Shown here piece after piece: positions 1 to 64,000 of a stretch of 64,000 bases of DNA. The DNA comes from Flavobacteriaceae bacterium (GTDB lineage Bacteria; Bacteroidota; Bacteroidia; Flavobacteriales; Weeksellaceae). The number at the start of each line of letters is the position of its first letter. Positions within the stretch are counted from its first letter, which is position 1. A program made the translations under genes and the position numbers. The notes beneath the pieces were generated by a model. It was not told the DNA's origin and did not search any database. It was given only the letters and a program-made list of their open reading frames with translations. The stretch is taken from contig JAITMJ010000067.1 in the NCBI GenBank assembly GCA_031277475.1, forward strand, positions 2,107 through 66,106. Direction: 5' to 3'.

Positions 1-164
1 TTCTCAATATTTGCCGGAACTCCGGCGCCGTAAGAATCCCCAACCAAAGCATTTCCGGAAGGCGGAGCGTGTTGAGATTTTTCATCAGAATTATGATCAT
101 GATCGTGCTGTGCAAACATGATTGCAGAAATTCCCAATGCGAATGTTAAAAATAGTTTTTTCAT
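1..164 (-). CDS. hypothetical secreted protein, N-terminal part only (gene runs off the left edge)
   Basis: ATG at 164 on the minus strand opens MKKLFLTFALGISAIMFAQHDHDHNSDEKSQHAPPSGNALVGDSYGAGVPANIE. This is a signal peptide followed by a His-rich stretch, and the frame stays open to the window edge. It is absent from the ORF track because it is truncated. Confidence 0.45.
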   Translation of the reverse strand, partial: MKKLFLTFALGISAIMFAQHDHDHNSDEKSQHAPPSGNALVGDSYGAGVPANIE

Positions 165-227
165 TTTTTTTGTTGTATTTATGGATTAATTATTTAAAGA
201 TTATCTTATTTTTAATATCAGTTCTTT

Positions 228-2372
228 TTACTGCTGTCCTTTATTGTAAACCTCAATTCGGAAATCTTCGATGTCTGCGTTGTCTTGCAGGCTTTTCATA
301 AAGTATTGTCCGAACATTTGGGAATTTTGCTGGGTCATGGTTTCCATAATGGATTTCACATCTCCCGGCTGTTTGTTGGTGTCGATAGATTTTCTTTGAA
401 CCACATAAACGCCCGCCATTCCTTCCACCGGATTGGAAATTTTGTTGTTTGCAACTCCGAAAGCGGCACCTGCAACTTTCGGTTCCATGGCTCCGGCAAT
501 TTGCGGATTTAATAAATTAATCTGTCCGGATTCTTTTGTGGCGGCGAAAAGTTTCGCGATTTGGTCGAGCGAAGTTGCTTTTGCCGAGGATATTTTTTCG
601 GAAATTTTCTTTGCCAAAAGTTGATTTTTCACGATGGGTTCTATTTGCTCTCGAACGCTTTCCGGATCGGCGGTTCCTGCTTCTTGGATTCCGTTCAGAA
701 AAACCACGATTTTTTCGCCGGTACCTTCAACGGTAAAGATTTCGGTGTCGCCTTTTTTTCTTTTTTTATCGAAAGCCCAAACAATCACATCATTGTCTTT
801 ATCGGTTCCCACTTGCGGAAGTTTGCCTTGAAATCTCATCACCGTTTTAGGATTTGAAAACGGATAATTGCTCTTTTTGGCAACATTAGAAAAATCGTTA
901 AAAGATTTTTTCTCAATTTGCTGTATAAATCTTGTGGCAGCCGTAGCAACGTCGTTTTCCGTTTTCTCAGAAGTTTTTATGGATTTTATAAGGTTTGCCA
1001 ATTTGTAACTCATCGTTCCGGATTTTTTATCATCAACTTTGATGATGTGATATCCGAATTGTGTTTCCGCCATTCCTACGGAACCTTTTGCATTGGAAGA
1101 TAAAAAATTCAAATAGCCTTGTGCGAATTGAGATTGCGGCGTTGTCCAACCTACGCTTCCGGCTCTTTCTACGGCATTCGGTTCATCGGAAAGTTTCAAA
1201 CCGTCCATAAATTTTGCAGGCTCGGTTTTTATGGTTGCCAACAAACTGTCTGCAATCTTTTTCGCTTGCTCTTTTGTTCTGGTCGCCGTTGAACGTTCCG
1301 CACCTTGATAAGCAATCAAAATATGACTTGAAAGTGTGGAATCCGAAGGTTTTTTATCTACAAGTTTAGTAACGATATAAAAATTTTGCTCTTTATACGG
1401 ACCAAAAACCTGACCGATATTTGCGGTTGGGATTTTATCTTTCACGCCTGCGGGAAGTTGATTTGCCGAAAAATATTGCGAATTGAAAGGCATATCCGAA
1501 TTTGCCGTTACGAAAAGAGAATCGTTGGCGGTGTTCGCAAAAGTTTCCTGTCCGCCGCCGATGTCCGTTCCTTCGGTCAAAAGTTTGTTGAGTTCTTGTT
1601 CGGTTTCGGCTTCGTCGGCAGCACTTGCTTTTGCCGGAAAATATACAATTCCGAGATTTCTTGATGCATCTGTCTTAAAATTTAGCGGATGTTTATTGAT
1701 GTAGTCCGCAAGATCTTGAGTAGTTACTTTCACCGGATTTTTTTTCTCGAAAGCGGCGTAATCTATTTTCACGAAATCAATGTTTGCCATTTGATCTCTT
1801 TGTTTTATCATTTCTTCCGCTTCTTTTTTATTGGCGGTAATTCCTGCGGCAATGCTTCCAAAAACCTGTCTTGCCATCATTCCGTATTCCATATTTCTTC
1901 TGGTTCTCAGCCAATTAGCGTAAGTATTTACATCTCCGCTATTTTGCAAATCCTCGACTTGTTTTTTGATTTCCTGCAATTTAAAATTTCCTTTTTCGTC
2001 GAAATTAGCGGGATTTTGCGAGAACGCCGGGTCGAATTGAACTTGGCTCCAAAAGAAATCGTCGTTCATTTTCAAACCGAGATTTTCAAATTGTTGTTTT
2101 ATTAATTTACTTCGAACCAAAATATTCCACGCCTGTTCTTCCAATCCGGTAGAAGGCTGACCTTGCTGTTCCGCCTGCTGTTGAAGCATCAAAAGTTGGT
2201 CGTTAAATTCTTCTCTCGTAATTTTTTCGCGATTCACTTTTCCGAAAACGCCCGGATTTTTCCCGAAGAATCTGTCTAAAGTATCTCCATCTACCAAAAA
2301 CGCCAAAAGCGCGACTGCGATTACCACTATCAAAAGTTTAGGTCTTTTTCTAATTTCTCCTAAAACTGCCAT
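228..2372 (-). CDS. periplasmic chaperone / peptidyl-prolyl cis-trans isomerase, PpiD-SurA family
   Basis: 714-aa ORF with an N-terminal membrane anchor (KLLIVVIAVALLAFLV), a long chaperone-like region and a parvulin-type segment (SHILIAY ... GWT ... FGYHIIKV). Confidence 0.85.
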   Translation of the reverse strand: MAVLGEIRKRPKLLIVVIAVALLAFLVDGDTLDRFFGKNPGVFGKVNREKITREEFNDQLLMLQQQAEQQGQPSTGLEEQAWNILVRSKLIKQQFENLGLKMNDDFFWSQVQFDPAFSQNPANFDEKGNFKLQEIKKQVEDLQNSGDVNTYANWLRTRRNMEYGMMARQVFGSIAAGITANKKEAEEMIKQRDQMANIDFVKIDYAAFEKKNPVKVTTQDLADYINKHPLNFKTDASRNLGIVYFPAKASAADEAETEQELNKLLTEGTDIGGGQETFANTANDSLFVTANSDMPFNSQYFSANQLPAGVKDKIPTANIGQVFGPYKEQNFYIVTKLVDKKPSDSTLSSHILIAYQGAERSTATRTKEQAKKIADSLLATIKTEPAKFMDGLKLSDEPNAVERAGSVGWTTPQSQFAQGYLNFLSSNAKGSVGMAETQFGYHIIKVDDKKSGTMSYKLANLIKSIKTSEKTENDVATAATRFIQQIEKKSFNDFSNVAKKSNYPFSNPKTVMRFQGKLPQVGTDKDNDVIVWAFDKKRKKGDTEIFTVEGTGEKIVVFLNGIQEAGTADPESVREQIEPIVKNQLLAKKISEKISSAKATSLDQIAKLFAATKESGQINLLNPQIAGAMEPKVAGAAFGVANNKISNPVEGMAGVYVVQRKSIDTNKQPGDVKSIMETMTQQNSQMFGQYFMKSLQDNADIEDFRIEVYNKGQQ

Positions 2373-2771
2373 TTTTTTTATTGTTTAATTATTATTAAAT
2401 ATCTCTTTAAAATCAGTCTGCGAAAATACACATTTTTGGGATATTAGAAAAATTTTTTTTAAGCGAGGTTTAGGGATTTCGAGTTATGAGTTTTGGGATT
2501 CGAAGTACAGATTACAAATTACGATTATTTCATTATCAAAATTTGTTTTGTCAAAAATATGAAAGACGAGATTTTCAAATTAATAAATTGCCAAATTTTC
2601 CGAAAAAAAATGCTGGCACAGGAATTGGGTTTTAAGCGATAAGCAATAAACGATAGGCTTACTGTAAATTAAGAATTAAAAATTAAAAATTAATAAAGCA
2701 TTTGGCTTATTGCATATTGCCTGAAGCCTAAAACCCAAATAAAAAACTGACAGAATGTCATATTTACCGTT

Positions 2772-5180
2772 ATGATTGAATTTGAAGATATAGATTTTGA
2801 AGATTTGTTGGACAAAAGTTTCAGCATCGTGGCAGAAGAAATTGATTTGACAGAAAAAGAAGAAGATAAAAAAAGAACCGACGGACAAAGCGTTTTCCCG
2901 ATTCTCCCCGTCAGAAATCTGGTGATGTTTCCAAGCGTCGTCATCCCGATAACCGCAGGAAGAGAACAAAGCAAACTGCTGCTGGAAGAAGCCCAGAGAA
3001 ACGGCGAACTCGTGGGAATTTTAAGCCAAAAAAATTCCGAAATAGAAAATCCGAAATATGCGGATTTGAACGAAATCGGAACCATCGTGAAAATCGTGAA
3101 AATCATTAAACTTCCGGACGGAAACGTAACGGCAATCGCACACGGAAGTTCGCGTTTTAAAATTGAAGAATTTGTTTCAAACAAACCTTATTTCAAAGCA
3201 AAAGTTCAAAAACTTGCAGACCTTCCCGCAAAAGACAAGGAAGAATACGAAGCCGTTTTAGACAATATCAAAGATTTGGCGTTGAAAATTATTCAGTTGG
3301 ATCCCACGATTCCGAATGCCGCAAGTTTCGCCATTACAAGTATGAGCAATCGGGACGATTTGTTGAATTTCATCTGTACCAATTCCAATTTTCCCGATGC
3401 CGATAAACAAAAACTTTTGGAGGCAAATAATCTTAAAGACCGTGCCGACAAATGCTATGAATTGATGCTCGACGATTTTCAAAAACTCGAACTCCGAAAT
3501 AAAATTCATCAAAAAACCAGTAAAGAACTCGATAAAAATCAGCGTGAATATTATCTGAATCAGCAGATTAGAAGCATTCAGGAAGAATTGGGAGACGGTC
3601 AGGCTTCCGATGTCGAGGAACTTTTAGCCAAAGCCAAAAATAAAAAATGGAACAAGGAAACCGACGACTATTTCCAAAAAGAAATCAAAAGACTTCAACG
3701 CCAAAATCCCAATTCGCCGGATTATAATGTTCATAGAAATTATTTGGATTTTTTCACGGATTTGCCGTGGCAAAAGTATTCCAAAGATGTTTTTGATATT
3801 GTGAGAGCCGAAAAAATTCTCAATAAAGACCACTTCGGTTTGGAAGATATTAAGAAAAGAATTTTGGAACATTTGGCAGTTTTGAAACTGAAAAAAGATA
3901 TGAAATCCCCGATTCTCCTTTTTGTGGGACCTCCGGGCGTGGGAAAAACTTCTCTCGGAAAATCTGTTGCCAATGCACTCGGCAGAAAATATATGCGTAT
4001 TTCTTTGGGCGGACTTCACGATGAAAGCGAAATCCGCGGACACCGAAAAACCTACATCGGAGCGATGGCAGGAAGAATTTTGCAGAGCATAAAAAAAACG
4101 GGAACTTCCAATCCGGTGATTGTTTTAGACGAAATCGACAAAGTTGGAAATGGTTTTCACGGAGATCCGAGTTCCGCGCTTTTGGAAGTTCTCGACCCGG
4201 AACAAAATTCATCTTTCTACGACAACTATTTGGAAATCGGCTACGATCTTTCCAAAGTGCTGTTCATCGCTACCGCCAATTCGCTTTCCACCATTCAATC
4301 GCCGCTTTTGGACAGAATGGAAATCATACAAATTGCGGGTTATACTTTGGAAGAAAAAATTGAAATCGCCAAGCGGCACCTCATCAAAAAACAACAAAAC
4401 GAAAACGGACAAAATTCCAAATCTTTCAAACTCGGAGATGTCGAATTGAAGCACATCATCGAAGCCCACACTTCGGAAAGCGGCGTGCGAGGTTTGGAAA
4501 AAAACATCGCTTCGATTGCGCGCTGGGCGGCACTTCAAATTGCGACCGGAAAAACGTATGATTCCAAAATTTCCATCGAAAAAATTGATGAAATTCTGGG
4601 TGTTCCGCGACCGAAAAATCTCGCCGAAATCACGTCGGTTCCGGGTGTAGTTACCGGTTTGGCGTGGACGAGCGTGGGCGGCGACATTCTCTTTATCGAA
4701 AGCATCATCAGTAACGGAAAAGGAAATCTCAGCATCACCGGAAATCTCGGAAATGTGATGAAAGAATCTGCAACCATCGCTTTGGAATACATCAAAGCGA
4801 AACATAAAGAACTCGGCATTGATGCTAAAGAATTGGAAAAGAAAAACCTCCACGTTCACGTTCCGGAAGGTGCCACTCCGAAAGACGGTCCGTCTGCCGG
4901 AATTGCGATGCTGACCTCTATGGTTTCGAGCTTCAGGAATAAAAAAATAAAACCTCATTTGGCGATGACGGGCGAAATTACGCTTCGCGGAAAAGTATTG
5001 CCTGTGGGCGGAATTAAAGAAAAATTGCTTGCCGCGAACAGAGCCGGAATCAAAGAAGTAATCCTTTGCGAAGCCAACCGAAAAGATGTGGAAGAAATTA
5101 AAAAAGATTATCTTAAAAACCTGAAAATCAGTTATGTAAGCCGAATGAACGAAGTGATAGATTTGGCGATTGAGAAATAG
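2772..5180 (+). CDS. lon: ATP-dependent Lon protease (endopeptidase La)
   Basis: 802 aa with a Lon N-domain, Walker A GPPGVGKTS, Walker B VIVLDEIDK, catalytic Ser context PKDGPSAGIAM and GGIKEKLLAA downstream. Confidence 0.97.
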   Translation: MIEFEDIDFEDLLDKSFSIVAEEIDLTEKEEDKKRTDGQSVFPILPVRNLVMFPSVVIPITAGREQSKLLLEEAQRNGELVGILSQKNSEIENPKYADLNEIGTIVKIVKIIKLPDGNVTAIAHGSSRFKIEEFVSNKPYFKAKVQKLADLPAKDKEEYEAVLDNIKDLALKIIQLDPTIPNAASFAITSMSNRDDLLNFICTNSNFPDADKQKLLEANNLKDRADKCYELMLDDFQKLELRNKIHQKTSKELDKNQREYYLNQQIRSIQEELGDGQASDVEELLAKAKNKKWNKETDDYFQKEIKRLQRQNPNSPDYNVHRNYLDFFTDLPWQKYSKDVFDIVRAEKILNKDHFGLEDIKKRILEHLAVLKLKKDMKSPILLFVGPPGVGKTSLGKSVANALGRKYMRISLGGLHDESEIRGHRKTYIGAMAGRILQSIKKTGTSNPVIVLDEIDKVGNGFHGDPSSALLEVLDPEQNSSFYDNYLEIGYDLSKVLFIATANSLSTIQSPLLDRMEIIQIAGYTLEEKIEIAKRHLIKKQQNENGQNSKSFKLGDVELKHIIEAHTSESGVRGLEKNIASIARWAALQIATGKTYDSKISIEKIDEILGVPRPKNLAEITSVPGVVTGLAWTSVGGDILFIESIISNGKGNLSITGNLGNVMKESATIALEYIKAKHKELGIDAKELEKKNLHVHVPEGATPKDGPSAGIAMLTSMVSSFRNKKIKPHLAMTGEITLRGKVLPVGGIKEKLLAANRAGIKEVILCEANRKDVEEIKKDYLKNLKISYVSRMNEVIDLAIEK

Positions 5181-5304
5181 GTTGGCGAATGACTTTTGGT
5201 TTTTGGTGATTGACTTTGTAAAAATACTTTGATATTGAAATGCCAAAACTTTAATAATTCATTAGAATTTTTGAATTTACAAAACATAAGAATATTATAG
5301 AACA

Positions 5305-5865
5305 ATGAAAAACTACTGGAACGCAGCCATCACTTTTGATGAGTATTTAAAAGAAGCCGAACTCAGAACACAATTGCAAAATCCTGAAGATGAGCATAAT
5401 GAATATTATGAACTCGGTTTGCAAAGAATGAACAGAACGTTGAAAACAGTTAAAATTGACGAAAAACAATTGGAAATTTTAAAGACCAAAAAATTTCACG
5501 GGAAAATTTTGATTATTTCCGAACCCTGGTGTGGTGATGCAAGTGCTACAGTTCCTGCGGTTGTAAAGTTTTTTGAATCTGCCGGAATTGAAACGAGAAT
5601 TTTTTTGAGAGACTCCGATGTTTCGTTGATTAATCAATTTTTAACGGACGGTGCGCAATCCGTTCCGAAAGTTTTAATTCTGAACGAAGATTTTTCCGTG
5701 AAAAATTCTTGGGGACCGAGACCAAAATACGGTTCTGAACTTTTAAGAAAATTCAAAGAAAATCCGGAAACCTATCCGCGCGAAGACTTTTATAATGATC
5801 TTCAAGTTTATTACGCCAAAAATCGCGGAAAAGATGCAGTGGATGAACTTTTGGAATTGATTTAG
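5305..5865 (+). CDS. thioredoxin-fold family protein
   Basis: 186 aa. The WCGD motif in LIISEPWCGDASATVP is typical of thioredoxin-like proteins in Bacteroidota. Confidence 0.75.
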   Translation: MKNYWNAAITFDEYLKEAELRTQLQNPEDEHNEYYELGLQRMNRTLKTVKIDEKQLEILKTKKFHGKILIISEPWCGDASATVPAVVKFFESAGIETRIFLRDSDVSLINQFLTDGAQSVPKVLILNEDFSVKNSWGPRPKYGSELLRKFKENPETYPREDFYNDLQVYYAKNRGKDAVDELLELI

Positions 5866-6100
5866 ATTCGGATTTTGAAAACATGTCAATTAAAATATTG
5901 TGTTTTTATGTTAAAAATCAATTTTTACGAGTGATATTTTTAAATAAAAAGAAGTGTATTTGTATGAATAAAAATTATTTTCGTATAAAATTTGAAATTG
6001 TTTCAATTTCAAAAAAAATTGATTTTCAGTGACTTATGAATTTAAAATCCGATATCACTAATTTTGAAACATAACTATTTTTAATTATCTCCTCACCAAA

Positions 6101-7273
6101 TTAATTCCCCGTTTTCCTCCGTTTCAATTCTTTTCTAATCATCGAAAGTTCACGACCGGTTTGTCCGGACACGGAAGTATTTTCCTCCGCTCGCCGCGTG
6201 AGATACGGCACCACATCTTTCACAGGACCGTACGGCAAATATTTGGTAACGTTGTAATTTTTTTCGGCGAGATAAAACGTGATATTGTCGCTCATCCCGA
6301 AAAGTTGCCCGAAATAAACGTGCGGATGTCGGTTTTCCAAATTCAGGGATTTCATTTTTTCAATCGCAAATTCCACGGATTCTTCATTGTGTGTCCCGAA
6401 AAACGATGAAATTCGGTCGATATTATTCAATACAAATTCTATTGCATGATTAAAATTATCGTCCGTTGCTTGTTTATTCGGCTGAATCGGGTCGGGATAA
6501 TTCATTTTTTCCGCTCGCTCGCGTTCTTTTTCCATATACGCACCACGAACGAATTTGTAGCCGAGAAAATAATTTTTTTCTTTCGCGCGTTTCAAATCTT
6601 CTTCCAAATATTCCATTCTTTCGGTTCTGTACATCTGAACGGTGTTCCAAATCACGGCTTTTTCCTTGTTGTATTTTTCCATCATTCCGTTAACCAATTC
6701 ATCCACAGGATTTTGCATCCACGTTTCTTCCGCATCTATCATCAGTACTACATTTTTTTCATACGCCAATCGGCAAACTTCTTCATAACGTTTCACCACA
6801 TTTTCCCATTCGGTTTTTTCGTTTGGAGATAATTCTTTTTTGGCTTGAACATCGGCATAAAGATTCAATCTTCCGAAGCCCGTCGGTTTGAAAACCACAA
6901 ACGGAATAGCAGGATTTCCTTCGGCAAATTCTATGTTTTTCTTGATTTCATCGCAGGTTTGGTCGAACATTTTTTCGTCTTCTTTTCCTTCGATGGCATA
7001 ATCAAAAATACTTCCGACACCACGTTTAAAAAGTTGATTGACGACTTTCATACTTTCCTCGCGAGTTTCACCGCCGACGAACTGTTCGAACAGCGTGTTT
7101 TTCACAATTCGGGCAGCGAAAGGACATCGGTTTCGCACCGTAAAATTAAGGATGGAAATTCCGATTTTGGTCAAAGTCGGGCTTTCAATCATTTTGAACA
7201 TTCGGAGTGCTTTTTTCAGTTGAGCATCGGATTTATCGGCAAAAGCGATTTTGGAATCATTAAATACAGACAT
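6101..7273 (-). CDS. proline dehydrogenase family protein
   Basis: PRODH-like blocks are present (FDYAIEGKEDE, LMIDAEETWMQ, YLPYGPVKDVVPYLTRRAEENTS). I prefer the ATG at 7273 (MSVFNDSK) over the track start at 7306. Confidence 0.85.
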   Translation of the reverse strand: MSVFNDSKIAFADKSDAQLKKALRMFKMIESPTLTKIGISILNFTVRNRCPFAARIVKNTLFEQFVGGETREESMKVVNQLFKRGVGSIFDYAIEGKEDEKMFDQTCDEIKKNIEFAEGNPAIPFVVFKPTGFGRLNLYADVQAKKELSPNEKTEWENVVKRYEEVCRLAYEKNVVLMIDAEETWMQNPVDELVNGMMEKYNKEKAVIWNTVQMYRTERMEYLEEDLKRAKEKNYFLGYKFVRGAYMEKERERAEKMNYPDPIQPNKQATDDNFNHAIEFVLNNIDRISSFFGTHNEESVEFAIEKMKSLNLENRHPHVYFGQLFGMSDNITFYLAEKNYNVTKYLPYGPVKDVVPYLTRRAEENTSVSGQTGRELSMIRKELKRRKTGN

Positions 7274-7523
7274 TTTAAATTCAAAGTTTAAAAATTCAAG
7301 GTTCAAGGTTCAAAAATTCAAAGCTCATCTCGGCTTTAAGGACGAGACAAAGATTCAAAGTTCAAGGCTTCGACAGGCTCAGGATGACATTGCTCAGCCA
7401 AAAGCCAAATTCAAGGTCTAATGAACTCTACAAATTTACTAATACTTTTCAAGATTGACGAAATTTAACTTGAGTAATTTGTCAAATTTTGGAGACAAGA
7501 CAAAAGTATTTCAATTTCAAAAA

Positions 7524-9446
7524 TCACCAACCGCCGCCGCCGCCGCCTCCACCGCCGCCGCCGGAAAATCCACCGCCGCCGGAACCGCTTCCGGAACTCG
7601 ATGGTTGCGTGGATGCAGATTGTATGGATTGCGTCAAACCGGAATTGAGCGCGCTTCCGAAAGCGTAGAAATTCATATAATTTCCGGTTCCCGCGTACCA
7701 ATCGCCGGAATAGTTTGTGGAAGTTTGTTTCAACATCGTTTCAAATTTTTTGCCCCAAATCGCGTCCACGCCTAAAACCATTGCAAACGGAAGGAATGTT
7801 TCAAAAATTTTCGGCGTCATTTGCGGCGGATTGTGAAATTTTAATAATTGATTTTCAGCCGCGCCCATATACATTTCCAAACCTTCGATTAAAGATTGTT
7901 TGCGGAGTTTTTCTTCGGACGGACGTTTGATTAAATATTGATAAAACATCAGCGAAAGCACAGAAACTGCAATAAAAACATAGCAAATTCCAAAGTTTCT
8001 ATTAAGTGTCAATTCACTGATTCCGGAAAAATTTGAAGCCGTGAAAACATTGGTTAAGATAAAGAAAAGCGCAATTCCCGAAAACATAAATACCTTCCAC
8101 GAAAGTTGGAAATTTGCGGCTACGAAAGTGATAATCGCAAAAAATATCATTAAAACCACGTACAAAAAAATTCCGATAAAAACTTGAATAAAATCCGGAT
8201 ATTTCGCATAACTGAACAGCAATCCGATAGCATAAATCGCGGTGATTAAAAGAAATGGAAGCCAAATTTTCACTCGATTGTTGCCTTCGTTTAAAAAATT
8301 ATCGTATTGATATTGCAAATTTGCCCGAAAAGAATTGACGGTTTTTTCGATTTTAGAATCGTATTCTCCACTAAATTCCACGCTTGTGTTGCCTCCGGAA
8401 AACAGATTATTCATCAATCCGACTTCTTCTTTTGCCAAAGATTCGTCGGGTTCTTTCGTTTTTTTGACGGTAAAAATTTTTGTGGATGAAATCCCGAGAA
8501 ATCCTTTTTCTTCCGTTTCGATAATTTTCACAAAGCCTTTCACAGCGAGGTTTACGAGAGAAGCCGTCAACATATTATTTTGAAATCTTTCGGTTTTAAT
8601 GTAGCCGATGGAAGCGGGAGAAAGATTTTCCGGCGAATTGAACTGCGGATAAACCGTTGGTTTCTGCGGATCTACGCCGTATTTTTGCCAAGTTACGAAA
8701 TAATATCCGAACAAAAACAGAAACACGAGAAATCCGGCGATTAAAATTCCGTATTTTTCCATAAAACTCGGCGGCGGCGGCGGAATCATAATTCCTTTTT
8801 TGAAACCGACCGCAATCGTGAGATTTTCTCTCGAATAAAGATTTGAAGCCGACCATTCTATCTCGTTTTCAGACAGAATTTTGGATTCGCAATTTTGGGA
8901 AGCACTTCCGTAATTTCCTGTATAACATTGATTTTGAATAATTTGTGAGCCTTTCGGAAGATGAACGGTTGCCGAAATATTTTCTGTCAGGAAAGTCCAT
9001 TGGGATCCATTCACGTTCCAATACAATTCATCGTATTTTTCAAAAAAACCGATTTGATTTTCGGTTTTGTATTTTATTTGATAATCGTAGTTGCCAGGTT
9101 GAAGGAAAATATTTTCGTTTCCGATATAAATATAGTAGAACCCGTTGGCAATTTTGGTGTGATATTTTTCTTCGATTCCGTTTTTGGAAATGGAAATAAT
9201 ATCGTATTTCACGCGAAATTTCCTATTGTCCACGTTTCTTTCCAAAGGCAAAGCGCGAAAAATTCCTCTTTGAATTTGCTCCGAATTGCTGTAAACTTCG
9301 ATGTTTTCTGTAACCGTGAGTTCGGAATTTCTGTCCACAAAAATATCGGAATGAAAGGAAATAATGCGCTCGTCAAACCGTTCGGGAGTTTGCGAAAATC
9401 CTTTTGAAAAGAAAAGAATTAAAATGACGGATAGAAAATGTTTCAT
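7524..9446 (-). CDS. DUF2207 domain-containing membrane protein
   Basis: 640 aa with a signal peptide, an extracytoplasmic N-domain, several TM helices, and a Gly-rich C-terminal tail (SGSGSGGGGFSGGGGGGGGGGGW) characteristic of this family. Confidence 0.8.
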   Translation of the reverse strand: MKHFLSVILILFFSKGFSQTPERFDERIISFHSDIFVDRNSELTVTENIEVYSNSEQIQRGIFRALPLERNVDNRKFRVKYDIISISKNGIEEKYHTKIANGFYYIYIGNENIFLQPGNYDYQIKYKTENQIGFFEKYDELYWNVNGSQWTFLTENISATVHLPKGSQIIQNQCYTGNYGSASQNCESKILSENEIEWSASNLYSRENLTIAVGFKKGIMIPPPPPSFMEKYGILIAGFLVFLFLFGYYFVTWQKYGVDPQKPTVYPQFNSPENLSPASIGYIKTERFQNNMLTASLVNLAVKGFVKIIETEEKGFLGISSTKIFTVKKTKEPDESLAKEEVGLMNNLFSGGNTSVEFSGEYDSKIEKTVNSFRANLQYQYDNFLNEGNNRVKIWLPFLLITAIYAIGLLFSYAKYPDFIQVFIGIFLYVVLMIFFAIITFVAANFQLSWKVFMFSGIALFFILTNVFTASNFSGISELTLNRNFGICYVFIAVSVLSLMFYQYLIKRPSEEKLRKQSLIEGLEMYMGAAENQLLKFHNPPQMTPKIFETFLPFAMVLGVDAIWGKKFETMLKQTSTNYSGDWYAGTGNYMNFYAFGSALNSGLTQSIQSASTQPSSSGSGSGGGGFSGGGGGGGGGGGW

Positions 9447-9475
9447 TGTTTTTTAGGGTTTAGTTAATGTTTGTT

Positions 9476-9880
9476 TCAGCACATCCAATATTTTTTGTTT
9501 TTAAAATCAATAATTGCGGGTCCGTCTGTGCAACCTCCGATTTCATCTAATAGAGTGTCAGACGAATTTTGGGCGATAATCCACTCGCCGGTTTTGTGTT
9601 TCATGATTTTTCCTTCGTCGATGATTTCGCCTTTTTTTATTTCGCCGTCATAAATTATTTTAATAAAATCGCCGTTTATAACGACTGTTACTTTTTCATC
9701 CATTGAATTTTCTTCCCATTCCGCAAATGCAACGTCGGAACGATAAGTTCCGTCCGGCGGAATTTCGTTTGATTTTTCCGGATAGATAATTTCTTTACCT
9801 AAAATTTCGTTTGATGTTACTGTTTTGTTTGAACAGGAAAGTAGAAAAATTATGGTTGATAAATATAATAACTGCTTCAT
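9476..9880 (-). CDS. hypothetical lipoprotein
   Basis: The internal ATG at 9880 gives MKQLLYLSTIIFLLSCSNK, a lipoprotein signal with a lipobox Cys. The upstream part of the track ORF lacks coding character. Confidence 0.6.
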   Translation of the reverse strand: MKQLLYLSTIIFLLSCSNKTVTSNEILGKEIIYPEKSNEIPPDGTYRSDVAFAEWEENSMDEKVTVVINGDFIKIIYDGEIKKGEIIDEGKIMKHKTGEWIIAQNSSDTLLDEIGGCTDGPAIIDFKNKKYWMC

Positions 9881-10213
9881 TTTAGTTTTGACTTTTTCCA
9901 AGGTTTTTATTAATACTTTTGAATATCCACAATTAAATATTAAAACAAGAATTTTCCGACCAATATGGTGATAAAGTATTCTCTTCGTGTGTAGGTTAAC
10001 CGTTTCTTTGATAGCCGGATTTTTTTCTCCAACGAACCACACTGCATAGTTTCAATACCGCAAAATTGTTGTCCATCAATCACCAAGAACATCGTAATTA
10101 TTGGTGATTTTTCCATTAAGATTAAAATTTAAAAAATTTTAGTAAAATTAAAGAAATATTTTTTATCTTATTTTTTTAATGAGAGATTAAATCTCACGCA
10201 TTTACCCTGTTAT

Positions 10214-10229
10214 TGTTTCACGTGAAACA
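10214..10229. promoter_or_regulatory. parS (ParB/Spo0J binding site), perfect 16-bp palindrome TGTTTCACGTGAAACA
   Basis: Exact match to the canonical parS consensus TGTTNCACGTGAAACA. It lies 8 bp downstream of the mnmG stop. Confidence 0.8.
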
Positions 10230-10236
10230 TTTTAGA

Positions 10237-12099
10237 TTATCGCCCCAAATAAACCAATAAAACATTGATGTCTGCTGGAGAAACACCACTGATTCGCGAT
10301 GCTTGTGCGATGGTTTTGGGTTTTATGTTGTTCAGTTTTTGTTTGGCTTCGGAGGACAGGGAAAATATTTTTGTGTAGTCAAAATTCTCGGGAATTTTTA
10401 TGTTTTCCATTCGGTTTTGTTTCGCCACACTTTCCTGCTCTTTCTCGATGTAGCCCTTGTATTTGATGTTGATTTCCACTTGTTCCCGAATTTCTTCGGA
10501 ATATTGATTTACTTTTTCACCAATGATTTCAATTTTAGAAAGTTTCTCCAAATTAATGTTCGGTCGGGTTAAAAATTGCGAAGCGCGATATGCTTGATCC
10601 ACAGGATTGCTTTCGTTTTCTTCGAGAATCGGGTTTATGATTCCGGGTTTCAAAGAAAGTCCACCGAGAAAAGATTCTAATTCTTCGCTTTTTTTAATTT
10701 TTTCTTCTGCCTTTTTCATTCGATTTTCTTTTGCCAATCCCAAATTAAACGATTTTTCCGTCAAGCGAATGTCTGCATTATCTTGCCTCAAAATAAGCCG
10801 AAATTCCGCACGAGAGGTGAACATTCTGTACGGTTCTTCAGTTCCTTTTGTGATGAGATCGTCAATCAAAACGCCGATATACGCCTCGTTTCGGTTTAAT
10901 GTAAATTCTTCTTTTTCGTAAATTTTGTTGTGAGCGTTAATTCCCGCAATCAAACCTTGTCCTGCGGCTTCTTCATAACCTGTCGTTCCGTTGATTTGTC
11001 CGGCAAAAAACAGGTTTTCAATAAGTTTTGTTTCGAGTGTGTGTTTCAGTTGCGTTGGCGGAAAATAATCGTATTCTATCGCGTAGCCCGGACGAAAAAT
11101 TTTAGCATTTTCAAAACCCGGAATTTGTTTGATTGCCTTTGTTTGAACGTCTTCGGGAAGCGATGTACTGAAACCGTTCACATAGATTTCGATGGTTTTC
11201 CAACCTTCCGGCTCTACAAAAATTTGATGCCGATTTCTCTCCGAAAATCTATTGATTTTATCTTCAATACTTGGGCAATATCTCGGACCGATACTTTGAA
11301 TGGTTCCATTAAACATCGGACTTCTGTCGAATCCCGAACGCAAAATTTCGTGGACGTTTTCGTTCGTATAAGTGATGTGGCAACTCTTTTGTTCCGTGAG
11401 TTTCGGTGTGTCTGAATAACTGAATTTCTGCGGATTTTCGTCGCCTTTTTGTTCTTCCATTTTGGAATAATCAAGGCTTCTTCCGTCCACACGAGGCGGC
11501 GTTCCGGTTTTCATTCTTCCCGCGTCAAAACCCAAAGAAACCAACTGTTCCGTGATTCCGAAAGCGCGCGGTTCGCCCATTCTTCCGCCACCGAATTGTT
11601 TATCGCCGACGTGAATTAATCCGTTCAAAAAAGTTCCGTTGGTCAGAATTACGGATTTTCCTTTAATTTCAATTCCCATCGCCGTAACCACGCCCGCAAC
11701 TTTATGATTCTCAACGATTAATCCTTTAACCATATCTTGAAAAAAGTCGAGATTTGGGGTGTTTTCGAGGGCAAATCTCCATTCTGTAGCGAACGACATT
11801 CTGTCGTTTTGTGTTCTCGGCGACCACATTGCCGGACCTTTTGAACGGTTCAGCATTTTAAATTGTATTGCGGATTTGTCGGCAACAATTCCCGAAAAAC
11901 CGCCCATCGCATCAATTTCTCGAACAATCTGCCCTTTTGCAATTCCGCCCATTGCCGGATTGCAACTCATTTGTCCGATGGTTTGCATATTCATCGTTAT
12001 CAAAAGCGTTTTCGAGCCAAGATTTGCCGCTGCTGCCGCCGCTTCACAGCCGGCGTGTCCGCCGCCAACAACGATAACATCATATATTTCGGAAATCAT
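10237..12099 (-). CDS. mnmG: tRNA uridine-5-carboxymethylaminomethyl(34) synthesis enzyme MnmG (GidA)
   Basis: 620 aa with an FAD-binding N-terminus VIVVGGGHAGCEAAAAAANLG, MSCNPAMGG, and a conserved GidA core and C-terminal domain. Confidence 0.97.
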   Translation of the reverse strand: MISEIYDVIVVGGGHAGCEAAAAAANLGSKTLLITMNMQTIGQMSCNPAMGGIAKGQIVREIDAMGGFSGIVADKSAIQFKMLNRSKGPAMWSPRTQNDRMSFATEWRFALENTPNLDFFQDMVKGLIVENHKVAGVVTAMGIEIKGKSVILTNGTFLNGLIHVGDKQFGGGRMGEPRAFGITEQLVSLGFDAGRMKTGTPPRVDGRSLDYSKMEEQKGDENPQKFSYSDTPKLTEQKSCHITYTNENVHEILRSGFDRSPMFNGTIQSIGPRYCPSIEDKINRFSERNRHQIFVEPEGWKTIEIYVNGFSTSLPEDVQTKAIKQIPGFENAKIFRPGYAIEYDYFPPTQLKHTLETKLIENLFFAGQINGTTGYEEAAGQGLIAGINAHNKIYEKEEFTLNRNEAYIGVLIDDLITKGTEEPYRMFTSRAEFRLILRQDNADIRLTEKSFNLGLAKENRMKKAEEKIKKSEELESFLGGLSLKPGIINPILEENESNPVDQAYRASQFLTRPNINLEKLSKIEIIGEKVNQYSEEIREQVEINIKYKGYIEKEQESVAKQNRMENIKIPENFDYTKIFSLSSEAKQKLNNIKPKTIAQASRISGVSPADINVLLVYLGR

Positions 12100-12132
12100 T
12101 TTTTTGTTTATGTTTTTAATATTTTATGTGGA

Positions 12133-12148
12133 TGTTTCACGTGAAACA
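12133..12148. promoter_or_regulatory. parS (ParB/Spo0J binding site), second perfect copy TGTTTCACGTGAAACA
   Basis: Identical 16-mer located 34 bp upstream of the mnmG start, between ybeY and mnmG. It is preceded by TTATGTGGAT, a 7/9 DnaA-box-like word. Confidence 0.8.
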
Positions 12149-12217
12149 TTTGTTAGACAAAGAGAAAAAAGATTAAAGACAAAAGACGCTAAATCCTTGT
12201 CGAAAGGGCTTTAATGT

Positions 12218-12649
12218 CTATTTTTCCTTGTCCAAAACGGATTGATATTTGCTTAAATAAAAATCTTCTTTATCTCGCATTTCTTTTTGTTCGGTTTCCG
12301 AAAGGTCTTTATATCCGCAGAGATGTAGAATGCCGTGAGCCAAAACCCGCCTTAATTCTTCGTCGAAATTTTTGGAAAGCAAAGATGCGTTCTCGGAAAT
12401 GCGGGGCAAAGATACGAAAATATCGCCGCTTATATTTTTCCCGTCAACATAATCAAAAGTGATAATGTCTGTATAATAATCGTGTTCGAGGTAATCTTGA
12501 TTGATTTTAAGCAAATATTCATCATCACAAAAAATATAATTAATCTCGCCCAACTTTTTTCCTTCGGAAACAATTAAATTCTTCAGCCAAATTTTAATAT
12601 TCGGACGAAAAGAAATTTTTTCGATATTTTCAAAATGAAAGTGTATCAT
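12218..12649 (-). CDS. ybeY: rRNA maturation RNase YbeY
   Basis: 143 aa with the zinc-binding motif HGILHLCGYKD typical of YbeY. Confidence 0.93.
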   Translation of the reverse strand: MIHFHFENIEKISFRPNIKIWLKNLIVSEGKKLGEINYIFCDDEYLLKINQDYLEHDYYTDIITFDYVDGKNISGDIFVSLPRISENASLLSKNFDEELRRVLAHGILHLCGYKDLSETEQKEMRDKEDFYLSKYQSVLDKEK

Positions 12650-12653
12650 TGTT

Positions 12654-13772
12654 TTAAATTACAAAATCTCGAAAATTGTTTTGGTTGATTAAACGAATAT
12701 CGGAATTGTAAGAATTGGTGAACGTCTTCGGAATTTTTAATTTTGAATTAGAACCCCACTTAATTTCATAGCCGAAGATTTTTCCGTTAAAATCTTCAAT
12801 ATAGTCAATTTCCTGCTGCTGTCGAGTTCGCCAAAAAAAAGATTTTGTCAGAAGAAGTTCGTTGTTAATTTTCTTTAATCTTTCGGAAATTAAAAAATTT
12901 TCCCAAAGTTTCCCCACATCTTCCCTGGTTTCAATGTGGTTTAGGTTTCCAATAATGATGTTCCGAATCCCGTTGTCCCAAAAATATATTTTTTGATTAT
13001 TTTTTATCTCATTTCTCAAATTTCGGCTAAAACTCGGCAGTTTAAAGATAATATAATTCTGCACGCACAAATCAATATAGTTGCTTACGGTTTTCACATC
13101 TACGGAAAGAAGTTTGGAAAGTTCGTTGTAACTCACTTCGCCGCCGACTTGATAAGCCAAAGCCTTGAGCAGATTTTCCAAAATTTCAGGTTTTCTGATG
13201 CCCGAAAAATTTAGAATGTCTTTATAAAGATAACTTTCGGCGAGTTGTTTTAATATTTCATATTCGTTTCCAAAATTATTGATAACTTCGGGATACATGC
13301 CGTAAACAATGCGCAAATTCAGTTGTTGTTGAGATTTCAGATATCCTTGGTTTTCTTCAAATTCTTTCCACGAAATGGGCAAAAGAAGATATTCCCATTT
13401 TCTTCCGGTCAGACTTTCCTGCATCAAATTATTGATTTCAAAAGCAGAGGAACCGCTTGCAAAAATTTGGATATTTTTTATTTGATCGGCAATAATTTTT
13501 AAGGTAATGCCGATGTTTTCTATTCTTTGTGCTTCGTCAATGAAAGCAAAACTATATCCGTTCAAAAGATTTTTCAGTTCTTCTGTGTTTATATTTGCAA
13601 GAATTCTCCGAACAGCCGGATCATCACCATTTAGAAATAAAACGTTTTTTTTGTTTTTCAAAATATCCTGAATAAGGGTTGTTTTCCCCACTTGTCTCGC
13701 CCCAACGAGAATGATGATTTTTCCGGAATTAATATTCGATTCTAAAATTTTTTGTAAATCTCTTTTAATCAT
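12654..13772 (-). CDS. AAA family ATPase with DUF4143-type C-terminal region
   Basis: Walker A GARQVGKTT and Walker B-like FAFIDEAQ. I prefer the ATG at 13772 (MIKRDLQKILE). Confidence 0.85.
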   Translation of the reverse strand: MIKRDLQKILESNINSGKIIILVGARQVGKTTLIQDILKNKKNVLFLNGDDPAVRRILANINTEELKNLLNGYSFAFIDEAQRIENIGITLKIIADQIKNIQIFASGSSAFEINNLMQESLTGRKWEYLLLPISWKEFEENQGYLKSQQQLNLRIVYGMYPEVINNFGNEYEILKQLAESYLYKDILNFSGIRKPEILENLLKALAYQVGGEVSYNELSKLLSVDVKTVSNYIDLCVQNYIIFKLPSFSRNLRNEIKNNQKIYFWDNGIRNIIIGNLNHIETREDVGKLWENFLISERLKKINNELLLTKSFFWRTRQQQEIDYIEDFNGKIFGYEIKWGSNSKLKIPKTFTNSYNSDIRLINQNNFRDFVI

Positions 13773-13795
13773 TGTTTTAAATAAAAAAATCGGAG

Positions 13796-13803
13796 CAAAT
13801 TTA
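13796..13803 (-). promoter_or_regulatory. Bacteroidota-type -7 promoter box TAAATTTG for the AAA ATPase gene
   Basis: The minus-strand TAAATTTG matches TAnnTTTG and sits 23 nt upstream of the ATG at 13772. Confidence 0.4.
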
Positions 13804-13818
13804 TAAAATTTTATTTTT

Positions 13819-13922
13819 ATAATCCACAAATGTTATGTTTTTTATGGAACATAATCCATAAATGTTATGTTTTTTTATGGAATATAATCCATAAATGTTA
13901 TGTTTTTTATGGGATACAATCT
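13819..13922. repeat. tandem direct repeat, 3.2 copies of a 32-33-bp unit ATAATCCA(C/T)AAATGTTATGTTTTTT(T)ATGG(A/G)A(A/C/T)
   Basis: Units lie at 13819-13850, 13851-13883 and 13884-13915, with a partial unit at 13916-13922. Each unit contains the inverted arms CCATAAA / TTTATGG. There are no spacers. Confidence 0.9.
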
Positions 13923-13942
13923 GCAAAAGAAAAAAACTCAAC

Positions 13943-16108
13943 TCAAAACCAATGCCCCAAAACCACGTTGAACATTCCTTTTTTGCTTTTTACGGATTGT
14001 CCGTAGTTTATTTTTATTTGTCCGAAAGGCGAGCGGTAGCCCAGTGTGATTCCTAATGAAGTTTCTTTTATCCTCAATGCGTTTTCCATATTCAAATCGT
14101 CAAAATAATTGACAAAATTCACGCTTCCGGTAGCGAAAAAATTCTTGTAAAACCGAACTCGAAATCGGTTGGACATCGTCAATAAATTGTCGGAAAAAAT
14201 TTGTCCGAAATTATAGCCTTCAAAATCGGCGAAATTCACGAGATTTTGCTCGAACATCCCGCCCAATCCGTATTTGTAATAAATATTTTGATACGGATTT
14301 CCGATGGTGAACCCGCCAAAAAGATTGAGGCTGTATGTAAATCTTCTGAAAATCGGGATGTGAACGGCTATTTTCGCTTTTGTTTGAAGCGTTTTCTTTT
14401 CAATTTCGGAGTTTAATAAATCTATGATTTTTCCTTCGGCGTTCAGAAAAAAACCTCTCGTCGGGAAATCTTTGTCGTTTTGCGTGTCGCTTTTCAGAAA
14501 AACGTACGGATTGATATAATTTCTCGCGTCGTAATAATCCCCAATTCCGGTTTGCCTCTCGAAATAATCGTGGCTCAAGCCGCCGCCAATGGCGTATTTA
14601 TCTCTCCAAACCGATTGAATATAAACGTCGTTTCGGAACCAAATCCAGTTTTCGTAAACATCGGAATCGCTGTCTTCCAACTCCACACGCATTCCGGAAG
14701 CGTAAATTCCAAAGCCCGGAATATAGCCGTTGTCAATAAAATAATTGAAATAATATCTCGGCATATCGCCGACAACGCCGTCAAAAGAAAAAATCGCATT
14801 TCTGAAAAGCAAGCGTTTTGCGGTAATGTTTATCAGCAAACCGGTGTTGAAAATATCGTCGTAATGCAATCCGAATTTCAGAAACAATCGCGTGTTATCT
14901 TCCTGAACATCAAGTTTTAACAGATAATTTTCGTCGTGCGAAATCAGGTCGTAATTGATGAGATTGTAGTTGTTTGTGGCGTAGAGTTTATCGATCATTT
15001 TATTGACGTTCGCATAAGTTTGCGAGGATGGAATTTTCAGCCCCAATTTTCCTTGAACGTAGGATTTATTAAATATCAAATTGTTTGTAACTTGCAGGCT
15101 GTCAATATTATAAATATTAGAATAAATCAAATTTTTAGAAAATCGAGACGTTGTGGAATCTCGTTTCGGAAGTTGGGAAAGAATTGCCTCGAATTTTTTT
15201 GCCGCCACAAAACCGGAGTCCAAAATTTTTATTTTATCGTTATAACTTGTTGCCGATAAACCCGACAAATCCGGATGAATATTGATGTCCGTATATTGAT
15301 ATTGATTTTTGGTTTCCTTTTGAATGCCGAAATCTATCACCTGATTCAGAATGTCAATCAAAGAATTCAGATTGTCGGCGGAAGCCAAACCTTGATTCAA
15401 ATCTACGCCGATGACAATATCTATTCCTTTGTCTTTCAACGGTTTGGAAGGATAATTTAATGTTACCGCTCCGTCAATATAAAGGCTGTCACCGATTTTT
15501 ACGGGATCCAGCAAAGACGGAAACGCCGAACTCGCCATAATGGAATTGACCAAATCGCCTTTTTCAAAAATCTCTGTTTTCCCGCTTTCGAGGTTGGTTG
15601 CCACGCACAAAAACGGAATCGGAAGTTTGGAAAAATCGTTGGTGCTTGATACGTTTTTAAAGAGTTCTTTCAGGAGGTAAATATTTTTTTGTCCTTTGGA
15701 AAAGGCTTTCGGAATAATCTTGAATTTCCCGTCGTACACCGGAATTGTCAGCAGATATTTGTCGGTAGATTTGCTGAAAAAAGAGGTTTCTCGACGTGTT
15801 TTTTCGTTGGCGAGAATGTTGTAAAAATCGGTTTTCAGAATCACGTTTTCGATTTCTTTCGCAGAATATCCCGAAGCGTAAAGTCCGCCAACAATCGCTC
15901 CCATACTTGTTCCGGCGATATAATCTATTTTAATTCCCAGAGAATCAATCACTTTCAAAACCCCGACGTGCGCAAAACCTTTCGCACCGCCGCCCGAAAG
16001 CGACAGCCCGATTTTCGGCTGTTCCGGCACAAGCAAACTGTCTTTCACTTGAGATTTCAGTGAAAAAAAGAAAATTAACAGTGCGAAAAACGAGAGGCGG
16101 GGTTTCAT
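13943..16108 (-). CDS. patatin-like phospholipase with C-terminal Omp85/BamA-like beta-barrel region
   Basis: Oxyanion motif SGGGAKG, lipase serine GTSMG, and a DGA catalytic Asp context, followed by a long beta-rich C-terminal half ending in F. I prefer the ATG at 16108 (MKPRLSFFALL, signal peptide). Confidence 0.9.
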   Translation of the reverse strand: MKPRLSFFALLIFFFSLKSQVKDSLLVPEQPKIGLSLSGGGAKGFAHVGVLKVIDSLGIKIDYIAGTSMGAIVGGLYASGYSAKEIENVILKTDFYNILANEKTRRETSFFSKSTDKYLLTIPVYDGKFKIIPKAFSKGQKNIYLLKELFKNVSSTNDFSKLPIPFLCVATNLESGKTEIFEKGDLVNSIMASSAFPSLLDPVKIGDSLYIDGAVTLNYPSKPLKDKGIDIVIGVDLNQGLASADNLNSLIDILNQVIDFGIQKETKNQYQYTDINIHPDLSGLSATSYNDKIKILDSGFVAAKKFEAILSQLPKRDSTTSRFSKNLIYSNIYNIDSLQVTNNLIFNKSYVQGKLGLKIPSSQTYANVNKMIDKLYATNNYNLINYDLISHDENYLLKLDVQEDNTRLFLKFGLHYDDIFNTGLLINITAKRLLFRNAIFSFDGVVGDMPRYYFNYFIDNGYIPGFGIYASGMRVELEDSDSDVYENWIWFRNDVYIQSVWRDKYAIGGGLSHDYFERQTGIGDYYDARNYINPYVFLKSDTQNDKDFPTRGFFLNAEGKIIDLLNSEIEKKTLQTKAKIAVHIPIFRRFTYSLNLFGGFTIGNPYQNIYYKYGLGGMFEQNLVNFADFEGYNFGQIFSDNLLTMSNRFRVRFYKNFFATGSVNFVNYFDDLNMENALRIKETSLGITLGYRSPFGQIKINYGQSVKSKKGMFNVVLGHWF

Positions 16109-16207
16109 CGGTTTGTTTTTTAGCCACAAAGACTTAAATGCAAATATAAAGAATGTTTAAAAAAACGTTGGGGATGCGGATAATTTCGGTTTCAGTCGCC
16201 AAGCGGT

Positions 16208-16239
16208 TTTGTATTCTATGTTTTGGGATTCGGGCATAA
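16208..16239 (+). repeat. 32-bp perfect direct repeat, copy 1 (TTTGTATTCTATGTTTTGGGATTCGGGCATAA)
   Basis: Identical to 16651-16682. Together the two copies frame the gene remnant. Confidence 0.95.
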
Positions 16240-16298
16240 ATCATTATTTTTTTCAATCTTCGGAAACTTCAGACAAACTTCGGACAAACTTCGGGCAT

Positions 16299-16650
16299 TC
16301 ACGGAAAAATATATTTGGAATGATTAGTATCTCCTTCATTTATAAGTAATTTTATTTCTGTCAATTCGGACAAATCTCGGCGTGCTGTTCTATCTGAAAC
16401 GTTATATTTTGCTGCGTATTCCGAACTTGTTATTTCGCCTTTTTCTTTAAAAAACAATAGGGCGTCAATTTGCCTTTCATTCAATCCTAATTTGCTCAAA
16501 TCTTCTTTATTGTATATATCTTTGCGGAAAACAGTCCAAAAATCGTTGCCTTTGCAGGAAAATTGAGGAACGGGAATATTGGCTTCAAGGCAGAGATTTT
16601 TCATTTTGTCCACACCGCGCCCCCAAGATTCTACATAACCGCTTCGGAAA
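16299..16650 (-). pseudogene. 3-prime remnant of an AlbA_2/HATPase_c_4-type putative regulator with C-terminal winged-HTH
   Basis: Only about the last 115 codons are present (..GYVESWGRGVDKMKNLCLEANIPVPQF .. ITSSEYAAKYNVSDRTARRDLSELTEIKLL). Full-length relatives are several-fold longer. Similarity stops at an in-frame TAG inside repeat copy 2. Confidence 0.6.
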
Positions 16651-16682
16651 TTTGTATTCTATGTTTTGGGATTCGGGCATAA
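16651..16682 (+). repeat. 32-bp perfect direct repeat, copy 2
   Basis: Identical to 16208-16239. It ends one base before the stop codon of the 91-aa gene. Confidence 0.95.
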
Positions 16683-16958
16683 TTATTCTTCTTTAATGGT
16701 TTTTAATGCGTCAGCCATTGCCTGCAATTTATCCACATCCTTTTCATTGAAAATAAATTCGTCCCAATGTCCATATTTACAACGGTAACCGAAAATATAT
16801 TTTAATCCATATTTTAATCGCCTCCAAAAACCACGTTGGGTAAGATGAATGCTTAAATATATCATTTTATCGTCTTCATCGTAATGAACTAAGATTTGAT
16901 GTTCGCTGCTATGACAACGGCAAAGCAGGATTTCTGTTTCTTCAAGTTTTCGTTTCAT
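16683..16958 (-). CDS. hypothetical small Cys/His-rich protein (91 aa)
   Basis: Its ATG lies 15 bp downstream of the Type IIG stop on the same strand. The translation is MKRKLEETEILLCRCHSSEHQILVHYDEDD ... YRCKYGHWDEF. I recognise no family. Confidence 0.6.
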   Translation of the reverse strand: MKRKLEETEILLCRCHSSEHQILVHYDEDDKMIYLSIHLTQRGFWRRLKYGLKYIFGYRCKYGHWDEFIFNEKDVDKLQAMADALKTIKEE

Positions 16959-16973
16959 ATATTTGGTGGTATT

Positions 16974-19900
16974 TTACTTTTCAATTATTTTAACCTCCTC
17001 CTCCGTCAACCCATACAACGCATAAACCAACCCATCAATCTCCTTATCCGTTGCTGAAATTTCAGCAGAAAGTTTGTTACATTCCGTTTTATATTCGTTA
17101 AAATAATCTTCCCATTCATCTTGTTGTTTAAGTGATAAGGCAAGGGGTTTAAACCCCTTGTTTGGTTTTTTCAATTCGACAAGGAATTGCGCAAAATCCA
17201 ATTTGTCGAAAGTTTCGAGTGCTTTGGTTATGACAGGGGGATTAATCCCCTTGTTAGTAGTGCCTGCAAAATTATCTGCCAATCTTCGCAAAAATTTTTG
17301 GCGTTTGGTTTGTAAACTAACAGACAAGTTTGCCCTATTTTTTGCCAATGGAACAAATTGTTCCTGAATTTCTTTTGGTGCTTTATAAATATATGTGTTT
17401 TGCAAATTTGGTGCAGAATACAATAAATATCCGCCCGACATTCTTAATCCATCAAACAAACATTCAAAAGTATAATTATACAATTTGGAATTTAACCAAC
17501 ACAAAACATATTCAGGCATAAAATCTTTATTGAAAGAGTGTATGCAATTTGTATTGATTGAGGCATATTCGCCAAATTCATCATAAAAAGATTCACAAGT
17601 TAATCCGATTTTAGCGATAATTATTTTTGAAGATGAGTATAATTTATGTCTATTTGAAGAAATTATATTTGAATCTTTTGGCAAAAATGGGTTCAAATAT
17701 TTTTTGCCTTTATCTACTAAATACGAAATTCCCCAATTATTGGAATAATCGTCAATTGTTCCTGTATTTATCAATTTATAACCTTCTATTTCATTGATTA
17801 AAGAAGAATAATCGTCTGCTTCTTTTGCCGTTGAAGTGGCATTTATCAAACCAACCTCTTTTAACGAGCAACTTTTTGCAATGACTTTTTGTGTAATTGG
17901 TAACTTATCGTTCAAAAGAAATCCCCATATAGAATCGTCAATCAAAGAAAGTTTATCTGAATTTGTTTTTTGAACAATCAGTTCTTTTGTTATTTCGTCA
18001 AACTTTCCACATTCAATTTCGTAAGACGAATTATTTTCGTTGTTTTTTAGAAATGTAATTACAGGATATGTTGAGGCATCGGGAAATACTTTTTTGTCTG
18101 AATAATCAATTAGTTGATACAAACAAAAATCAGTTTTTATAAATTCTCTCAATGCTAATCCATAACTCGCAGACAAAAAACGATTTGGAGTAATGTAAGA
18201 TAAACAGCCCGTTTTATTCATTAGCCATAATCCCCTTTCAAAGAAATAGATATATAAATCTACTGTTCCTTTTGCTGTAAAATAGTTATCTTTAAGATAA
18301 TTATATTCTTTTTCCGAATAAGTTTTTTTCAATTCAATTGCATTCACATACGGCGGATTTCCAATCACCACATCAAAGCCGCCTTTATATTCGGGGCGGA
18401 AAGCGTGTTCGATTGTACTGACAAGGGGATGAATCCCCATGTTATAGACGGAGAGATCAAGCGGTGGAAGTTCGTGTTTTATGCGGTTGTTTTCTATATA
18501 TTCTATCGTGTTGTAAAGTTGCTCATTATTCGTAATCTCCTTATAACCAAATTTTTGTGTCCAAAATGGCACACTACGTTCACCCTCTTTTTTGACAAGG
18601 GGATTAATCCCCTTGTTCTGGTTGCAAGCACGAGCCGTTCGACCTTTTATTTTTTTTACAATTTTATCTAATTCCTCTTCTTCACAAACCAAAAGAATAT
18701 GCAAATGGTCCCGACAGATATTATATGCCAACACATTTAAACCATCTTCTTTGACAATTTCGGCAATGGTTTTTGTAATAATAATTTCATCCTCCTCTGT
18801 CATAAATTGTGGGTCTGCATAGGCAAGGGGATTAATCCCCTTGTTATACTTGGCGCGCATCTCTCTCACTTTGTAATCAATCATTCGTTGTGAAGTTCGG
18901 CTATCGTGAATAGCCGTAGTAACGTGAAACGCTTTTTTGTCTTTTTGTTTAAACACTTGCGGAAATTCTTTGTGCCAATCGAAGGCTTTTTCGATTTCTT
19001 CTATTCCCTCTGACAAGGGGTTTAAACCCCTTGTTAAACCTCTTGCCGTTGGTGCAATCAATGAATTTCCACATTTTATATTGTGGCTCAGCGAGTTGAG
19101 TTTTCGGTTCGGTTTTGCAGTTCGCAACCACAACGAAAGTCGGGCAATTTCTACACTTTCGTCGTTTATATCCACGCCGTAAAGGTTGTTTTCCAAAATG
19201 GCGTTTTCGATATTTGGAAAAACAATGCTGCTATCCAACAATTTTGCCGTCATCTCGTCAATCAACTTATGCTCTGTCATCAGGAAGTCAAGCGCGGCGT
19301 TGAGAAAAGCACCACTTCCGCACGCGGGGTCGCAAATAGTAAGCGAGAGTAGCCACGAGCGGTAAGTTTCGAGTTTGTCGTTCAGTTTCTTCTTGGTTTC
19401 TTTTTGTCGTTTTTTATCAGCAAAATATTCCTGTTCGTCAATTTCGAGTTCTGCTTTTTTGTCGGCACAAAGTTTACCGATTGTATTTTCCACAATATAA
19501 GCCGTAATGTAACGCGGAGTGTAGAAAACGCCATCTTTTTTGCGTTTTGAAATTTTCTCTTTCTCTGACAAGGGGTTTAACAAGGGGTTTAAACCCCTTG
19601 TTAATTCCGCAGAAATTTCCTCAATCTCAGTCAGCGAATTTTCAAAAATATGTCCGAGAATATTGACATCTATTTCACTTTTGAAATCGTAATCGGCAAG
19701 TTTTAAAGAATGTTTACGCAAAATTTCGTCGGAAACTACAATATTGTCGAGTATTTCATCGGGCTCAAAAAGTCCGCCGTTGTAGGCAAAAATATCGTGT
19801 TTTTTGCCTTTGTATCCGGTGTTTAAGTAACCAAAATATTTTTTGAAACGCTCGTAAAGTGGAAAATAAGCATCGTTATCTTTAAGCAATTCCCATTGTT

Positions 19901-20699
19901 TTATAATTTCTACAACGGAATTTGGCGGAAGCAAATCGCCGTCTTCGGCAAAGAAAATAAAGAGTAAGCGGTCGAGCAATTTTTGCGTTTTTTTGAATAA
20001 AACAAGGGCATCGACACCAACATCAACAAGGGGATTAATCCCCTTGTTATGCTCTTTCATATCGGCAAACAAATCGCGTTTAAAATTTGAATAATCTTTG
20101 TAAAGTTGGCGAGTAATTTGGTCTTCTTTGCTTACCGATTCGTTTTTCAGTTGTTTTGGCAAATTCGCAGCGATATTTTCGTAAGCCAAGCAAATCCACA
20201 ACAGTGCAAAATCATTTTCCGAGAGTGTAAAAAGATTAAATTCCACAAAATCAATCGTATTCTCAATGTAAAACCGTAATTTCTCAAAATTGGAAATCAC
20301 AACATACGAGGCTTTTCTGTGGTTGTTTTTATAGCCAAAAGCCTGTGTTTCAATGTTTTTTAGGTCGGATGTTTTTGTATCTTTCAGTTCAATCACGCCA
20401 ATCACTTCGCCATTAACCAAAATTGCGCCATCGGCTTTTTTGGAGTTGGTTTCATTTTTTTGTTCGGTAATAAGGTTGAAATTTGGAGTCGGATTGAGTG
20501 TATAACCCAATATTTTTACAAACAATTCACGCAAAAATCCTTCTTGAAATTGTTCTTCTTTTGAATTTCGGATATTTTCTTGAATAGTAACATCTTGAAA
20601 ATAAGCAACATACAATTTATATGCAATAGTGATTTTACCCGCGTTAGCGGCCATTTGCTTTTTTAAAATGGTATGTTGAAAGAGGCTCAAAATAGACAA
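16974..20699 (-). CDS. MmeI/Eco57I-like single-chain Type IIG restriction endonuclease / N6-adenine DNA methyltransferase, carrying an in-frame HUH-transposase insert and eight in-frame palindromic elements
   Basis: Landmarks in order: PD-(D/E)XK nuclease (ADGAILVNGEVIGVIELKDTK), LLFIFFAED, FYTPRYI, motif I ICDPACGSGAFL, CGNSLI, FDWHKEFPQVF, motif IV GGFDVVIGNPPYV, a TaqI_C-like specificity region, and the tail IDGLVYALYGLTEEEVKIIE. The 1241 codons are uninterrupted. Confidence 0.9.
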   Translation of the reverse strand: MSILSLFQHTILKKQMAANAGKITIAYKLYVAYFQDVTIQENIRNSKEEQFQEGFLRELFVKILGYTLNPTPNFNLITEQKNETNSKKADGAILVNGEVIGVIELKDTKTSDLKNIETQAFGYKNNHRKASYVVISNFEKLRFYIENTIDFVEFNLFTLSENDFALLWICLAYENIAANLPKQLKNESVSKEDQITRQLYKDYSNFKRDLFADMKEHNKGINPLVDVGVDALVLFKKTQKLLDRLLFIFFAEDGDLLPPNSVVEIIKQWELLKDNDAYFPLYERFKKYFGYLNTGYKGKKHDIFAYNGGLFEPDEILDNIVVSDEILRKHSLKLADYDFKSEIDVNILGHIFENSLTEIEEISAELTRGLNPLLNPLSEKEKISKRKKDGVFYTPRYITAYIVENTIGKLCADKKAELEIDEQEYFADKKRQKETKKKLNDKLETYRSWLLSLTICDPACGSGAFLNAALDFLMTEHKLIDEMTAKLLDSSIVFPNIENAILENNLYGVDINDESVEIARLSLWLRTAKPNRKLNSLSHNIKCGNSLIAPTARGLTRGLNPLSEGIEEIEKAFDWHKEFPQVFKQKDKKAFHVTTAIHDSRTSQRMIDYKVREMRAKYNKGINPLAYADPQFMTEEDEIIITKTIAEIVKEDGLNVLAYNICRDHLHILLVCEEEELDKIVKKIKGRTARACNQNKGINPLVKKEGERSVPFWTQKFGYKEITNNEQLYNTIEYIENNRIKHELPPLDLSVYNMGIHPLVSTIEHAFRPEYKGGFDVVIGNPPYVNAIELKKTYSEKEYNYLKDNYFTAKGTVDLYIYFFERGLWLMNKTGCLSYITPNRFLSASYGLALREFIKTDFCLYQLIDYSDKKVFPDASTYPVITFLKNNENNSSYEIECGKFDEITKELIVQKTNSDKLSLIDDSIWGFLLNDKLPITQKVIAKSCSLKEVGLINATSTAKEADDYSSLINEIEGYKLINTGTIDDYSNNWGISYLVDKGKKYLNPFLPKDSNIISSNRHKLYSSSKIIIAKIGLTCESFYDEFGEYASINTNCIHSFNKDFMPEYVLCWLNSKLYNYTFECLFDGLRMSGGYLLYSAPNLQNTYIYKAPKEIQEQFVPLAKNRANLSVSLQTKRQKFLRRLADNFAGTTNKGINPPVITKALETFDKLDFAQFLVELKKPNKGFKPLALSLKQQDEWEDYFNEYKTECNKLSAEISATDKEIDGLVYALYGLTEEEVKIIEK
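17141..17160. repeat. REP-like perfect palindrome, TTTAAA type (CAAGGGGTTTAAACCCCTTG)
   Basis: Self-complementary 20-mer, read as NKGFKPLA in the host ORF. Confidence 0.95.
17232..17255. repeat. REP-like palindrome, ATTAAT type, one substitution
   Basis: GACAGGGGGATTAATCCCCTTGTT, read as NKGINPPV. Confidence 0.9.
18420..18443. repeat. REP-like palindrome, degenerate ATTAAT type (two substitutions), at the distal junction of the transposase insert
   Basis: GACAAGGGGATGAATCCCCATGTT, read as NMGIHPLV. Confidence 0.8.
18595..18616. repeat. REP-like perfect palindrome, ATTAAT type (ACAAGGGGATTAATCCCCTTGT), inside the transposase domain
   Basis: Self-complementary 22-mer, read as NKGINPLV between the IKGR and FWTQ motifs. 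Confidence 0.95.
18824..18843. repeat. REP-like perfect palindrome, ATTAAT type (CAAGGGGATTAATCCCCTTG), inside the transposase domain
   Basis: Self-complementary 20-mer, read as NKGINPLA between the first Y1 motif and HUH. Confidence 0.95.
19013..19046. repeat. REP-like perfect palindrome, TTTAAA type (ACAAGGGGTTTAAACCCCTTGT), plus adjacent degenerate half site
   Basis: The full copy is at 19013-19034 and the half-site-like TTAAACCTCTTG at 19035-19046. Together they are read as ARGLTRGLNPLS. Confidence 0.9.
19569..19601. repeat. REP-like perfect palindrome, TTTAAA type, plus duplicated half site
   Basis: The plus strand reads CAAGGGGTTTAA + CAAGGGGTTTAAACCCCTTGT, translated as TRGLNPLLNPL. 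Confidence 0.9.
20025..20048. repeat. REP-like perfect palindrome, ATTAAT type, longest copy (AACAAGGGGATTAATCCCCTTGTT)
   Basis: Self-complementary 24-mer, read as NKGINPLV. Confidence 0.95.
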
Positions 20700-20765
20700 C
20701 GTTTTTACATCTCAAAGGTACGTTTTTTCAAAAAAAATTACGAATGGATTTGTGTATTCTTTTTT

Positions 20766-23213
20766 TCAACTCTTCACATAAATCCGTTTCACGCGTCTCG
20801 AAATGGAGGTTAGAACTTCGTAAGGTATTGTTTTACAATATTCTGCAAACTCTTCCAACGTTGGTTTTGAGTTGAAAAGAATCACCTCGTCGCCTTCTTT
20901 TGCATCCGGATTTCTGAGATCTATCATCATCATATCCATACAAACGTTCCCGACAATCGGTGCCAAATGTCCGTTTATGCCTACATTTCCGCGTTTATTT
21001 CCGATTAATCTCGGAATGCCGTCGGCGTAACCAACAGGAATTGTGGCGATTAAGGTTTTTTCGGCGGCTCGAAATTTTCGGTTGTAGCCCACAGAATCGC
21101 CGCTTGAAATTTCCGAAATCTGCGAAATCACCGTTTTAAAACAAACCGCATTTTGAAGTTGATTTTTAATCTCGGAACTGCTCGAAACGCCGACCATTCC
21201 TATGCCAATTCGCACCATATCAAATTGATAATCAACGAAATTCGTGATTCCCGAGGAATTGAGAATGTGCCGAATCGGTTTGTAATTTAAACCCGAAATC
21301 AGTTTTTCCGAATTTTCCTCGAAACGTTTGATTTGGCTCAACGTATAATCGCGCTCCAAAACGTCGTCTGCCGAGGAAAGATGACTGAAAACCGACTTCA
21401 CTTCCACATTGCAATTTTTCAGTTTTCGGGCGAGTTCGTCAATCTCAAAACCTTGAAAACCAAGCCGATGCATTCCTGTTTCCAATTTGATGTGGATGGG
21501 ATATTTTCCGCTGAATCCTTTTTGTTTCAGTTGTTCCTCAAAAAGTTCCAAAACGCGAAAACTGTAAATTTCAGGCTCGAGATTGTAGTCGATAATCGCG
21601 TTGTAACTGTGTTGTTCGGGATTCATCACCATTATCGGAACCGTGATTCCATTTTTTCGCAAATCTACGCCTTCATCGGAATACGCAACTCCCAGATAAT
21701 CAATATGATGATGCTGTAAAAACTCCGCAATTTCATAGCCGCCCAAACCGTAGGAATAGGCTTTCACCATTGCCATCATTTTGGTTTCGGGTTTCAGCAA
21801 AGCCTTATGAACATTGATGTTGTGGAGAATTGCGTTTAAATTGACCTCCAAAACGGTGTCGTGTTTTTGGAGTTCGAGTTCGGTTTTTACTTTTTCGATT
21901 TCAAATTTTCTCGCGCCTTTCAAGAGAACCAATTCGTTTTCAATTTGGTTAATGATTTGATTTTTAATGAATTGCTCCGTATTATCGAAAGTAAAAGTTT
22001 CGGTTTTGAAAAGGCGAGCGTATTTTGTGATTTCCGCGCCGATTAAAATAATTTTGTCGAAATGCTGTTCGTTGGTCAGTTCGGCGACTTCGCGATAAAG
22101 TTCTTCGGGATTTTTAGATTCGACAAAATCTGTGATAATCAGCGTTTTTTTCGGTTTGTTGTATTCTTTTATAAACTGAAAAGCGATGGACAAAGAATCC
22201 AAATCGAGGTTAAAAGAATCGTTGATAATCAAATTGTTGCGAACGCCGTTCACGCTTTCCAACCGCATTTCCACAGATTTCAGCGCATTGATTTTTTCTA
22301 CCGCTTTTTGATTTTCAAAACCGAAAAACTTCAAAATCGAAAGCACACAAAGTGCGTTGCTCAGCGTTGCTTCATCCCTTTGCTGAACGGGAAACGAGAT
22401 TTCTTCACCAAAAAAATCAACCGTAATGTCAATGTTTCTGTTGCCCCAATCGGATTTCAAGAAAACATCATTCCAAGGGTTCAATCCGTAGGAAATCAAG
22501 TTTTTATCTGAAAACTTTTGTTTTATTTTATTGAAAACCAACATATTATCTCCATTAAAAATAATGCTTTCCGAATCTTTAAACAGCAATATTTTTTCAT
22601 CAATTAATTCTTCTTCGTTTTTAAAATTTGCGGCGTGAGCAGAACCGATGTGCGTTAAAACCCCGATTCTCGGCTGAAAAATCCCTTCCAATTTTTCCAT
22701 TTCGCCGGGTTTTGAAATCCCGACTTCGAAAATTCCCAAATTATGATTTCCATTGATTTGCAGAAGCGAAAGCGGCAGCCCCAACTGCGAATTGAAACTT
22801 TTCGGGCTTTTCACGATTTTGAAATCGTCTGCCAAACTTTGGTAGAGCCATTCTTTCACGATGGTTTTGCCGTTGCTTCCCGTAATTCCGATGGTTTTCA
22901 GGTCGGGAAATTGCCGCAGATGAAACGTTGCCAGCCGATGCAAAAAATCTATGGAATTTTTAGTGATGATTTGTGTAACATTCTCAAAATCAGGGAAATA
23001 TTTTTCGGAAATAATGATGCCGATTCCTTTTTCAATGGCAGACGGAATATATTTTTCCCCCGAATTTTTTGAAGTTCGGATTGCCAAAAACGCCGTTTTA
23101 TTCGCAGAATAGATGTTCCTGCTGTCGAAAGCGATATTTTTTACTTGAAGTTCGGGATTTCCAAAAACTTCAGAATCGGTGATTTCTGCGAGTTGTTTTG
23201 CGGTGTAGTTCAT
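20766..23213 (-). CDS. bifunctional UDP-N-acetylmuramoyl-tripeptide--D-alanyl-D-alanine ligase / alanine racemase
   Basis: The N-terminal half is a Mur ligase (GITGSNGKT). The C-terminal half is an alanine racemase (PLP-Lys context MVKAYSYGLG). I prefer the ATG at 23213 (MNYTAKQLAEI), which removes the overlap with uvrC. Confidence 0.93.
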   Translation of the reverse strand: MNYTAKQLAEITDSEVFGNPELQVKNIAFDSRNIYSANKTAFLAIRTSKNSGEKYIPSAIEKGIGIIISEKYFPDFENVTQIITKNSIDFLHRLATFHLRQFPDLKTIGITGSNGKTIVKEWLYQSLADDFKIVKSPKSFNSQLGLPLSLLQINGNHNLGIFEVGISKPGEMEKLEGIFQPRIGVLTHIGSAHAANFKNEEELIDEKILLFKDSESIIFNGDNMLVFNKIKQKFSDKNLISYGLNPWNDVFLKSDWGNRNIDITVDFFGEEISFPVQQRDEATLSNALCVLSILKFFGFENQKAVEKINALKSVEMRLESVNGVRNNLIINDSFNLDLDSLSIAFQFIKEYNKPKKTLIITDFVESKNPEELYREVAELTNEQHFDKIILIGAEITKYARLFKTETFTFDNTEQFIKNQIINQIENELVLLKGARKFEIEKVKTELELQKHDTVLEVNLNAILHNINVHKALLKPETKMMAMVKAYSYGLGGYEIAEFLQHHHIDYLGVAYSDEGVDLRKNGITVPIMVMNPEQHSYNAIIDYNLEPEIYSFRVLELFEEQLKQKGFSGKYPIHIKLETGMHRLGFQGFEIDELARKLKNCNVEVKSVFSHLSSADDVLERDYTLSQIKRFEENSEKLISGLNYKPIRHILNSSGITNFVDYQFDMVRIGIGMVGVSSSSEIKNQLQNAVCFKTVISQISEISSGDSVGYNRKFRAAEKTLIATIPVGYADGIPRLIGNKRGNVGINGHLAPIVGNVCMDMMMIDLRNPDAKEGDEVILFNSKPTLEEFAEYCKTIPYEVLTSISRRVKRIYVKS

Positions 23214-23263
23214 GGCGAGATTCAAAGGTAAAGATTTTTTTAGAATCGAAAAGCCCAAAATCC

Positions 23264-25057
23264 TCAGCCTGCCGCAAAATATTCCCAAATTATTTTGGCT
23301 TTCTTTTTCCCGACGATTTCTTCTAATGTCGCGAGTTCAGCTTCTTTGATGCGCTTCACGGATTTTAATTTTTGCAAAAGCAATTCGACTGTTTTTTCGC
23401 CAACGCCGGAAATATCTTCCAATTCGGATTGCAAGGTTGCGTTTTTTCTTCTGGTTTGATGGTGTTTCACGCCGAATCTGTGGGCTTCGTCTCGCACGCG
23501 CTGCAAGATTTTCAGCGTTTCGGATTTTTTATCCAAATAAAGCGGAACCGAATCTTCCGGAAAATAGAGTTCTTCCAAGCGTTTTGCAATTCCGATAATG
23601 GTGATTTTCCCGTAGATTCCGAGCAATTTCAAACTTTTTACGGCAGACGAAAGTTGGCCTTTTCCGCCGTCGATTAAAATCAGTTGCGGAAGTTCGCCGT
23701 CTTCCTCTAAAATTCGGGAATATCGCCGCAAAATTACTTCTTCCATCGTTGCAAAATCATTGGCACCGACCACCGTTTTCGGATGAAAAATTCGATAATC
23801 GTCTTTGCTCGGTTTTCCGTCTTTGAAAACCACACACGCCGAAACGGGATTGGTTCCTTGAATATTGGAATTGTCAAAACCCTCGATATGTCGCGGTTCC
23901 ACAGGCATTCTCAAAAGTTTTTGCATTTCCGCCATAATTCTGTTCGTGTGCCGATCCGGATCTATGATTTGAATTTGCTTTAATTTTTCCAAACGGTATT
24001 CTTTGGCGTTTTTTTCGGAGAGTTCCACGATTCTTTTTTTGTCGCCCATTTTCGGAACAAAAGTTTTTATATTCGGAATTTCTACGGAAATGGGGAACGG
24101 CAGAAGGATTTCTTTAGAATCCGAATTGAATTTTCGGCGAATTTCCACCATTGTTTTTTCCAAAATATCCTCGTCGGTTTCCGCCAAAACTTTCTTGATT
24201 TCCGTGGTGTAACTTTGGATGATGTTTCCGTTTCGGATTTTAAAAAAATTCACATAAGCCGAGGTTTCATCGCTCGTCATTCCGAAAACATCCACATCGT
24301 CAATATTCGGATTTACGACGGTGTGTTTTGCCTGATAATCTTCCAACGCCTCCAAACGTTCCTTCACAAAATGGGCGTTTTCAAACTCCAATTTTCCCGA
24401 ATACAGCAGCATTTCTTCCGTTAAATATTTTTTCGCCGGAGCAAAATCGCCTTTGATGATTCCGCGAATGGCATCTATATTTTTATCGTAGTTTTCCTTT
24501 GTTTCCAACCCTTCGCAAGCACCGTTGCAATTTTTGATGTGATATTCCAAACAGACTTTGTATTTTTTTTCGGCAATTTTTTCGGGCGCGAGATTTAGGT
24601 TGCAAGTTCGGATTTTGTATATGTTTTTAATGATTTCCAATAAAATTTTTGCGGGTCTCACTTTGGCGTAAGGTCCGTAGTATTCCGAGCCGTCTTTTAT
24701 GATTTTTCTGGTGAGGAAAATTCGCGGAAAGGCTTCATTTTTAATGCAAATCCACGGAAAAGATTTGTCGTCTTTCATCATAATATTGTAGAGCGGCTGA
24801 TATTCTTTGATGAGATTATTTTCCAAAAGAAGCGCATCATATTCGCTGGGAACAATCGTGGTTTCCAAGCGGTGAATTTTCCGTACCATAATTTGGATTC
24901 GATATCCCGAAAGATTTTTATTGAAATACGAAAGCACTCGTTTTTTCAAATCTTTGGCTTTCCCGACGTAGAGCAAATCACCGTTTTTATTGTAGTAGCG
25001 GTAAACTCCGGGTTCGGAAGGCAGCGTTTTGAGTTGGAGTTCGAGTTCGGGATTCAT
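23264..25057 (-). CDS. uvrC: excinuclease ABC subunit C
   Basis: 597 aa with a GIY-YIG N-terminus (GVYRYYNKNGDLLYVGKA), a UvrB-interacting region, an endonuclease domain and a C-terminal HhH (GVGEKTVELLL). Confidence 0.97.
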   Translation of the reverse strand: MNPELELQLKTLPSEPGVYRYYNKNGDLLYVGKAKDLKKRVLSYFNKNLSGYRIQIMVRKIHRLETTIVPSEYDALLLENNLIKEYQPLYNIMMKDDKSFPWICIKNEAFPRIFLTRKIIKDGSEYYGPYAKVRPAKILLEIIKNIYKIRTCNLNLAPEKIAEKKYKVCLEYHIKNCNGACEGLETKENYDKNIDAIRGIIKGDFAPAKKYLTEEMLLYSGKLEFENAHFVKERLEALEDYQAKHTVVNPNIDDVDVFGMTSDETSAYVNFFKIRNGNIIQSYTTEIKKVLAETDEDILEKTMVEIRRKFNSDSKEILLPFPISVEIPNIKTFVPKMGDKKRIVELSEKNAKEYRLEKLKQIQIIDPDRHTNRIMAEMQKLLRMPVEPRHIEGFDNSNIQGTNPVSACVVFKDGKPSKDDYRIFHPKTVVGANDFATMEEVILRRYSRILEEDGELPQLILIDGGKGQLSSAVKSLKLLGIYGKITIIGIAKRLEELYFPEDSVPLYLDKKSETLKILQRVRDEAHRFGVKHHQTRRKNATLQSELEDISGVGEKTVELLLQKLKSVKRIKEAELATLEEIVGKKKAKIIWEYFAAG

Positions 25058-25325
25058 TTTTAAATTAAATTAAAGCAAATTTAATTAAACGGAGTAAAAG
25101 TAAAAGCGAAGTAATTGAGAAATCGATAATTTGTTTTTACTTTTGGTTTCTCAATCATAAGTACGGATAATAGTTTCGGGTTTTAATTCGTAATCCATCC
25201 TAATAGAAAATGTAAGTTTAAGTACACTGTTTTCCCATTAATTTCAGTAGGTTAAGTTTATTTTCTTTGTTTTTGATTCATTGGAAATCGGGGTAAATAT
25301 TACTTTTTTTCTTGTGCCTTTTCCT

Positions 25326-25333
25326 TACCTTTG
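25326..25333 (+). promoter_or_regulatory. Bacteroidota-type -7 promoter box TACCTTTG upstream of ugd
   Basis: Matches TAnnTTTG followed by CA. It lies 24 nt upstream of the start codon at 25358. Confidence 0.5.
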
Positions 25334-25357
25334 CACAGATTTTAAAAACCTCAAATC

Positions 25358-26665
25358 TTGAATATTACGATTGTCGGAACCGGATATGTCGGTTTGGTAA
25401 CGGGAACTACTTTGGCGGAACTCGGAAATTCCGTGTTTTGTGTGGATATTGACGAGAAAAAAGTAGAGTCGATGAAACAAGGAATCGTCCCGATTTACGA
25501 ACCGAACCTCGAAGAAATGTTTTTGCGAAATATACAAGCAAAACGCCTTTTTTTTACCACAAATTTAAAAGATGCTTTGGACAAAAGCGAAGTGATTTAC
25601 CTTGCGCTTCCAACTCCGCCCGGCGAAGACGGCTCGGCAGATTTGTCTTACGTTTTGAAAGTGGCGAACGACATCGGCGAAATGATGACGGATTATAAAG
25701 TGGTGGTGAACAAATCTACGGTTCCTGTGGGAACTGCCGATAAAGTTCGGGAAGTGATTTCTGCCAAAACCAACGTTCCTTTCGATGTGGTTTCCAATCC
25801 GGAATTTTTGCGCGAAGGTTTTGCGGTGGAAGATTCTATGAATCCGGCGAGAGTAATCGTAGGCGCAAGTTCCGAGAACGCCAAAAACATTATGGCAAAA
25901 ATTTATCAGCCGTTTACCAACACCGGAATTCCGATTATTTTTATGGATGAAAAATCCTCCGAACTCACGAAATACGCTTCCAATTCTTTCCTTGCCGTGA
26001 AAATTACTTTTATGAACGAAATCGCGAATTATTGCGAAAAAGTAGGCGCAGACGTGGACAAAGTGCGTTTGGGAATGGGCAGCGACGACAGAATCGGGAA
26101 TCGGTTTCTTTTTCCCGGAATCGGATACGGCGGAAGTTGTTTCCCGAAAGATGTGAAAGCCTTGATAAAATCAGGGAAAGATGAAGATTTTAATTTCAAA
26201 ATTTTGCAAGCCGCCGAAAATGTGAACGCAGAACAAAAGGTAATTTTATCCCGAGAAATCGAAAAATATTTCGGCGATTTGAAAGACAAAAAAATTGCAA
26301 TTTGGGGCTTGGCTTTTAAAGCAAATACGGATGATATCCGCGAATCTTCTTCGCTCGACAACATTAAAATTTTATTGGAAAAGGGCGCAAAAATCACGGC
26401 ATACGATGCCATCGCCGAAAAAAATGTGCAAAAACTTTTGGGCGAGAAAATAGAATATGCAAAAGATATGTATTCTGCATTGGAAAACGCTGATTGTCTG
26501 CTGATTGCAACAGAATGGTCGGAATTTAAAAACCCGAATTTCAAACTGATGTCGGAAAAAATGAAACACAAAATCATTTTTGACGGCAGAAATATGTATC
26601 CGCCGGAAACCCTGGAACAGAACGGATTTTATTACAAATCTATCGGCAGAAAAACGGTGGGGTAG
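25358..26665 (+). CDS. ugd: UDP-glucose 6-dehydrogenase
   Basis: 435 aa with the NAD-binding motif IVGTGYVGLV and the catalytic Cys context GYGGSCFPKD. The start appears to be TTG (no in-frame ATG nearby). Confidence 0.92.
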   Translation: MNITIVGTGYVGLVTGTTLAELGNSVFCVDIDEKKVESMKQGIVPIYEPNLEEMFLRNIQAKRLFFTTNLKDALDKSEVIYLALPTPPGEDGSADLSYVLKVANDIGEMMTDYKVVVNKSTVPVGTADKVREVISAKTNVPFDVVSNPEFLREGFAVEDSMNPARVIVGASSENAKNIMAKIYQPFTNTGIPIIFMDEKSSELTKYASNSFLAVKITFMNEIANYCEKVGADVDKVRLGMGSDDRIGNRFLFPGIGYGGSCFPKDVKALIKSGKDEDFNFKILQAAENVNAEQKVILSREIEKYFGDLKDKKIAIWGLAFKANTDDIRESSSLDNIKILLEKGAKITAYDAIAEKNVQKLLGEKIEYAKDMYSALENADCLLIATEWSEFKNPNFKLMSEKMKHKIIFDGRNMYPPETLEQNGFYYKSIGRKTVG

Positions 26666-26666
26666 A

Positions 26667-26722
26667 TTCGAGGTGCGAGGTTCGAGATGCGAGATGCGAG
26701 GTTCGAGGTTCGGGGTGCGAGG
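26667..26722. repeat. tandem heptamer tract, 8 units of T(T/G)CG(A/G)G(G/A)
   Basis: TTCGAGG TGCGAGG TTCGAGA TGCGAGA TGCGAGG TTCGAGG TTCGGGG TGCGAGG, starting immediately after the ugd stop. Confidence 0.9.
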
Positions 26723-26812
26723 TGAAACTTAAAATAGACAAAAGGTTGATTTTAAATACTTTATGCTCTTTTTTCTGATAAATAAAACATGATCTGATTT
26801 TCTTTTTTTTAC

Positions 26813-26845
26813 AATCTGTAAAATAAAATCCTTACAATTTGTAAA
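26813..26845 (+). repeat. 33-bp perfect direct repeat, copy 1 (AATCTGTAAAATAAAATCCTTACAATTTGTAAA)
   Basis: Identical to 26859-26891. It contains the palindrome TTACAA-T-TTGTAA. Confidence 0.95.
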
Positions 26846-26858
26846 GTAAAACTCTAAT

Positions 26859-26891
26859 AATCTGTAAAATAAAATCCTTACAATTTGTAAA
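26859..26891 (+). repeat. 33-bp perfect direct repeat, copy 2
   Basis: Identical to 26813-26845. It ends 9 nt before a TATCTTTG box (26900-26907) and 44 nt before the ATG at 26935. Confidence 0.95.
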
Positions 26892-26934
26892 ATATCTTTT
26901 ATCTTTGTAGAATATTTTTGAAAATCAAAAGGAT

Positions 26935-28188
26935 ATGGCGTATATAAAAAGAATAAGCGATAATCAATTACAGCGCAAATTGGAAGCGTCCGGTGCGGTA
27001 TTGATACGCGGTGCCAAAGCGTGTGGAAAAACAGAATCTGCAAAACGATTTGCAAAAAGTATTTTAGAAGTTGATATTGATCCGCAAGTTCCGCTGTTGA
27101 TGGAAACCGATCCAAACCGTTTGTTAATCGGTGAAACACCGCGTTTGATAGACGAATGGCAAGAACAACCGAAACTTTGGAATCTTATTCGCCACGAAAT
27201 TGATAAACGTGCTTTGCCCGCACAATTTATTCTCACCGGCTCGGCAAATCCCGACGAAAATACAAAAAAACATTCCGGAGCAGGACGTTTCACCACACTT
27301 GATATGCACACGATGAGTTGGCAGGAACTCGGACATTCTACCGGAAAAATTTCTCTGAAAACACTTTTGGAGGGAGGAAAAATTGATATTTATGATGAGC
27401 CGACAGATTTGGATTTTATTGTTGAAAAAATCATTATCGGCGGTTTTCCCGCTTTGATAGGTAGAAATATTTATCAGGCAAGCGATTTGAATCGCGCTTA
27501 TATTGATTTGCTCGCCGAAGTAGATATGAGCCGCGTATCAAATATAAAACGAGATCCTTTGAAAGTGAGGAATATTTTGCGTTCATTGGCAAGAAATACT
27601 GCTACAACCGTTGAAACTACTTTGCTCGAAACAGACATCTTTGAAAAAGACAATACAAGTATTTCTCGACCGACAATTTACGATTATCTTGACGCATTGG
27701 AACGATTGATGATTATAGAAAATCAGCCTGCTTGGAATATCCATTTGCGATCTTCCGCGTTGCTCAGAAAAACGCCTAAACGACATTTAACAGACGTTTC
27801 GCTTGCCGTTGCCGCTCTTGGTGCAGACAAAAATTCGCTTCTCAACGATTTGAAATTTACGGGTTTCCTTTTTGAATCTCTCGTAACCCACGATCTCCGC
27901 GTATATGCACAAGCAAATGATGCAAAAGTATTTCATTATCGCGATTCTACAAATTTGGAAATTGATGCCGTGGTTCAAAAATATTCCGGTGAATACGCGG
28001 CTTTTGAAATAAAACTCGGCACCGGACAAATTGACGATGCCGCCGGAAATCTCACAAAATTTGCCTCTATTTTGGACACATCAAAAATTTCTGCGCCGGC
28101 ATCATTGAACATCATTACCGGAACAGGAATCAGTTACACCCGAAAAGACGGAATAAATGTAATTTCATTATCTTCACTTGGATTATAA
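26935..28188 (+). CDS. ATP-binding protein, AAA/DUF4143 family (second paralogue type)
   Basis: 417 aa with the Walker A-like motif GAKACGKTE and family-typical blocks (LIDEWQ, FILTGSA, FESLV, FEIK). Confidence 0.85.
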   Translation: MAYIKRISDNQLQRKLEASGAVLIRGAKACGKTESAKRFAKSILEVDIDPQVPLLMETDPNRLLIGETPRLIDEWQEQPKLWNLIRHEIDKRALPAQFILTGSANPDENTKKHSGAGRFTTLDMHTMSWQELGHSTGKISLKTLLEGGKIDIYDEPTDLDFIVEKIIIGGFPALIGRNIYQASDLNRAYIDLLAEVDMSRVSNIKRDPLKVRNILRSLARNTATTVETTLLETDIFEKDNTSISRPTIYDYLDALERLMIIENQPAWNIHLRSSALLRKTPKRHLTDVSLAVAALGADKNSLLNDLKFTGFLFESLVTHDLRVYAQANDAKVFHYRDSTNLEIDAVVQKYSGEYAAFEIKLGTGQIDDAAGNLTKFASILDTSKISAPASLNIITGTGISYTRKDGINVISLSSLGL

Positions 28189-29713
28189 AAACAAACAAAC
28201 CACAATGTTTAAAAATAAAACATCTTTTTTTCTCCTAATCGCGGCTACGCTTTTGTATCTGACCGGTTTTTATTTTTCGTACAGCAATCTTTTCGAGGGA
28301 TTTTTCAGGATGGAAGATTTTTCCGTAGTCCGAAATTTGTTTGAATACGGCATTATGTACGCCTCTTTGCTGGTTTTTTGTTCGATGCTTTACAGGAAAA
28401 AATATTTAAGATTTCTCCCCTACATTCTGTTGTTCATCATCAGTTTGAATTTTTTGATTTCCGCCATCTGCCGCATCGTTTACCACTCGTCTTTCAACAG
28501 CGGAATGGTTTTGAGCGTGATAGATTCCAATGTGGATGAAGCCCTCAGTATGTCCACAATGTTTATCGTCCCGATTATCATCTGTTTATTGTTTTGGGCG
28601 TTTAATATTTATGTTGTGAAAACGGTTTCCCGAAATCCCGCGAATAAATTTCTCGTCCTGTTTTCGTTGCTGTGGGTGGTTTTTCCGATTTTATTTAAAC
28701 TGAAACAAAACTATATTTCCAACAAAGGCGGTGCTCCGATGATAAAATCGGTTTTGTACCATTACAATGATTTTGAAGCGGGTATAAAAATGCAAAAAGA
28801 CCTCGCAAAAATCAAGAAAAATAAAATAAAACTCAACGCCGAAAAAACCGGAAAAGGCATCAATACGATTGTGCTTCTCATCGGCGAATCTGTAGTTCCG
28901 AAACACATGCAACTCTACGGCTATTCCATCAAAAATACGATGTTTCAAAACGGAGAAATTCCGAATATGCAGTTGTACGAAAACGCCGTTTCGCCTGCCG
29001 GAATTACCAATTTGAGCGTTCCGTTGATGCTTTCAACCATAAAACCCGAAAAATTCACGAGCAATAAAGAAGAAATGGCAGACAATATCATCAATTTTGC
29101 GAATCAAAACGGCTACGAAACTTATTGGATCAGCACACAAACTTTGAGCGGATCCGTAACGGCAATTGCGTCTTATTCCAAAAATATAAAATATGTAAAC
29201 GGCTATGACGAGGTTGCAATTCCCGTTTTCAATCAGGCACTGAAAAATAAAAAAAACAAACTCATCATTTTGCATTTGATAGGCAGCCATCCCAATCCGT
29301 GCGACAAAATTCCCGATGCCGAAAAGGTTTTTGATGAAAATAATCCGTTTAATTGCTACGACAGCAGCATCAACTACACCGATAAAATTATTTCCAAAAT
29401 TTTAAATCCGCTGAAAAATGAAGATGCCGTTTTTATTTATGCTGCCGATCACGGTTTGAAAATAATAGACGGAAAGTATCTGCACACCGATTCCAAAGAA
29501 TCCGTAAAAGTTCCGTTTTACATCTGGTTTTCGCCAAAAACAAAGGAATACGCAAACAAAGGAATCGTGAAAGAAACCACGCAAACTACGATAATTTATC
29601 CGAAAATAATAGAATTTATGGGATATGAGCCGCCAAAAAATTATAAAAATAAAGATTTAAAATACTTGGATTTCGGCTTAAAAACTATAGATTATTCAGA
29701 TTTGGGAGATTAG
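28178..29713 (+). CDS. phosphoethanolamine transferase (sulfatase-domain, EptA/CptA-like)
   Basis: An N-terminal block of TM helices is followed by an alkaline-phosphatase/sulfatase-type domain (LLIGES, HLIGSHPNPCD, AADHG). The alternative ATG at 28205 (MFKNK) would avoid the overlap with the upstream gene. Confidence 0.85.
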   Translation: MDYKNKQTTMFKNKTSFFLLIAATLLYLTGFYFSYSNLFEGFFRMEDFSVVRNLFEYGIMYASLLVFCSMLYRKKYLRFLPYILLFIISLNFLISAICRIVYHSSFNSGMVLSVIDSNVDEALSMSTMFIVPIIICLLFWAFNIYVVKTVSRNPANKFLVLFSLLWVVFPILFKLKQNYISNKGGAPMIKSVLYHYNDFEAGIKMQKDLAKIKKNKIKLNAEKTGKGINTIVLLIGESVVPKHMQLYGYSIKNTMFQNGEIPNMQLYENAVSPAGITNLSVPLMLSTIKPEKFTSNKEEMADNIINFANQNGYETYWISTQTLSGSVTAIASYSKNIKYVNGYDEVAIPVFNQALKNKKNKLIILHLIGSHPNPCDKIPDAEKVFDENNPFNCYDSSINYTDKIISKILNPLKNEDAVFIYAADHGLKIIDGKYLHTDSKESVKVPFYIWFSPKTKEYANKGIVKETTQTTIIYPKIIEFMGYEPPKNYKNKDLKYLDFGLKTIDYSDLGD

Positions 29714-29908
29714 TTTTTCAGTATAATTTCAATTGAATATGCAATGAAACACTTATGACAAAATATTGACACACAAACGAAATCGAAGATTCGCCGATTC
29801 CATTGAAAATAATAAAAATGACAGAGGCAATGATTGTACAATGTTCCATCTGACCGCTGAAAAAAATAAAATATAAACAGATGAAAATATAAAAATAATG
29901 ACTCGTAT

Positions 29909-31978
29909 TTAAATAGTCTCTAAAAGAATCTCCTCAATTTTTTGTTCCAATTTTTCGGCGTTCGGGAGCATTTCTTTTTCTAAAATTAAATTGATGGGAA
30001 CGGCAGGCAAATTCAGTGCTCCGAGCGTTTCCACCGGCGCATCCAAAAATCTGAAACAGGCTTTGGAAATCCTGAAAGCAAGGGCTTCCGCGAAGGAATT
30101 TTGAATTTGCTCTTCCGTTAAAACCAAACATTTTCCGTGAAGTTTTACGCGCTCGAAAATCAAATTTTCATCCAAAGGAATCAGTGTGCGCAAATCTATA
30201 ATTTCTACGTTTTCGCCAAATTTTTGTGCGGCTTCTTTTGCCCAATAAACGCCCATTCCGTAAGTGATAATCACCATAGTTCGCCCTTTTGAAATCTCGT
30301 CTTCCGAAGCACGTTTTATGATTTCCGCTTTCCCGAAAGGCAAAATATAATCTTCCGCCGGCTCGATGGTTTTGGCATCTTCGGTTCCGGGAACTTTACT
30401 CCAATACAAACCTTTGTGTTCCAACATAATACAAGGATTTGGATCGTAGAAAGCGGCTTTCAACAAACCTTTAAAATCTGCGGCGTTGCTCGGATAAGCG
30501 ATTTTAATGCCTTTAATATTCGCCAAAATACTTTCCACACTTCCGCTGTGATACGGTCCGCCGCCACCGTAAGCACCGATTGGAACGCGAATGATATTGC
30601 TCACCGGAAATTTTCCGAAAGATAAATAATTGGATTTTGAAATCTCCGTAACTAATTGATTGATACCGGGATAAATATAATCTGCAAACTGAACTTCAAC
30701 GATGGGTTTCAAACCGACTGCGCTCATTCCGACCGTCGAGCCGATGATGTAGGCTTCCTGAATTGCTGTATTGAAAACCCTTTTGTTCCCGAATTTTTGT
30801 CCGAGCGTAACGGTTTCCCGAAAAACGCCGCCGATTCTTTCGCCCACGTCTTGTCCGTACAAAACCACTTCCGGATGTTTGTTCATCAATTCTTGAATGG
30901 CGTGAATGGCAGCATCCACCATCACGATTTTTTCCTTTGCTTCCGGCGGAATTCGGGTTCCGGTTTCTTCCGTAATCGGCGTTGTCGCAAAAATATGTTG
31001 GGTTGCAGATTCGGGACTTGGGTCTTCCGCATCAATCGCTTTTTGAAAAGATTCCTCGATTTCGAGCCTGCATTTTTTGGTGATTTTTTGAAGTTCTTCT
31101 TCGTCAATACCATTATTTAAAAGATATTTTCTAAGAATATTTCCCGGATCTTTGGCGCGATGTTTTTCCAAATCGGCTTCATCTCTGTAAAATTCTCGCC
31201 GAACTCCCGAAGTGTGATGTCCGATGAGAACCGTTTTAGCGCAAACCAAAATCGGTTTTCTTTCGTTTCGCACAAAATCGAAAGCGGTTTTCATTCCCTC
31301 AAAACTTTTCACAAAATCGGTTCCGTCTATTCTCATTCGGCTCAAACCGACAAATCCGGCGGCGAAATCGTGGGCATCGCAAGTTCGCGCTTCGTCTTTG
31401 GTTACGGAAATTCCCCATTCATTATCTTGAACCAAAAAAATAATCGGCAATTGGTGCAAAGCCGCAAATTGAAACGCTTCGCTCACTTCGCCTTCGGTTA
31501 CGGAATTATCGCCCATACTGCAAACGACTACGGGATTGTTTTCAAAATTTTTAAGATTAAATTCTTCGATATATTTCAAACCTTGCGCAACGCCGGTGGT
31601 CGGAATCGCCTGCATTCCGGTTGCCGAACTTTGATGAATGATTTTCGGTTTATCTTCGTCTAAACTCGCCGGATGCGAATAATAGGAACGTCCGCCGGAA
31701 AACGGGTCGTCTTTTTTAGCCAAAAGTTGAAGCATCAGTTGATACGGTTCAAACCCGATTCCCAAAAGCAAACTTTCGTCTCGATAATACGGCGAAACCC
31801 AATCTTCTTTTTTCAGTTGATATGCGGTAGCCAACTGAATCGCCTCGTGTCCGCGCGACGTGCTGTGAACGTATTTTGTAATATTTCGGTTTTCTTCGTA
31901 AATATCTGCCATTGCTTTGGCGAGCATCATTTGCCGAAACGCATTTAAAAGAATGTCCTGAGAAATATTTTTTTCCAT
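29909..31978 (-). CDS. 2-oxoacid dehydrogenase E1 component, fused alpha/beta subunits (TPP-dependent)
   Basis: The alpha-like half has a TPP-binding region (CSMGDNSVTEGE), followed by the beta-like transketolase pyrimidine-binding and C-terminal halves. I prefer the ATG at 31978 (MEKNISQDILL). Confidence 0.9.
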   Translation of the reverse strand: MEKNISQDILLNAFRQMMLAKAMADIYEENRNITKYVHSTSRGHEAIQLATAYQLKKEDWVSPYYRDESLLLGIGFEPYQLMLQLLAKKDDPFSGGRSYYSHPASLDEDKPKIIHQSSATGMQAIPTTGVAQGLKYIEEFNLKNFENNPVVVCSMGDNSVTEGEVSEAFQFAALHQLPIIFLVQDNEWGISVTKDEARTCDAHDFAAGFVGLSRMRIDGTDFVKSFEGMKTAFDFVRNERKPILVCAKTVLIGHHTSGVRREFYRDEADLEKHRAKDPGNILRKYLLNNGIDEEELQKITKKCRLEIEESFQKAIDAEDPSPESATQHIFATTPITEETGTRIPPEAKEKIVMVDAAIHAIQELMNKHPEVVLYGQDVGERIGGVFRETVTLGQKFGNKRVFNTAIQEAYIIGSTVGMSAVGLKPIVEVQFADYIYPGINQLVTEISKSNYLSFGKFPVSNIIRVPIGAYGGGGPYHSGSVESILANIKGIKIAYPSNAADFKGLLKAAFYDPNPCIMLEHKGLYWSKVPGTEDAKTIEPAEDYILPFGKAEIIKRASEDEISKGRTMVIITYGMGVYWAKEAAQKFGENVEIIDLRTLIPLDENLIFERVKLHGKCLVLTEEQIQNSFAEALAFRISKACFRFLDAPVETLGALNLPAVPINLILEKEMLPNAEKLEQKIEEILLETI

Positions 31979-32063
31979 AGATTTCAAAGATAGGGTTTTC
32001 TGCGGAAAAGGGCAAGAGGTAAAAATTGCAGGAAAATCTTTTTTTGTTGAAAGTGTAAAGAAA

Positions 32064-32086
32064 AATCCTCCGAAGTTTGGAGGATT
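32064..32086 (-). terminator. rho-independent terminator after the 330-aa lipoprotein gene
   Basis: 8-bp stem AATCCTCC / GGAGGATT with a 7-nt loop, followed on the minus strand by TTTCTTT. Confidence 0.6.
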
Positions 32087-32121
32087 TGTTTTGTTTAAAG
32101 AATTAGCCAAAAGCCAACTAC

Positions 32122-33063
32122 CTAATAATCATCCGAAAGTTCGAAAGGTGCGTTTTGGAAAGATTTTATTAATACACCATTTTCGTAAGCGTTTAAATTT
32201 ATGGTTCCTTTTGTAACTTTGTGTCCATCTATTACCTCATGTTTGGTAATGGTAAAACTTCCGGATGTATCGTATTTTAGCCAATCTTCCGGCAAATTAG
32301 GAAACATAAAATTTTTGGGTGGACCGATATATTCATTAAACTCAATAAACTCGTTTTCTCTTGAAAAATCAAATTCATAAGTTCCCAAATCCATTTCGTA
32401 AATATTCTTTTTCAAGCCGTTTAATACAAATTGCCAGCCGTCCGGTTCGTTGGCTTCGTATTTTACATTAATGATTTGCCCTTGCTCGGAAATAGTTTGT
32501 TTCCATACATCCATGCTTAAAAATTTAGTTTCATTATCCAAATTTATATACTGATTGTAGGTGCTGCAAGAACTCGGACTAAAGAAATTTATTTCAAAGT
32601 TTCCGCTGATTTCCATCGGCGCATTATCATAATCTCTATAAACCGTTCCTTCAAGTGAAAATTTAATGTACTGGTTTTCCGGCTCTATTTGCAAGTCTTT
32701 TATTTTCAGCCATTTATCAGACGCGTAATAAGACGAATAGTGATGATATCCTTGTCCGTGAATCACAAAACGTTTTAGTTTGCCATATTTATTGATTAGA
32801 AAATCAATTTCTACACTTGTACCTGTTTCCTCTTTATAAGCCGTAACCAATAAATGTATATCTTCTTGTCCGCAAGAGAAATAATGTGCATTTATACGAT
32901 ACTTAAGGAGTTCCAATTTTTCACCGTTAGTATAAAAGTCAAAAGTATTGACGCTTAAAGGATCATAAGGCGGTTCGGGTTCTATATCTCTATCGTCTGA
33001 ATTACAGGAAATTACCTCGAAAAAGAAACTAAAAATTATAAAAAAGGAAATTATTTTTTTCAT
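32122..33063 (-). CDS. hypothetical lipoprotein
   Basis: The ATG at 33063 gives MKKIISFFIIFSFFFEVISCNSDD (lipobox). I recognise no domain. Confidence 0.65.
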   Translation of the reverse strand: MKKIISFFIIFSFFFEVISCNSDDRDIEPEPPYDPLSVNTFDFYTNGEKLELLKYRINAHYFSCGQEDIHLLVTAYKEETGTSVEIDFLINKYGKLKRFVIHGQGYHHYSSYYASDKWLKIKDLQIEPENQYIKFSLEGTVYRDYDNAPMEISGNFEINFFSPSSCSTYNQYINLDNETKFLSMDVWKQTISEQGQIINVKYEANEPDGWQFVLNGLKKNIYEMDLGTYEFDFSRENEFIEFNEYIGPPKNFMFPNLPEDWLKYDTSGSFTITKHEVIDGHKVTKGTINLNAYENGVLIKSFQNAPFELSDDY

Positions 33064-33131
33064 TTTTTTTCTAAATTTAAAATGCACTTGTATTTCTCTG
33101 AAATACAAGTGCAAATATATTGAACATATTT

Positions 33132-34763
33132 TTAATATATTAATCTTGGGCGGATTTCAAATTCAACATTACCGGTGGTATTATATTTTCTTGGTTTCAA
33201 TTGAGGTAATCCCAACCAATTATATCCCGGAACCACTATATCATCACCAAAATTTATAACAGAATTTCCCAAATCATTGCTTCCCGTAACGTAGTGCCTT
33301 TTATAGTCAAATCCTTGCGTTGACTCTTGAGAAGCCCCGAATTTTATCCCAATCTTTACAATGTCTTCCCAACTGGTACTATACTCAAGGTTAGTATTAT
33401 ACTTATTAGTTTCCGTGACTGTTTCATCATGAGTTATGGTAACATCATTTTCTTGAAATGAAATTTTCCACATATTGGAAAACTCATTCAAATGCCATGT
33501 TTCAATTTCTGTTTTTTGAGTATGGTCATTATAGAAATCTATCATTTTCAAACCTGTAACGTGAGGCGTGTAAACATAATAATACCCTACAAGTATCGGT
33601 GGAAAGGGAAAATTTGGAATATATACAGGAATCTGTTGTTTAGTATAGGTTATATCAAACAAATCTTCCGGATTAGCAAGAAAATGCCCTATAGCGTTTG
33701 CATCTACATTTGATTCTTTCGGACCGTAATTCACTGAAAATCCGATTTCAAAAAAACCGTCCGTCCACGCTGATGCTTGTGATGGTGTTGAAGGATTTGT
33801 TGTGTGTATTGGCGGAACAAGATAAGGATCTTGGTCGTGTTGAGAAATATACTGATAAGCAAGTTGAGGATCTCCGGTTAATTTAAAAGATGTAATATAT
33901 TCTTTGTAATTTCTGTGTATTACTCCTACAGTATTTGTAGGCGTCAATCCGTAATAGATAAAATCCCTTTGCCAACCGCCGGGCGTATAATCTTTATATG
34001 CATCATAAGCCTGAACGTGTATTGGGTCTAAACGAGGATAAGAGCCGGAAGGCGGCGGCGGCGGGCCGGCGGGACCTAAGGTTGCATCAAAATTATTATC
34101 TGCCAAACGCAGTTGTACATCATCGGTCGGTTCGGTAAGAACTCTGGTATCCAAATTGTTATACCTTGAATCTCTGTCGGAATATACCCTTTCATTGTCT
34201 TTCACCACTACTACAGGAAATGCAGGAATATACGGTGCTTCCAAAACAAAGTTTTCTCCTTCTGCCGTATAAATCGGCACATCGTTGCTTTCATAAGTTC
34301 GTACCGCAACATACGGAATTTCATCCATAGTGTCCCAACTTTCGGCGGAGAAAGAATCTTCCGGCAAATCGGGTACAAAAATGGTTAATAGCGGCATACT
34401 GCTTTCAATTTCCAGCAACTGTGCTTCGGTTTCAAAATACGGCAACAGCAAATCGTGAATGGTGTTTCCGCCCATTGCAGTAAGTGCTACTACCGGTTTG
34501 TTTTTAATGACGTGGTAAAGCACATCATAATCTCTGTTCACCTGTTTCAATGCTTCAGATTTTATGAAATCCCGCAATTCTTTGTGCTCTTTCAAGGCTT
34601 TTGCCAATGCTTTCGCAAATTGGGTTTTCATTTCGGTGTCTTTGCTCACCATATTCACTACCGGATTTTCCGCCGGTATTTCACTCGAAATTCTTTCTTC
34701 GCGGCACGAAGAAAAAACTAAACTTAAAGAAACGATTGTCCCTATAAATAATGATTTATTCAT
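33132..34763 (-). CDS. hypothetical lipoprotein (543 aa) with a proline-rich linker
   Basis: MNKSLFIGTIVSLSLVFSSCREE (lipobox), with an internal GPAGPPPPPSGS stretch. I recognise no domain. It is probably co-transcribed with the downstream 330-aa lipoprotein gene (gap of 68 bp). Confidence 0.7.
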   Translation of the reverse strand: MNKSLFIGTIVSLSLVFSSCREERISSEIPAENPVVNMVSKDTEMKTQFAKALAKALKEHKELRDFIKSEALKQVNRDYDVLYHVIKNKPVVALTAMGGNTIHDLLLPYFETEAQLLEIESSMPLLTIFVPDLPEDSFSAESWDTMDEIPYVAVRTYESNDVPIYTAEGENFVLEAPYIPAFPVVVVKDNERVYSDRDSRYNNLDTRVLTEPTDDVQLRLADNNFDATLGPAGPPPPPSGSYPRLDPIHVQAYDAYKDYTPGGWQRDFIYYGLTPTNTVGVIHRNYKEYITSFKLTGDPQLAYQYISQHDQDPYLVPPIHTTNPSTPSQASAWTDGFFEIGFSVNYGPKESNVDANAIGHFLANPEDLFDITYTKQQIPVYIPNFPFPPILVGYYYVYTPHVTGLKMIDFYNDHTQKTEIETWHLNEFSNMWKISFQENDVTITHDETVTETNKYNTNLEYSTSWEDIVKIGIKFGASQESTQGFDYKRHYVTGSNDLGNSVINFGDDIVVPGYNWLGLPQLKPRKYNTTGNVEFEIRPRLIY

Positions 34764-35184
34764 TTTGTTAAAATTTTTTCAATTAAAATATTATTTTTTT
34801 CTTGCTTTACAATTCGGCAAAATCCGCAAGAACTATTCTGCCGTCAGCACCAAAATTTATTTCAAATACGCACATAAAAAAAGCGTGGTACTTTTCAGTA
34901 TCCCGCTCACAAAGGTATTTAGCGTGACCTGCAAAGGCAGAATAAGTAAAAGTCCACGCTACACGTGAACATTTTAAACTTAATCTCTCCTTTGCTTCAA
35001 AATCGCTAAATTTTTTTGTGAGGAAGAATAAACTAAAATGCTTTTTCCGATTAAAATATGCGTATCAATACGCTTTTTTCTATATCATAAACCAATTTTT
35101 TATTATTAATTTTTCAAATATACCAAATATTTTTTTATATAATGCAAAATATTTTTCAACCTTTTCGACAAGGTTCATTTTTCT

Positions 35185-35480
35185 GTTCATTGTATGTCAT
35201 CATGTAGGCTAAATGCATTAAAATTTCAAATATTTTTAATAAATAAATTAAATGTATTTAATAATTGCAAAACATTTAAGTATAATTTTAACGCAAAGAG
35301 TTTTTAATCCTGAATCAAGTTCAGGACTGAAAAATGTTTTAAACGCAAAGGCGTTTTACTCAGCAACCGGAAAAATGTATTGAAAGAACGCGAGCCATTG
35401 CTAAATAAAATGCCTTTGCGTTTTCGAAAAATCCGGAAAAAATAGAAATCTTTGCGTTAAAAAAAAGACGGCAGATTAAT
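35185..35480 (+). repeat. ~295-bp interspersed repeat, copy 1 (MITE-like or structured-RNA-like)
   Basis: Collinear with 56599-56895 at roughly nine-tenths identity by eye. It has internal ACGCAAAG / CTTTGCGT inverted words and a CCTGAA..TTCAGG hairpin. This copy is bracketed by imperfect inverted ends, GGCTAAATGCATTAAAA (about 35207-35223) and TTTTAATGCGTTTAGCC (about 35485-35501). Confidence 0.85.
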
Positions 35481-35526
35481 ATTTTTTAATGCGTTTAGCC
35501 TGGTCATCATGGGCTTTATCATTATC

Positions 35527-36279
35527 TCAACTCAAAATCATTTGCGTTAAAGCAAGTTCGGAAATGATGATGAAAACCATTGTCCACACTACGGCTTGTG
35601 TACTTGCTCTGCCGACCTCCAATGCGCCGCCCGTTACGAAATATCCGAAATATGCGGGAACAGTAGCATTGATGAACGCAAAAACCACTGTTTTTATAAA
35701 TGCGTAATAAATGAAAAGATTCGGCATATACATCTGTATTCCGATGATATAATCGTTTTCCGTCCAGTTTCCGGTTAAAATCCCCGCAATATAACCACCG
35801 CCAATTCCAAACACAATACTGATGGCGATGAGCAAAGGATTAAATAAAATGCACGCGATAATTTTCGGTAAGATCAAATAATTTGCAGAGTTCACGCCCA
35901 TAATATCCAATGCATCAATTTGTTCCGTAACGCGCATTGTTCCTATACTTGATGCAATGTAAGAACCCACTTTTCCTGCCAAAATCAAACTGATAATCGT
36001 TGGTGCAAATTCCAAAACCAAAACTGCTTTTGTAGCGTATCCCACAAATGTTGTAGGAATCGGAATCGGTGAGGCGTCAAAATTATTGAACATTTGAATT
36101 GCAACCACGGCTCCCACAAATATGGACGTGAAAACCACCAATCCGAACGAGTTGGCACCCAAATCGTTGATTTCCCGCATGAACAATTTCCAAAACACCC
36201 TCATTTTTTGAGGCTTTCGAATGGACTTTCCCAACAAAATAAAATATTCGCCTATGGCTGTAAAAAATGTTTTTAACAT
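35527..36279 (-). CDS. mlaE: MlaE-family ABC transporter permease
   Basis: 250 aa, polytopic, with family-typical blocks (GANSFGLVVFTSIFVGAV, MRVTEQIDALDIMG). Confidence 0.9.
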   Translation of the reverse strand: MLKTFFTAIGEYFILLGKSIRKPQKMRVFWKLFMREINDLGANSFGLVVFTSIFVGAVVAIQMFNNFDASPIPIPTTFVGYATKAVLVLEFAPTIISLILAGKVGSYIASSIGTMRVTEQIDALDIMGVNSANYLILPKIIACILFNPLLIAISIVFGIGGGYIAGILTGNWTENDYIIGIQMYMPNLFIYYAFIKTVVFAFINATVPAYFGYFVTGGALEVGRASTQAVVWTMVFIIISELALTQMILS

Positions 36280-36437
36280 TCTGCGAAGTTAAGATTTTTT
36301 GGTTTATTACTACCTGCTTATGGTAAGCAGATTATCCAAAAATTGTATTTCTCACGCAGGAGGAATTGATATGCTAAATTAAAAATAATTAATTTTGTCC
36401 AATAAAAGTCTTTATTATTCAAGCCTAATCAAACAAA

Positions 36438-36764
36438 ATGCGAAAAACTCAAATTACCGTAGAAGTTGAACTCGATGAAAACCATATTCCCGAAAAAATA
36501 ATTTGGAACGCACAAGACGGCGGAATTGAAAAACAGGAAACCAAAGCCGCAATGATTTCCGTTTGGGACGGCAATACAAAAGAAGCATTGAGAATCGATC
36601 TTTGGACAAAAGATATGCCCGTGGATGAAATGAAACAATTTTTTCACCAGATTTTTATTTCTTTGGGAGACACCTATTTACGAGCAACCGGAGATGAAAA
36701 TATTGCAAATCGGATAGAAGAAATGGCAGAAGAATTTGCAGTAAAATCAGCAATAAAAATGTAA
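36438..36764 (+). CDS. gldC: gliding motility protein GldC
   Basis: 108 aa with VELDENHIPEKIIWNAQDGG and RIDLWTKDMPVDEMKQFFHQ, which match the conserved GldC core. Confidence 0.9.
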   Translation: MRKTQITVEVELDENHIPEKIIWNAQDGGIEKQETKAAMISVWDGNTKEALRIDLWTKDMPVDEMKQFFHQIFISLGDTYLRATGDENIANRIEEMAEEFAVKSAIKM

Positions 36765-36801
36765 TGAACAAAAATTTTGAAAAGCCAAACAAAGCACCAA
36801 A

Positions 36802-37977
36802 ATGACCCCTGATTTTTTTAAATATCAAGCCCAAACCACAAAATTCGCTTCGGGTTTTGAAGTGGAAAAAGCCGAAGGAAACTACATCTACGGAAAAAAC
36901 GGAAAAGCATATCTCGATTTTGTAGCCGGAGTTTCGGCGAATACTTTGGGGCATTCTCACCCGAAAATCGTGAACGCCATCAAAGAACAAGCGGAAAAAT
37001 ATTTGCATGTGATGGTTTACGGCGAATTTGCTCAAGAAAAACCGGTAGAATTTTGCAAACTTTTGGCAGAATCCACACCCGAACCTTTGGAAGTAACTTA
37101 TCTCGTAAATTCCGGAGCGGAGGCTGTGGACGGTGCTTTGAAATTGGCAAAACGTTTTACCGGCAGAGAAGAAATCGTTTCGATGAAAAATTCTTATCAC
37201 GGAAATACGCACGGTGCTTTGTCGGTTTCCGGAAACGAGTTTCACAAGCGGGAATTTCGTCCGCTCTTGCCGTTGGTGAATTTCATTGAATTTAATGATG
37301 AAAAAGAATTTGAAAAAATCACTGAAAAAACGGCTTGCGTGATTGCGGAAACCATTCAAGGAGCGGCAGGATTTTTAGTTCCCGATAAAAATTATTTTAA
37401 AAATTTGAAAAAACGTTGCGAAGAAACGGGCGCACTCTTGATTTTAGACGAAATTCAGCCCGGTTTCGGAAGAACGGGAAAACTTTTTGCTTTCGAGCAT
37501 TTCGGCGTGGTTCCCGATATTTTGGTGATGGGAAAAGGAATGGGCGGCGGCGTTCCTGTCGGCGCTTTTATGAGTTCGCGAAAAATTATGGAAACGCTTT
37601 CCCACAATCCGAAATTGGGACACATCACCACTTTCGGCGGAAATCCGCTGATTGCGGCAGCCGGTTTAGCCACATTGAAAGAGGTTTTGGAAAGCGGTTT
37701 GATGAATGGAATTGACGAAAAAGAACGACTGTTTCGGGAATTATTGGTTCATCCGAACATTAAAAATATCAACGGAAAAGGTTTGATGTTGGCGGTAAAT
37801 CTCGAAAATCCCGAATACACCATCGAAGTTGCAAAACGCTGTATGGAGAAAGGATTAATTGTTTTTTGGCAACTTTACCGAAACGAATATCTCAGAATTT
37901 CTCCGCCGCTAACCATAACTTTTGACGAAATCCGAAAGGGTTGCGAAATTATTTTGGAAGCGTTGGAAGAGGATTAA
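36802..37977 (+). CDS. class-III (acetylornithine/GABA-type) PLP-dependent aminotransferase
   Basis: 391 aa with LVNSGAEAVDGALKLA, ILDEIQPGFGRTG and the PLP-Lys context VMGKGMGGG. Confidence 0.9.
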   Translation: MTPDFFKYQAQTTKFASGFEVEKAEGNYIYGKNGKAYLDFVAGVSANTLGHSHPKIVNAIKEQAEKYLHVMVYGEFAQEKPVEFCKLLAESTPEPLEVTYLVNSGAEAVDGALKLAKRFTGREEIVSMKNSYHGNTHGALSVSGNEFHKREFRPLLPLVNFIEFNDEKEFEKITEKTACVIAETIQGAAGFLVPDKNYFKNLKKRCEETGALLILDEIQPGFGRTGKLFAFEHFGVVPDILVMGKGMGGGVPVGAFMSSRKIMETLSHNPKLGHITTFGGNPLIAAAGLATLKEVLESGLMNGIDEKERLFRELLVHPNIKNINGKGLMLAVNLENPEYTIEVAKRCMEKGLIVFWQLYRNEYLRISPPLTITFDEIRKGCEIILEALEED

Positions 37978-38030
37978 ATTATACAAAAACGAGATGTTCC
38001 GTTGATATCAAATCGGCTAAAGACAAAAAA

Positions 38031-38050
38031 ACCGCCCATAATCGGGCGGT
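38031..38050. terminator. bidirectional rho-independent terminator between the aminotransferase gene and rpoB
   Basis: Stem ACCGCCC / GGGCGGT with loop ATAATC. An A-run lies on the left (a T7 run on the minus strand, after rpoB) and TTTT on the right. Confidence 0.75.
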
Positions 38051-38087
38051 TTTCCATTATTAAAAATTATCAATTTATGATTCAAAT

Positions 38088-41000
38088 TTATTCCTCCAAT
38101 CTCACATCCAATCCCAAACCTTGCAATTCGTGGAGCAATACGTTGAAGGATTCCGGAATACCCGGCTCCGGCATCGCTTCGCCTTTGGCAATGGCTTCGT
38201 AGGTTTTGGCTCTGCCGACTACATCATCCGATTTTACGGTCAAAATTTCGCGTAAAATATTCGATGCACCGAACGCTTCAAGTGCCCAAACTTCCATTTC
38301 CCCAAATCTCTGTCCGCCGAATTGCGCTTTTCCGCCCAAAGGTTGCTGCGTGATCAATGAATACGGACCGATAGAACGCGCGTGCATTTTGTCGTCCACC
38401 ATGTGTCCGAGTTTCATCATATAAATCATTCCGACTGTTGCGGGTTGCGTAAATCTTTCGCCGCTTCCGCCGTCGTAAAGATAGGTGTTTCCGAATTTCG
38501 GAAGTTCGGCTTCATCGGTGTAATCGGTGATTTGGTCGAGGTTTGCGCCGTCAAAAATCGGTGTGGAAAATTTCACGCCCAATTTATGACCTGCCCAGCC
38601 GAGAACGGTTTCGTATATCTGTCCGATGTTCATACGCGAAGGCACGCCAAGCGGATTGAGAACGATGTCCACCGGAGTTCCGTCTTCCAAAAACGGCATA
38701 TCTTCTTCGCGCACAATTCTTGAAACGATACCTTTGTTTCCGTGTCTTCCCGCCATTTTATCGCCCACGTTCAACTTACGTTTTTTTGCGATATAAACTT
38801 TCGCCAATTTCATAATGCCCGCAGGAAGTTCATCGCCGATGGAAATCGCAAATTTTTCGCGATTTTTCATACCTTGAATATCGTTGTATTTTATTTTATA
38901 ATTGTGAATGAGCTGTTTAATCAATTCATTTTTATCGTCGTCCAACGTCCAATCGGAGCCGTTGATGTTCACATAATCTTCGATGGATTGCAGCAATTTT
39001 AAGGTGAATTTCACGCCTTTTCCGATGATTTCTTCGTTCAAATCGTTTTTCACGATTTGCGAAGTTTTTCCGTTGACGAGTGTCATCAATTTTTCGATGA
39101 GGGTATTTCTCAAATCATCGAATTTCACTTTGTAAGCACTTTCCACTTGTTCGAGTTTCACTTTTTCTTCGGCTCTTTTCTTTTTATCTTTAAAGTTTCT
39201 GGAAAAGAGTTTTTTGTCCACCACAACGCCTCTCAACGAGGAATCTGCTTTCAGCGAAGCGTCTTTCACATCGCCGGCTTTGTCGCCAAAAATGGCTCTC
39301 AACAATTTTTCTTCCGGCGTAGGATCGGATTCTCCTTTCGGCGTGATTTTACCAATCATTATATCTCCCGGATTCACTTCCGCTCCGATACGAATCATTC
39401 CGTGTTCGTCCAAATCTTTCGTGGCTTCTTCGGAAACATTCGGAATATCGGAGGTCAATTCTTCCATTCCCAATTTGGTATCGCGAACTTCCAAAGAATA
39501 TTCGTCCACATGAATTGAGGTGAACCAATCTTCGCGCACTACTTTTTCATTAATCACAATCGCATCCTCAAAATTGTAGCCTTTCCATGGCATAAATGCT
39601 ACGACGAGATTTCTTCCGAGTGCCAATTCGCCGTTTTCGGTAGCGTATCCGTCGCAAAGCACTTGACCTTCCACAACATTGTCGCCCACTTTCACATTCG
39701 GACGCAAGGTGATGGTCGTGCTTTGGTTGGTTTTTCTGAATTTCGGGAGGTTATAAGTTTTCGTGGCAGATTCAAACGAAACCAAATCTTCGTCTTCATT
39801 TCTGTCGTACTTAATGATGATTTTATCGGCATCTACATATTCCACAACTCCGTTTCCTTCGGCGTTAATCAACACTCTGGAATCTTTTGCCACTTGTTTT
39901 TCAAGTCCGGTTCCCACAATCGGCGTTTGAGGTTTCAGCAGCGGAACGGCTTGCCGCATCATATTGGAACCCATCAATGCGCGGTTGGCATCGTCGTGTT
40001 CCAAAAATGGAATTAATGAAGCCGAAATTCCGGAAATTTGATTCGGAGCCACGTCCATTAAATCTACTTGTTGAGGTTCGACTACGGGATAATCTCCGTC
40101 TAATCTCGCAATAATTCTGTCGGTTTCAAATTCGCCTTTATCGTTCAAATCTACGTTTGCTTGGGCGATTACTTTTTCTTCTTCGTCTTCCGCGTTCAGA
40201 TAAATCGGTTCGGATTTCAGGTTCACTTTTCCGTGATCTACTTTTCTGTACGGCGTTTCGATGAAACCGAGATCGTTTATTTTCGCATACATTCCCAAAG
40301 AGGAAATCAAACCGATGTTCGGACCTTCCGGCGTTTCTATCGGGCAAATTCTTCCGTAGTGCGTGTGGTGAACGTCTCGAACTTCAAATCCGGCTCTTTC
40401 TCTGGACAAACCGCCCGGACCGAGTGCGGACAATCTTCTTTTGTGCGTGATTTCGGACAGCGGATTGGTTTGATCCATAAATTGCGAAAGTTGATTCGTT
40501 CCGAAAAATGAGTTGATTACGGAAGTCAAAGTTTTCGCGTTCACCAAATCCAAAGGTGTAAAAATTTCGTTGTCGCGAACGTTCATTCTTTCTTTGATGG
40601 TTCTGGCGATTCTGGAAAGCCCGACTCCGAATTGTCCTGCCAATTGTTCGCCGACTGTTTTAATTCTTCTGTTGGAAAGGTGGTCAATATCATCTACTTC
40701 CGCTTTGGAATTGACGAGTTCTATCAAATGTCTTACGATGGCGATGATGTCTTCTTTTGTAAGAACTTCGGTAGTTTTAGGCGTGTTTAATCCTAATTTT
40801 TTATTGATTCTGTATCGCCCGACTTCGCCCAAAGAATATCTTTGTTCGGAGAAAAACAGTTTTTCGATGATGCCTCTTGCGGTTTCTTCGTCCGGCGGAT
40901 CGGCGTTTCGGAGTTGTCTGTAAATATATTCTACCGCTTCTTTTTCGGAATTGGTAGGGTCTTTTTGCAATGTATTTTGGATGATGGAAAATTCGCTGGA

Positions 41001-41996
41001 ATTTTCTTTGTGAATTAAAATAGATTTCACGCCGGAATCCAAAATAAGGTCTAAATGTTCTTTTTCGAGGATGGTTTCTCTATCTAAAATAATTTCATTT
41101 CTTTCGATGGAAACCACTTCGCCGGTATCTTCGTCCACAAAATCTTCAAACCAAGTGTTCAAAACTCTCGCCGCCAATGTTTTTCCTTCGGCTTTTTTCA
41201 GCGTTGCTTTGGAAACTTTGAGTTCTTCCGCGAGGTCGAAAATTTGGAGAATATCTTTGTCGGATTCGTAGCCGATTGCTCTTAATAAAGTGGTCAGCGG
41301 TAATTTTTTCTTACGGTCGATGTAGGCATACATCACGTTGTTGATATCCGTAGTAAATTCCATCCACGAGCCTTTGAACGGGATAATTCTGGAATAATAA
41401 AGTTTGGTTCCGTTTGTGTGGTAAGTTTGCCCGAAAAATACGCCCGGAGAACGGTGAAGTTGCGTTACGATTACTCTTTCCGCACCGTTGATGATGAAAG
41501 ATCCGCTCGGCGTCATATAAGGAACCGGACCCATATATACGTCTGTAACCACAGTTTGAAAATCTTCGTGTTCCGGATCTGTGCAATAGAGTTTCAATCT
41601 TGCTTTCAAGGGAACGGAATAGGTCAGCCCTCTTTCCACACATTCTGCGATGGTGTAGCGCGGAGAATCTATCAGATAATCCATAAATTCCAAAACGAAT
41701 TGGTTTCTGGAATCGGAAATCGGGAAATTTTCTTGAAACGTTTTGTAAAGACCTTCCTTTTTTCGGTCTTCCGGAAGCGTGTCTAATTGGAAAAACTCTT
41801 TAAAAGATTTGATTTGAATGTCCAAAAAATCCGGAGGCAAGATTTTTCCTTTTGCCGTAGAAAAATTAATTCTTTGGGTTTGTTGAACCTTTGGCGTTTT
41901 CGGAGTTTTTTCTGTTTTTGAAACCTTCTCAACTTTCGGAGTTTTCTCAACCTTTGGTGTTTTTTCGGTTTTTGAAGTTTTTGCTTTCGTGCTCAT
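38088..41996 (-). CDS. rpoB: DNA-directed RNA polymerase subunit beta
   Basis: 1302 aa with highly conserved RpoB blocks throughout ([46 protein letters not shown]-like [32 protein letters not shown]). About 35 extra Lys-rich residues sit at the N-terminus. Confidence 0.98.
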
Positions 41997-42204
41997 AAAT
42001 ATGGTTTGAAACGGGTTTAAATTTTATTTAATGAAACCGAGAATGTGGGCAATAAAAAAGACGCCGGAAAAAATCCGTTGCAATTTAAGTCTTTAATTTT
42101 TTTGCTTTAATCTCAAAGTTTTTTAATCTTTATGACTTCTAATTGCAACACCGATATATCTTTTCACAGCGTAGTGCAAAATTTCTTTTCTAAAAAAAGA
42201 GGTG

Positions 42205-42235
42205 CAAAGGTATGTATAATTTTTGGAATGTGCAA
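42205..42235 (-). promoter_or_regulatory. Bacteroidota sigma-A promoter for rpoB (-33 TTG, 20-nt spacer, -7 TACCTTTG)
   Basis: The minus strand reads TTGCACATTCCAAAAATTATACATACCTTTGCAC. The -7 box is at 42205-42212 and the TTG at 42233-42235, about 210 nt upstream of the ATG. Confidence 0.5.
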
Positions 42236-42295
42236 AAAAATATGAGATGCAAATCCCGAATTGCGAAGTTATGAGGTTTATGAGAATTTCGTAAT

Positions 42296-42997
42296 TCAAA
42301 AAACGTTTTTCACGAACCTCAATTTGTGCGTGTGCCGATTCAGTTCTTTATTAAAAATTCCGGTGCTGTCCAAAATATCAATTCTTACTTTTCCGAAATT
42401 ATGTATAATTTGCTGATTTTCAAGTGCAATACCAACGTGAATGACATCGCCGTTTTCATTTTCAAAAAAAGCCAAATCGCCGGATTTACTTTCTTCCACG
42501 AAATATAAAACTTCGCCTGTTTCCGCCAATTTTTCCGGAAATCTCGGCAAAGCGATGCCGTGAATTTTGTAAACCAACTGCACAAAACCTGCGGAATCTG
42601 TCCCAAAAAAACTTCTTCCGCCGGAAAGAAACGGAACGTTCAAAAATTTTCTTGCCGTTTCTGCGATGCTTTGTCGAAGATTATTTTTATCGGCAAATTT
42701 TTCAGTCGGAAAATCTACTTCCGAGCCGATAGACAAAAGCGTTTTTCCATCTTTTAAATCGAATATTCCGAAAGATTGCTCTACCAAAAATTGCTCCGAA
42801 GTTTGCGGATTTTTTTTCAAAAGTTGAGAATTTATCCAGCCTTCGGTTTCGTCGAAATCCGTAATTATTTTACTGAAATTTCCGTTGGTTTCTTGCACTT
42901 TACAGGTTTCTCCGTAAAGCATTTGCGAAATCATTTCGGATTTTTCGCAGGGTTCTTTTTTAATGGCGGCAACGCTTACGCAGCATTTTGTATTCAT
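42296..42997 (-). CDS. NlpC/P60 (C40) family protein with N-terminal SH3b-like domain
   Basis: 233 aa with an NlpC/P60-like core GTDSAGFVQLVY ... GDLAFF ... HVGIAL. Ser occupies the expected position of the nucleophilic Cys (see findings). Confidence 0.8.
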   Translation of the reverse strand: MNTKCCVSVAAIKKEPCEKSEMISQMLYGETCKVQETNGNFSKIITDFDETEGWINSQLLKKNPQTSEQFLVEQSFGIFDLKDGKTLLSIGSEVDFPTEKFADKNNLRQSIAETARKFLNVPFLSGGRSFFGTDSAGFVQLVYKIHGIALPRFPEKLAETGEVLYFVEESKSGDLAFFENENGDVIHVGIALENQQIIHNFGKVRIDILDSTGIFNKELNRHTHKLRFVKNVF

Positions 42998-43069
42998 GTA
43001 TTAAAAAATTCAAAGATTTAAAGATTTAAAATTATCACATTACCTAATTTACCGCATTTTCAAACTCCC

Positions 43070-43717
43070 TCATTTCCTGCGAATCAGATTAATTCCGTCT
43101 CGCAAAGGTAGAATAAGATTTTCAAAATCCGGGTCTTTTGCAATAATATCGTTGAGTTCTTTGATGATTTTCGTGGATTTTTGCTTCGGGTTTTCTTCTA
43201 AAATATTTCCGTGCCAAAGCACATTATCAAACAAAATCACAGAACCTGTCGCGGTTTTCGGTTTAATTAATTTAAAATATTCCACATAATTTTCTTTGTC
43301 GGCATCAATGAAAATCAAATCAAAAATCTCGTCGGTTTCTTTCAGAAAATCTGCGGCATTTTGAATTTTAAACCGAATTTTATCGGAATATTCGCTTTCG
43401 GCAAAATATTTTTTGGGCAAAAACGCCAAATCTTCGTTGATGTCTAAAGTGGTCAATTTTCCGTTTTTTCGCAAACCTTCAGCCAAACAAAGCGCGGAAT
43501 AACCGGTAAAAGTTCCGATTTCCAAAATATTTTCAGGTTGCAAAATTTTAGAAATTATCGCCAAAAATCTTCCCTGCTGAAGCCCCGAAATCATTCGCGA
43601 ATGTGTGGTTTTTTGGAAAGTTTCTTTTCTCAATTTCTTCAAAAGCGGCGGTTCTTCGGAAGTGTGAAGTTCCAAATAGTGGTCGATTTCCGGATTTTGT
43701 TCTTCAAAAAAACTCAT
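43070..43717 (-). CDS. class I SAM-dependent O-methyltransferase (caffeoyl-CoA OMT-like)
   Basis: 215 aa with SAM motif ILEIGTFTGYSALCLA and FDLIFIDADKENY. Confidence 0.85.
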   Translation of the reverse strand: MSFFEEQNPEIDHYLELHTSEEPPLLKKLRKETFQKTTHSRMISGLQQGRFLAIISKILQPENILEIGTFTGYSALCLAEGLRKNGKLTTLDINEDLAFLPKKYFAESEYSDKIRFKIQNAADFLKETDEIFDLIFIDADKENYVEYFKLIKPKTATGSVILFDNVLWHGNILEENPKQKSTKIIKELNDIIAKDPDFENLILPLRDGINLIRRK

Positions 43718-43746
43718 TTAATTTACAGTTCCTAAAATTTTGCAAG

Positions 43747-44748
43747 CTACAAATCCACAAACTTTTTAAAATCTTCAATTGTAGTTTCGAGGTTTTTGAA
43801 ATATTTTCCGCCGGCAGCGTTGATATGTCCGCCTCCGTTGAAATATTTTCTCGAAAATTGGTTCACATCGGTGTCGTCATCTTTGCTTCGGAAAGAAATT
43901 TTTATAAAATTTTCATACAAATCTTCCATAAAAAATGCAGACATTTTCACGCCGGAAATGCTGAGTCCATAATTCACAAAACCTTCCGTATCGCCTTTTT
44001 CAAAACCAAAATTTTTCAATTCTTCTCGCGTGAGAAAAAGAATGGCAACTTCACCGTTTTTCACCACTTCGATTCTTCCCAAAACCAATGCCAGAAGGTG
44101 CATTCGCGAAATACTGTTCGTGTCCCAAGTATCGGAAGAAATTTTTGCGGGATCGGCACCTTTTTCTATCAATTTTGCTACGATTTTATGCGTTTCTGCG
44201 CTTGTAGAGCGAAATCTGAAACCGCCGGTGTCCGTCATAATTCCGGTGTACAAACATTCCGCCGCGTCAAAATTAATCAAATGTTCTTCGCCCAATTTTT
44301 CGATGAAATGATAAACCATTTGGCAAGTTGCCGGAATAGAAATATCGGAATACACAAAATCAAATTTATCCGGTTGCTGGTGATGATCTATCAAGATTTT
44401 TTTTCCTTTTGACTTGTCAATCCAAGGGGCGACGAGATTTCCGCTTCGGTGCGAGGCGTTGAAATCCAGAATAAAAATCACATCTGCATTGCCGATAGTT
44501 TCCCTCGCTTTTGCTCTTTTGTAATCGGCGATTGTGATTTTTCTTGCATCGGGCATCCATTTTAGAAATTTCGGAAAATCGTTCGGAACGACGACTTCCG
44601 CTTCCAAACCTTTGGCGGCGAGAAAATGTTTTAAACCGAGCGAACTTCCGATGGCATCGCCGTCCGGATTGTAATGCGTGAGAATGATGATTTTGTTTTT
44701 GGGGTTTAATAAACTTCTGATTTCCGAAAATTCGGCGGCGTTGAACAT
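43747..44748 (-). CDS. DHH-family phosphoesterase (NrnA-like oligoribonuclease / pAp phosphatase)
   Basis: 333 aa with NPDGDAIGS, ILIDHHQ (DHH) and the DHHA1 motif GGGHINAAGG. Confidence 0.85.
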   Translation of the reverse strand: MFNAAEFSEIRSLLNPKNKIIILTHYNPDGDAIGSSLGLKHFLAAKGLEAEVVVPNDFPKFLKWMPDARKITIADYKRAKARETIGNADVIFILDFNASHRSGNLVAPWIDKSKGKKILIDHHQQPDKFDFVYSDISIPATCQMVYHFIEKLGEEHLINFDAAECLYTGIMTDTGGFRFRSTSAETHKIVAKLIEKGADPAKISSDTWDTNSISRMHLLALVLGRIEVVKNGEVAILFLTREELKNFGFEKGDTEGFVNYGLSISGVKMSAFFMEDLYENFIKISFRSKDDDTDVNQFSRKYFNGGGHINAAGGKYFKNLETTIEDFKKFVDL

Positions 44749-44928
44749 TTTGTTGATTTTAAACTAAGATTTTCGGCAAAGATACCAAAGGAAATTCAAT
44801 ATCACCAACCAAACTTGCAAATCCCCGCCAAAATTTGTAATTTTACAACGTGTTTTTTTCATTAATTAAAAACATCAGAGATAAAAAGTCTTTTGTCTCG
44901 TGTCTCAAATCTTTAAGTCTAAACCATT

Positions 44929-47787
44929 ATGAATACTACAAAATTTGTAAACCGCCACATTTCCCTAAACGAAAACGATAAACAAGAAATGCTGGCAAAA
45001 ACGGGCGTTTCATCCGTAGAAGAATTGATCAACCAAACCATTCCCGAATCCATTCGTTTGAAAAAAGATTTGGAAATCTCCGAGCCGCTTTCCGAATACA
45101 AAATGCTGCAACATTCCAAAGATTTGGCGGCGAAAAATATGGTGGCAGACAACTACATCGGTTTCGGATATTTCGGGACTATTTTGCCTTCGCCGATTCT
45201 CAGAAATATTTTTGAAAATCCGAGTTGGTACACCGCATACACGCCGTATCAAGCGGAAATTGCGCAAGGCAGATTGGAAGCACTGCTGAATTTCCAAACC
45301 GTAATCTGCGATTTGACGGGTTTTCCGCTCGCGAACGCTTCACTTTTAGACGAAGGAACGGCTGCCGCAGAAGCGATGCACATGTTTTTTGAAAGCCGAA
45401 CAAAAGAACAAAAAAATGCGAATGCACGAAAATTTTTCGTCTCCGATTTGACGCTTCCGCAAACCATCGCCGTTTTGAAAACCAAAGCCGAATGTTTTGA
45501 AATCGAAATCGTGGTCGGAAATCATAAAGAATATCCGTTAGACGCTTCTTTTTTCGGTGTTTTGCTTCAATATCCGGGAAAAAACGGCGTGGTTCAGGAT
45601 TATTCCGAATCTATAAAAACTTACAAATCGCTTGGTTTACAAGTGGTTATGGCTTGCGACATTTTATCTTTGGTAAAACTGAAATCTCCGGCAGAAATGG
45701 GAGCAGATTGTGCAGTCGGCACATCGCAACGTTTCGGAATTCCAATGGGTTACGGCGGACCTCACGCTGCATTTTTTGCCTGCAAAGAAGATTACAAAAG
45801 AGATATTCCCGGAAGAATCATCGGGATTTCGCAGGATATGTACGGAAAACGCGCGCTCAGAATGGCTTTGCAAACCCGCGAACAGCACATCAAAAGAGAA
45901 AGAGCCACGTCCAATATTTGTACGGCGCAAGTTCTTTTGGCGGTAATGGCAGGAATGTACGCCGTTTATCACGGTCCGAAAGGTTTGAAATTCATCGCAG
46001 ACCAAATTCATTACAAAGCCAATGCGCTGAACGCCGCCCTGAAAATTTTGGGATTCAACGTGGTAGAAGATCCGGTGTTCGATACTGTGAAAATTCGGAT
46101 GAAGGAAAGCGACAAACTCTCGTTGAAACTTTTAATGCAAAATCAGCACATCAATTTGAATTATTTTTCCGAAGACATCGTCAGTATTTCGATTGATGAA
46201 ACCTCCACGATGGAAAAAATCCAAAAACTTCTCAATGCTTTTGCTACTTTTTTAAATAAACAAAGTTTTAAACTTTCGCTTAAAGAAAACTATTCCATTC
46301 CCGAAGAATTGTTGAGAAAAGATGATATTTTGACGGAAGATGTTTTTAATAAATACCATACGGAAACCGAATTGATGCGCTACATCAAACGTTTGGAACG
46401 CAAAGATCTCTCGCTCACACATTCTATGATTTCGCTCGGTTCTTGCACGATGAAACTGAACGCCGCTACGGAAATGCTGCCGCTTTCGTGGTCGGAATGG
46501 GGAAATATTCATCCTTTTGTTCCTGCCGAACAAGCCGGCGGTTATCAAGAAATCATCAAAGAATTGGAAAAAGATTTGGCAGAAATCACCGGATTTTCGG
46601 GAGTTTCCGTTCAGCCCAATTCCGGAGCGCAAGGCGAATATGCCGGTTTGATGGTGATTCGGCATTACCACAAATCCAAAGGAAACGAACACCGAAATAT
46701 CGTTTTGATTCCGCAATCCGCACACGGAACCAATCCCGCTTCCGCAGTGATGGCGGGAATGAAAGTGGTGGTGGTGAAAAATCTTGAAAACGGCGAAATA
46801 GATTTTGAAGATTTAAAACAAAAAGCCGAAGAACACAAGGAAAATCTATCGGCAGTGATGATTACTTATCCTTCTACTTACGGATTTTTCGATTCCAATA
46901 TTAAAGAAATCACGAAATTGATTCACGATTTCGGCGGACAAGTTTATATGGACGGCGCGAATATGAATGCGCAAGTCGGGTTCACAAGTCCGGGAAATAT
47001 CGGTGCAGACGTTTGCCATTTGAATTTGCATAAAACGTTCGCAATTCCGCACGGTGGCGGCGGTCCGGGTGTTGGTCCCATTTGCGTAGCCAAACATTTG
47101 GTTCCGTTTTTGCCAAGCAATCCGAACATCAAAATCGGCGGAAAAGAAGCGATTGACGCTATTTCCTCAGCACCTTACGGTTCGGGTTTTATCCTGAATA
47201 TTTCTTATGCTTACATCAAAATGCTCGGAACTTATGGTTTGAAAAAAGCAACCGAACACGCTATTTTGAACGCCAATTATTTAAAAGAAATTTTGGCGGA
47301 ACATTTTCCGATTTTGTATGCGAATGAAAACGGACGCGTTGCCCACGAATGTATCGTGGATTTTCGTCAGTTTAAAGCAGTCGGAATTGAAGTTGCCGAT
47401 GTTGCAAAAAGATTGATGGACTACGGATTCCACGCGCCTACGGTTTCATTTCCCGTTGCCGGAACTCTGATGATTGAACCTACGGAATCCGAAAGCAAGG
47501 AAGAAATTGACCGTTTTGCGGAAGCCTTAATTCATATTAAAAAAGAAATTGATGAAATTGCAGTCGGAAAATTTGATGCCCAAAACAATGTTTTGAAAAA
47601 TGCGCCGCACACGGAACAAGTTGTGATTTCCGATGGTTGGGACAAACCTTACAGCCGCGAAAAAGCAGCCTATCCGCTGAATTGGGTGCGAACCCGCAAA
47701 TTTTTTGCATCGGTTTCCCGAATAGATGAAGCGTTCGGCGACAGAAATCTGATTTGCACCTGCGAACCGATTGAAAGTTATATGTGA
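44929..47787 (+). CDS. gcvP: glycine dehydrogenase (aminomethyl-transferring), glycine cleavage P protein
   Basis: 952 aa, single-chain P protein, with the PLP-Lys context HLNLHKTFAIPHGGGGPG. Confidence 0.97.
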   Translation: MNTTKFVNRHISLNENDKQEMLAKTGVSSVEELINQTIPESIRLKKDLEISEPLSEYKMLQHSKDLAAKNMVADNYIGFGYFGTILPSPILRNIFENPSWYTAYTPYQAEIAQGRLEALLNFQTVICDLTGFPLANASLLDEGTAAAEAMHMFFESRTKEQKNANARKFFVSDLTLPQTIAVLKTKAECFEIEIVVGNHKEYPLDASFFGVLLQYPGKNGVVQDYSESIKTYKSLGLQVVMACDILSLVKLKSPAEMGADCAVGTSQRFGIPMGYGGPHAAFFACKEDYKRDIPGRIIGISQDMYGKRALRMALQTREQHIKRERATSNICTAQVLLAVMAGMYAVYHGPKGLKFIADQIHYKANALNAALKILGFNVVEDPVFDTVKIRMKESDKLSLKLLMQNQHINLNYFSEDIVSISIDETSTMEKIQKLLNAFATFLNKQSFKLSLKENYSIPEELLRKDDILTEDVFNKYHTETELMRYIKRLERKDLSLTHSMISLGSCTMKLNAATEMLPLSWSEWGNIHPFVPAEQAGGYQEIIKELEKDLAEITGFSGVSVQPNSGAQGEYAGLMVIRHYHKSKGNEHRNIVLIPQSAHGTNPASAVMAGMKVVVVKNLENGEIDFEDLKQKAEEHKENLSAVMITYPSTYGFFDSNIKEITKLIHDFGGQVYMDGANMNAQVGFTSPGNIGADVCHLNLHKTFAIPHGGGGPGVGPICVAKHLVPFLPSNPNIKIGGKEAIDAISSAPYGSGFILNISYAYIKMLGTYGLKKATEHAILNANYLKEILAEHFPILYANENGRVAHECIVDFRQFKAVGIEVADVAKRLMDYGFHAPTVSFPVAGTLMIEPTESESKEEIDRFAEALIHIKKEIDEIAVGKFDAQNNVLKNAPHTEQVVISDGWDKPYSREKAAYPLNWVRTRKFFASVSRIDEAFGDRNLICTCEPIESYM

Positions 47788-47838
47788 AGTGAAAATGATG
47801 CGGACGTTAAAGCACAAGAAAAATTTGTGTCTTTGCAG

Positions 47839-47864
47839 CTTTGCGTGAAAAAATCCACGCAAAG
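47839..47864. other. perfect 9-bp-stem hairpin CTTTGCGTG-N8-CACGCAAAG between convergent gcvP and lpxB
   Basis: The hairpin is visible directly. There is no U-tract on either side, so it is not a canonical intrinsic terminator. It shares the CTTTGCG/CGCAAAG words with the 295-bp repeat family. Confidence 0.5.
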
Positions 47865-47921
47865 CCGCAAGAATGCAGAGATGTTTCTATAATTTTATAT
47901 TTTTTTAATGCGTTTGACTTG

Positions 47922-49037
47922 TCAGGTTTTCAATTCGACTAACGTTCCGATGATCTCCGTAGCCTTTTCGCCGGCACCTTTTCCGCCGAGTTTTTGCCGA
48001 AGTTCCGCATAATCCGAAAGTATTTTTTGTCGGTTTTCGCCGAGGATTTTTTGGAGTTCCGCGATTAAATTTTTTGTAGTTAAATCGTTCTGAATCAATT
48101 CTTTAACGACTTCTTTATCCATAATCAAATTCACCAACGAAATGTATTTGATGTTTTTGATTAAACGTTTCCCGATTTCGTAGGAAATGCGGCTTCCTTT
48201 GTAGCAAACCACTTCGGGAACGTTCAAAAGTGCGGTTTCCAAAGTGGCGGTTCCGGAAGTGGCGAGCGCGGCTCGGGAACAGCGCAGCAAATCGTAGGTT
48301 TTGTTGGATACAAAATGCACGTTTTCGTCCACATATTTTTCGTAGAAATCTTTGGACAAACTCGGTGCTCCGGCGATTACAAATTGATAATCAGTAAAAT
48401 ACGGACGAACGGAAAGCATGGTTCCCAACATTTTTTTCACTTCTTGTTTTCGCGAACCGGGCAAAAGCGCGATGATTTCTTTTTCGTTCAATCCGTTTTC
48501 TTGTTTAAATTTTTCGGTGTTGATTTCCGGCAAATCCGAAATGGCATCCAACAAAGGATGTCCCACGAAATGGGCATCAACATTGTGTTTTTTATAAAAA
48601 TCTTTTTCAAACGGAAGGATTACGAGCATTTCATCCACATATTTTTTGATGATTTCCACGCGATTTTCTTTCCACGCCCAAAGTTGCGGTGAAATGTAAT
48701 AAACGATTTTTATCCCCAATTTTTTTGCGAATTTCGCAATGCGGAGATTGAATCCGGGGTAATCCACCAAAATCAAGACATCGGGTTTATAGTTTTTAAT
48801 GTCTTTTTTAGCGAATTTGATGTTGTTTAAAATGGTTTTCAGATTCAGAACCACTTCCAGAAATCCCATAAACGCCAAATCTCGGTAATGTTTTACCAAA
48901 GTTCCGCCGATGTTTTGCATCAAATCTCCGCCCCAAAACCGAAATTCCGCGTTTTTATCTTTTTGCGAAATGGCTTTCATCAGGTTGCTTCCGTGCAAAT
49001 CTCCGGACGCTTCGCCGGCAATAATGTAGTATTTCAA
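47922..49037 (-). CDS. lpxB: lipid-A-disaccharide synthase
   Basis: 371 aa with N-terminus YYIIAGEASGDLHG and LLPGSR, conserved LpxB blocks. Confidence 0.95.
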   Translation of the reverse strand: MKYYIIAGEASGDLHGSNLMKAISQKDKNAEFRFWGGDLMQNIGGTLVKHYRDLAFMGFLEVVLNLKTILNNIKFAKKDIKNYKPDVLILVDYPGFNLRIAKFAKKLGIKIVYYISPQLWAWKENRVEIIKKYVDEMLVILPFEKDFYKKHNVDAHFVGHPLLDAISDLPEINTEKFKQENGLNEKEIIALLPGSRKQEVKKMLGTMLSVRPYFTDYQFVIAGAPSLSKDFYEKYVDENVHFVSNKTYDLLRCSRAALATSGTATLETALLNVPEVVCYKGSRISYEIGKRLIKNIKYISLVNLIMDKEVVKELIQNDLTTKNLIAELQKILGENRQKILSDYAELRQKLGGKGAGEKATEIIGTLVELKT

Positions 49038-49154
49038 GGGTTTAAATTTTCAGGGAATATTTAATTTCAATTAACATAAGATGCTTATTATTAATCGTTT
49101 ATAAAATTTGAGATACGGATTCTTATTGTATTTTTTTCAAAATTTAAACACAGA

Positions 49155-49820
49155 TTAAAATTCCATATATTTTTGAAAAAATTCAAATCTGTCTTTCACG
49201 AGTTCTTCTTTTTCATCGTCATAATATTTATGAAGCACGCTGTAGCCGTATCTTTCAAAGGTTTCGCCGATTGATCTGAGATTTTCGCCACTGATTTTCA
49301 GAGAAATTTGAATCGCATCATCCGATATTCCGCTGATGTAGCAGCCGTAGATTTTTGCATTGTTGCTTTCCACAATATTGGTAATTTCCGTGAAGGAATA
49401 GCATTTGTTGTTGGTTTGTATCACCAAAAAAGCCCCGTTTTCTGAGAACAACGGATATTTTGAAAACTCATTGAAAATATCATCACTCGAAAGATAGCCT
49501 AAATATTGTTCTTCAATATTGATAACCGGAATCACATTTGCATTAAAAACATGAAACAATCGTATGGAATCCAATAGGTTAGCGTCTTCTGTTATCGCAA
49601 ATTTTTCATAATGGATTTGCAATTCATCCAAAAAATGAGATGATTTTTTTTCTGAATTTTCATCTAAAAAAACACGACTCAATGTTCCTTGAAAAATACC
49701 ATTCTTATTGATGAAAATATGCGAATACCCGAATTCTTTTACAATTTCTCGAGCGTCTTCCACTGAATCCGAGACGTTGAACGCCGGATAATCTTTCGTG
49801 ATGTATTCCTTGATAAACAT
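49155..49820 (-). CDS. CBS domain-containing protein
   Basis: 221 aa with an N-terminal CBS pair-like region. The function is not assignable. Confidence 0.65.
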   Translation of the reverse strand: MFIKEYITKDYPAFNVSDSVEDAREIVKEFGYSHIFINKNGIFQGTLSRVFLDENSEKKSSHFLDELQIHYEKFAITEDANLLDSIRLFHVFNANVIPVINIEEQYLGYLSSDDIFNEFSKYPLFSENGAFLVIQTNNKCYSFTEITNIVESNNAKIYGCYISGISDDAIQISLKISGENLRSIGETFERYGYSVLHKYYDDEKEELVKDRFEFFQKYMEF

Positions 49821-49957
49821 TAGACAAATATAATGAATAATGGATAAAGATATTTTGATTATGTCATAAATTATATGATCAGATATTTAATATATTCACA
49901 TCTGTCGATTTGTGACGCGGCTCTTTTTTCTTGTGCCTTGATTTTTGTGTCTCACAT

Positions 49958-51031
49958 CTAATGGTATTTCAACTTCATCCCCGGTTTTATTTTGAGCAAA
50001 GTTTCGTAGATTAATTTAATCACATTTCCCACATCTTCTTTGGAAACCATTTCCACGGTGGTGTGCATATATCGCAAAGGCAGGGAAATCAGCGCGCTCG
50101 GAACGCCGCCGTTGGAATGTGCAAAAGCGTCTGTATCGGTTCCTGTGGATCTGCTGGAAGCCGCCCGCTGAAACGGAATTTTTTTGGATTTTGCGGTTTC
50201 GAGAATCATCTCGCGAATGTTGTGATGAACGCTCGGCGCGAAAAAAATCACCGGTCCGCCGCCGCATTTTTGGTCGCCTTCTTTTTTCTTTTCAATCATC
50301 GGCGTAGTTGTGTCGTGCGTAACGTCAGTAACGATGGTAACATTCGGTTTTATGGTGTCTGCAATCATATCCGCGCCGTATAAACCGACTTCTTCTTGCA
50401 CGGAATTGGTAACATACAAACCGAACGGAAGCGTTTTTTTATTTTCCTTTAAAAGCCTTGCAACTTCGGCAATCATAAATCCTCCGATTCTGTTGTCCAA
50501 CGCTCTGCAAACGAAATAGCGGTTGTTCATTTCAAAAAATTCGTCGGGATAAGTAATCATACAGCCGACATAAATTCCCAAATCTTCCACTTCTTTTTTG
50601 GTAATCGCGCCGCAGTCGATAAAAATATTTTCAATTTTCGGAACCGGATCGTTTTTTCCGTCTCTCGTATGAATGGCAGGCCAGCCGAAAACGCCTTTCA
50701 CAATTCCTTTTTCGCCGTGAATATGAACCACTTTTGAGGGAGCAATGGTTTGGTCGGAGCCTCCGTTTCGGATTACATAAATCAAGCCGTCGTCCGTAAT
50801 ATAATTCACATACCACGAGATTTCATCGGCGTGTGCTTCGATGACGACTTTAAATTTCGCTTCCGGATTCACAATTCCGTAGCACGTTCCGTAGTGATCA
50901 AACTCGATTTTATCCACATAAGGTCGAATATAATCCATCCAAACTTTTTGTCCGCGATGTTCGTAACCTGTTGGTGAAGAAGTATTTAAATATTCTTCTA
51001 AAAATTTCAGTGATTTTTTTTCAAATTTCAT
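49958..51031 (-). CDS. M42 family metallopeptidase (glutamyl aminopeptidase/endoglucanase-like)
   Basis: 357 aa with metal-ligand contexts EAHADEI, ALDNRIG, VQEEVGLYGA and HT.VE typical of M42. Confidence 0.9.
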   Translation of the reverse strand: MKFEKKSLKFLEEYLNTSSPTGYEHRGQKVWMDYIRPYVDKIEFDHYGTCYGIVNPEAKFKVVIEAHADEISWYVNYITDDGLIYVIRNGGSDQTIAPSKVVHIHGEKGIVKGVFGWPAIHTRDGKNDPVPKIENIFIDCGAITKKEVEDLGIYVGCMITYPDEFFEMNNRYFVCRALDNRIGGFMIAEVARLLKENKKTLPFGLYVTNSVQEEVGLYGADMIADTIKPNVTIVTDVTHDTTTPMIEKKKEGDQKCGGGPVIFFAPSVHHNIREMILETAKSKKIPFQRAASSRSTGTDTDAFAHSNGGVPSALISLPLRYMHTTVEMVSKEDVGNVIKLIYETLLKIKPGMKLKYH

Positions 51032-51110
51032 AAAAGGAAATATTTTTTTTGAGTTCGTAAATTTACTGAAAATTCCGTGTAAAAAAAGTGGTATTACAAA
51101 CTGCGACAGT
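50987..51110. repeat. promoter/5-prime-end segment of the M42 peptidase gene, copy A (in place)
   Basis: Covers codons 1-15 of the peptidase gene plus about 80 nt upstream. It is about 90 percent identical by eye to 52101-52222, and its distal two-thirds matches 51734-51800. Confidence 0.9.
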
Positions 51111-51152
51111 TATATTTTCCGATATAATTTTTGAGCCGTAAGTTTAAAAAAT

Positions 51153-51168
51153 CCTCCAGACTCGGAGG
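51153..51168 (-). terminator. possible terminator after the lipocalin-like gene
   Basis: Stem CCTCC / GGAGG with a 6-nt loop, followed on the minus strand by ATTTTTTAAA. The stem is short. Confidence 0.4.
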
Positions 51169-51246
51169 GTTTTGGTTTTTAAAATGATGATCACGCGAAA
51201 GGGATTCGTGCGGGAGTGGGGCGTTTATAATTATAAAAGTTGATGA

Positions 51247-51687
51247 TTACCTCACAAAATACTGTCTTCCATAATCATCAACTCCATCTTCATTATCATC
51301 GGTTTCCCACATAGGCTCTGATGTTTGAATGGTCAACTTATTGGAGGAAAGTTCTAAAACTTTATGTTCAACACCATTATACATTATCGTTTTTTGAGAC
51401 TTATCATATGCGTAATAATCTTTATATTCAGGAATTTGTTCACAAGTACCCATTAAATAATATCTGTTTACAATTACACTTCCGTCCGACTTAAATTCAT
51501 AAGTACTTTTTTGAACGCAGGAATTTTCATTCGTTCGTAATACGGTAGTGCCATCTTTTCCCGACAGAATAACACTTTTTTGAAAATTCCACATTCCAAC
51601 AATGTTTACATTATCATTAGAATCGGAATCCCTGTTGCAAGATAAAGCGAATAATACTAATGCGCTAATTATCAATACTTTTCTCAT
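51247..51687 (-). CDS. lipocalin-like domain lipoprotein
   Basis: 146 aa with MRKVLIISALVLFALSCNRD (lipobox) and the GMWNF motif typical of the small lipocalin_4-type lipoproteins of Bacteroidota. Confidence 0.7.
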   Translation of the reverse strand: MRKVLIISALVLFALSCNRDSDSNDNVNIVGMWNFQKSVILSGKDGTTVLRTNENSCVQKSTYEFKSDGSVIVNRYYLMGTCEQIPEYKDYYAYDKSQKTIMYNGVEHKVLELSSNKLTIQTSEPMWETDDNEDGVDDYGRQYFVR

Positions 51688-51733
51688 TCTTAAATCGATT
51701 TTAATAACCGCAAATATAAAAATTTTTTAATGT

Positions 51734-51800
51734 AATTTTTGAGTCCGTAAATTTACTGAAAATTCTGTGTAAAAAAAGTGGTATCACATTTTGTGATACC
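51734..51800. repeat. promoter-segment repeat, copy C (upstream of the lipocalin-like gene)
   Basis: AATTTTTGAGTCCGTAAATTTACTGAAAATTCTGTGTAAAAAAAGTGGTATCACA..., ending in a perfect 9-bp hairpin GGTATCACA-TTT-TGTGATACC (51780-51800). Confidence 0.9.
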
Positions 51801-51836
51801 ATCTGATTGGTGATTATTTAACTTCATTATTATCTA

Positions 51837-52058
51837 TCAGATATTGTCCCATTCTTCACGCATTTTTTTGGTGTGTTGAATAAAATTTTTGGCACTGTTT
51901 TTTGATAACACGCCACGAAATTTATCCGACAGCCGCGTTGCAGTTTTTGGTTTTTCTTCAATCACATCAAACGTCACAAATACCTGCTTGCCTACGAAAG
52001 AGGACGGCACAGGCAAAGAAACTTTTGTTTTGCGCGGGATGATGATTGTACTTGCCAT
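51837..52058 (-). CDS. hypothetical 73-aa protein
   Basis: ORF MASTIIIPRKTKVSLPVPSSFVGKQVFVTFDVIEE... I do not recognise a family confidently. It is preceded by a 27-codon chimeric leader ORF (52062-52145). Confidence 0.5.
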   Translation of the reverse strand: MASTIIIPRKTKVSLPVPSSFVGKQVFVTFDVIEEKPKTATRLSDKFRGVLSKNSAKNFIQHTKKMREEWDNI

Positions 52059-52100
52059 AATTCAAATTGTTTTTACAAAAGTAATGTTTTTTGGCTTTTC

Positions 52101-52222
52101 TAAATATTCCTCCATAAACTTCAGTGATTTTTTTTCAAATTTCATAAAAGGAAATATTTTTTTTGAGTCCGTAAATTTAGTGAAAATTCTGTGTAAAAAA
52201 TGGCATCACAAAATGTGAAAGT
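52101..52222. repeat. promoter/5-prime-end segment of the M42 peptidase gene, copy B (displaced duplicate)
   Basis: Contains a duplicate ATG and 15 near-identical codons (MKFEKKSLKFMEEYL versus MKFEKKSLKFLEEYL) plus the upstream about 75 nt. Confidence 0.9.
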
Positions 52223-52255
52223 CAAAAAAGAAAAACAGGACAAATTTAAAATAAA

Positions 52256-52286
52256 CTATCCGCAACAAAAAAATCATTGCGGATAG
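52256..52286 (-). terminator. rho-independent terminator after norB
   Basis: 10-bp stem CTATCCGCAA / TTGCGGATAG with an 11-nt loop, followed on the minus strand by TTTATTTT. Confidence 0.7.
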
Positions 52287-52305
52287 AACCATAAAAAAAG
52301 ATAGT

Positions 52306-53640
52306 TTATTGTGTGATTATGGCTTCGTCATTGGGTTTGCCGTATTTTATAAATTCCAAAATATAAAGAATGATACCTGTGGTAAACATTGTGGCACATA
52401 GAAGAAGTATGACGAAATGCACTTTGATTTCGTTTTGAACATCGCCAAAATCCATTCCCATTTTGCGCTCCAAATAAACCTGTGCAACTCCGGCTACACC
52501 GAAAGCGACCGTCATTCCTAACATTCCGATATTGGATAGCCAAAATGCGTAGGTGCCTCTTGCCGTATCATACAGTTTTCTGCCCGTGAAATTCGGCATT
52601 GCGTAGGAAATAAACGCCATGACAATCATCGCATAAGCACCCCAAAAAGCGAGATGTCCGTGCATAGCCGTTACCAAAGTTCCGTGTGTGTAAAGGTTTA
52701 CTTGCGGCAATGTGTGAGCCAAGCCCAGCAATCCGGCTCCGGTGAAAGCAACGACGGCTGTTCCCAAAGTCCAGTTCAATGCTAATTTGTTTGGATGTTT
52801 CTTTTCGCCTTTTCGATACATATTTATGGCAAACAAAGCCATTCCCAAAAATGCCAAAGGCTCAAGTGCGGAGAAAATTCCACCAACAATCAGCCAAATT
52901 TTTCCTGCACCGATGTAATAATAGTGGTGTCCTGTTCCGAGAATTCCGGAAATAAACGTTAATCCCACAATCACATACAGCCATTTTTCTATCACCTCTC
53001 TGTCCACGCCTGTCAGTTTGATGAGCAGAAATGAAAGAATACCGCCGAGAATCAATTCCCAAACGCCTTCTACCCAAAGGTGAACTACCCACCAGCGGAA
53101 AAAAGAATCCATGGTTTGATTGTCAAACCAAATCATTCCGGGAAGATAGAGTAATGCCGCAAACACAAGCCCCATTGATAAAACCAATGATGTGGTTGTT
53201 CGCTTTTTGCTTTTAAATAATGTGGCGAGAATCAAACCGAGAAACAGCAATACATTGACGACTACCAAATAATCTAATGGGCGCGGAATTTCTAAAAATT
53301 TTCTTCCTTCCCAGTAATTAAAATGATAACCAACAATAGCAATTACACCTACAACTGCCAATGAAATCAGTTGAACATAGGCTAATTTCACATTCACCAA
53401 TTCGCGTTCTGCTTCTTCGGGAATGATGTAATAGGCGGCACCCATAAAACCGGTGAGTAACCAAACCACCAACAAATTAGTATGAACGGCACGAGCAGTA
53501 TTGAAAGGAATAAAATCGTGCAAATTGTCATAACCAATGCGAGCAAAGCCCATGATAAAACCATACGTAAGTTGCAACACAAGCAACAACATCGCCAATG
53601 CGAAAAACCAATAGGCTACTTTTTGACTTTTGTATTTCAT
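52306..53640 (-). CDS. norB: nitric oxide reductase large subunit NorB (heme-copper oxidase subunit I family)
   Basis: 444 aa. Long near-identical blocks to cNOR NorB as I remember it: FNTARAVHTNLLVVWLLTGFMGAAYYIIPEE, WWVVHLWVEGVWELI, TGVDREVIEKWLYVI, GTGHHYY. Confidence 0.9.
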   Translation of the reverse strand: MKYKSQKVAYWFFALAMLLLVLQLTYGFIMGFARIGYDNLHDFIPFNTARAVHTNLLVVWLLTGFMGAAYYIIPEEAERELVNVKLAYVQLISLAVVGVIAIVGYHFNYWEGRKFLEIPRPLDYLVVVNVLLFLGLILATLFKSKKRTTTSLVLSMGLVFAALLYLPGMIWFDNQTMDSFFRWWVVHLWVEGVWELILGGILSFLLIKLTGVDREVIEKWLYVIVGLTFISGILGTGHHYYYIGAGKIWLIVGGIFSALEPLAFLGMALFAINMYRKGEKKHPNKLALNWTLGTAVVAFTGAGLLGLAHTLPQVNLYTHGTLVTAMHGHLAFWGAYAMIVMAFISYAMPNFTGRKLYDTARGTYAFWLSNIGMLGMTVAFGVAGVAQVYLERKMGMDFGDVQNEIKVHFVILLLCATMFTTGIILYILEFIKYGKPNDEAIITQ

Positions 53641-53649
53641 AACATTAAA

Positions 53650-54090
53650 TTATTGGGAGTTAAGAGTTGATTTGTAAGCCGGTTTTGGCGGAAATCCGTT
53701 GAGGTCGGTTTCGCCAATCCATTTCAGGAAGGCAATAAGTTCATCGGCTTGTTGATCGTTAAAACCGTAAGCCACCATTTTACGTCCTCTCGGTGCCCAA
53801 GGCGCTTTTGAAGTAAGCACGACTTTGATGTAGCCTTCGCCTCTGCGTTCGTAAACTTTCGTAAGTTCCGGAGCGTAATAGGCTCCTTCTCCCAAAATCG
53901 TATGGCAACCCATACAATTGTTTGATTCCCATAAGTGCTTTCCTGCAATCACCTGAGCGGTGATATTTTCTTCATGCGTTTTTACCGGCACATCCTGACT
54001 GATGGAACGCCACGACAATACGATGAATATCAGAAAAGTAACTACTGTTCCGCCCAGAAAAAATATTCGGGCACTGCTTTTTGATAACAT
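53650..54090 (-). CDS. norC: nitric oxide reductase cytochrome c subunit NorC
   Basis: 146 aa with an N-terminal anchor helix and the heme c site in WESNNCMGCHTILGEGAYYAPEL, directly upstream of norB. Confidence 0.85.
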   Translation of the reverse strand: MLSKSSARIFFLGGTVVTFLIFIVLSWRSISQDVPVKTHEENITAQVIAGKHLWESNNCMGCHTILGEGAYYAPELTKVYERRGEGYIKVVLTSKAPWAPRGRKMVAYGFNDQQADELIAFLKWIGETDLNGFPPKPAYKSTLNSQ

Positions 54091-54179
54091 AGAAATAAAG
54101 TTTTTAGTGTAACATGTTTTTCAATTATTATTCGGAAATGTAGGTTTTGTAAAATTAATTTCTTTTTTAATTTCCATAT

Positions 54180-54195
54180 TATGACCATAATCATA
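54180..54195. promoter_or_regulatory. CRP/FNR-type palindrome TATGA-N6-TCATA upstream of norCB
   Basis: 5+5 inverted repeat with a 6-nt spacer, about 90 nt upstream of the norC ATG. The spacing is the same as the TGTGA-N6-TCACA class of sites. Confidence 0.3.
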
Positions 54196-54424
54196 TTTTC
54201 AATCAAAAAAGTTTTTCGTTATGGATTTTATATTGTATCGGTACATTTTTTTGGATATTTTGATGAAATTATATTTTATATTTTTTCCGAACAAGAATGT
54301 CATTGTGTTTGCAAAGAACAATAATTAAAAGAGAATATTTAATTTATTTTACTACGAATAAAATCTTTTATCTTTGCCGTTTAAATTTATAAAAAACAGA
54401 ACTAAAATTAATTTAGTAAAAACA

Positions 54425-56548
54425 ATGTATAAAAAATTCAAACTAAACCGATTGCTTTGGCTTTTGCCGCTCACAACACTTGTTTTTTGCTTTAATGCTC
54501 CAAAAAACGACGATGAAAAAATGCAAACCATAATGGTAAGCATAAAAAATACGCTCCAATATTTGCACTACAATCCAAAACCGATTAATGACGCGTATTC
54601 TCAAGAAGTTTACAAATATTATTTCGAATCCATAGACCCATCCAAAAGATTTTTTCTGAAATCGGACATGGATGAATTCAGCGCATATCAAACAAAATTA
54701 GACGATTTTTTTAATGAAGGCGATTTGACTTTCTTTAAACTGACCTCCGACAAACTTTACCAAAGGATCGATGAAATTGACAAAACCACTCAGGATATTT
54801 TTTCAAAACCGATTAATTTAGACGAAGACGATGAAATTATTTTGGAACCCAAATTGAAAAATTCTGCGGCAACGAAAGAAGAACAGCGCAACGAGTGGAA
54901 AAAATACATCAAATACAACATCCTGTTGGAAATAGAATCTCTGAACAACAGAGAAGAATCTCAAAAAAAGAAAAAAGATTCCATACAAAAATACAATTTG
55001 CAAGACACCATAAAATTAGAAATCCTGACGCCGGAACAAAAGATTGCCAAAGCCACAGACGAAGTGAAAGACCAGATTTCCAATATGTTCCGAAGATCCA
55101 AAAAAAGAAATAAAATGGATTGGTTCACGGTTTATATGAACGCCTACACCGAAGTTTTTGATCCGCACACCACTTATTTTTCTCCGAAAAACAAAGAAGA
55201 ATTTGATGTTCAGTTCTCCGGAAAAGTCATCGGAATCGGAGCGATTATTCAGGAAAAGAAAGGCTATCTGCATCTCGGTGAACTCACGATTGGCGCGCCC
55301 GCTTGGAAATCCAAACAATTGACGACCGGCGATAAAATCCTGAAAGTGAAATCCAAACCGAACGAAGATGCCGTGAATGTGGTAGGAATGCTTTCCGATG
55401 AAGCCGTTCGATTGATTCGCGGAGCAAAAGGCGTTCCCGTAACGCTCACCGTCCAAACCAAAGACGGAACCATAAAAGACGTAACGATGATTCGCGAAGA
55501 AGTGGCAATCGAAGATACTTTTGCCAGAAGCATCGTCATTGACGCGCCGAACGGAAAAAAATACGGATTCATCAATTTGCCGAGTTTTAATGCGGATTTC
55601 GACAATCGAAACGGTAGAAACGCTTCGGACGACGTGAAAAATGAAATCCTGAAACTGAAAAAACAAAACATCTCCGGAATTATTTTAGATTTAAGAAATA
55701 ACGGAGGCGGCTCATTGACAGAAGTCGGCGATATTATGGCGCTATTTATGGAAGCCGGAAGTTATGTTCAAGTGAAAAAGGGCGACGGAAGAATAGAAAT
55801 TTTAAAAAATAAAACTTCCGCCCCGATTTGGACAGGACCCCTCCTAATCATGCAAAACGAACTCTCGGCTTCGGCTTCGGAAATCCTCGCCGGAGCGATG
55901 GAAGATTACGGAAGAGCGGTTGTGGTCGGCTCGCCGCAATCTTTCGGAAAAGGAACCGTGCAAACTTTTGTGGATTTAAACCGATTTTTAAACACTTCGG
56001 ACGACTTCGGGCAGTTGAAACTTACCATTCAGAAATTTTACAGAATCACCGGAGAATCCAATCAGCAAAAAGGAATCATTTCCGATATTCAGATGAAAGA
56101 TTTTTACACTTATGCCGAAATCGGCGAGCGTTATGAAGATTATCCTTTGGCTTGGGACAAAATTTCACCGGCAGCATTTCAAAAATTGAACTATCATCTT
56201 GACCTCGAAACTTTGCGCCGAAACAGCGAAGCGAGAATTGCCGAAAACAAGTATTATAACATGCTTCAAGAGGCTTCCGAATGGAAAGAAAAATTAAACA
56301 AAGAAGAAAAAATCACGCTGAACCAAACCAAATTTTTTGAAATTATGAAAGAAAGAAAAGCGCAGATAGAAAAATTCAAAACATTGGACAAACAAAACAA
56401 CGGGCTGAAATTTGCGCTTCATCCGGACGAAATCCTGCGTGAAAAAACCGACGAAGCTTTTGCTAAAAAAACCGAAAACTGGATGAAAATTCTGCAAAAA
56501 GATTTTTATCTTCAAGAAAGCGTGAACATCATTTCTGAAATGAATTAG
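54425..56548 (+). CDS. carboxy-terminal processing (tail-specific) peptidase, family S41
   Basis: ATG at 54425 (MYKKFKLNRLLWLLPLTTLVFC, signal peptide), a PDZ region, and an S41 core with the nucleophile context NELSASASEILAGA. Confidence 0.9.
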   Translation: MYKKFKLNRLLWLLPLTTLVFCFNAPKNDDEKMQTIMVSIKNTLQYLHYNPKPINDAYSQEVYKYYFESIDPSKRFFLKSDMDEFSAYQTKLDDFFNEGDLTFFKLTSDKLYQRIDEIDKTTQDIFSKPINLDEDDEIILEPKLKNSAATKEEQRNEWKKYIKYNILLEIESLNNREESQKKKKDSIQKYNLQDTIKLEILTPEQKIAKATDEVKDQISNMFRRSKKRNKMDWFTVYMNAYTEVFDPHTTYFSPKNKEEFDVQFSGKVIGIGAIIQEKKGYLHLGELTIGAPAWKSKQLTTGDKILKVKSKPNEDAVNVVGMLSDEAVRLIRGAKGVPVTLTVQTKDGTIKDVTMIREEVAIEDTFARSIVIDAPNGKKYGFINLPSFNADFDNRNGRNASDDVKNEILKLKKQNISGIILDLRNNGGGSLTEVGDIMALFMEAGSYVQVKKGDGRIEILKNKTSAPIWTGPLLIMQNELSASASEILAGAMEDYGRAVVVGSPQSFGKGTVQTFVDLNRFLNTSDDFGQLKLTIQKFYRITGESNQQKGIISDIQMKDFYTYAEIGERYEDYPLAWDKISPAAFQKLNYHLDLETLRRNSEARIAENKYYNMLQEASEWKEKLNKEEKITLNQTKFFEIMKERKAQIEKFKTLDKQNNGLKFALHPDEILREKTDEAFAKKTENWMKILQKDFYLQESVNIISEMN

Positions 56549-56598
56549 ACGTGATATATGAGAAAGCGACATAAAAATGCCTATACATAATTTTTGCG

Positions 56599-56895
56599 TT
56601 CATTGTGTGTTACCTGTACTCATTGCCGGGCTAAACGCACTAAAATTTCAAATATTTTTAACAACTAAATTTAATAATTGCGAAAATATTTAAGTATAAT
56701 TTTAACTCAAAGAGTTTTTAATCCTGAATCAAGTTCCGGACTGAAAAATATTTTAAATGCAAAGGCGTTTTACTCAGCAACCGGAAAAACGTATTAAAAG
56801 AACGCGAGCCTTTGCTAAATAAAATGCCTTTGCGTTTTCAAAAAATCCGGATAAAAATAGAAATCTTTGCGTTAAAAAAAAGACGGCGGATTAAC
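56599..56895 (+). repeat. ~295-bp interspersed repeat, copy 2
   Basis: Collinear with 35185-35480 in the same orientation. It lies between the convergent S41 peptidase gene and rlmD. Confidence 0.85.
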
Positions 56896-56980
56896 CTTAT
56901 ATACTCATTTCATTAAAATTTCAGATTTGGAAAAGGAATCTCGTAACTCAAAACTCGAATCTGAATTCCGAATCCATCAT

Positions 56981-58387
56981 CTAAAACCTCTCTAAAACCG
57001 CAATATTTTCCACATGATGCGTTTGCGGAAACATATCTACCGGAAGAATTTTTACGAGTTTGTAATCATTTTTCAGCAATGCCAAATCCCGCGCTTGCGT
57101 TGCGGAATTGCAACTGACGTACACCATTTTTTTCGGCGAAAGTTTCAGGATTTGTTCCACCACTTTTGCGTGCATGCCGTCTCTCGGCGGATCGGTGATT
57201 AAAACGTCCGCCGGCGGATGATTTTGCAGAAATTCATCATTAAAAATAGTTTTCATATCTCCGCAAAAAAACGTGCAATTTGAAATTCCGTTCAGTTTTG
57301 CGTGTTCCGCAGCCGCATCTACGGATTCTTTAACGGATTCAATACCAATAACTTGCTTTGCTTTTTTCGCCAAAAATTGCGCGATGGTTCCCGTTCCGGA
57401 ATACAAATCGTAAACCGTTTCACCGCCTTTCAAATCTGCAAATTCCAGAGTTTTTCGATAAAGATTTAACGCTTGATGATAGTTGGTTTGAAAAAAAGAT
57501 TTCGCCCCGATTTTAAATTTCAAACCGTCCATTTCTTCTTCCAAAAATCCTTCGCCGAAATAATTTTGAATTTCCAAATCGTAAACAGAATCGTTTGATT
57601 TGGGATTAATGGCGTAAACCAAAGTTTTAATTTGCGAAAATTTTTTAATTAAATCGTCAAAAAGTTTTTCCCGATTTTCCTTTTCTTCTCTGAAAAATTG
57701 AAATAAAACCATCCATTCTCCTTTGGAATTTTGCCTCAACATCAGCGTTCGCAGAAATCCTTTTTGATTTTTGAGGTCAAAAAACTCTAATCCGTTTTCT
57801 TGTGCAAAATGTTTTACGGCAAGCCGAATATCGTTCGAGGGTTTTTCCTGAAGGAAACATTCTTTCAAATCCAAAACTTTGCTCCACATTCCGGGAATAT
57901 GAAAACCCAAAGCGTTCCTGTGTTCGATGTTTTCCGAAGAATTTATCTCGTCTGCCGTCAGCCATCGGGAATCTGAAAAAGAAAATTCCATTTTGTTGCG
58001 GTAAAAATATTCGTTTTCGGAACCCAAAATCGGGAGCGTTTCAAAATTTTCTATTCCGCCGATTCTTTTGATGTTGTTTAAAACTTCGTTTTGTTTAAAT
58101 TTCAACTGTTTTTCGTAACTCAAATTTTGCCATTTGCAACCGCCGCAAACTCCGAAATGAATGCACTTTGGCTCCACTCGAAAAGGCGATTTTTCCATAA
58201 TTTCCAAAACTTCTGCTTCGTAATATTTGGATTTGGATTTTTTCACGCGAACATTTGCCAAATCTCCCGGAACCGCTCCCGAAACCAAAACCGTTTTTCC
58301 ATCTTCCGCTTTTCCCACAGCCACGCCTTTTGCACCCGCAGAAACGAGTTTTATGTTTTCAAGAATGATGTTTTTCTTCTTTTTCAT
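56981..58387 (-). CDS. rlmD: 23S rRNA (uracil-C5)-methyltransferase RlmD/RumA family
   Basis: 468 aa with a TRAM domain, the Fe-S Cys cluster CIHFGVCGGCKWQ, a SAM-binding fold (DLYSGTGT) and the catalytic Cys context YVSCNSAT. Confidence 0.9.
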   Translation of the reverse strand: MKKKKNIILENIKLVSAGAKGVAVGKAEDGKTVLVSGAVPGDLANVRVKKSKSKYYEAEVLEIMEKSPFRVEPKCIHFGVCGGCKWQNLSYEKQLKFKQNEVLNNIKRIGGIENFETLPILGSENEYFYRNKMEFSFSDSRWLTADEINSSENIEHRNALGFHIPGMWSKVLDLKECFLQEKPSNDIRLAVKHFAQENGLEFFDLKNQKGFLRTLMLRQNSKGEWMVLFQFFREEKENREKLFDDLIKKFSQIKTLVYAINPKSNDSVYDLEIQNYFGEGFLEEEMDGLKFKIGAKSFFQTNYHQALNLYRKTLEFADLKGGETVYDLYSGTGTIAQFLAKKAKQVIGIESVKESVDAAAEHAKLNGISNCTFFCGDMKTIFNDEFLQNHPPADVLITDPPRDGMHAKVVEQILKLSPKKMVYVSCNSATQARDLALLKNDYKLVKILPVDMFPQTHHVENIAVLERF

Positions 58388-58495
58388 TCGGCAAAAATAC
58401 GATGTTCAGTTGTTAATTTAAATGTTGAAATATGAAAAAAAACTAATTTTGCTTGTTTATTTTGAGAATCTTATAACCCGAAACCAACATCAATT

Positions 58496-59314
58496 ATGAA
58501 TCATTCCATAAACTGCAACGGAAAACTCGTGGATTTGTCAGTTCCGAAAATTATGGGAATTTTGAACATCACGCCGGATTCTTTTTCGGACGGCGGAAAA
58601 TTCATCTGTGAAAAAAACGCTTTGATTCAGGCTGAAAAAATGATTTCCGAAGGTGCGGATTTTGTGGATATCGGCGCACAATCTACCAGACCAAACGCCA
58701 AAAAAATTTCCGCAAAAGATGAAATAAAACGAATCGGAACCTTGATTTTTAATTTAAAAAAAGAATTTCCGGAAACCTTGATTTCTTTGGACACGTTTTA
58801 TTCCGAAGTCGTGAAATTCGGATCTGATGAAGGCATTGATTTGGTGAACGACATTTCCGGTGGACAATACGATTCCGAAATGTTCAAAACCGTAGCCGAA
58901 AAAAAACTTCCGTATATTTTGATGCACACAAATTTGCATTACGAAACGATGCACGAATTAGAAATTAGCGAAGACATTATCATTTTTTTAAATAAATATT
59001 TCTCGGAAAAAACCTTGGAATTAAGACGTTTTGGTGTGAAAGACATCATTCTCGATCCGGGTTTTGGTTTCGGAAAAACTTTGGAACAACAACATCAAAT
59101 TATTGACGAATTTCAATATATCGGATTTCAAAAATTTTCTTTGTTAGCAGGTATTTCCAGAAAATCTTTTATTTATAAAACGCTCGGAAAAACACCTTTG
59201 GAAATCAACGAAGAAACTCAAAAACTCCACCGAAAACTTTTACAAAAAGGTGCGAAAATTTTGCGTGTTCACGATGTTGCGGAAACGGTTTCAATTTGGA
59301 AATCAATTAATTAA
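58496..59314 (+). CDS. folP: dihydropteroate synthase
   Basis: 272 aa with GILNITPDSFSDGG, VDIGAQSTRP and GISRKSF. Confidence 0.95.
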   Translation: MNHSINCNGKLVDLSVPKIMGILNITPDSFSDGGKFICEKNALIQAEKMISEGADFVDIGAQSTRPNAKKISAKDEIKRIGTLIFNLKKEFPETLISLDTFYSEVVKFGSDEGIDLVNDISGGQYDSEMFKTVAEKKLPYILMHTNLHYETMHELEISEDIIIFLNKYFSEKTLELRRFGVKDIILDPGFGFGKTLEQQHQIIDEFQYIGFQKFSLLAGISRKSFIYKTLGKTPLEINEETQKLHRKLLQKGAKILRVHDVAETVSIWKSIN

Positions 59315-59525
59315 AAGAATGTTTTTTTAATTGAGAAAATTGAAAAGATAGTCAACGGTGAAGATTCTCAAAATTAAAAATATCTTCTACCGCAAAATTG
59401 CATTAGCCGATTGAATCTGCGAAATAAGACAGTTAAAAAATAATTCTTTCATCTTATCATAATTTTTTTAAATTTGGCGTTATTAAAATATCCTTTTGAC
59501 TATTGAAAAAATAAAATATAAACCA

Positions 59526-59996
59526 ATGAAAAAATTTTTGTATATCTCAATATTTGCGGTAATCCTTGTAATGATGGGGTTTTCGGTTGGGGATTTTTAT
59601 TCCTCTATGACGAAAGCGGAATACGTGGAAGGCAGCAAAACGCTGAAATTTTCTTCTAAACTGAACACGAATCATATTTCGGAGGCATTAAAAATAGAAT
59701 CTTCAAAGGCTGAGTTTGAGGCTGAAGTAAAGAAATATGTCGGCAATAATTTTGAAGTGAGCGTGAACGGTTCTGCGAAAACACTGACTCTCACGGGAAG
59801 TCAAGTGAACGGCGAATCGGTTTGGGTTTATTTTGAAACCGGCGGTGTTTCGGAAATTAAAACTTTAAAAATTAAGAATACCATTTTGCTAAACATTTTT
59901 CCCAAGCAAATCAACATCGTGAACATCACTTACAAAGGCAGCCAAAAAACGATGAATTTCCAGAGAGGAAAAGAAACAAACGAAGTCGATTTTTAG
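59526..59996 (+). CDS. hypothetical secreted/membrane-anchored protein (DUF6702-like)
   Basis: ATG at 59526 (MKKFLYISIFAVILVMMGF), followed by SMTKAEYVEGSKTLKFSSKL, which resembles the small conserved Bacteroidota family. Confidence 0.55.
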   Translation: MKKFLYISIFAVILVMMGFSVGDFYSSMTKAEYVEGSKTLKFSSKLNTNHISEALKIESSKAEFEAEVKKYVGNNFEVSVNGSAKTLTLTGSQVNGESVWVYFETGGVSEIKTLKIKNTILLNIFPKQINIVNITYKGSQKTMNFQRGKETNEVDF

Positions 59997-60088
59997 AATG
60001 ATTATTTAAAGATTGATACTCGAAATCCAAATCTCAAATCTCGAAATTCAAACCTTGAATTTTGAACCTTAAACTTTTAAACTTGATT

Positions 60089-61630
60089 ATGTCAAAAATA
60101 CTTTGGATAGACGATGAAGTAGATTTGCTGAAACCGCACATCGTTTTTCTCGAAAATAAAGGTTACAGCATCACACCCGTGAACAACGTGAATGAAGCGT
60201 TGGAAATCATCGACAACGAAAATTTTCAACTCGTTTTGTTGGATGAAAATATGCCCGGAATTTCAGGATTGGAAGCCATTCCGCTGCTGAAAAACAAAGA
60301 TGCCGCAATGAAAATCGTGATGGTAACCAAAAGCGAAGAAGAAAGTTTGATGGAACAAGCCATCGGCTCGCAAATTTCGGATTATATTCTGAAACCCGTG
60401 AATCCGAATCAGGTTTTGCTCTCGCTGAAGAAAAATTTGCAGGAAGAAAACCTCGTCGAACAAAAAACCATTCAGCAATATCAGCAGGAATTTCGGAACC
60501 TTTCGATGGAACTTTCCTACTTGCGAACCTACCAAGATTGGGCGGAATACTACAAGAAAATTCTGAATTGGGAAATCAAATTCGATAAGGTTTTTGATAA
60601 TGATTTTGCCGATTTGCTTCAATCTCAAAAAGAAGAAGCGAACATTCAGTTTGCGAAATTCATCGAAAAAAACTACGAAAAATGGCTCTCCGGAAACGAT
60701 AAACCGATGATGAGCCATACGCTTTTCAAAGAAAAAGTGAAACCCGAAATCGAGAAAGAAAAAGTATTGTTGTTGATGATTGACAATCTCCGGTTTGACC
60801 AATGGAAAGTCGTAGAGCCGTTGTTTACAAGGTTTTACAACAAAGTTTCCGAAGATTATTATTACAGCATTTTGCCCACCGCCACGCAATACGCCAGAAA
60901 TTCCTTTTTCGCCGGATTGTTGCCTTCCGAAATTGAAAAACGTTTTCCCGAAATGTGGTTTAATGATAATGAAGAAGGCAATAAAAACGAATATGAACGC
61001 CGGTTTTTGGAAGACCAAATGCAGAGATTGGGGCTCGCCGCGAAATCCGTAAAATACCTGAAAGTGCTGAACGCCGATTTTGAACGCAAAATTTTTGAGG
61101 ATTTTAATCAGTACAAACACTTTGATTTACTGACGATTGTGTATAATTTTATCGACATTCTTTCGCACGCCAAAACCGATAATCACATCATTGACCAATT
61201 GATTCGAGACGATAAAACTTTTCGCTCATTGACTTTGAATTGGTTTGAAAATTCATCTTTAATGAAAATCATAAAAGCGGCTGCGGAAAACGGTTTTAAA
61301 CTCATCATCACTACCGATCACGGAACGATTTATGTGAAAAAACCGAGCCAAGTTTTGGGCGATCGGGAAACCTCGACCAACATTCGCTACAAAACCGGAA
61401 AAAGCCTAACCTACGATGAAAAGGAAGTTTGGGCGATTACGCAACCGGAAAAATTTTTCCTGCCGAAAGGAAACCTGAGTTCCAAATATATTTTCGCAAA
61501 AAATAATACATTTTTGGTTTATCCGAGAAACTATAACCATTTTGTAAATTATTTTAAAGACACCTATCAACACGGCGGAATTTCGCTGGAAGAGTGCATC
61601 ATTCCGATTTGCGTTTTGGAACCGAAATGA
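60089..61630 (+). CDS. porX: PorX-type response regulator (CheY-like receiver + PglZ/alkaline-phosphatase-like domain), type IX secretion regulator family
   Basis: ATG at 60089 (MSKILWIDDEVDLL). The receiver Asp lies in LVLLDENMPG, and the C-terminal PglZ-type domain has LLMIDNLRFDQW and ITTDHG. Confidence 0.85.
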   Translation: MSKILWIDDEVDLLKPHIVFLENKGYSITPVNNVNEALEIIDNENFQLVLLDENMPGISGLEAIPLLKNKDAAMKIVMVTKSEEESLMEQAIGSQISDYILKPVNPNQVLLSLKKNLQEENLVEQKTIQQYQQEFRNLSMELSYLRTYQDWAEYYKKILNWEIKFDKVFDNDFADLLQSQKEEANIQFAKFIEKNYEKWLSGNDKPMMSHTLFKEKVKPEIEKEKVLLLMIDNLRFDQWKVVEPLFTRFYNKVSEDYYYSILPTATQYARNSFFAGLLPSEIEKRFPEMWFNDNEEGNKNEYERRFLEDQMQRLGLAAKSVKYLKVLNADFERKIFEDFNQYKHFDLLTIVYNFIDILSHAKTDNHIIDQLIRDDKTFRSLTLNWFENSSLMKIIKAAAENGFKLIITTDHGTIYVKKPSQVLGDRETSTNIRYKTGKSLTYDEKEVWAITQPEKFFLPKGNLSSKYIFAKNNTFLVYPRNYNHFVNYFKDTYQHGGISLEECIIPICVLEPK

Positions 61631-61722
61631 TGATAATTTGAAAATGAGGTAATTTGATAATTTGGTAATGAGATAATCTTTAAATCCTTAGGAATATGAA
61701 ATATATAAACTATAGCAGTTTC

Positions 61723-61804
61723 TTTTACCACAAGGGGCACAAAGATTTTCACAAAGCACACAATTTGTGTCCCTTGTGAGTCCTTTGTGAACTTTGTGGT
61801 AAAA
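61723..61804. repeat. 82-bp imperfect long hairpin built from CACAA(A/G)G words
   Basis: TTTTACCACAAGGGGCACAAAGATTTTCACAAAGCACACAA / TTGTGTCCCTTGTGAGTCCTTTGTGAACTTTGTGGTAAAA. The outer 11 bp and several inner blocks pair. It lies between porX and xth. Confidence 0.65.
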
Positions 61805-61865
61805 ATACCGTTATAGGTTAAAAATTTTCCATTCCTTAAATGCTTAAATATTTCAATCTTTTTAC

Positions 61866-62633
61866 ATGAACCCGATAAAAATTATTTCTTTCAACGTAAA
61901 CGGCATTCGTGCAGCGATTTCTAAAAATCTTTCGGAATGGATAAAATCCGCCAATCCCGATGTGGTTTGTTTTCAGGAATTAAAAGCCAATTCCGAACAA
62001 TTCGATTCTAAAATTTTTCAAGATTTAGGCTACGAATGTTTTTGGTTTCCCGCACAGAAAAAAGGATACAGCGGTGTCGGCATTATTTCCAAAACGGTTC
62101 CGAAAAATATAACTTTCGGTTGTGGCATCGAAAAATACGACAGCGAAGGCAGAATTTTGCGCCTCGATTTTGAGGATTTTTCCGTGATGTCCGTCTATGT
62201 TCCCAGCGCGAGCAATATCGAAAGATTGGATTTTAAACTCGAATTTTGCGATTATTTTTTAGATTACATCAAAACTTTACAAACCGAAATTCCCAATCTT
62301 GTGATTTGCGGCGATTTCAATATTTGCCACGAAGCGATTGATATTCACGACCCCGTTCGTCTGAAAAATGTTTCCGGATTTTTGCCGATTGAACGCGAAT
62401 GGATGACGAATTTTATAAATAATTGCGAACTGACCGATACTTTTCGCTATTTTAACAATGAGCCGAATCAATACACTTGGTGGAGTTATCGGCAAAATGC
62501 GAGGGCAAAAAATTTGGGCTGGCGATTGGATTATCATTTCGTAACCAAAACTTTGGAAAACCGATTGAAAAGATCCGTAATCCTAAACGAAGTTTATATG
62601 TCCGACCATTGTCCGGTTTTGCTGGAATTTTGA
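61866..62633 (+). CDS. xth: exodeoxyribonuclease III
   Basis: 255 aa with SFNVNGIRA, CFQELK and a C-terminal SDHCPV. Confidence 0.95.
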   Translation: MNPIKIISFNVNGIRAAISKNLSEWIKSANPDVVCFQELKANSEQFDSKIFQDLGYECFWFPAQKKGYSGVGIISKTVPKNITFGCGIEKYDSEGRILRLDFEDFSVMSVYVPSASNIERLDFKLEFCDYFLDYIKTLQTEIPNLVICGDFNICHEAIDIHDPVRLKNVSGFLPIEREWMTNFINNCELTDTFRYFNNEPNQYTWWSYRQNARAKNLGWRLDYHFVTKTLENRLKRSVILNEVYMSDHCPVLLEF

Positions 62634-62768
62634 ATGGTTTGTAAAATGTATTAATGACGATTTAAAGATTGAAAAATTTAAGCATTTAAAAATTGAACCT
62701 CACAACTTGTGACATTGTCAGGCTGAGCGAAGTCGAAGCCTCGCATCTCGTAACTCGAACCATAATTT

Positions 62769-64000
62769 CTACAACACAACTCCGTACAAATCAAACTCTT
62801 CCGCAGAAATTATTTTCACATTCGCAAATTCTCCGATTGAAATATAGGTGTTTTCCGCAGAAACCAAAACCGTGTTATCGACATCGGGAGAATCAAATTC
62901 GGTTCTGCCGACGAAATAATTTCCTTCTTTTCGGTCAAAAATACACCTGAAAATTTTCCCGATTTTTTCCTGATTTTTCTCCCACGAAATCTGCGCCTGA
63001 ATTTCCATAATTTCCGAAACCCGCCTTTCTTTCACACTTTGAGTAACATCGTCTTTTAAATCGTAAGCCGAAGTATTTTCTTCGTGAGAATACGCAAAAC
63101 AGCCCAATCTGTCGAACTTTTGTTCTTTAATCCAATCTTTTAATTCTAAAAATTTTTCTTCCGTTTCGCCCGGGTAGCCCACAATCAAAGTCGTTCTAAT
63201 CGCCACATTCGGAATTTTTTCACGGAATTTATCGAGCAAAGCATTGGTTTTTTCGCGGTTGGTTCCGCGTTTCATAGATTTCAAAATCTCGGAATTGATG
63301 TGCTGCAACGGAATGTCAATATAATTGCAGATTTTCGGTTCTGTGCGAATGGTGTCCAAAACGTCTTCCGGAAAACCGCTCGGAAATGCGTAGTGCAAAC
63401 GAATCCATTCTATTCCATCTACTTTTGTTAAGGCTTTCAGCAAATCTCCCAATGCGCGTCTTTTGTAAATATCCAATCCGTAATACGTCAAATCTTGAGC
63501 GATTAAAATCAATTCTTTGGTTCCTTTTTTTGCTAATTTTTGAGTTTCCAAAACCAAATTTTCTATCGGCACGGAAATGTGTTTTCCGCGCATCAGCGGA
63601 ATCGCACAAAACGAACACGGGCGGTCGCAGCCTTCGGAAATTTTTAAATAAGCGTAATGTTTTGGCGTAGTTGTCAGGCGTTCGCCGATTAATTCGTGTT
63701 TGTAATCCGCACCGAGATGTTTTAGCAAAATCGGCAAATCCCGCGTCCCGAAATATTGATCAACATCGGGAATTTCTTTCATCAAATCCGGTTTGTATCT
63801 TTCGGAAAGACAGCCGGTTACAAAAACTTTTTCCACTTCGCCTCTTTTTTTTGCTTCCACAAAATCCAGAATCGTGTTGATGGATTCTTCCTTCGCATTT
63901 TCAATAAATCCGCAAGTATTAATGACTACAATATCGCCGCGTTCTTCGTGAACCACGCGTTTTCCGCTCGCTTCCAATTGCCCCATCAAAACTTCGGAAT
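62769..64000 (-). CDS. rimO: ribosomal protein S12 methylthiotransferase RimO (N-terminus beyond the right edge)
   Basis: Radical-SAM motif CDRPCSFCAIP, an MTTase N-domain (VVINTCGFI) and a C-terminal TRAM. The frame stays open to the window edge. Confidence 0.93.
   Translation of the reverse strand, partial: SEVLMGQLEASGKRVVHEERGDIVVINTCGFIENAKEESINTILDFVEAKKRGEVEKVFVTGCLSERYKPDLMKEIPDVDQYFGTRDLPILLKHLGADYKHELIGERLTTTPKHYAYLKISEGCDRPCSFCAIPLMRGKHISVPIENLVLETQKLAKKGTKELILIAQDLTYYGLDIYKRRALGDLLKALTKVDGIEWIRLHYAFPSGFPEDVLDTIRTEPKICNYIDIPLQHINSEILKSMKRGTNREKTNALLDKFREKIPNVAIRTTLIVGYPGETEEKFLELKDWIKEQKFDRLGCFAYSHEENTSAYDLKDDVTQSVKERRVSEIMEIQAQISWEKNQEKIGKIFRCIFDRKEGNYFVGRTEFDSPDVDNTVLVSAENTYISIGEFANVKIISAEEFDLYGVVL

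What the first reader, a model, noticed from the sequence alone, without database searches (positions are those of the whole stretch)
18420..18929. Complete HUH/Y1 (RAYT / IS200-like) transposase domain fused in-frame inside the catalytic core of a MmeI-like Type IIG restriction-modification enzyme
The 1241-aa ORF 16974..20699 (-) shows every landmark of a single-chain MmeI/Eco57I-type enzyme in the normal order. These are: the PD-(D/E)XK nuclease (D90 ... E104-L-K106, nt 20382-20432), LLFIFFAED, FYTPRYI, SAM motif I ICDPACGSGAFL (19302-19331), CGNSLI, FDWHKEFPQVF, motif IV GGFDVVIGNPPYV (NPPY at 18348-18359), a TaqI_C-like specificity region, and the family-typical tail IDGLVYALYGLTEEEVKIIE. 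In MmeI-type enzymes, as I recall them, only a few residues separate the xDW segment from the GNPP(Y/F) motif. Here about 185 extra residues (aa ~586-770) sit at that point. Within them, aa 591-746 carry the Y1 HUH transposase / RAYT signature motifs in the correct order: FHVTTAIHDSR; HUH = DHLHILLV (18699-18707); IKGRTAR; FWTQKFGYKEI; and the catalytic Tyr in YIENNRIKH (Y734, 18498-18500). The insert has no start codon, stop codon or spacer of its own. It is co-oriented and in phase with the host, and a degenerate copy of the palindrome sits at its distal junction (18420-18443). Two readings are possible. Either a REP-associated transposase has inserted into a defence gene without breaking the frame, and can only be made as part of that protein. 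Or the fusion is a domesticated three-activity protein (dsDNA nuclease, N6A methylase and ssDNA-hairpin nickase/joiner). I know of no described RM enzyme with this architecture.
Basis: partly seen in the sequence, partly recalled or inferred. Interest (0 to 1): 0.92.

Follow-up and report, generated by a model that had tools for sequence, protein, structure and literature searches.

The report
REP transposase domain inside restriction enzyme
A complete hairpin-DNA-cutting transposase domain (RAYT type), together with eight in-frame copies of its own 24-bp hairpin repeat, sits inside an otherwise intact single-chain restriction-modification gene; this turns out to be a large, old, conserved and apparently undescribed Bacteroidota gene family rather than a one-off accident.

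Summary
ORF 16974-20699(-) is an intact 1241-aa Type IIG restriction-modification (RM) enzyme. A 187-codon Y1/HUH transposase domain (18387-18947) lies in frame between FPQVF and GGFDVVIGNPPY.

The same fusion, at the same site, occurs in about 75 of 80 metagenome loci. At least 52 protein clusters (50% identity) carry it. HUH and Tyr are invariant, and dN/dS is 0.04-0.19.

The domain belongs to a clade of about 190-aa single-copy RAYT-like genes. One such gene (L213) is flanked by arrays of the same repeat. The clade's cognate REP is a 24-bp hairpin unit, AACAAGGGG-N6-CCCCTTGTC.

- In the window the REP occurs 8 times, plus one extra arm. All copies are in frame inside this ORF.
- Across 80 loci there are 247 copies inside Y1-encoding ORFs and 12 outside.
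- None of 105 insert-less homologues carries a REP-encoded peptide.
- Close alleles differ by whole units, tandem units and 12-nt arm duplications.

My inference is that an active RAYT domain works on REP hairpins in its own gene and travels with the mobile RM gene. Whether it benefits the enzyme is open.

In-frame REPs inside RAYT genes are already known (PMC6006769). I found no description of the RM nesting.

The parts
16974..20699 (-). Intact 1241-aa ORF: a single-chain Type IIG RM enzyme carrying a nested RAYT-like domain
   Evidence: It is 100% identical to P0001 (MAG Flavobacteriaceae bacterium).
20055..20699 (-). N-terminal PD-(D/E)XK nuclease domain (aa 1-215). D90, E104 and K106 lie at 20382-20432.
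   Evidence: Pfam HSDR_N and MmeI_N. D90 and K106 are invariant and E104 nearly invariant in A1. Coordinates.
19767..19991 (-). Helical spacer domain (MmeI_hel, aa 237-311)
18948..19553 (-). N-terminal half of the methyltransferase: FYTPRYI, motif I DPACGSGAFL, CGNSLI, FDWHKEFPQVF (aa 383-584)
   Evidence: The CamA alignment shows that the two halves are contiguous in ordinary MTases.
18387..18947 (-). Nested complete Y1/HUH RAYT-like domain (187 codons, aa 585-771). HUH is at 18699-18707 and the catalytic Tyr734 at 18498-18500.
   Evidence: Boundaries come from DNA alignment with insert-less P0002 and P0005. Pfam Y1_Tnp. NCBIfam best hit REP_Tyr_transpos. AF2 model with Foldseek hits to ISDra2, RAYT and IS608 TnpA. 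D-H-x-H, Tyr and W-x-Q-K are invariant across fused and standalone relatives.
18060..18386 (-). C-terminal half of the methyltransferase, with motif IV GGFDVVIGNPPY (aa 772-880)
17340..18059 (-). Target-recognition region (includes TaqI_C, aa 1006-1081). It is 90% identical to insert-less P0002 but only 16-21% identical to most other fused homologues.
16974..17339 (-). Conserved C-terminal helical tail (aa 1121-1241)
20025..20048 (.). REP unit 1 (HNKGINPLV), in the nuclease/helical linker
19563..19602 (.). REP unit 2 plus a 12-nt duplicated arm (TRGLNPLLNPLS), in the helical/MTase linker
19012..19035 (.). REP unit 3 (TRGLNPLS), in the loop after CGNSLI
18822..18845 (.). REP unit 4 (NKGINPLA), in Y1 loop 1
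   Evidence: Low-pLDDT loop.
18594..18617 (.). REP unit 5 (NKGINPLV), in the Y1 loop between the HUH and Tyr motifs. Most standalone relatives have a REP at the same site.
18420..18443 (.). REP unit 6, degenerate (NMGIHPLV), near the C-terminal end of Y1
17232..17255 (.). REP unit 7 (NKGINPPV), after the TRD
17139..17162 (.). REP unit 8 (NKGFKPLA), in the C-terminal tail

Best explanation
The segment is a whole RAYT-type (REP-associated) Y1/HUH tyrosine transposase. It corresponds, residue for residue from start to end, to about 190-aa standalone genes of Bacteroidota. It is nested in frame in the loop just before motif IV of the methyltransferase domain of an otherwise complete Type IIG (Eco57I/MmeI-like) restriction-modification enzyme.

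This is an old, widespread, selectively maintained gene family, not a private insertion. The family carries its own REP, a 24-bp hairpin unit AACAAGGGG-N6-CCCCTTGTC.

Shown:
- The REPs lie in frame in linkers and loops of the fused ORF and almost never in the flanking DNA.
- They are absent from insert-less homologues.
- They are hypervariable between close alleles.

Inferred:
- The Y1 domain is still a metal-dependent ssDNA nickase/joiner.
- It binds these hairpins when the gene's DNA is single-stranded, during replication or transcription.
- It seeds, duplicates or deletes REP units locally.
- Selection keeps only copies that preserve the frame (two of the three frames are open) and that sit in tolerant loops.
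- The RM part works as an ordinary Type IIG enzyme.
- The RAYT and its REPs gain horizontal mobility and stable maintenance by riding inside a mobile, addictive RM gene.

Whether the RAYT activity also benefits the enzyme is unresolved.
For: Identity of the domain:
- Pfam Y1_Tnp, 46.8 bits against a cut-off of 23.
- The best NCBIfam hit is REP_Tyr_transpos.
- The AF2 model has pLDDT 80, and its top 29 PDB fold matches are all Y1 transposases: ISDra2, RAYT 4ER8 and IS608.

Family size and conservation:
- 15 of the top 120 RM homologues carry the domain at the same site.
- About 75 of 80 metagenome loci are fusions, with Y1 at aa 550-648.
- At least 52 of 149 representative clusters are fused.
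- D-H-x-H, Tyr, W-x-Q-K and the SR-S-RM motif are invariant across 22 fused and standalone sequences.
- dN/dS of the Y1 segment is 0.04-0.19 in 10 allele pairs, against 0.035-0.11 for the RM part.

REPs in and around the gene:
- 8 of 8 window copies lie inside the ORF.
- There are 247 copies in Y1-encoding ORFs (263 kb) and 12 outside (627 kb), a 49-fold difference in density.
- 11 of 15 fused homologues carry REP-encoded peptides, against 0 of 105 insert-less homologues; Fisher p=1e-12.
- Every indel of 9 nt or more between the window gene and insert-less P0002 (apart from a 9-nt difference at the start codon) lies at a REP unit, its immediate flank, or the Y1 domain.

The REP is a DNA-level element:
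- One DNA consensus is read in two frames, NKGxxPLV (141 copies) and TRGxxPL (107 copies). The third frame is closed by TAA.
- The variable positions 7/12 and 8/11 are 97-99% Watson-Crick, with 4 and 2 pair types. Shuffles give 0.32 and 0.51.
- As ssDNA the copies fold into hairpins of -5 to -12.4 kcal/mol.

The REP is cognate to this Y1 clade:
- The standalone relative in L213 is flanked by inverted arrays of the same REP and has copies in frame inside the gene.
- Most standalone relatives keep one REP in the HUH-to-Tyr loop.

Ongoing turnover:
- Close alleles differ by 24-nt presence/absence, 33-nt tandem units, 12-nt arm duplications, and different loops at the same site.

Precedent:
- In-frame REPs inside RAYT genes of subclass 2.4, and REPs inside other genes, have been described (PMC6006769; PMC3733652).
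Against: - No activity has been shown, and every mechanistic step is inferred.
- The REP variation (tandem units, arm duplications) could arise from hairpin-promoted replication slippage without any Y1 catalysis.
- The 247 in-gene copies occupy only about 10 recurrent sites. Confinement to the ORF may therefore largely reflect inheritance plus horizontal transfer of the gene alone, rather than cis-restricted transposition.
- The domain misses NCBI's RAYT equivalog cut-off (57.5 against 80 bits).
- The REP foot is YAAC, not the GTAG or CGTC of classical REPs.
- The Y motif is YIENNR, not Y..xNP.
- If the domain cannot copy itself independently, strong purifying selection on its catalytic residues is easier to explain by a benefit to the gene than by pure selfishness.
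- The model of MTase plus Y1 has low confidence (pTM 0.50), so the geometry of the nested domain is unknown.
Confidence: 0.55

Rival explanations
1. Exapted third activity. The RAYT domain is an integral working part of a new kind of Type IIG enzyme. It could recognise or nick hairpins in single-stranded invader DNA. It could tether the enzyme covalently to DNA. Or it could remodel its own gene (linker lengths, module exchange) to diversify the enzyme.
For: - The fusion is old, sits at one fixed site, and its catalytic residues are invariant under dN/dS 0.04-0.19. This is hard to maintain if the domain cannot replicate on its own.
- The gene is mosaic. The N-terminal part and Y1 are 78-83% identical to other fused genes, whereas the MTase C-part and TRD are 90-96% identical to insert-less P0002.
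- REPs sit at domain boundaries.
- The insertion lies next to the base-flipping motif IV.
Against: - Insert-less homologues with the same TRD exist and look complete.
- Homology between alleles breaks after NPPY, not at REPs.
- Only 1 of 80 loci has a frameshift at a REP, so there is no sign of REP-based phase variation.
- No invader sequence carrying the hairpin was identified.
- Standalone relatives sit in housekeeping contexts, not defence contexts.
Confidence: 0.25
2. Inert passenger. The domain is kept only because it must fold for the MTase to fold. It no longer cuts DNA. The REPs are inherited relics that vary by hairpin-induced replication slippage.
For: - REP copies occupy about 10 recurrent sites shared across lineages.
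- The kinds of variation seen (tandem units, 12-nt arm duplications) are typical slippage products.
- REP-encoded peptides lie in low-confidence loops.
Against: - Selection for foldability alone does not explain invariance of both HUH histidines and the Tyr over about 40-55% sequence divergence.
- New sites and different loop sequences appear at orthologous sites in close alleles.
- REPs are strictly absent from 105 insert-less homologues. This ties the gain of REPs to the presence of Y1.
Confidence: 0.15
3. Recent accidental insertion, dead pseudogene or assembly chimera, private to this genome.
For: None beyond the unusual architecture itself.
Against: - The ORF is intact.
- The same architecture recurs in dozens of independent assemblies, in different genomic contexts and at 44-83% identity.
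- The Y1 segment is under purifying selection.
Confidence: 0.02
4. The repeated KGINPL-type peptides are a protein-level motif under selection, and the DNA palindromy is incidental.
For: KGINPL is highly conserved at one loop of the standalone proteins.
Against: - The same DNA is read in two frames, giving two unrelated peptides.
- Codon choice is fixed (AAG GGG ... CCC CTT) in AT-rich genomes.
- The two arms covary.
- The same sequence forms non-coding arrays around L213 and after the gene in L158.
Confidence: 0.02

Closest known systems
RAYT / TnpA_REP subclass 2.4 of Quentin et al. 2018 (= Bertels RAYT group 4), PMC6006769
   Same: - About 190-aa single-copy Y1 HUH proteins of Bacteroidetes, Cyanobacteria and scattered phyla.
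[quoted passage not shown] The standalone relatives here show this, as does the window domain (18594-18617).
   Different: - The published motifs are NH[IFV]H, WQ and YIxNNP. Here they are DH[LMV]H, W[TA]Q and YIENNR.KH, which in part resembles their subclass 1.2.
- The REP foot is YAAC rather than GT[AG]G.
- The whole protein is nested in an RM enzyme, and long 'fusion' proteins were discarded from that study.
- Subclass membership could not be tested because I do not have their models.
E. coli TnpA_REP (RAYT) bound to a REP hairpin, PDB 4ER8
   Same: It shares the HUH/Y1 fold (Foldseek rank 2, prob 1.0). It is a single-copy protein associated with REP hairpins.
   Different: Only about 14% identity. 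The sequence profile hit to 4ER8 is weak (E=0.21). REP sequence and foot differ. The E. coli protein is free-standing.
IS200/IS605 TnpA (IS608, ISDra2; PDB 2VJV, 2XM3)
   Same: Same fold and same catalytic HUH + Tyr arrangement. These enzymes recognise hairpins on ssDNA.
   Different: It does not behave as an insertion sequence here: one copy, no start or stop of its own, no LE/RE ends, no TnpB. The NCBIfam IS200 model scores 33 bits against a cut-off of 55.
Type IIG / IIL single-chain RM enzymes (Eco57I, MmeI families) and PglX/BrxX-type methyltransferases
   Same: Same order of domains: PD-(D/E)XK nuclease, helical spacer, gamma-type N6A MTase, TaqI_C-like TRD and C-terminal helices. TRD swapping between relatives occurs here as in those families.
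   Different: A 187-aa foreign domain and five REP-encoded peptides interrupt the polypeptide. In ordinary members, including the 105 insert-less homologues and CamA, the two flanks of the insert are contiguous.
Intragenic REPs and Rickettsia palindromic elements (Di Nocera et al. 2013, PMC3733652)
   Same: Short palindromic repeats inserted in frame in protein-coding genes, in tolerant loops, sometimes several per gene.
   Different: Those belong to genome-wide repeat families. Here the copies are concentrated in the one gene that also encodes the cognate transposase domain, and are absent from about 60 kb of surrounding window and from most flanks.
Nested selfish domains such as inteins or homing endonucleases in host proteins
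   Same: A complete mobile-element enzyme is carried in frame inside a host protein and inherited with it. One homologue (P0012) additionally carries a nested DUF559/Vsr-like endonuclease.
   Different: There are no splicing motifs and no evidence of excision from the protein. The domain stays in the mature polypeptide.

Membership tests
Y1 HUH transposase superfamily (Pfam PF01797) | Profile match above the curated cut-off | tested here: met
   46.8 bits for the whole protein and 50.7 bits for the insert alone, against a cut-off of 23.
Y1 HUH transposase superfamily (Pfam PF01797) | HUH metal-binding motif on a beta strand, and a single catalytic Tyr on the C-terminal helix | tested here: met
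   H665-L-H667 and Y734. Both are invariant in 22 fused and standalone sequences. The Tyr lies in predicted helix 142-158 of the model.
Y1 HUH transposase superfamily (Pfam PF01797) | Fold | tested here: met
   AF2 model with pLDDT 80.4. The top 29 Foldseek PDB matches are all Y1 transposases, with prob 1.0 and TM (target-normalised) 0.54-0.66.
Y1 HUH transposase superfamily (Pfam PF01797) | ssDNA cleavage with a 5'-phosphotyrosine intermediate | not testable with these tools
   Needs biochemistry.
RAYT (REP-associated tyrosine transposase) | NCBIfam REP_Tyr_transpos equivalog cut-off | tested here: not met
   It is the best NCBIfam hit, but it scores 57.5 bits against a cut-off of 80.
RAYT (REP-associated tyrosine transposase) | Physical association of the gene with its cognate REP hairpins | tested here: met
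   - 8 REPs lie in the window ORF.
- 247 copies lie inside and 12 outside across 80 loci.
- The standalone relative in L213 is flanked by inverted REP arrays of the same family.
RAYT (REP-associated tyrosine transposase) | Single-copy, non-IS behaviour | tested here: met
   There is no second Y1 in the window. Standalone relatives sit in conserved housekeeping synteny. Whole genomes were not scanned.
RAYT (REP-associated tyrosine transposase) | Conserved GTAG (or CGTC) tetranucleotide at the REP foot | tested here: not met
   The foot consensus is (C/T)AAC on the gene strand. The classes are as defined in PMC3733652.
RAYT (REP-associated tyrosine transposase) | Y-motif Y..xNP and the subclass HuH signatures of PMC6006769 | tested here: inconclusive
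   The motifs DH[LMV]H, W[TA]Q and YIENNR.KH mix features of subclasses 1.2 and 2.4. Their HMMs were not available.
Type IIG restriction-modification enzyme (Eco57I/MmeI-like) | Family profile match over the whole chain | tested here: met
   - PADLOC REase_MTase_IIG, E=1e-247.
- Pfam Eco57I 4.6e-46, MmeI_Mtase, and TaqI_C at 30.2 against 26.5.
- MmeI_N and MmeI_hel fall below their cut-offs.
Type IIG restriction-modification enzyme (Eco57I/MmeI-like) | PD-(D/E)XK nuclease triad, SAM motif I and motif IV NPPY all intact | tested here: met
   D90, E104, K106, DPACGSGAFL and GNPPY are invariant or nearly invariant in A1.
Type IIG restriction-modification enzyme (Eco57I/MmeI-like) | Methylation and cleavage activity, and recognition site | not testable with these tools
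   Needs methylome data or an enzyme assay.
IS200/IS605 insertion sequence | Autonomous element: its own ORF, subterminal LE/RE hairpins, multiple copies, IS200 equivalog score | tested here: not met
   It has no start or stop of its own. There is a single copy. transpos_IS200 scores 33.4 bits against a cut-off of 55.

The most novel reading that the evidence does not exclude
The RAYT domain and its in-gene REPs form a working device of a new class of Type IIG enzymes. One possibility is a third, hairpin-specific ssDNA nicking/joining activity used against invaders. The other is a built-in self-editing system in which the protein rewrites linkers and modules of its own gene through REP hairpins. 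That would be the first RAYT with an assignable cellular role.
Probability: 0.2. Interest if true: 0.85.

Novelty: new variant of a known kind. Interest (0 to 1): 0.65.

Why it matters
What RAYTs do in cells, and how REPs are generated and spread, are long-standing open questions. In vivo RAYT activity has been hard to demonstrate.

This family packs a RAYT domain and 5-11 copies of its cognate hairpin into one 3.7-kb gene that can be cloned whole. REP gain and loss is already visible between close alleles. That makes RAYT action on REPs directly testable by comparing wild type with Y734F and following REP indels in the gene itself.

It also shows that an RM enzyme tolerates a 187-aa domain inserted next to its catalytic NPPY loop. 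It links two classes of selfish or defence DNA elements. And it offers a natural HUH-tag fusion to a DNA methyltransferase/nuclease.

If the domain proves integral to defence or to self-diversification, it would define a new RM subtype.

Tried and rejected
1. Rfam scan of 18 loci carrying the palindrome found no family at the hairpin.
2. A full-text search for the repeat sequences returned 0 papers. Searches for a RAYT/HUH fusion to RM or Type IIG enzymes found nothing relevant.
3. I tested the idea that REPs flank a swappable TRD cassette. The left breakpoint of homology lies after GNPPY, about 20 aa downstream of the last Y1 REP. Identity decays gradually on the right side. The idea is not supported.
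4. I tested the idea of REP-driven phase variation by frameshift. Only 1 of 80 loci (L132) shifts frame at a REP. The other broken genes break elsewhere.
5. A simple distance-decay of REPs around the RAYT segment does not fit. There are 19 copies in the last 300 nt of 48 genes and 0 in 75 kb immediately downstream. The weight of this is limited, because the copies occupy few independent sites.
6. Taxonomy of distant standalone relatives via cluster names: none carried a name.
7. The AF2 model of MTase plus Y1 (471 aa) gave pTM 0.50 with a long low-confidence stretch. I drew no conclusion on domain packing.
Total abundance and co-occurrence with this Y1 clade in other phyla remain unknown.
9. 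A neighbour-joining tree of 204 Y1 sequences puts most fused domains in two large clades, with a few scattered. It is too rough to count fusion events, and many 'standalone' entries may be gene fragments.
Full report
**1. Observation**

The minus-strand ORF 16974-20699 is open for 1241 codons.

- Pfam finds Eco57I (4.6e-46, in two stretches), MmeI_Mtase, N6_Mtase, TaqI_C and HSDR_N. Between the two Eco57I stretches it finds Y1_Tnp (aa 632-738, 46.8 bits against a cut-off of 23).
- PADLOC's Type IIG profile matches at E=1e-247 and is split at aa 585/772.
- Aligning the gene's DNA with two insert-less relatives (P0002 in L214, P0005 in L215) defines the insert as exactly 561 nt, 18387-18947. The relatives read ...CCGCAGGTGTTTGAA|AAAGGCGGG... 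(FPQVFE|KGGFD).

**2. The domain**

The best NCBIfam hit for the insert is REP-associated tyrosine transposase (57.5 bits, below the equivalog cut-off of 80). The IS200 model comes second at 33 bits.

An AlphaFold2 model built on 22 relatives has mean pLDDT 80.4. Its best 29 PDB fold matches are all Y1 HUH transposases: ISDra2, RAYT 4ER8, IS608 and IS200.

In an alignment of fused and free-standing relatives, the D-H-x-H motif, the Tyr, W-x-Q-K and the N-terminal SR-S-RM motif are invariant. The fused segment matches the free-standing proteins from their first residues to their last. A whole protein was captured, not a fragment.

**3. It is a family, not an accident**

- Of the 120 best homologues of the full protein, 15 (1100-1330 aa) carry PF01797 at the same position. 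The other 105 (about 1000-1030 aa) lack it.
- A metagenome scan seeded with the Y1 alignment found 340 relatives. Among the best 80, about 75 lie inside ORFs of 1150-1370 aa with Y1 at aa 550-648.
- In a 50%-identity representative library the insert has 373 relatives. At least 52 of the best 149 show flanking RM motifs.
- The genes sit in unrelated genomic contexts.
- In ten allele pairs, dN/dS of the Y1 segment is 0.04-0.19. The RM N-terminal part gives 0.035-0.11.

A recent insertion, a pseudogene and a chimera are therefore excluded.

The gene is also mosaic. Its N-terminal part and Y1 are 78-83% identical to several fused homologues. Its MTase C-part and TRD are 96% and 90% identical to insert-less P0002 and only 16-48% identical to those fused homologues. 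This is the TRD swapping usual in this enzyme class.

**4. The palindrome is the clade's REP**

*In the window.* The window holds 8 copies of AAGGGG[A/T]TTAA[T/A]CCCCTT within 3 mismatches, where 0.02 are expected by chance. All are inside this ORF, and there is one extra arm as well.

*In other loci.*
- In three loci fetched through the proteins, the same family occurs 4-10 times in the gene and never in the 10-kb flanks.
- Over the 80 metagenome loci there are 247 copies in Y1-encoding ORFs (263 kb) against 12 outside (627 kb). Seven of those 12 belong to one array abutting a gene's stop codon.
- The two insert-less loci contain none.
- REP-encoded peptides occur in 11 of 15 fused homologues and 0 of 105 insert-less homologues (p=1e-12).

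*Anatomy.*
- The consensus on the gene strand is (C/T)AA-CAAGGGG-N6-CCCCTTG-TCA.
- A clean presence/absence polymorphism shows a 24-nt unit, AACAAGGGGATTCATCCCCTTGTC (L140 against L141).
- The same DNA is read as NKGxxPLV (141 copies) or TRGxxPL (107 copies). The third frame usually contains TAA.
- The variable inner positions covary: 97% and 99% Watson-Crick, with four and two pair types.
- As ssDNA the window copies fold into 8-10-bp hairpins of -5 to -10 kcal/mol (-12.4 for the copy with the duplicated arm).

It is therefore a DNA-level hairpin element, not a peptide motif.

*Link to the Y1 clade.*
- One free-standing relative (P0197 in L213) shows the classical RAYT layout. Three copies of the same REP family lie upstream, and a dozen inverted copies lie downstream. 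Intact and decayed copies lie in frame inside the gene.
- Most free-standing relatives (about 190 aa, single genes in conserved housekeeping synteny, e.g. Fluviicola taffensis) keep exactly one copy. It sits in the loop between the HUH and Tyr motifs, encoded by AAGGGGATTAATCC(C/T)CTT.
- Quentin et al. 2018 described this in-frame REP-in-RAYT feature for RAYT subclass 2.4, which is found in Cyanobacteria, Bacteroidetes and scattered phyla. They discarded over-long 'fusion' proteins from their analysis (PMC6006769).
- Intragenic REPs in other genes are also documented (PMC3733652).
- Consistent with that distribution, a species-genome scan found the same 22-nt palindrome (loops CTTAAG, TTGCAA and others) dispersed in cyanobacteria, Chloroflexi, Ignavibacteria and Bacteroidota. 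It is mostly intergenic and occasionally in frame in housekeeping genes.

**5. Dynamics**

Every indel of 9 nt or more between the window gene and its insert-less relatives (apart from a 9-nt difference at the very start of the gene) lies at a REP unit, its immediate flank, or the Y1 domain. Closely related fused alleles differ in four ways:
- whole units present or absent
- tandem 33-nt units (up to four)
- 12-nt duplications of the left or right arm (the window's copy at 19563-19602 is of this type)
- different loop sequences at the same site

The copies fall at about ten recurrent sites:
- the two inter-domain linkers
- the loop after CGNSLI
- three loops of Y1, all with low pLDDT
- a few TRD loops in some lineages
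- two sites in the C-terminal tail

None was found in 75 kb immediately downstream of 48 complete genes, although 19 lie in the last 300 nt of those genes.

**6. How it most likely works**

*Shown.* The gene combines a complete, selectively maintained RAYT-type domain with its cognate, structurally constrained and hypervariable REP hairpins. The RM motifs are all intact.

*Inferred.* The domain still binds and nicks or joins REP hairpins on single-stranded DNA of its own gene. In doing so it seeds and remodels REP units locally. Selection retains only in-frame copies in tolerant loops. The RAYT and its REPs are carried between genomes by the RM gene.

*Not decided by the data.*
- Hairpin slippage alone could explain the variation.
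- The confinement to the ORF could reflect cis action, or inheritance with a gene-sized transfer unit.
- The RAYT activity may or may not benefit the enzyme.

Invariant catalytic residues in a domain that cannot obviously copy itself give real weight to the exaptation rival.

**7. Comparison and novelty**

The parts are known kinds: a Type IIG RM enzyme, a RAYT, and REPs within RAYT genes and other genes. What I could not find described is the nesting of a whole RAYT in the catalytic domain of an RM enzyme, as a large family, with REPs colonising the host ORF. Databases hold many members under generic automatic names.

I rate it a new variant of a known kind. Its interest is that it could make RAYT/REP biology experimentally tractable.

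Noticed in passing
L158 12025-12667: Seven tandem 107-nt repeats, each with one REP copy, begin at the stop codon of an RM-Y1 gene. The repeat unit includes the last ~20 nt of the gene. The array is non-coding.
   Followed up: partly
L213 9858-12495: A standalone Y1 gene (P0197, 236 aa) has the classical REPtron-like layout. The same REP family occurs 3x upstream (loop TT) and >=10x downstream in ~40-nt doublets (loop AA, i.e. inverted). In-frame intact and decayed copies lie inside the gene (QQGGKPPCSMQDS repeats).
   Followed up: partly
allele pairs among L134-L202: Synonymous divergence of the Y1 segment is 2-3 times lower than that of the RM N-terminal part in 6 of 10 pairs. Possible causes are DNA-level constraint or more recent exchange of the Y1 segment between alleles. 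This is unexplained.
   Followed up: no
P0012 aa 553-658 (homologue, Bacteroidales MAG): A second nested domain, DUF559/Vsr-like endonuclease (Pfam 1e-33), sits in the loop where the window gene has the REP at aa 556-562. This loop seems to be a hotspot for in-frame passengers.
   Followed up: partly
L132 2335-2365: The reading frame of an RM-Y1 gene shifts exactly at the 3' edge of the C-terminal REP. This is the only such case among 80 loci. It may be a sequencing error or a REP-associated frameshift.
   Followed up: partly
L019, L039, L057, L065 (genome-contig hits): The same 22-nt palindrome lies in frame in housekeeping genes of other phyla: HypF in Pseudanabaena, an E2 acyltransferase linker in a Binatia MAG, and a thiolase in a Flavobacteriales MAG. 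Loops CTTAAG and TTGCAA dominate in cyanobacteria, Chloroflexi and Ignavibacteria. No Y1 gene lies within those 8-kb stretches.
   Followed up: partly
window 16299-16958 (-): Two small ORFs lie directly downstream of the RM gene, with a 15-nt gap. One is a 91-aa protein with no family hit. The other is a 104-aa protein with a DeoR/HTH_11-type winged helix. Their relation to the RM gene is unknown.
   Followed up: partly
window 10214-10229 and 12132-12149: The perfect palindrome (A)TGTTTCACGTGAAACA(T) occurs twice about 1.9 kb apart. It is possibly an operator for a dimeric regulator.
   Followed up: no
window 13841-13862 and 13874-13895: Two adjacent near-identical 22-nt palindromes, TTTATGGAA(C/T)ATAATCCATAAA, lie just downstream of the patatin/Omp85 gene.
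   Followed up: no
window 20766-23288 (-): An 840-aa ORF fuses a Mur ligase (MurF-like) to alanine racemase (Pfam). It is the housekeeping neighbour upstream of the RM gene.
   Followed up: partly

What the first reader, a model, noticed from the sequence alone, without database searches (positions are those of the whole stretch)
17141..20048. Eight REP-like perfect palindromes colonise one ORF, all in stop-free phases, with none spotted elsewhere in the window
Copies of one 20-24-bp self-complementary sequence lie inside the Type IIG ORF at eight sites. They are: 20025-20048 (AACAAGGGGATTAATCCCCTTGTT), 19569-19601, 19013-19046, 18824-18843, 18595-18616, 18420-18443 (2 substitutions), 17232-17255 (1 substitution) and 17141-17160. 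Scanning every CCCC/GGGG run by eye, I found no CCCCTTG/CAAGGGG palindrome in the other ~60 kb, including all intergenic DNA. Each copy adds whole codons and is read in an open phase. This gives the recurrent peptide islands NKGINPL(V/A) (x3, plus NMGIHPLV and NKGINPPV), TRGLNPL (x2) and NKGFKPL. The third phase of both variants contains TAA (GAT TAA or GTT TAA) and is never used. Judged against the conserved blocks of MmeI-type enzymes, the copies fall between blocks: after the nuclease domain, just before FYTP, after CGNSLI, two inside the transposase domain itself, one at its junction, and two in the C-terminal tail. This resembles the known Rickettsia palindromic elements, hairpin repeats tolerated in-frame within proteins. 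Here the repeats occur together with a cognate-looking HUH transposase in the same reading frame.
Basis: seen in the sequence. Interest (0 to 1): 0.85.

Follow-up and report, generated by a model that had tools for sequence, protein, structure and literature searches.

The report
Transposase-bearing restriction gene colonised by hairpins
A restriction-modification enzyme gene carries, in frame, a transposase-like domain plus eight copies of the kind of short DNA hairpin such domains are known to bind (binding not tested here), and across this widespread gene family the hairpins occur almost only inside the gene itself, so a mobile repeat and its likely enzyme appear to live within one protein-coding gene.

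Summary
Eight copies of CAAGGGG-N6-CCCCTTG (six perfect, two with one mismatch) lie in ORF 16974-20699(-). There are none in the other 60 kb, and 0.05 are expected by chance.

The ORF is an intact Type IIG restriction-modification enzyme. A complete Y1 HUH (RAYT-like) domain is inserted in frame between EFPQVF and GGFDVVIGNPPY.

This is a family trait:
- 78 of 80 metagenomic relatives of the RAYT module sit in the same enzyme.
- 241 palindromes lie in those ORFs (257 kb) against 8 in 645 kb of flanks, and those 8 are still in the same transcription unit.
- 105 RAYT-less homologues carry no such peptide.

The repeat is a DNA element, not a peptide:
- It is read in two or three phases.
- 111 of 120 KGxxPL peptides use AAGGGG..CCCCTT.
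- Stem changes are compensatory.
- Loops are homogeneous within genes.
- Copies sit in low-confidence linkers.

Host and RAYT are under purifying selection (dN/dS 0.05-0.18).

The most likely mechanism is inferred, not shown: the embedded HUH domain copies its cognate hairpin in cis within its own transcription unit, and selection keeps only in-frame, stop-free linker insertions.

In-frame REPs inside RAYT genes were already known. I found no paper describing the fusion or the strictly intragenic confinement.

The parts
16974..20654 (-). Type IIG restriction-modification enzyme gene with an embedded RAYT-like domain. It encodes 1226 aa from ATG 20654; the longest ORF reaches 20699; the stop is at 16974-16976.
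   Evidence: - ORF list and translation.
- Identical to P0001, 'Eco57I RM methylase domain-containing protein [Flavobacteriaceae bacterium]'.
- Pfam: Eco57I, MmeI_Mtase, MmeI_hel, HSDR_N, TaqI_C, Y1_Tnp.
- PADLOC: REase_MTase_IIG, E 1.5e-245.
20382..20435 (-). Nuclease core, PD-(D/E)xK-like: ADGAILVNGEVIGVIELK.
   Evidence: Pfam HSDR_N and MmeI_N matches. D49, E63, L64 and K65 are invariant in the 36-sequence alignment. Coordinates.
19302..19331 (-). Methyltransferase motif I: DPACGSGAFL.
   Evidence: Invariant in alignment A2. Pfam N6_Mtase and MmeI_Mtase. Coordinates.
18387..18950 (-). In-frame RAYT-like Y1 HUH module (aa 569-756, KQKDKKAFHV...HAFRPEY), inserted between EFPQVF and KGGFDVVIGNPPY.
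   Evidence: - Pfam Y1_Tnp, E 4e-12.
- NCBIfam REP_Tyr_transpos 52-57 bits, below the cut-off of 80.
- AlphaFold model: pLDDT 75.
- The top 30 PDB fold matches are all Y1 transposases: 2xm3, 4er8, 2a6m, 2f4f.
- A related locus, L127, has a clean 540-nt insertion at the equivalent site relative to its RAYT-less relative L311.
- Free-standing homologues end with the same C-terminal segment.
18690..18710 (-). HUH motif: DHLHILL.
   Evidence: D81, H82 and H84 are invariant in alignment A1. The motif is present in 81 of 84 family genes.
18474..18500 (-). Catalytic tyrosine motif: YIENNRIKH.
   Evidence: Y151, N155, R156 and H159 are invariant in A1. The motif is present in 84 of 84 genes.
18348..18383 (-). 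Methyltransferase motif IV: GGFDVVIGNPPY.
   Evidence: Invariant in A2. Pfam Eco57I second stretch, aa 748-872.
20022..20048 (-). Palindrome a (AACAAGGGGATTAATCCCCTTGTT; peptide NKGINPLV), in the linker after the nuclease domain.
   Evidence: Falls in the pLDDT<50 segment 181-187 of the model.
19566..19601 (-). Palindrome b plus a 12-nt duplicate of one arm (peptide TRGLNPLLNPLS), in the linker before SKRKKDGVFYTP.
   Evidence: Adjoins and overlaps the pLDDT<50 segment 333-357. Family hot spot found in 21 of 70 genes.
19011..19046 (-). Palindrome c plus a degenerate arm duplicate (peptide ARGLTRGLNPLS), after CGNSLI.
   Evidence: Falls in the pLDDT<50 segment 493-532. Hot spot in 17 of 70 genes.
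18822..18845 (-). Palindrome d (peptide NKGINPLA), in the loop after the first strand and helix of the RAYT module.
   Evidence: Low-pLDDT segments 38-46 and 575-588.
18591..18617 (-). Palindrome e (peptide NKGINPLV), between the HUH and Tyr motifs. This site is also occupied in free-standing relatives, so it is probably ancestral.
   Evidence: -.
- Site occupied in 57 of 70 non-redundant family genes.
- Occupied in 55 of 72 free-standing relatives.
- The DNA palindrome is conserved there in Fluviicola taffensis and in marine loci.
18420..18443 (-). Palindrome f, one core mismatch (peptide NMGIHPLV), at the C-terminal junction of the RAYT module.
   Evidence: Hot spot in 39 of 70 genes. Falls in the pLDDT<50 segment 713-716.
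17232..17255 (-). Palindrome i, one mismatch (peptide NKGINPPV), after the target-recognition module.
   Evidence: Falls in the pLDDT<50 segment 1105-1112. Hot spot in 15 of 70 genes.
17139..17162 (-). Palindrome j (peptide NKGFKPLA), before the C-terminal helix.
   Evidence: Lies in a coil between helices. Hot spot in 13 of 70 genes.

Best explanation
**What it is (shown).** The gene encodes a working-looking single-chain Type IIG restriction-modification enzyme. A complete RAYT-like Y1 HUH nuclease/transposase domain is inserted in frame into a surface loop of the methyltransferase domain.

The eight palindromes are copies of a DNA element of about 26 nt. On the coding strand it reads 5'-YAA-CAAGGGG-N6-CCCCTTG-TCA. 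As single-stranded DNA it folds into an 8-10 bp hairpin.

**How it probably works (inferred).**
1. The embedded HUH domain binds and cuts this hairpin on single-stranded DNA, as IS200/IS605 TnpA and E. coli TnpA-REP do with their hairpins.
2. It copies the hairpin locally, within the transcription unit that encodes it. This may be because the nascent protein stays next to its own transcribed, transiently single-stranded gene.
3. One copy, between the HUH and Tyr motifs, is probably ancestral and acts as the resident seed.
4. Selection on the restriction enzyme removes every insertion that breaks the frame, brings a stop codon or hits a folded core. Only in-frame copies in inter-domain linkers survive. 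They are translated as NKGxxPLV, TRGxxPLS or, rarely, QGxxxPC.
5. Hairpin-promoted slippage adds local tandem copies.

The result is a repeat-plus-enzyme pair contained in one ORF. Repeat and enzyme spread and recombine together with the restriction gene.
For: **Identity of the parts**
- Type IIG enzyme.
- Y1 HUH domain and fold.
- HUH and Tyr motifs conserved in 81-84 of 84 genes.
- dN/dS is 0.05-0.18 for the RAYT module and 0.05-0.10 for the host part (0.24 in one short segment).

**Link between domain and hairpins, in cis**
- Among the 120 best homologues, the 15 with the domain average 3.7 strict hairpin peptides. The 105 without it have none.
- P0115 (RAYT+) and P0005 (RAYT-) share 84.7% nt identity in the N-part. 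There they differ by the hairpin blocks and the 540-nt module.

**Confinement**
- 8 copies inside and 0 outside in this window.
- 241 inside against 8 outside in 80 loci (257 kb against 645 kb).
- The 8 'outside' copies are a 107-bp x7 array directly after the stop codon of L147 and one copy in a frameshifted gene part of L151.

**DNA-level element**
- Phases 141, 101 and 7.
- 111 of 120 KGxxPL peptides are encoded by AAGGGG..CCCCTT, against about 0.001 expected from codon usage.
- The flank bases are fixed at synonymous sites: GTC 65% against 9%, and A 85% against 34%.
- The stem shows compensatory covariation.
- Stems stay intact although synonymous sites between relatives are saturated (pS about 0.7).

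**Propagation within genes**
- Loops are the same within a gene far more often than between genes at the same sites: 0.356 against 0.086, with 0 of 2000 permutations reaching it.
- L189 carries a composite doublet (hairpin, related 37-nt spacer, inverted hairpin) at three separate sites of one gene.
- The 98%-identical pair L153/L156 differs by in-frame copy-number changes of arm units.

**Strand orientation**
- The asymmetric foot is (A,C) in 140 copies and (G,T) in 10.
- It follows the coding strand even where flank GC skew is negative.

**Tolerated positions**
- Seven of the eight peptides fall in pLDDT<50 segments and the eighth lies in a coil.
- There are about 11 discrete hot spots across the family.

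**Hairpin stability**
- -5 to -10 kcal/mol as ssDNA (-8 to -10 for the perfect copies).

**Precedent**
Against: - No cleavage, binding or transposition has been shown. The cognate relation rests on association alone.
- I found no clean empty-site versus filled-site pair between near-identical alleles. I found only copy-number changes and replaced linkers.
- Free-standing relatives keep a single intragenic copy, with no spread into +/-10 kb. So the domain alone does not suffice for proliferation.
- Many non-termite lineages of the fusion carry only 1-2 copies. At up to 3 mismatches, 3 of 70 show none and 13 of 70 lack the site-e copy.
- The element lacks the GTAG or CGTC tag of classical REPs.
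- The module scores below the NCBIfam RAYT cut-off.
- Loop positions 8 and 11 covary perfectly although they cannot pair in a 4-nt-loop hairpin. This hints at symmetric double-strand recognition or a different generating process.
- Only 64 kb of this genome was visible, so absence elsewhere in the genome is not proven.
Confidence: 0.55

Rival explanations
1. The hairpins spread without catalysis by the HUH domain. The ancestral site-e palindrome inside the RAYT module is simply a seed. Replication slippage, template switching at hairpins and ectopic gene conversion copy it to nearby permissive linkers. The HUH domain is kept for an unrelated role in the enzyme.
For: - Arm-unit and whole-unit tandem duplications are frequent and polymorphic.
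- Loops are perfect palindromes even at positions that cannot pair in a hairpin, as template switching between arms would give.
- The link with the RAYT module follows automatically if the seed lies in it.
- Free-standing RAYTs do not spread their copy.
Against: - Copies sit up to 2 kb from the seed, at about 11 discrete sites and in one preferred orientation.
- A composite doublet with its spacer recurs at three distant sites of one gene. This looks like transposition rather than slippage.
- Free-standing genes with the same seed show no copies in adjacent intergenic DNA, where they would be tolerated.
- 13 of 70 fusion genes have lost the seed but keep other copies.
Confidence: 0.2
2. The palindromes are functional recombination sites. 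The HUH domain cuts and rejoins at them to excise, invert or exchange modules of its own gene: the target-recognition domain, the RAYT module, or on/off switching of the restriction enzyme.
For: - Copies sit at domain boundaries.
- The gene is mosaic. The N-part, RAYT module and C-tail are closest to RAYT+ alleles P0010/12/13/21 (76-92%, mostly 80-92%). The motif IV plus recognition module, bracketed by palindromes f and i, is 87-90% identical to RAYT-less P0002/5/7 and 28% to the former.
- RAYT+ and RAYT- alleles are interspersed on the N-part tree.
Against: - The same recognition-module swaps occur between 95%-identical backbones that carry only the single site-e palindrome, with no palindrome at either breakpoint (L198/L200/L197, L167/L177). 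Homologous recombination in conserved flanks therefore suffices.
- The donor alleles of the window's module have no palindromes at all.
- There are no palindromes at the borders of the RAYT module.
Confidence: 0.1
3. The hairpins are cis-regulatory sites bound by the HUH domain, in the mRNA or in the transcribed DNA. They tune expression of a potentially toxic restriction enzyme and are selected for that role.
For: - Restriction to the transcription unit, including a 3' array after the stop codon.
- Constant orientation relative to the coding strand.
- Conservation of one copy inside free-standing RAYT genes over 50-60% protein identity.
Against: - Stem mismatches show no G.U wobble excess on the mRNA strand (18 G.T against 20 A.C).
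- The conserved foot mismatch is A.C on the mRNA strand.
- Copy number ranges from 0 to 11 between related genes, which is odd for a tuned operator.
- There is no T-run typical of terminators.
Confidence: 0.1
4. It is a protein-level repeat (a Gly/Pro linker motif NKGINPLV), and the DNA palindrome is incidental.
For: KGINPL is conserved at one position in 55 of 72 free-standing relatives. Gly/Pro-rich peptides suit linkers.
Against: - The same DNA is read in three phases, giving unrelated peptides.
- 111 of 120 KGxxPL peptides use AAGGGG..CCCCTT, although GGG, CCC, CTT and AAG are minority codons.
- Flank bases are fixed at synonymous sites.
- Stem changes are compensatory at the DNA level.
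Confidence: 0.02
5. It is a dead gene being overrun by a genome-wide REP family.
For: None beyond the local density of repeats.
Against: - The 1226-aa ORF is intact, with all catalytic motifs.
- dN/dS is 0.05-0.18.
- No copies lie in 60 kb of the window or in 645 kb of flanks of relatives.
- The neighbours are housekeeping genes with no repeats.
Confidence: 0.01

Closest known systems
RAYT subclass 2.4 (Bertels group 4) with in-frame REP insertions inside the tnpA-REP gene (Quentin et al. 2018, PMC6006769)
   Same: [quoted passage not shown]
- The taxa include Bacteroidetes.
- The insertion region is a peripheral, variable loop.
   Different: - In subclass 2.4 the REPs also flank the gene, carry a GT[AG]G foot and occur elsewhere in the genome. 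Here none flank the gene, and none were seen outside its transcription unit.
- The signature differs: DH[LM]H / WTQ / YIxNN[RK] against NH[IFV]H / WQ / YIxNNP.
- That study set aside long fusion proteins, so the Type IIG host was not described.
REP/RAYT systems (REPtrons; E. coli TnpA-REP, PDB 4ER8) and REPINs
   Same: - A single-copy, vertically inherited Y1 HUH protein is associated with short GC-rich hairpin repeats.
- Repeat and enzyme are expected to co-evolve.
- Inverted doublets (REPIN-like) occur in one family member (L189).
   Different: - Classical REPs are extragenic and number in the hundreds per genome. They carry a GTAG tag and flank the RAYT gene.
- Here the repeats are intragenic and translated, at most 11 per gene, with a YAA...TCA foot.
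- The RAYT is a domain of another enzyme.
- The NCBIfam RAYT cut-off is not reached (52-57 against 80 bits).
Rickettsia palindromic elements and intragenic GTAG/CGTC REPs (Ogata et al. 2000, cited from memory; Di Nocera et al. 2013, PMC3733652)
   Same: Palindromic repeats are inserted in frame into genes that stay functional, and they are tolerated in loops or linkers.
   Different: - RPEs are about 100-150 bp (my recollection). They are spread over many unrelated genes and intergenic DNA, and no cognate transposase is known in the same gene.
- Here the units are 24-26 nt, confined to one gene, and share that gene with a candidate enzyme.
IS200/IS605 insertion sequences (IS608, ISDra2 TnpA)
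   Same: - Same fold and catalytic motifs (fold search).
- The same chemistry on single-stranded DNA hairpins is expected.
- Strand-specific orientation of the element.
   Different: - There are no distinct left and right ends bracketing the transposase.
- There are no multiple identical copies of the gene.
- The NCBIfam IS200 cut-off is not reached (29-33 against 55 bits).
- The protein-coding part is fixed in one host gene.
HUH initiators whose nick site lies inside their own gene (phiX174 gene A origin; pT181 repC origin). Recalled from general knowledge, not tested here.
   Same: The recognition hairpin or site of an HUH enzyme is embedded in that enzyme's own coding sequence, which favours action in cis.
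   Different: Those are replication origins of whole replicons with a single site. Here there are many sites and no replicon.
Type IIG restriction-modification enzymes of the MmeI/Eco57I kind
   Same: Same domain order: nuclease, helical spacer, gamma-class N6-adenine methyltransferase, recognition domain, C-terminal helix. About 1000-aa homologues are 59-74% identical in their best local alignment (74-83% for the closest, P0002).
   Different: An extra 188-aa HUH domain sits between the CGNSL...EFPQVF region and motif IV, and hairpin-encoded linkers are present.

Membership tests
Type IIG restriction-modification enzyme (MmeI/Eco57I-like) | A single polypeptide with an N-terminal PD-(D/E)xK-type nuclease, a gamma-class N6-adenine methyltransferase (motif I DPxCGSG, motif IV NPPY) and a C-terminal recognition domain. 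| tested here: met
   - Pfam: Eco57I 157 bits, MmeI_Mtase, N6_Mtase, MmeI_hel, HSDR_N, TaqI_C.
- PADLOC: REase_MTase_IIG, E 1.5e-245.
- Motifs invariant in A2.
Type IIG restriction-modification enzyme (MmeI/Eco57I-like) | Sequence-specific cleavage and methylation by the same protein. | not testable with these tools
   This needs enzyme assays or a methylome. The only available support is purifying selection.
Y1 HUH endonuclease superfamily (TnpA-Y1) | HUH motif, a single catalytic Tyr on the C-terminal helix, and the beta-alpha-beta-beta-alpha-beta-alpha fold. | tested here: met
   - Pfam Y1_Tnp: 46.8 bits against a cut-off of 23.
- DHLHILL and YIENNRIKH are conserved.
- The top 30 PDB fold hits are all Y1 transposases.
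RAYT / TnpA-REP | Reaches the NCBIfam equivalog score for REP-associated tyrosine transposase. | tested here: not met
   52-57 bits against a cut-off of 80. It is still the best-scoring model.
RAYT / TnpA-REP | The gene is flanked by its REPs in inverted orientation (a REPtron). | tested here: not met
   No palindromes flank the module, the gene or free-standing relatives. The copies lie inside.
RAYT / TnpA-REP | Many dispersed extragenic copies of the cognate hairpin in the same genome. | tested here: inconclusive
   There are none in 60 kb here, and effectively none in 645 kb of flanks of relatives. No whole genome could be scanned.
RAYT / TnpA-REP | A conserved GTAG (or GTGG) tetranucleotide at the 5' foot of the hairpin. 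| tested here: not met
   The foot is YAA on the left and TCA on the right.
RAYT / TnpA-REP | Single copy, vertically inherited, in conserved chromosomal context (domesticated). | tested here: met
   Free-standing relatives lie next to valS (Fluviicola taffensis and L207) or between aroA and mutS (L203-206).
RAYT subclass 2.4 (Quentin et al. 2018) | Signature NH[IFV]H / WQ / YIxNNP. | tested here: not met
   Observed DH[LMI]H / WTQ / YIxNN[RK]. Their HMMs were not available, so this is a comparison of motifs only.
RAYT subclass 2.4 (Quentin et al. 2018) | [quoted passage not shown] | tested here: met
   Site e is occupied in 57 of 70 fusion genes and 55 of 72 free-standing genes.
IS200/IS605 insertion sequence | The transposase gene is bracketed by distinct subterminal left and right hairpins, with multiple near-identical copies per genome, and reaches the NCBIfam IS200 cut-off. 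| tested here: not met
   29-33 bits against a cut-off of 55. There are no end hairpins at the module borders. The gene is single-copy in its context.
Rickettsia palindromic elements | Elements of about 100-150 bp, specific to Rickettsia, inserted in many unrelated genes. | tested here: not met
   The unit here is 24-26 nt, confined to one gene family, in Bacteroidota.
REPIN (REP doublet forming a long hairpin) | Two inverted REPs separated by a short spacer, acting as the replicating unit. | tested here: inconclusive
   Present at three sites in L189. In the window's gene the copies are singletons or arm duplicates.

The most novel reading that the evidence does not exclude
An HUH (RAYT-like) transposase domain has become a permanent in-frame part of a restriction enzyme. 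It copies its own recognition hairpin only into the transcription unit that encodes it, through cis action coupled to transcription or translation on the exposed coding strand.

The enzyme, its repeats and their only habitat are then one ORF. That would be a self-contained replicator that travels with a defence gene. The HUH domain with its hairpins might also give the enzyme a new activity on single-stranded or hairpin DNA.
Probability: 0.35. Interest if true: 0.85.

Novelty: new variant of a known kind. Interest (0 to 1): 0.72.

Why it matters
**An open question becomes testable.** To my knowledge, RAYTs have been proposed to mobilise REPs since about 2010, but this has never been shown in vivo. 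Classical systems have hundreds of dispersed copies and very low rates. Here the candidate enzyme, all its repeats and all permissive target sites fit in 3.7 kb. Gain, loss and copy-number change could be read by deep sequencing of one amplicon. Catalytic mutants and promoter control could be tested directly.

**New observations about mobile repeats and restriction enzymes.**
- A mobile repeat can be restricted to a single gene and survive only as translated linker peptides.
- A Type IIG restriction enzyme tolerates a whole extra nuclease domain inside its methyltransferase fold. P0012 shows the same loop accepting a second, DUF559 domain.
- This raises the possibility of a defence enzyme with an added activity on single-stranded DNA.

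**A practical point for annotators.** The NKGxxPLV and TRGxxPLS islands and the length variation among these enzymes are DNA-repeat products, not protein motifs.

Tried and rejected
1. **Palindromes as breakpoints of recognition-domain swapping.** Attractive because the window's gene is mosaic around palindromes f and i. Rejected as a requirement: identical swaps occur in lineages with only the site-e palindrome.
2. **RNA-level hairpin selection.** There is no G.U excess over A.C in stem mismatches.
3. **Orientation set by replication (lagging-strand template).** Flank GC skew relative to the coding strand is 19 positive against 11 negative, while element orientation stays constant. This is a weak test on short flanks.
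4. **Conserved partner genes.** The two small downstream ORFs (91 aa; 104-aa HTH) are not conserved next to relatives: one hit in 84 loci. Neighbours in the window are housekeeping genes.
5. **Other hosts for the module.** All long representatives checked are Eco57I/MmeI-type.
6. **Exact look-up of the window's protein in the contig index.** Found nothing. The source genome could not be scanned.
7. **Cross-phylum hits to ACAAGGGG-N6-CCCCTTGT** (cyanobacteria, Chloroflexi and others). They are intergenic, have symmetric flanks and have no RAYT of this clade within 8 kb. I do not count them as the same system.
8. **Viral contigs.** 102 hits, mostly with a TTGCAA loop, and none has this RAYT.
9. 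**Literature.** Searches for the sequence, for RAYT plus restriction or methyltransferase fusions, and for the Pfam pair returned no paper on this architecture.
10. **Target-site duplication at the RAYT module borders.** Only an ambiguous GAA was found.

Full report
**1. The observation**

A search for CAAGGGG-N6-CCCCTTG with up to two mismatches returns eight sites: 17141, 17234, 18422, 18596, 18824, 19014, 19581 and 20027. Six are perfect. All lie in the 1241-codon ORF 16974..20699 on the minus strand. Shuffles give 0.05 matches.

- Allowing three mismatches adds only chance-level hits elsewhere.
- A de novo list of all hairpins with stems of at least 8 bp finds no other member of the family in the window.
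- The two lone CAAGGGG half-sites, at 44423 and 61731, have no partner arm.

**2. The gene**

Pfam finds Eco57I (split into two stretches), MmeI_Mtase, N6_Mtase, MmeI_hel, HSDR_N and TaqI_C. It also finds Y1_Tnp at aa 632-738 (E 4e-12, above the gathering score). PADLOC's best model is Type IIG REase-MTase (E 1.5e-245).

The Y1 module spans aa 569-756 of the annotated protein P0001 (window 18387-18950). It sits between EFPQVF and KGGFDVVIGNPPY, inside the methyltransferase fold.

- It has HUH (DHLHILL) and the Tyr motif (YIENNRIKH).
- An AlphaFold model (pLDDT 75) has the expected strand and helix order.
- Its 30 best PDB matches are all Y1 transposases: ISDra2, TnpA-REP 4ER8, IS608, IS200.
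- NCBIfam ranks REP_Tyr_transpos first (52-57 bits) and IS200 second (29-33 bits). Both are below their cut-offs. This is a divergent Y1 clade.
- Neighbouring genes are housekeeping: MurF-Alr, UvrC, a patatin/Omp85 protein and MnmG.

**3. A family, not an accident**

Of the 120 best homologues, 105 are about 1000-aa enzymes without the module. The other 15 carry it at the same site.

The 15 average 3.7 strict hairpin peptides (KG..PL, TRG..PL or QG...PC). The 105 have none.

A metagenome scan with the module alignment found 345 relatives. Of the 80 loci kept, 78 are this fusion and two are free-standing genes of about 200 aa.

Across these loci the palindrome occurs 241 times inside the RAYT-bearing ORFs (257 kb) and 8 times in 645 kb of flanks. 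Of those eight:
- seven form a 107-bp x7 tandem array directly after the stop codon of L147;
- one lies in a frameshifted continuation of the gene in L151.

So every copy is in the transcription unit of the gene. The same holds in four species-representative genomes (L036, L050, L093, L108).

In a library of 1.84 billion representatives the module has 145 clusters at E <= 1e-30. Sixty-one are long and 84 are short. Fifty-five of the 61 long ones carry methyltransferase motifs, and five of the remaining six were scanned against Pfam: four have an Eco57I match as well, and the fifth (P0278) shows only Y1_Tnp.

**4. A DNA element, not a peptide**

- The 249 in-gene copies are read in three phases: 141, 101 and 7.
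- Of 120 K-G-x-x-P-L peptides in 84 genes, 111 are encoded by AAGGGG......CCCCTT. Gene-wide usage of AAG, GGG, CCC and CTT is 21, 13, 21 and 17%.
- Stem variants are compensatory. G>T at position 3 goes with C>A at position 16, and G>A at position 6 goes with C>T at position 13, about 30 each. Loop positions 7/12 and 8/11 covary fully.
- The element extends beyond the palindrome, to Y-A-A on the left and T-C-A on the right. This holds in both main phases and at synonymous sites. Val GTC is 65% there against 9% gene-wide. A at the third-codon position L-2 is 85% against 34%.
- This leaves an A.C mismatch at the foot and defines an orientation. The foot is (A,C) in 140 copies and (G,T) in 10 relative to the coding strand.
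- L189 carries both orientations, and the flanks flip with the asymmetric loop. This shows that the flanks belong to the element.
- As ssDNA the copies fold into 8-10 bp stems with 4-nt loops, at -5 to -10 kcal/mol.

**5. Selection**

dN/dS is 0.05-0.18 for the module and 0.05-0.10 for the host N-part (0.24 in one short segment), in pairs ranging from 2% to saturated divergence. Between the window and its nearest relatives pS is about 0.7, yet shared palindrome sites keep intact stems. HUH, Tyr, NPPY and motif I are present in 81, 84, 79 and 76 of 84 genes, several of which are truncated by contig ends.

**6. Where the copies sit**

Copies map to about 11 discrete sites. Counts are out of 70 non-redundant genes.

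| Site | Genes with a copy |
|---|---|
| e (between HUH and Tyr) | 57 |
| f | 39 |
| b | 21 |
| c | 17 |
| i | 15 |
| j | 13 |
| d | 11 |
| a | 9 |

In a 1200-residue AlphaFold model, seven of the window's eight peptides fall in segments with pLDDT below 50. The eighth lies in a coil between helices.

**7. Signs of propagation inside genes**

- Loop sequences are the same within a gene far more often than expected when loops are shuffled among genes within site classes: 0.356 against 0.086, with 0 of 2000 permutations reaching it.
- L189 has a composite unit at three separate sites: an inverted hairpin, a related 37-nt spacer, then a hairpin. This is REPIN-like.
- L153 and L156 are 98% identical and differ by in-frame 21-, 9- and 12-nt copy-number changes of repeat units. 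The 21-nt change is in hairpin-arm units, the 9-nt change lies between two palindromes, and the 12-nt change is in a nearby simple repeat.
- P0115/L127 (RAYT+) and P0005/L311 (RAYT-) share 84.7% nt identity in the N-part. There they differ by hairpin blocks at sites b and c and by a clean 540-nt module.
- On an N-part tree, RAYT+ and RAYT- alleles are interspersed, and the window's gene is mosaic. The module and its hairpins therefore move between alleles by recombination, or are gained and lost.

**8. Free-standing relatives**

About 190-220-aa genes of the same clade exist, for example in Fluviicola taffensis. They are single-copy, next to valS or between aroA and mutS.

Fifty-five of 72 have xKGINPL(D/G/E) at site e. 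The DNA there is the same palindrome in lineages only 53-58% identical in protein. No further copies occur within +/-10 kb.

The site-e copy therefore appears to be an ancestral part of the gene, and proliferation is a property of some fusion lineages.

**9. Mechanism**

Shown:
- the association in cis;
- the confinement to the transcription unit;
- the DNA-level constraint;
- the orientation;
- the within-gene homogeneity;
- the linker positions;
- the selection.

Inferred:
- the HUH domain binds and cuts this hairpin on single-stranded DNA and copies it locally;
- cis restriction reflects coupling of the nascent protein to its own transcribed gene;
- selection filters insertions.

Orientation follows the coding strand rather than flank GC skew (a weak test). 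There is no RNA wobble signature.

Rivals, each weighed in its own section:
- RAYT-independent slippage or gene conversion from the site-e seed;
- recombination sites for module shuffling, weakened;
- autoregulatory operators.

**10. Comparison with what is known**

Quentin et al. [quoted passage not shown] They noted that long fusion proteins were discarded. Di Nocera et al. 2013 (PMC3733652) catalogued intragenic REPs, and RPEs are the classic in-frame case.

What I did not find in the searchable literature:
- the Type IIG-RAYT fusion;
- hairpins restricted to the gene that encodes the domain;
- the YAA...TCA foot in place of GTAG.

Database annotators have labelled single members 'methylase subunit / RayT' (P0093), so the architecture is visible but I found no description of it in the literature.

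**11. Verdict**

I rate it a new variant of a known kind. It is of real interest because it offers a compact, testable case for RAYT-driven hairpin mobility and an unusual domain insertion in a defence enzyme. The mechanism remains inferred.

Noticed in passing
L001-L120 (species-representative genomes), e.g. L013:7478, L016:4266, L047:1299: The 22-mer ACAAGGGG-N6-CCCCTTGT occurs in many phyla (cyanobacteria, Chloroflexi, Ignavibacteria, Nitrospira and others). Its centre is almost always palindromic (CTTAAG 43 times, TTGCAA 16 times). Most copies are intergenic and some genomes have several. The flanks are symmetric (GA...TC), unlike the in-gene element, and no RAYT of this clade lies within 8 kb. 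For a fully specified 22-mer, 43 copies of one variant is far above chance. I could not identify what spreads it.
   Followed up: partly
L209-L310 (viral contigs), e.g. L234 (4 copies), L238, L248, L277: The variant ACAAGGGGTTGCAACCCCTTGT recurs in IMG/VR viral contigs (51 of the hits), with several copies on some contigs. None of these contigs encodes this RAYT module.
   Followed up: partly
L147:11941-12709: A tandem array of 7.2 units of 107 bp starts at the stop codon of the fusion gene. Each unit ends with the palindrome.
   Followed up: partly
L032:6182-6374: Four or more 57-bp tandem units, each containing the ACATGT-loop palindrome. They are read through as (TSLRIGEASETRGHVPLSG)n inside a RAYT-like ORF at a contig end. 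This looks like an expanded site e.
   Followed up: no
P0012 (homologue, 1330 aa): A DUF559 (Vsr-like endonuclease) domain is inserted in the same methyltransferase loop (after CGNSLIS), in addition to the RAYT module. The loop therefore accepts two different nuclease domains.
   Followed up: no
L311:6066-9039: The RAYT-less allele closest to P0115 is followed directly by two reverse-transcriptase (RVT_1) genes. This may be a defence island.
   Followed up: no
window 10214-10229 and 12132-12149: The perfect palindrome TGTTTCACGTGAAACA occurs twice, on either side of the mnmG gene (10237-12099). It may be an operator-like site.
   Followed up: no
window 13841-13862 and 13874-13895: Two adjacent copies of TTTATGGAA(C/T)ATAATCCATAAA lie in the short spacer between the DUF4143 ATPase gene and the patatin/Omp85 gene.
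   Followed up: no
window 12654-13829 and 26935-28188: Two paralogous AAA_14/DUF4143 ATPase genes lie on opposite strands, 13 kb apart.
   Followed up: no
L201:10001-10555, L207:10001-10594, L203:10001-10600: Free-standing RAYTs of this clade occupy conserved chromosomal slots. They lie downstream of valS in Fluviicola-like genomes and between aroA and mutS in marine genomes. This fits long-term vertical inheritance.
   Followed up: partly

Follow-up and report, generated by a model that had tools for sequence, protein, structure and literature searches.

Sequence comparison makes it fairly likely that the short palindromes repeated within a type IIG restriction-modification gene of the window (by which we mean the whole 64,000-nucleotide stretch of Flavobacteriaceae DNA analysed here) are REP-like hairpins which belong to a RAYT-like Y1/HUH domain nested in that same gene. 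The palindromes fall into two classes which differ in one mirrored stem pair, pair 8, and the pairing constraint at this pair acts at the level of the DNA.

Palindrome copies and their host gene

We found eight in-frame copies of ACAAGGGG-WTTAAW-CCCCTTGT, all of them inside one 1241-aa ORF (Table 1). A search with the pattern CAAGGGGWTTAAWCCCCTTG, allowing up to 3 mismatches, returned 8 matches in the window vs 0 in 100 shuffles; a chance origin of these eight matches is excluded. The same search placed ATTAAT-class cores at 20027, 18824, 18596 and 17234 (the last with one outer-stem mismatch) and TTTAAA-class cores at 19581, 19014 and 17141, which agree within 1-2 nt with the positions listed in an earlier note on this DNA. 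That note had also claimed that a mirror-symmetric double substitution separates the two classes, and this was borne out, as the sole difference between them lies in two mirrored positions of the 20-nt core, 8 and 13 (A..T vs T..A), which together form stem pair 8. The copy at 18420, on the other hand, is not the simply decayed ATTAAT copy for which it had been taken. Its sense strand, CATGGGGATTCATCCCCTTG, carries a TTCA loop common to relatives, which have the TTCA-loop variant NKGIHPLV at the same site, together with one uncompensated stem change.

Table 1. Positions of the host gene, the nested domain and the eight palindrome sites in the window
Feature	Positions	Strand	Peptide or basis
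Type IIG (Eco57I/MmeI-like) restriction-modification ORF, 1241 aa, hosting all 8 window palindromes	16974-20699	minus	ORF list and Pfam
Nested Y1/HUH (RAYT-like) domain, aa 632-738	18486-18806	minus	Pfam Y1_Tnp, E=4e-12; HUH motif DHLH, Tyr motif YIENNR
Site 1, ATTAAT class, pair 8 = A:T, perfect stem	20025-20048	minus	NKGINPLV
Site 2, 12-nt half site CAAGGGGTTTAA (19569-19580), then TTTAAA element (core 19581-19600)	19569-19602	minus	TRGLNPLLNPLS
Site 3, TTTAAA element (core 19014-19033), then half site TTAAACCTCTTG (19034-19045)	19013-19045	minus	ARGLTRGLNPLS
Site 4, ATTAAT class, perfect core, N-terminal edge of the nested domain	18822-18845	minus	NKGINPLA
Site 5, ATTAAT class, perfect, between HUH and Tyr motifs	18594-18617	minus	NKGINPLV
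Site 6, pair 8 = A:T, sense loop TTCA, 1 uncompensated outer-stem change	18420-18443	minus	NMGIHPLV
Site 7, ATTAAT class, 1 uncompensated outer-stem change (sense CCCCCTG)	17232-17255	minus	NKGINPPV
Site 8, TTTAAA class, perfect core	17139-17162	minus	NKGFKPLA

The host ORF matches the Pfam families Eco57I, MmeI_Mtase, N6_Mtase, TaqI_C, HSDR_N and Y1_Tnp, and the nested domain is missing from homologues about 1010 aa long. The top NCBIfam match of this domain is REP_Tyr_transpos with 56.9 bits, against a cut-off of 80 bits, and IS200 is matched with 33.5 bits. When the domain was used in a sequence search of the PDB, only the ISDra2 and IS608 (IS200/IS605) transposases were matched, weakly (E 0.008-0.06), and E. 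coli TnpA_REP was not matched. Its motifs DHLH, WTQ and YIENNR may be set beside NH[IFV]H, WQ and YIxNNP of RAYT subclass 2.4. The four stand-alone Y1 genes of the genome have the motif YIKNQKEHH of subclass 1.2, a subclass listed as being without REPs. The C-terminal halves of homologous restriction-modification proteins diverge strongly, which we take as a sign of differing specificity regions among them. Literature searches of limited coverage turned up no description of a RAYT lying within a restriction-modification gene. We also sought close relatives that could display a swap or indel in progress; there was none at >=85% nucleotide identity in 40 related genomes, and no protein relative above ~82% identity was present among 5.8 billion proteins.

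Stem pairing, loop and reading phase

As ssDNA the two classes fold at -8.5 and -8.6 kcal/mol, each with a tetraloop on a stem of 9 bp, and the one-sided intermediates ATTAAA and TTTAAT fold at -7.4 and -7.3 kcal/mol. Since such an intermediate costs only ~1.2 kcal/mol, the stability of the hairpin by itself exerts only weak selection. The folding energy of the site 7 element drops to -5.8 kcal/mol, and the site 2 composite could adopt an alternative 13-bp stem at -12.3 kcal/mol.

Genomic relatives numbered 367 in all. We compiled a family set of 80 homologous, RAYT-bearing genes from other bacteria, 79 of which have at least one element, amounting to 244 elements. Pair 8 was G:C in 85 of these, A:T in 73, T:A in 48, C:G in 36 and non-Watson-Crick in 2, counts which are not independent across loci as they include orthologous sites and related genomes; among the 99 distinct sequences the corresponding numbers were GC 41, AU 25, UA 17, CG 14 and unpaired 2. 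Covariation of positions 8 and 13 reached 0.436 vs 0.160 in shuffled data (0/500 shuffles attained it) and was at most 0.113 when the partner position was slid. Site 5 is filled in 77 of the 80 genes, and at its 70 single-copy loci pair 8 was Watson-Crick in 70/70, with at least 22 changes of pair-8 state without a mismatch and 19 phase changes on a tree built without the inserts. No mismatch at pair 8 occurs among the 17 family copies of the genome itself, and two stem pairs show the four-gamete pattern among them. Uncompensated variants are thus rare, and the reading offered in the earlier note withstood the tally of paired against unpaired changes. Nor are the two classes unrelated sequences; they form one family with a common stem, and 20 of 59 multi-copy genes contain both of them.

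The earlier note had further stated that perfect self-complementarity is kept. This holds for stem pair 8 but not for the central two bases, which vary freely (58 of 236 elements have a central dinucleotide that is not self-complementary). At the loop ends, 141 elements have T:A and 93 have C:G, and none is purine-first, a pattern which agrees with DNA tetraloops having an L1-L4 closing pair (PMC9975016) and with a Marinomonas REP for which a T12-A15 pair has been reported (PMC8266576). The flanks are AA..TC in both reading phases and in the ATTAAT and TTTAAA classes alike, class-specific flanks being found in neither. Forward polarity was counted in 146 elements and reverse polarity in 7, a bias which is consistent over at least 8 sites, and the sense-strand polarity does not hold for the 4 in-ORF copies outside the restriction-modification gene. 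The canonical REP foot GT[AG]G is absent from the flank profiles of the elements (AA-CAAGGG...CCCTTG-TC). Contig C87 of the genome carries a separate palindrome family, GTAGG...CCTAC.

Elements read in either of two phases retain the same nucleotides while encoding different peptides, NKGINPLV in one phase and TRGLNPLS in the other. Conservation of the stem bases is 97-100% in each phase and the outer stem CAAGGG/CCCTTG is constant; at site 5 some lineages read the element in one phase and some in the other. Because pair 8 covaries and the outer stem stays constant across the two phases, the constraint lies on the DNA and not on the peptide, and this, together with the existence of intergenic copies, supports the earlier proposal that the DNA hairpin, rather than the encoded peptide, is the conserved unit. 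Amino-acid conservation, which in a peptide repeat would exceed nucleotide conservation, did not do so here. Translation also filters the copies, and the stop-creating phase is avoided; it holds 10 elements vs 112 and 108 in the other two phases, and copies of the TTAA lineage that stand in it have the loops TAAA, TTTA or TTCA instead.

Association with the nested domain and half-site duplications

Peptide motifs derived from the elements numbered 0 in 103 RAYT-less homologues vs a mean of 3.7 in 17 RAYT-bearing ones, and three RAYT-less loci contained no element. The connection between hairpin and HUH domain that had been suggested for the window therefore holds by association. The genome has 17 copies in 2.99 Mb, 13 of which lie within ORFs of more than 100 aa, so that the extragenic location and high copy number of REPs are not seen. 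Like REPs, however, the element is a short repeated palindrome foldable as a ssDNA hairpin, and it is associated and co-occurs with a RAYT gene across genomes; the in-frame REP between HuH and Tyr motifs that characterizes RAYT subclass 2.4 has its equivalent in the site 5 element. Pairs of copies from different sites of the same gene share an identical inner 8-mer in 36% of cases, vs 9% for copies at the same site of different genes, and copies within genes show concerted evolution.

Beside two TTTAAA copies the earlier note had reported adjacent extra half sites, and both are real. CAAGGGGTTTAA repeats the 12 nt of the left arm and loop exactly and in tandem, and TTAAACCTCTTG is a second half site, 11/12 identical, whose previously given position (19035-19046) was one base off. 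The layout of site 3 recurs at the corresponding place in P0094 (TRGLTRDLNPL), and one relative, L044, carries 5 extra 12-nt units in tandem. Altogether, 7 of 252 elements have a 12-nt duplication; these seven are spread over 6 sites and 5 genes, with the junction always between TTAA and CAAGGG and with a microhomology of 1-3 nt only. Slippage or nested events had been proposed as their origin; the recurrence and the five-unit array of L044 favor slippage, which we infer to be the cause, and no support was found for nested events. Duplications accompany 4/31 TTTAAA vs 0/45 ATTAAT elements, a difference (p=0.025, uncorrected) on which we do not rely. The 33-nt inverted identity of the half-site composites was considered as a trace of copying and rejected, because it follows automatically from the palindrome, left-arm and right-arm duplications being reverse complements by construction.

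We propose that the unit would be 24 nt on the sense strand, AA-CAAGGG-x-y-NNNN-y'-x'-CCCTTG-TC, and since 24 nt amount to 8 codons any copy keeps the reading frame. In ssDNA this unit would form a hairpin with a stem of 9-10 bp, in which a further closing of the loop could come from its two end bases, T..A or C..G, and we infer from the sequences that this hairpin may be bound or cut by the nested domain. The six outer pairs and the flanks, being fixed in sequence, are probably what the enzyme reads, and pairing would be the sole need at the inner pairs x:x' and y:y', so that the two 'subfamilies' of the window would be one element with pair y:y' as A:T or T:A. Copies would spread or be homogenised within the genome and a paired variant would propagate as a unit; one-sided variants would either fail to propagate or soon be made symmetric. 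The peptides [KR]G..PL would then be by-products that linker-like sites tolerate and that are subject to no filter other than an open frame, and the half sites would be 12-nt tandem duplications (arm of 8 plus loop of 4) which arise through hairpin-associated slippage, stay in frame and can become arrays. A much bolder extension, which we regard as improbable, is that the hairpins and the nested HUH domain constitute a built-in system for remodelling restriction genes, other ones included (two MmeI-like and one hsdS of the same genome), which would generate in-frame length variants of the enzyme by insertion, replacement and 12-nt expansion at fixed linker sites, with the near-universal copy between the HUH and Tyr motifs serving as resident master copy or autoregulatory site.

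Competing explanations and known systems

Symmetry could also be produced by mutation alone, if quasipalindrome template switching or hairpin repair mirrored a change in one step and the classes were neutral, a reading which we consider unlikely. In E. coli, template switching turns imperfect inverted repeats into perfect ones, and at its quasipalindrome hot spots it would make just such mirrored double changes (PMC7202029). The small penalty of the intermediates, set against their near absence (2/244), fits this reading, and so do the orphan half sites, with 5 changes in 84 nt vs 0 mismatches in 63 pairs of the neighbouring stems, although this difference is suggestive only and not significant (p=0.07). 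Template switching is, however, a general replication error and not an element family. It leaves unexplained the fixed outer stem and asymmetric flanks across phyla, the occurrence of the elements solely with the RAYT domain and the sharing of variants by copies in one gene, and the uncompensated outer-stem changes of the window at 17234 and 18422 remain uncorrected. It may well act together with the RAYT-hairpin explanation, and selection and symmetrising mutation cannot be separated as causes of the kept symmetry. We think it very unlikely that a dimeric protein binds the palindrome as a duplex, whether as an operator-like site or as the site of the restriction enzyme itself, with half sites selected separately. 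Mirror symmetry and a free central dinucleotide are typical of dimer-bound sites too, but all four base pairs occur at pair 8, which a base-reading dimer would not tolerate, a pyrimidine always comes first at the loop ends, as it does in folded DNA tetraloops, the flanks show asymmetry and strand polarity, and the sites lie in coding sequence and not in promoters. The outer stem is moreover constant although the C-terminal halves of the homologues, their presumed specificity regions, differ strongly, and the outer stem was on this ground rejected as a restriction-enzyme recognition site.

Selection of an mRNA hairpin, e.g. for stability or for translation pausing between domains, would account for the fact that within the gene the elements keep their polarity with respect to the sense strand. 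We nevertheless find it highly improbable, as the sense strand has no excess of G:U-type mismatches (GT/TG 13 vs AC/CA 15), intergenic copies exist, copies in other genes occur in either orientation, and the elements associate with an HUH domain, which acts on DNA. Hardly credible is selection of the peptide, according to which [KR]G[IL]NPL would be encoded by ATTAAT copies in the KG phase as well as by TTTAAA copies in the RG phase and the class would fit the frame. In this genome RG-phase copies are indeed TTTAAA in 4/4 cases vs 2/9 for KG-phase copies (Fisher p=0.02), but across the 80 genes no such association exists (KG phase 31 ATTAAT and 21 TTTAAA, RG phase 10 and 7; p=1.0), and convergence on [KR]G[IL]NPL was rejected on these counts, which contradict it. 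A class swap also alters residues non-conservatively (IN to FK, LI to LN), site 5 is read in both phases, and intergenic copies keep the palindrome.

The REP-like hairpins described here offer a clean natural dataset on the putative hairpin substrate of a Y1/HUH domain, with an outer stem and flanks constrained in sequence, inner pairs constrained in pairing only and two free central bases, and their translation in two reading phases separates DNA-level from protein-level constraint without an experiment. The resulting constraint map predicts the recognition target of the nested RAYT-like domain in this family of restriction enzymes, and the arm-plus-loop duplications represent a recurrent route from hairpins to in-frame variation of protein length. 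As compensatory change in REP hairpins and in-frame REPs in RAYT genes have already been published, the gain lies in detail and context and not in a new kind of system.

Among known systems, Rickettsia palindromic elements (RPEs) are palindromic repeats that lie in frame in protein-coding genes and are tolerated as extra peptide segments; they measure ~100-150 bp and are not known to be associated with a Y1 transposase or to cluster in a single gene. The palindromes of the window resemble them in being in frame in a coding gene, and differ in having a 24-nt unit, a nested Y1 domain and 8 copies in one gene. For the REP/REPIN-RAYT systems known from Pseudomonas and E. coli (Bertels & Rainey 2011, PMC3116915; Corneloup et al. 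2021, PMC8266576), hairpins with compensatory changes in the two arms are described as common, and the RAYT enzymes recognise folded ssDNA, the loop ends T12..A15 of one system behaving as though they belonged to the stem. As in those systems, the hairpin repeats here are tied to a single Y1 transposase gene. The Pseudomonas and E. coli REPs, however, are extragenic, number in the hundreds, have a GTAG foot and often form inverted doublets, whereas ours are single 22-nt palindromes, mostly translated, with 17 copies in 3 Mb. The closest comparison is with RAYT (TnpA_REP) genes of subclass 2.4, which contain in-frame REPs flanked by the HuH motif and the Tyr motif (Quentin, Siguier, Chandler & Fichant 2018, PMC6006769). 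Here too hairpins lie in frame within transposase coding sequence with a G:C run at the bottom of the stem, site 5 being the exact case, and the Tyr motif YIENNR resembles YIxNNP. Unlike subclass 2.4, the RAYT is nested as a domain in a type IIG restriction-modification protein, hairpins also occur in the restriction-modification part of the gene and in other restriction genes, the foot is ACAA/TTGT instead of GT[AG]G/C[TC]AC, and the HUH motif is DHLH instead of NH[IFV]H. What the comparison leaves us with is a known type of mobile hairpin, the REP, in an unusual host gene.

Palindromes of the window and their host gene

In the 64-kb window CAAGGGGWTTAAWCCCCTTG was matched eight times with up to three mismatches, where chance predicts no match, and all eight lie within one open reading frame, whose Pfam domains (Eco57I, MmeI_Mtase, N6_Mtase, TaqI_C and HSDR_N) mark it as a single-chain type IIG restriction-modification enzyme. 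The Y1/HUH (RAYT-like) domain nested in it gave REP_Tyr_transpos as top NCBIfam match, with a score under the family cut-off. Homology search returned the enzyme in two sizes, a form of about 1010 aa that lacks the Y1 domain and a longer one of about 1200-1280 aa that contains it. When one genome was scanned for each species, 367 loci proved to encode the nested domain. Among the 80 loci analysed (L001-L080) this family was mostly from Bacteroidota, with members also in Chlorobaculum, Ignavibacteria, Marinimicrobia, Cloacimonadota and Melioribacteraceae, and the outer stem CAAGGG/CCCTTG was identical across all taxa.

An earlier note had sorted the palindromes by central hexamer into ATTAAT and TTTAAA classes, and the coordinates and class of these copies were confirmed (see table). 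With the 20-nt core written as CAAGGG-x-y-l1l2l3l4-y'-x'-CCCTTG, the two classes are indeed distinguished solely by y:y', an A:T pair in the ATTAAT class and a T:A pair in the TTTAAA class. The remaining copy had been called degenerate; this holds for one uncompensated stem change and not for its loop, as its sense strand is a TTCA-loop variant (NMGIHPLV) and relatives carry such a variant at the same site (NKGIHPLV). Folded as ssDNA, both classes formed a 9-bp stem with a tetraloop (-8.5 and -8.6 kcal/mol), while one-sided intermediates gave a hexaloop with a loss of about 1.2 kcal/mol.

Positions of the host gene, the palindromes and accompanying features (C, contigs of the same genome; L, homologous loci)
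Feature	Position	Strand	Remark
Host ORF	16974-20699	minus	1241 aa, uninterrupted (ORF list)
Y1_Tnp (IS200-like) domain	aa 632-738 of host ORF	minus	Pfam; interrupts methylase region
ATTAAT class	20025, 18824, 18595, 17232
TTTAAA class	19581, 19013, 17141
TTCA-loop variant	18420
First half site	19569-19580		exact 12-nt tandem copy of left arm and loop
Second half site	19034-19045		11/12 identical to right arm and loop
Direct repeats	16208-16239, 16651-16682		perfect, 32 nt, spacing 443 nt; just downstream of restriction gene region
Copy in MmeI-like methyltransferase fragment	C27:14594		TRGLNPLLS
Copy in MmeI TRD/C-terminal ORF	C30:15815		TRGLNPLFK
Copy in hsdS gene	C57:46602		DKGFKPLAD
MmeI-like gene	C27:12245-17499		apparently broken into several overlapping ORFs
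Intergenic pair	C5:20158-20212		direct order, 33 nt apart
Separate palindrome family	C87:3802-3823, 4134-4155		GTAGG-(A/G)GCGCG-ATTAAT-CGCGCC-CCTAC
Poly-Asn tracts and half-site arrays	L044:4420-4515, L032:3540-3625		HUH-Tyr site

Pairing across the family and the conserved unit

We found 244 elements in 79 of the 80 loci. Since the search pattern left the inner eight bases free, these could be counted without bias: y:y' was G:C in 85, A:T in 73, T:A in 48, C:G in 36 and non-Watson-Crick in 2; x:x' was G:C in 162, A:T in 65 and other in 17; l1:l4 was T:A in 141, C:G in 93 and other in 10; and l2:l3 was complementary in 175 and non-complementary in 69, the loci being related by descent, so that these raw counts exceed the number of independent events. 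The covariation test proposed earlier gave a score of 0.436 on 99 distinct sequences, against 0.160 for shuffled partners (0 of 500 shuffles reached the observed value) and at most 0.113 for slid partners. Between the HUH and Tyr motifs lies a site filled in 77 of 80 genes; y:y' was Watson-Crick there in 70/70 single-copy loci, and a quick tree, for which conserved columns alone were used, required at least 22 y:y' changes and 19 reading-phase changes. The y:y' position has to pair and the identity of its base pair is free; by these family-wide results, the dimorphism of the window is one case of a general rule.

More than one y:y' state occurred within 20 of 59 multi-copy genes, as it did in the window gene. 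Inner sequences were identical in 36% of same-gene different-site pairs versus 9% of same-site different-gene pairs, a likeness which indicates copying or homogenisation inside genomes. Template switching in quasipalindromes is able to yield mirrored changes (PMC7202029), would do so without selection, and may have contributed. Close relatives were absent from the collections searched, and no swap or duplication was caught in progress.

The palindrome-derived peptides (KGINPL, RGLNPL, KGIYPL, KGIHPL, RGHAPLS, KGACPL and others) were present in the alignment only for Y1-bearing proteins, at about eight recurrent sites and at times in tandem. We considered whether the class is picked to yield the common peptide [KR]G[IL]NPL; this gave p=0.02 in the own genome and p=1.0 across the family, and was rejected. 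Two reading phases are near-equal (112 and 108 elements) and yield unrelated peptides, and base conservation in the stem is 97-100% in each of them despite differing codon positions. In the third phase (10 elements) a TTAA loop makes a stop codon, and TTAA-lineage copies there have TAAA, TTTA or TTCA loops instead. The stem conservation in both phases, together with the lack of a family-wide peptide choice, shows that the conserved unit is the DNA rather than the peptide, as had been proposed, while copies are filtered by translation. Sense-strand mismatches showed no G:U bias (13 vs 15), which argues against RNA structure.

Several further features point towards a folded single strand and an enzyme acting on it. 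Loop ends are always pyrimidine-first (T..A or C..G), resembling DNA tetraloops with an L1-L4 closing pair, which share this pattern (PMC9975016), and the T12-A15 pairing proposed for a Marinomonas REP (PMC8266576). The flanks are asymmetric and conserved, with sense-strand AA upstream and TC downstream in both phases; a check for class-specific preferences found the same flanks in both classes. Flanks and core make a 24-nt unit, so copies never disrupt the frame. Polarity was consistent at eight or more sites (146 forward vs 7 reverse elements), and RAYT-less homologues contained no elements. The four stand-alone Y1 genes of the genome carry the subclass 1.2 motif YIKNQKEHH; no REPs are listed for this subclass (Quentin et al. 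2018, PMC6006769), which leaves the nested domain as the one candidate that this genome offers as a partner of the palindromes.

Half-site duplications

Both half sites reported in the window are real, the range of the second (19035-19046) being corrected in the table; the homologous protein P0094 shares the layout of the latter's site (TRGLTRDLNPL). A 12-nt arm-plus-loop duplication was present at 7/252 elements, which belong to 5/81 genes and occupy six sites. It precedes some elements and follows others, three inner sequences are represented, and TTAA is joined to CAAGGG every time; one further case measured 9 nt. Locus L044 has five additional 12-nt units, encoding (PLVE)n, and L032 has two. 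These recurrent duplications and nascent-minisatellite-like arrays are consistent with the slippage at hairpins suggested earlier; of nested insertion, the alternative put forward with it, we found no sign. As 8 + 4 = 12 preserves the frame, this is also the length passed by selection; junction microhomology is only 1-3 nt, and the initial step may therefore require the hairpin or the enzyme. Duplications affected 4/31 TTTAAA, 3 C:G-class and 0/45 ATTAAT elements (p=0.025, uncorrected; L001-L080), and no coding or microhomology reason was found for this bias. At the HUH-Tyr spot of L044 and L032, which tolerates long low-complexity expansions, (AAC/AAT)n poly-Asn tracts precede the hairpin and 12-nt half-site arrays follow it.

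Copies across the genome and comparison with known systems

The 2.99-Mb assembly held only 17 family copies, eight in the host gene and nine elsewhere. In this genome-wide set, which the earlier note had called for, y:y' mismatches were absent (0/17), and four copies had a compensated change in a further stem pair (AATGGG...CCCATT). This pair and y:y' occurred in every one of the four possible combinations (7, 6, 3 and 1 copies), so the paired changes arose repeatedly or were swapped between copies. Outside the host gene, five copies lie in ORFs and the remainder are intergenic. Three of the five are in other restriction-modification genes, namely an MmeI-like methyltransferase fragment, an MmeI TRD/C-terminal ORF and an hsdS gene; a DUF6712 protein is also among the hosts. 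Hairpins may preferentially settle in restriction genes or be exchanged among them.

The C27 MmeI-like gene encodes two palindrome-derived peptides, TRGLNPLLS and NSKGASPLV, and is directly followed by a 173-aa stand-alone Y1 transposase gene (YIKNQREHH). The C5 pair comprises one TTTAAA and one ATGAAT copy, both with the compensated AATGGG...CCCATT stem. The separate C87 family, likewise centred on ATTAAT, has a 'double foot' of the canonical GTAG type.

The principle behind the paired swap is already published: compensatory changes are common in REPIN hairpins (Bertels and Rainey 2011, PMC3116915), and in RAYT subclass 2.4 REPs are described that lie inside the transposase gene, between its HuH and Tyr motifs, without shifting the frame, along with a run of G:C pairs at the base of the stem and REPs of the 'double-foot' kind (Quentin et al. 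2018, PMC6006769). The present system differs from published ones in that the RAYT domain is nested in a restriction enzyme, the elements lack the GT[AG]G foot and are mainly intragenic and low in copy number, and the genome has further restriction genes that carry the hairpins.
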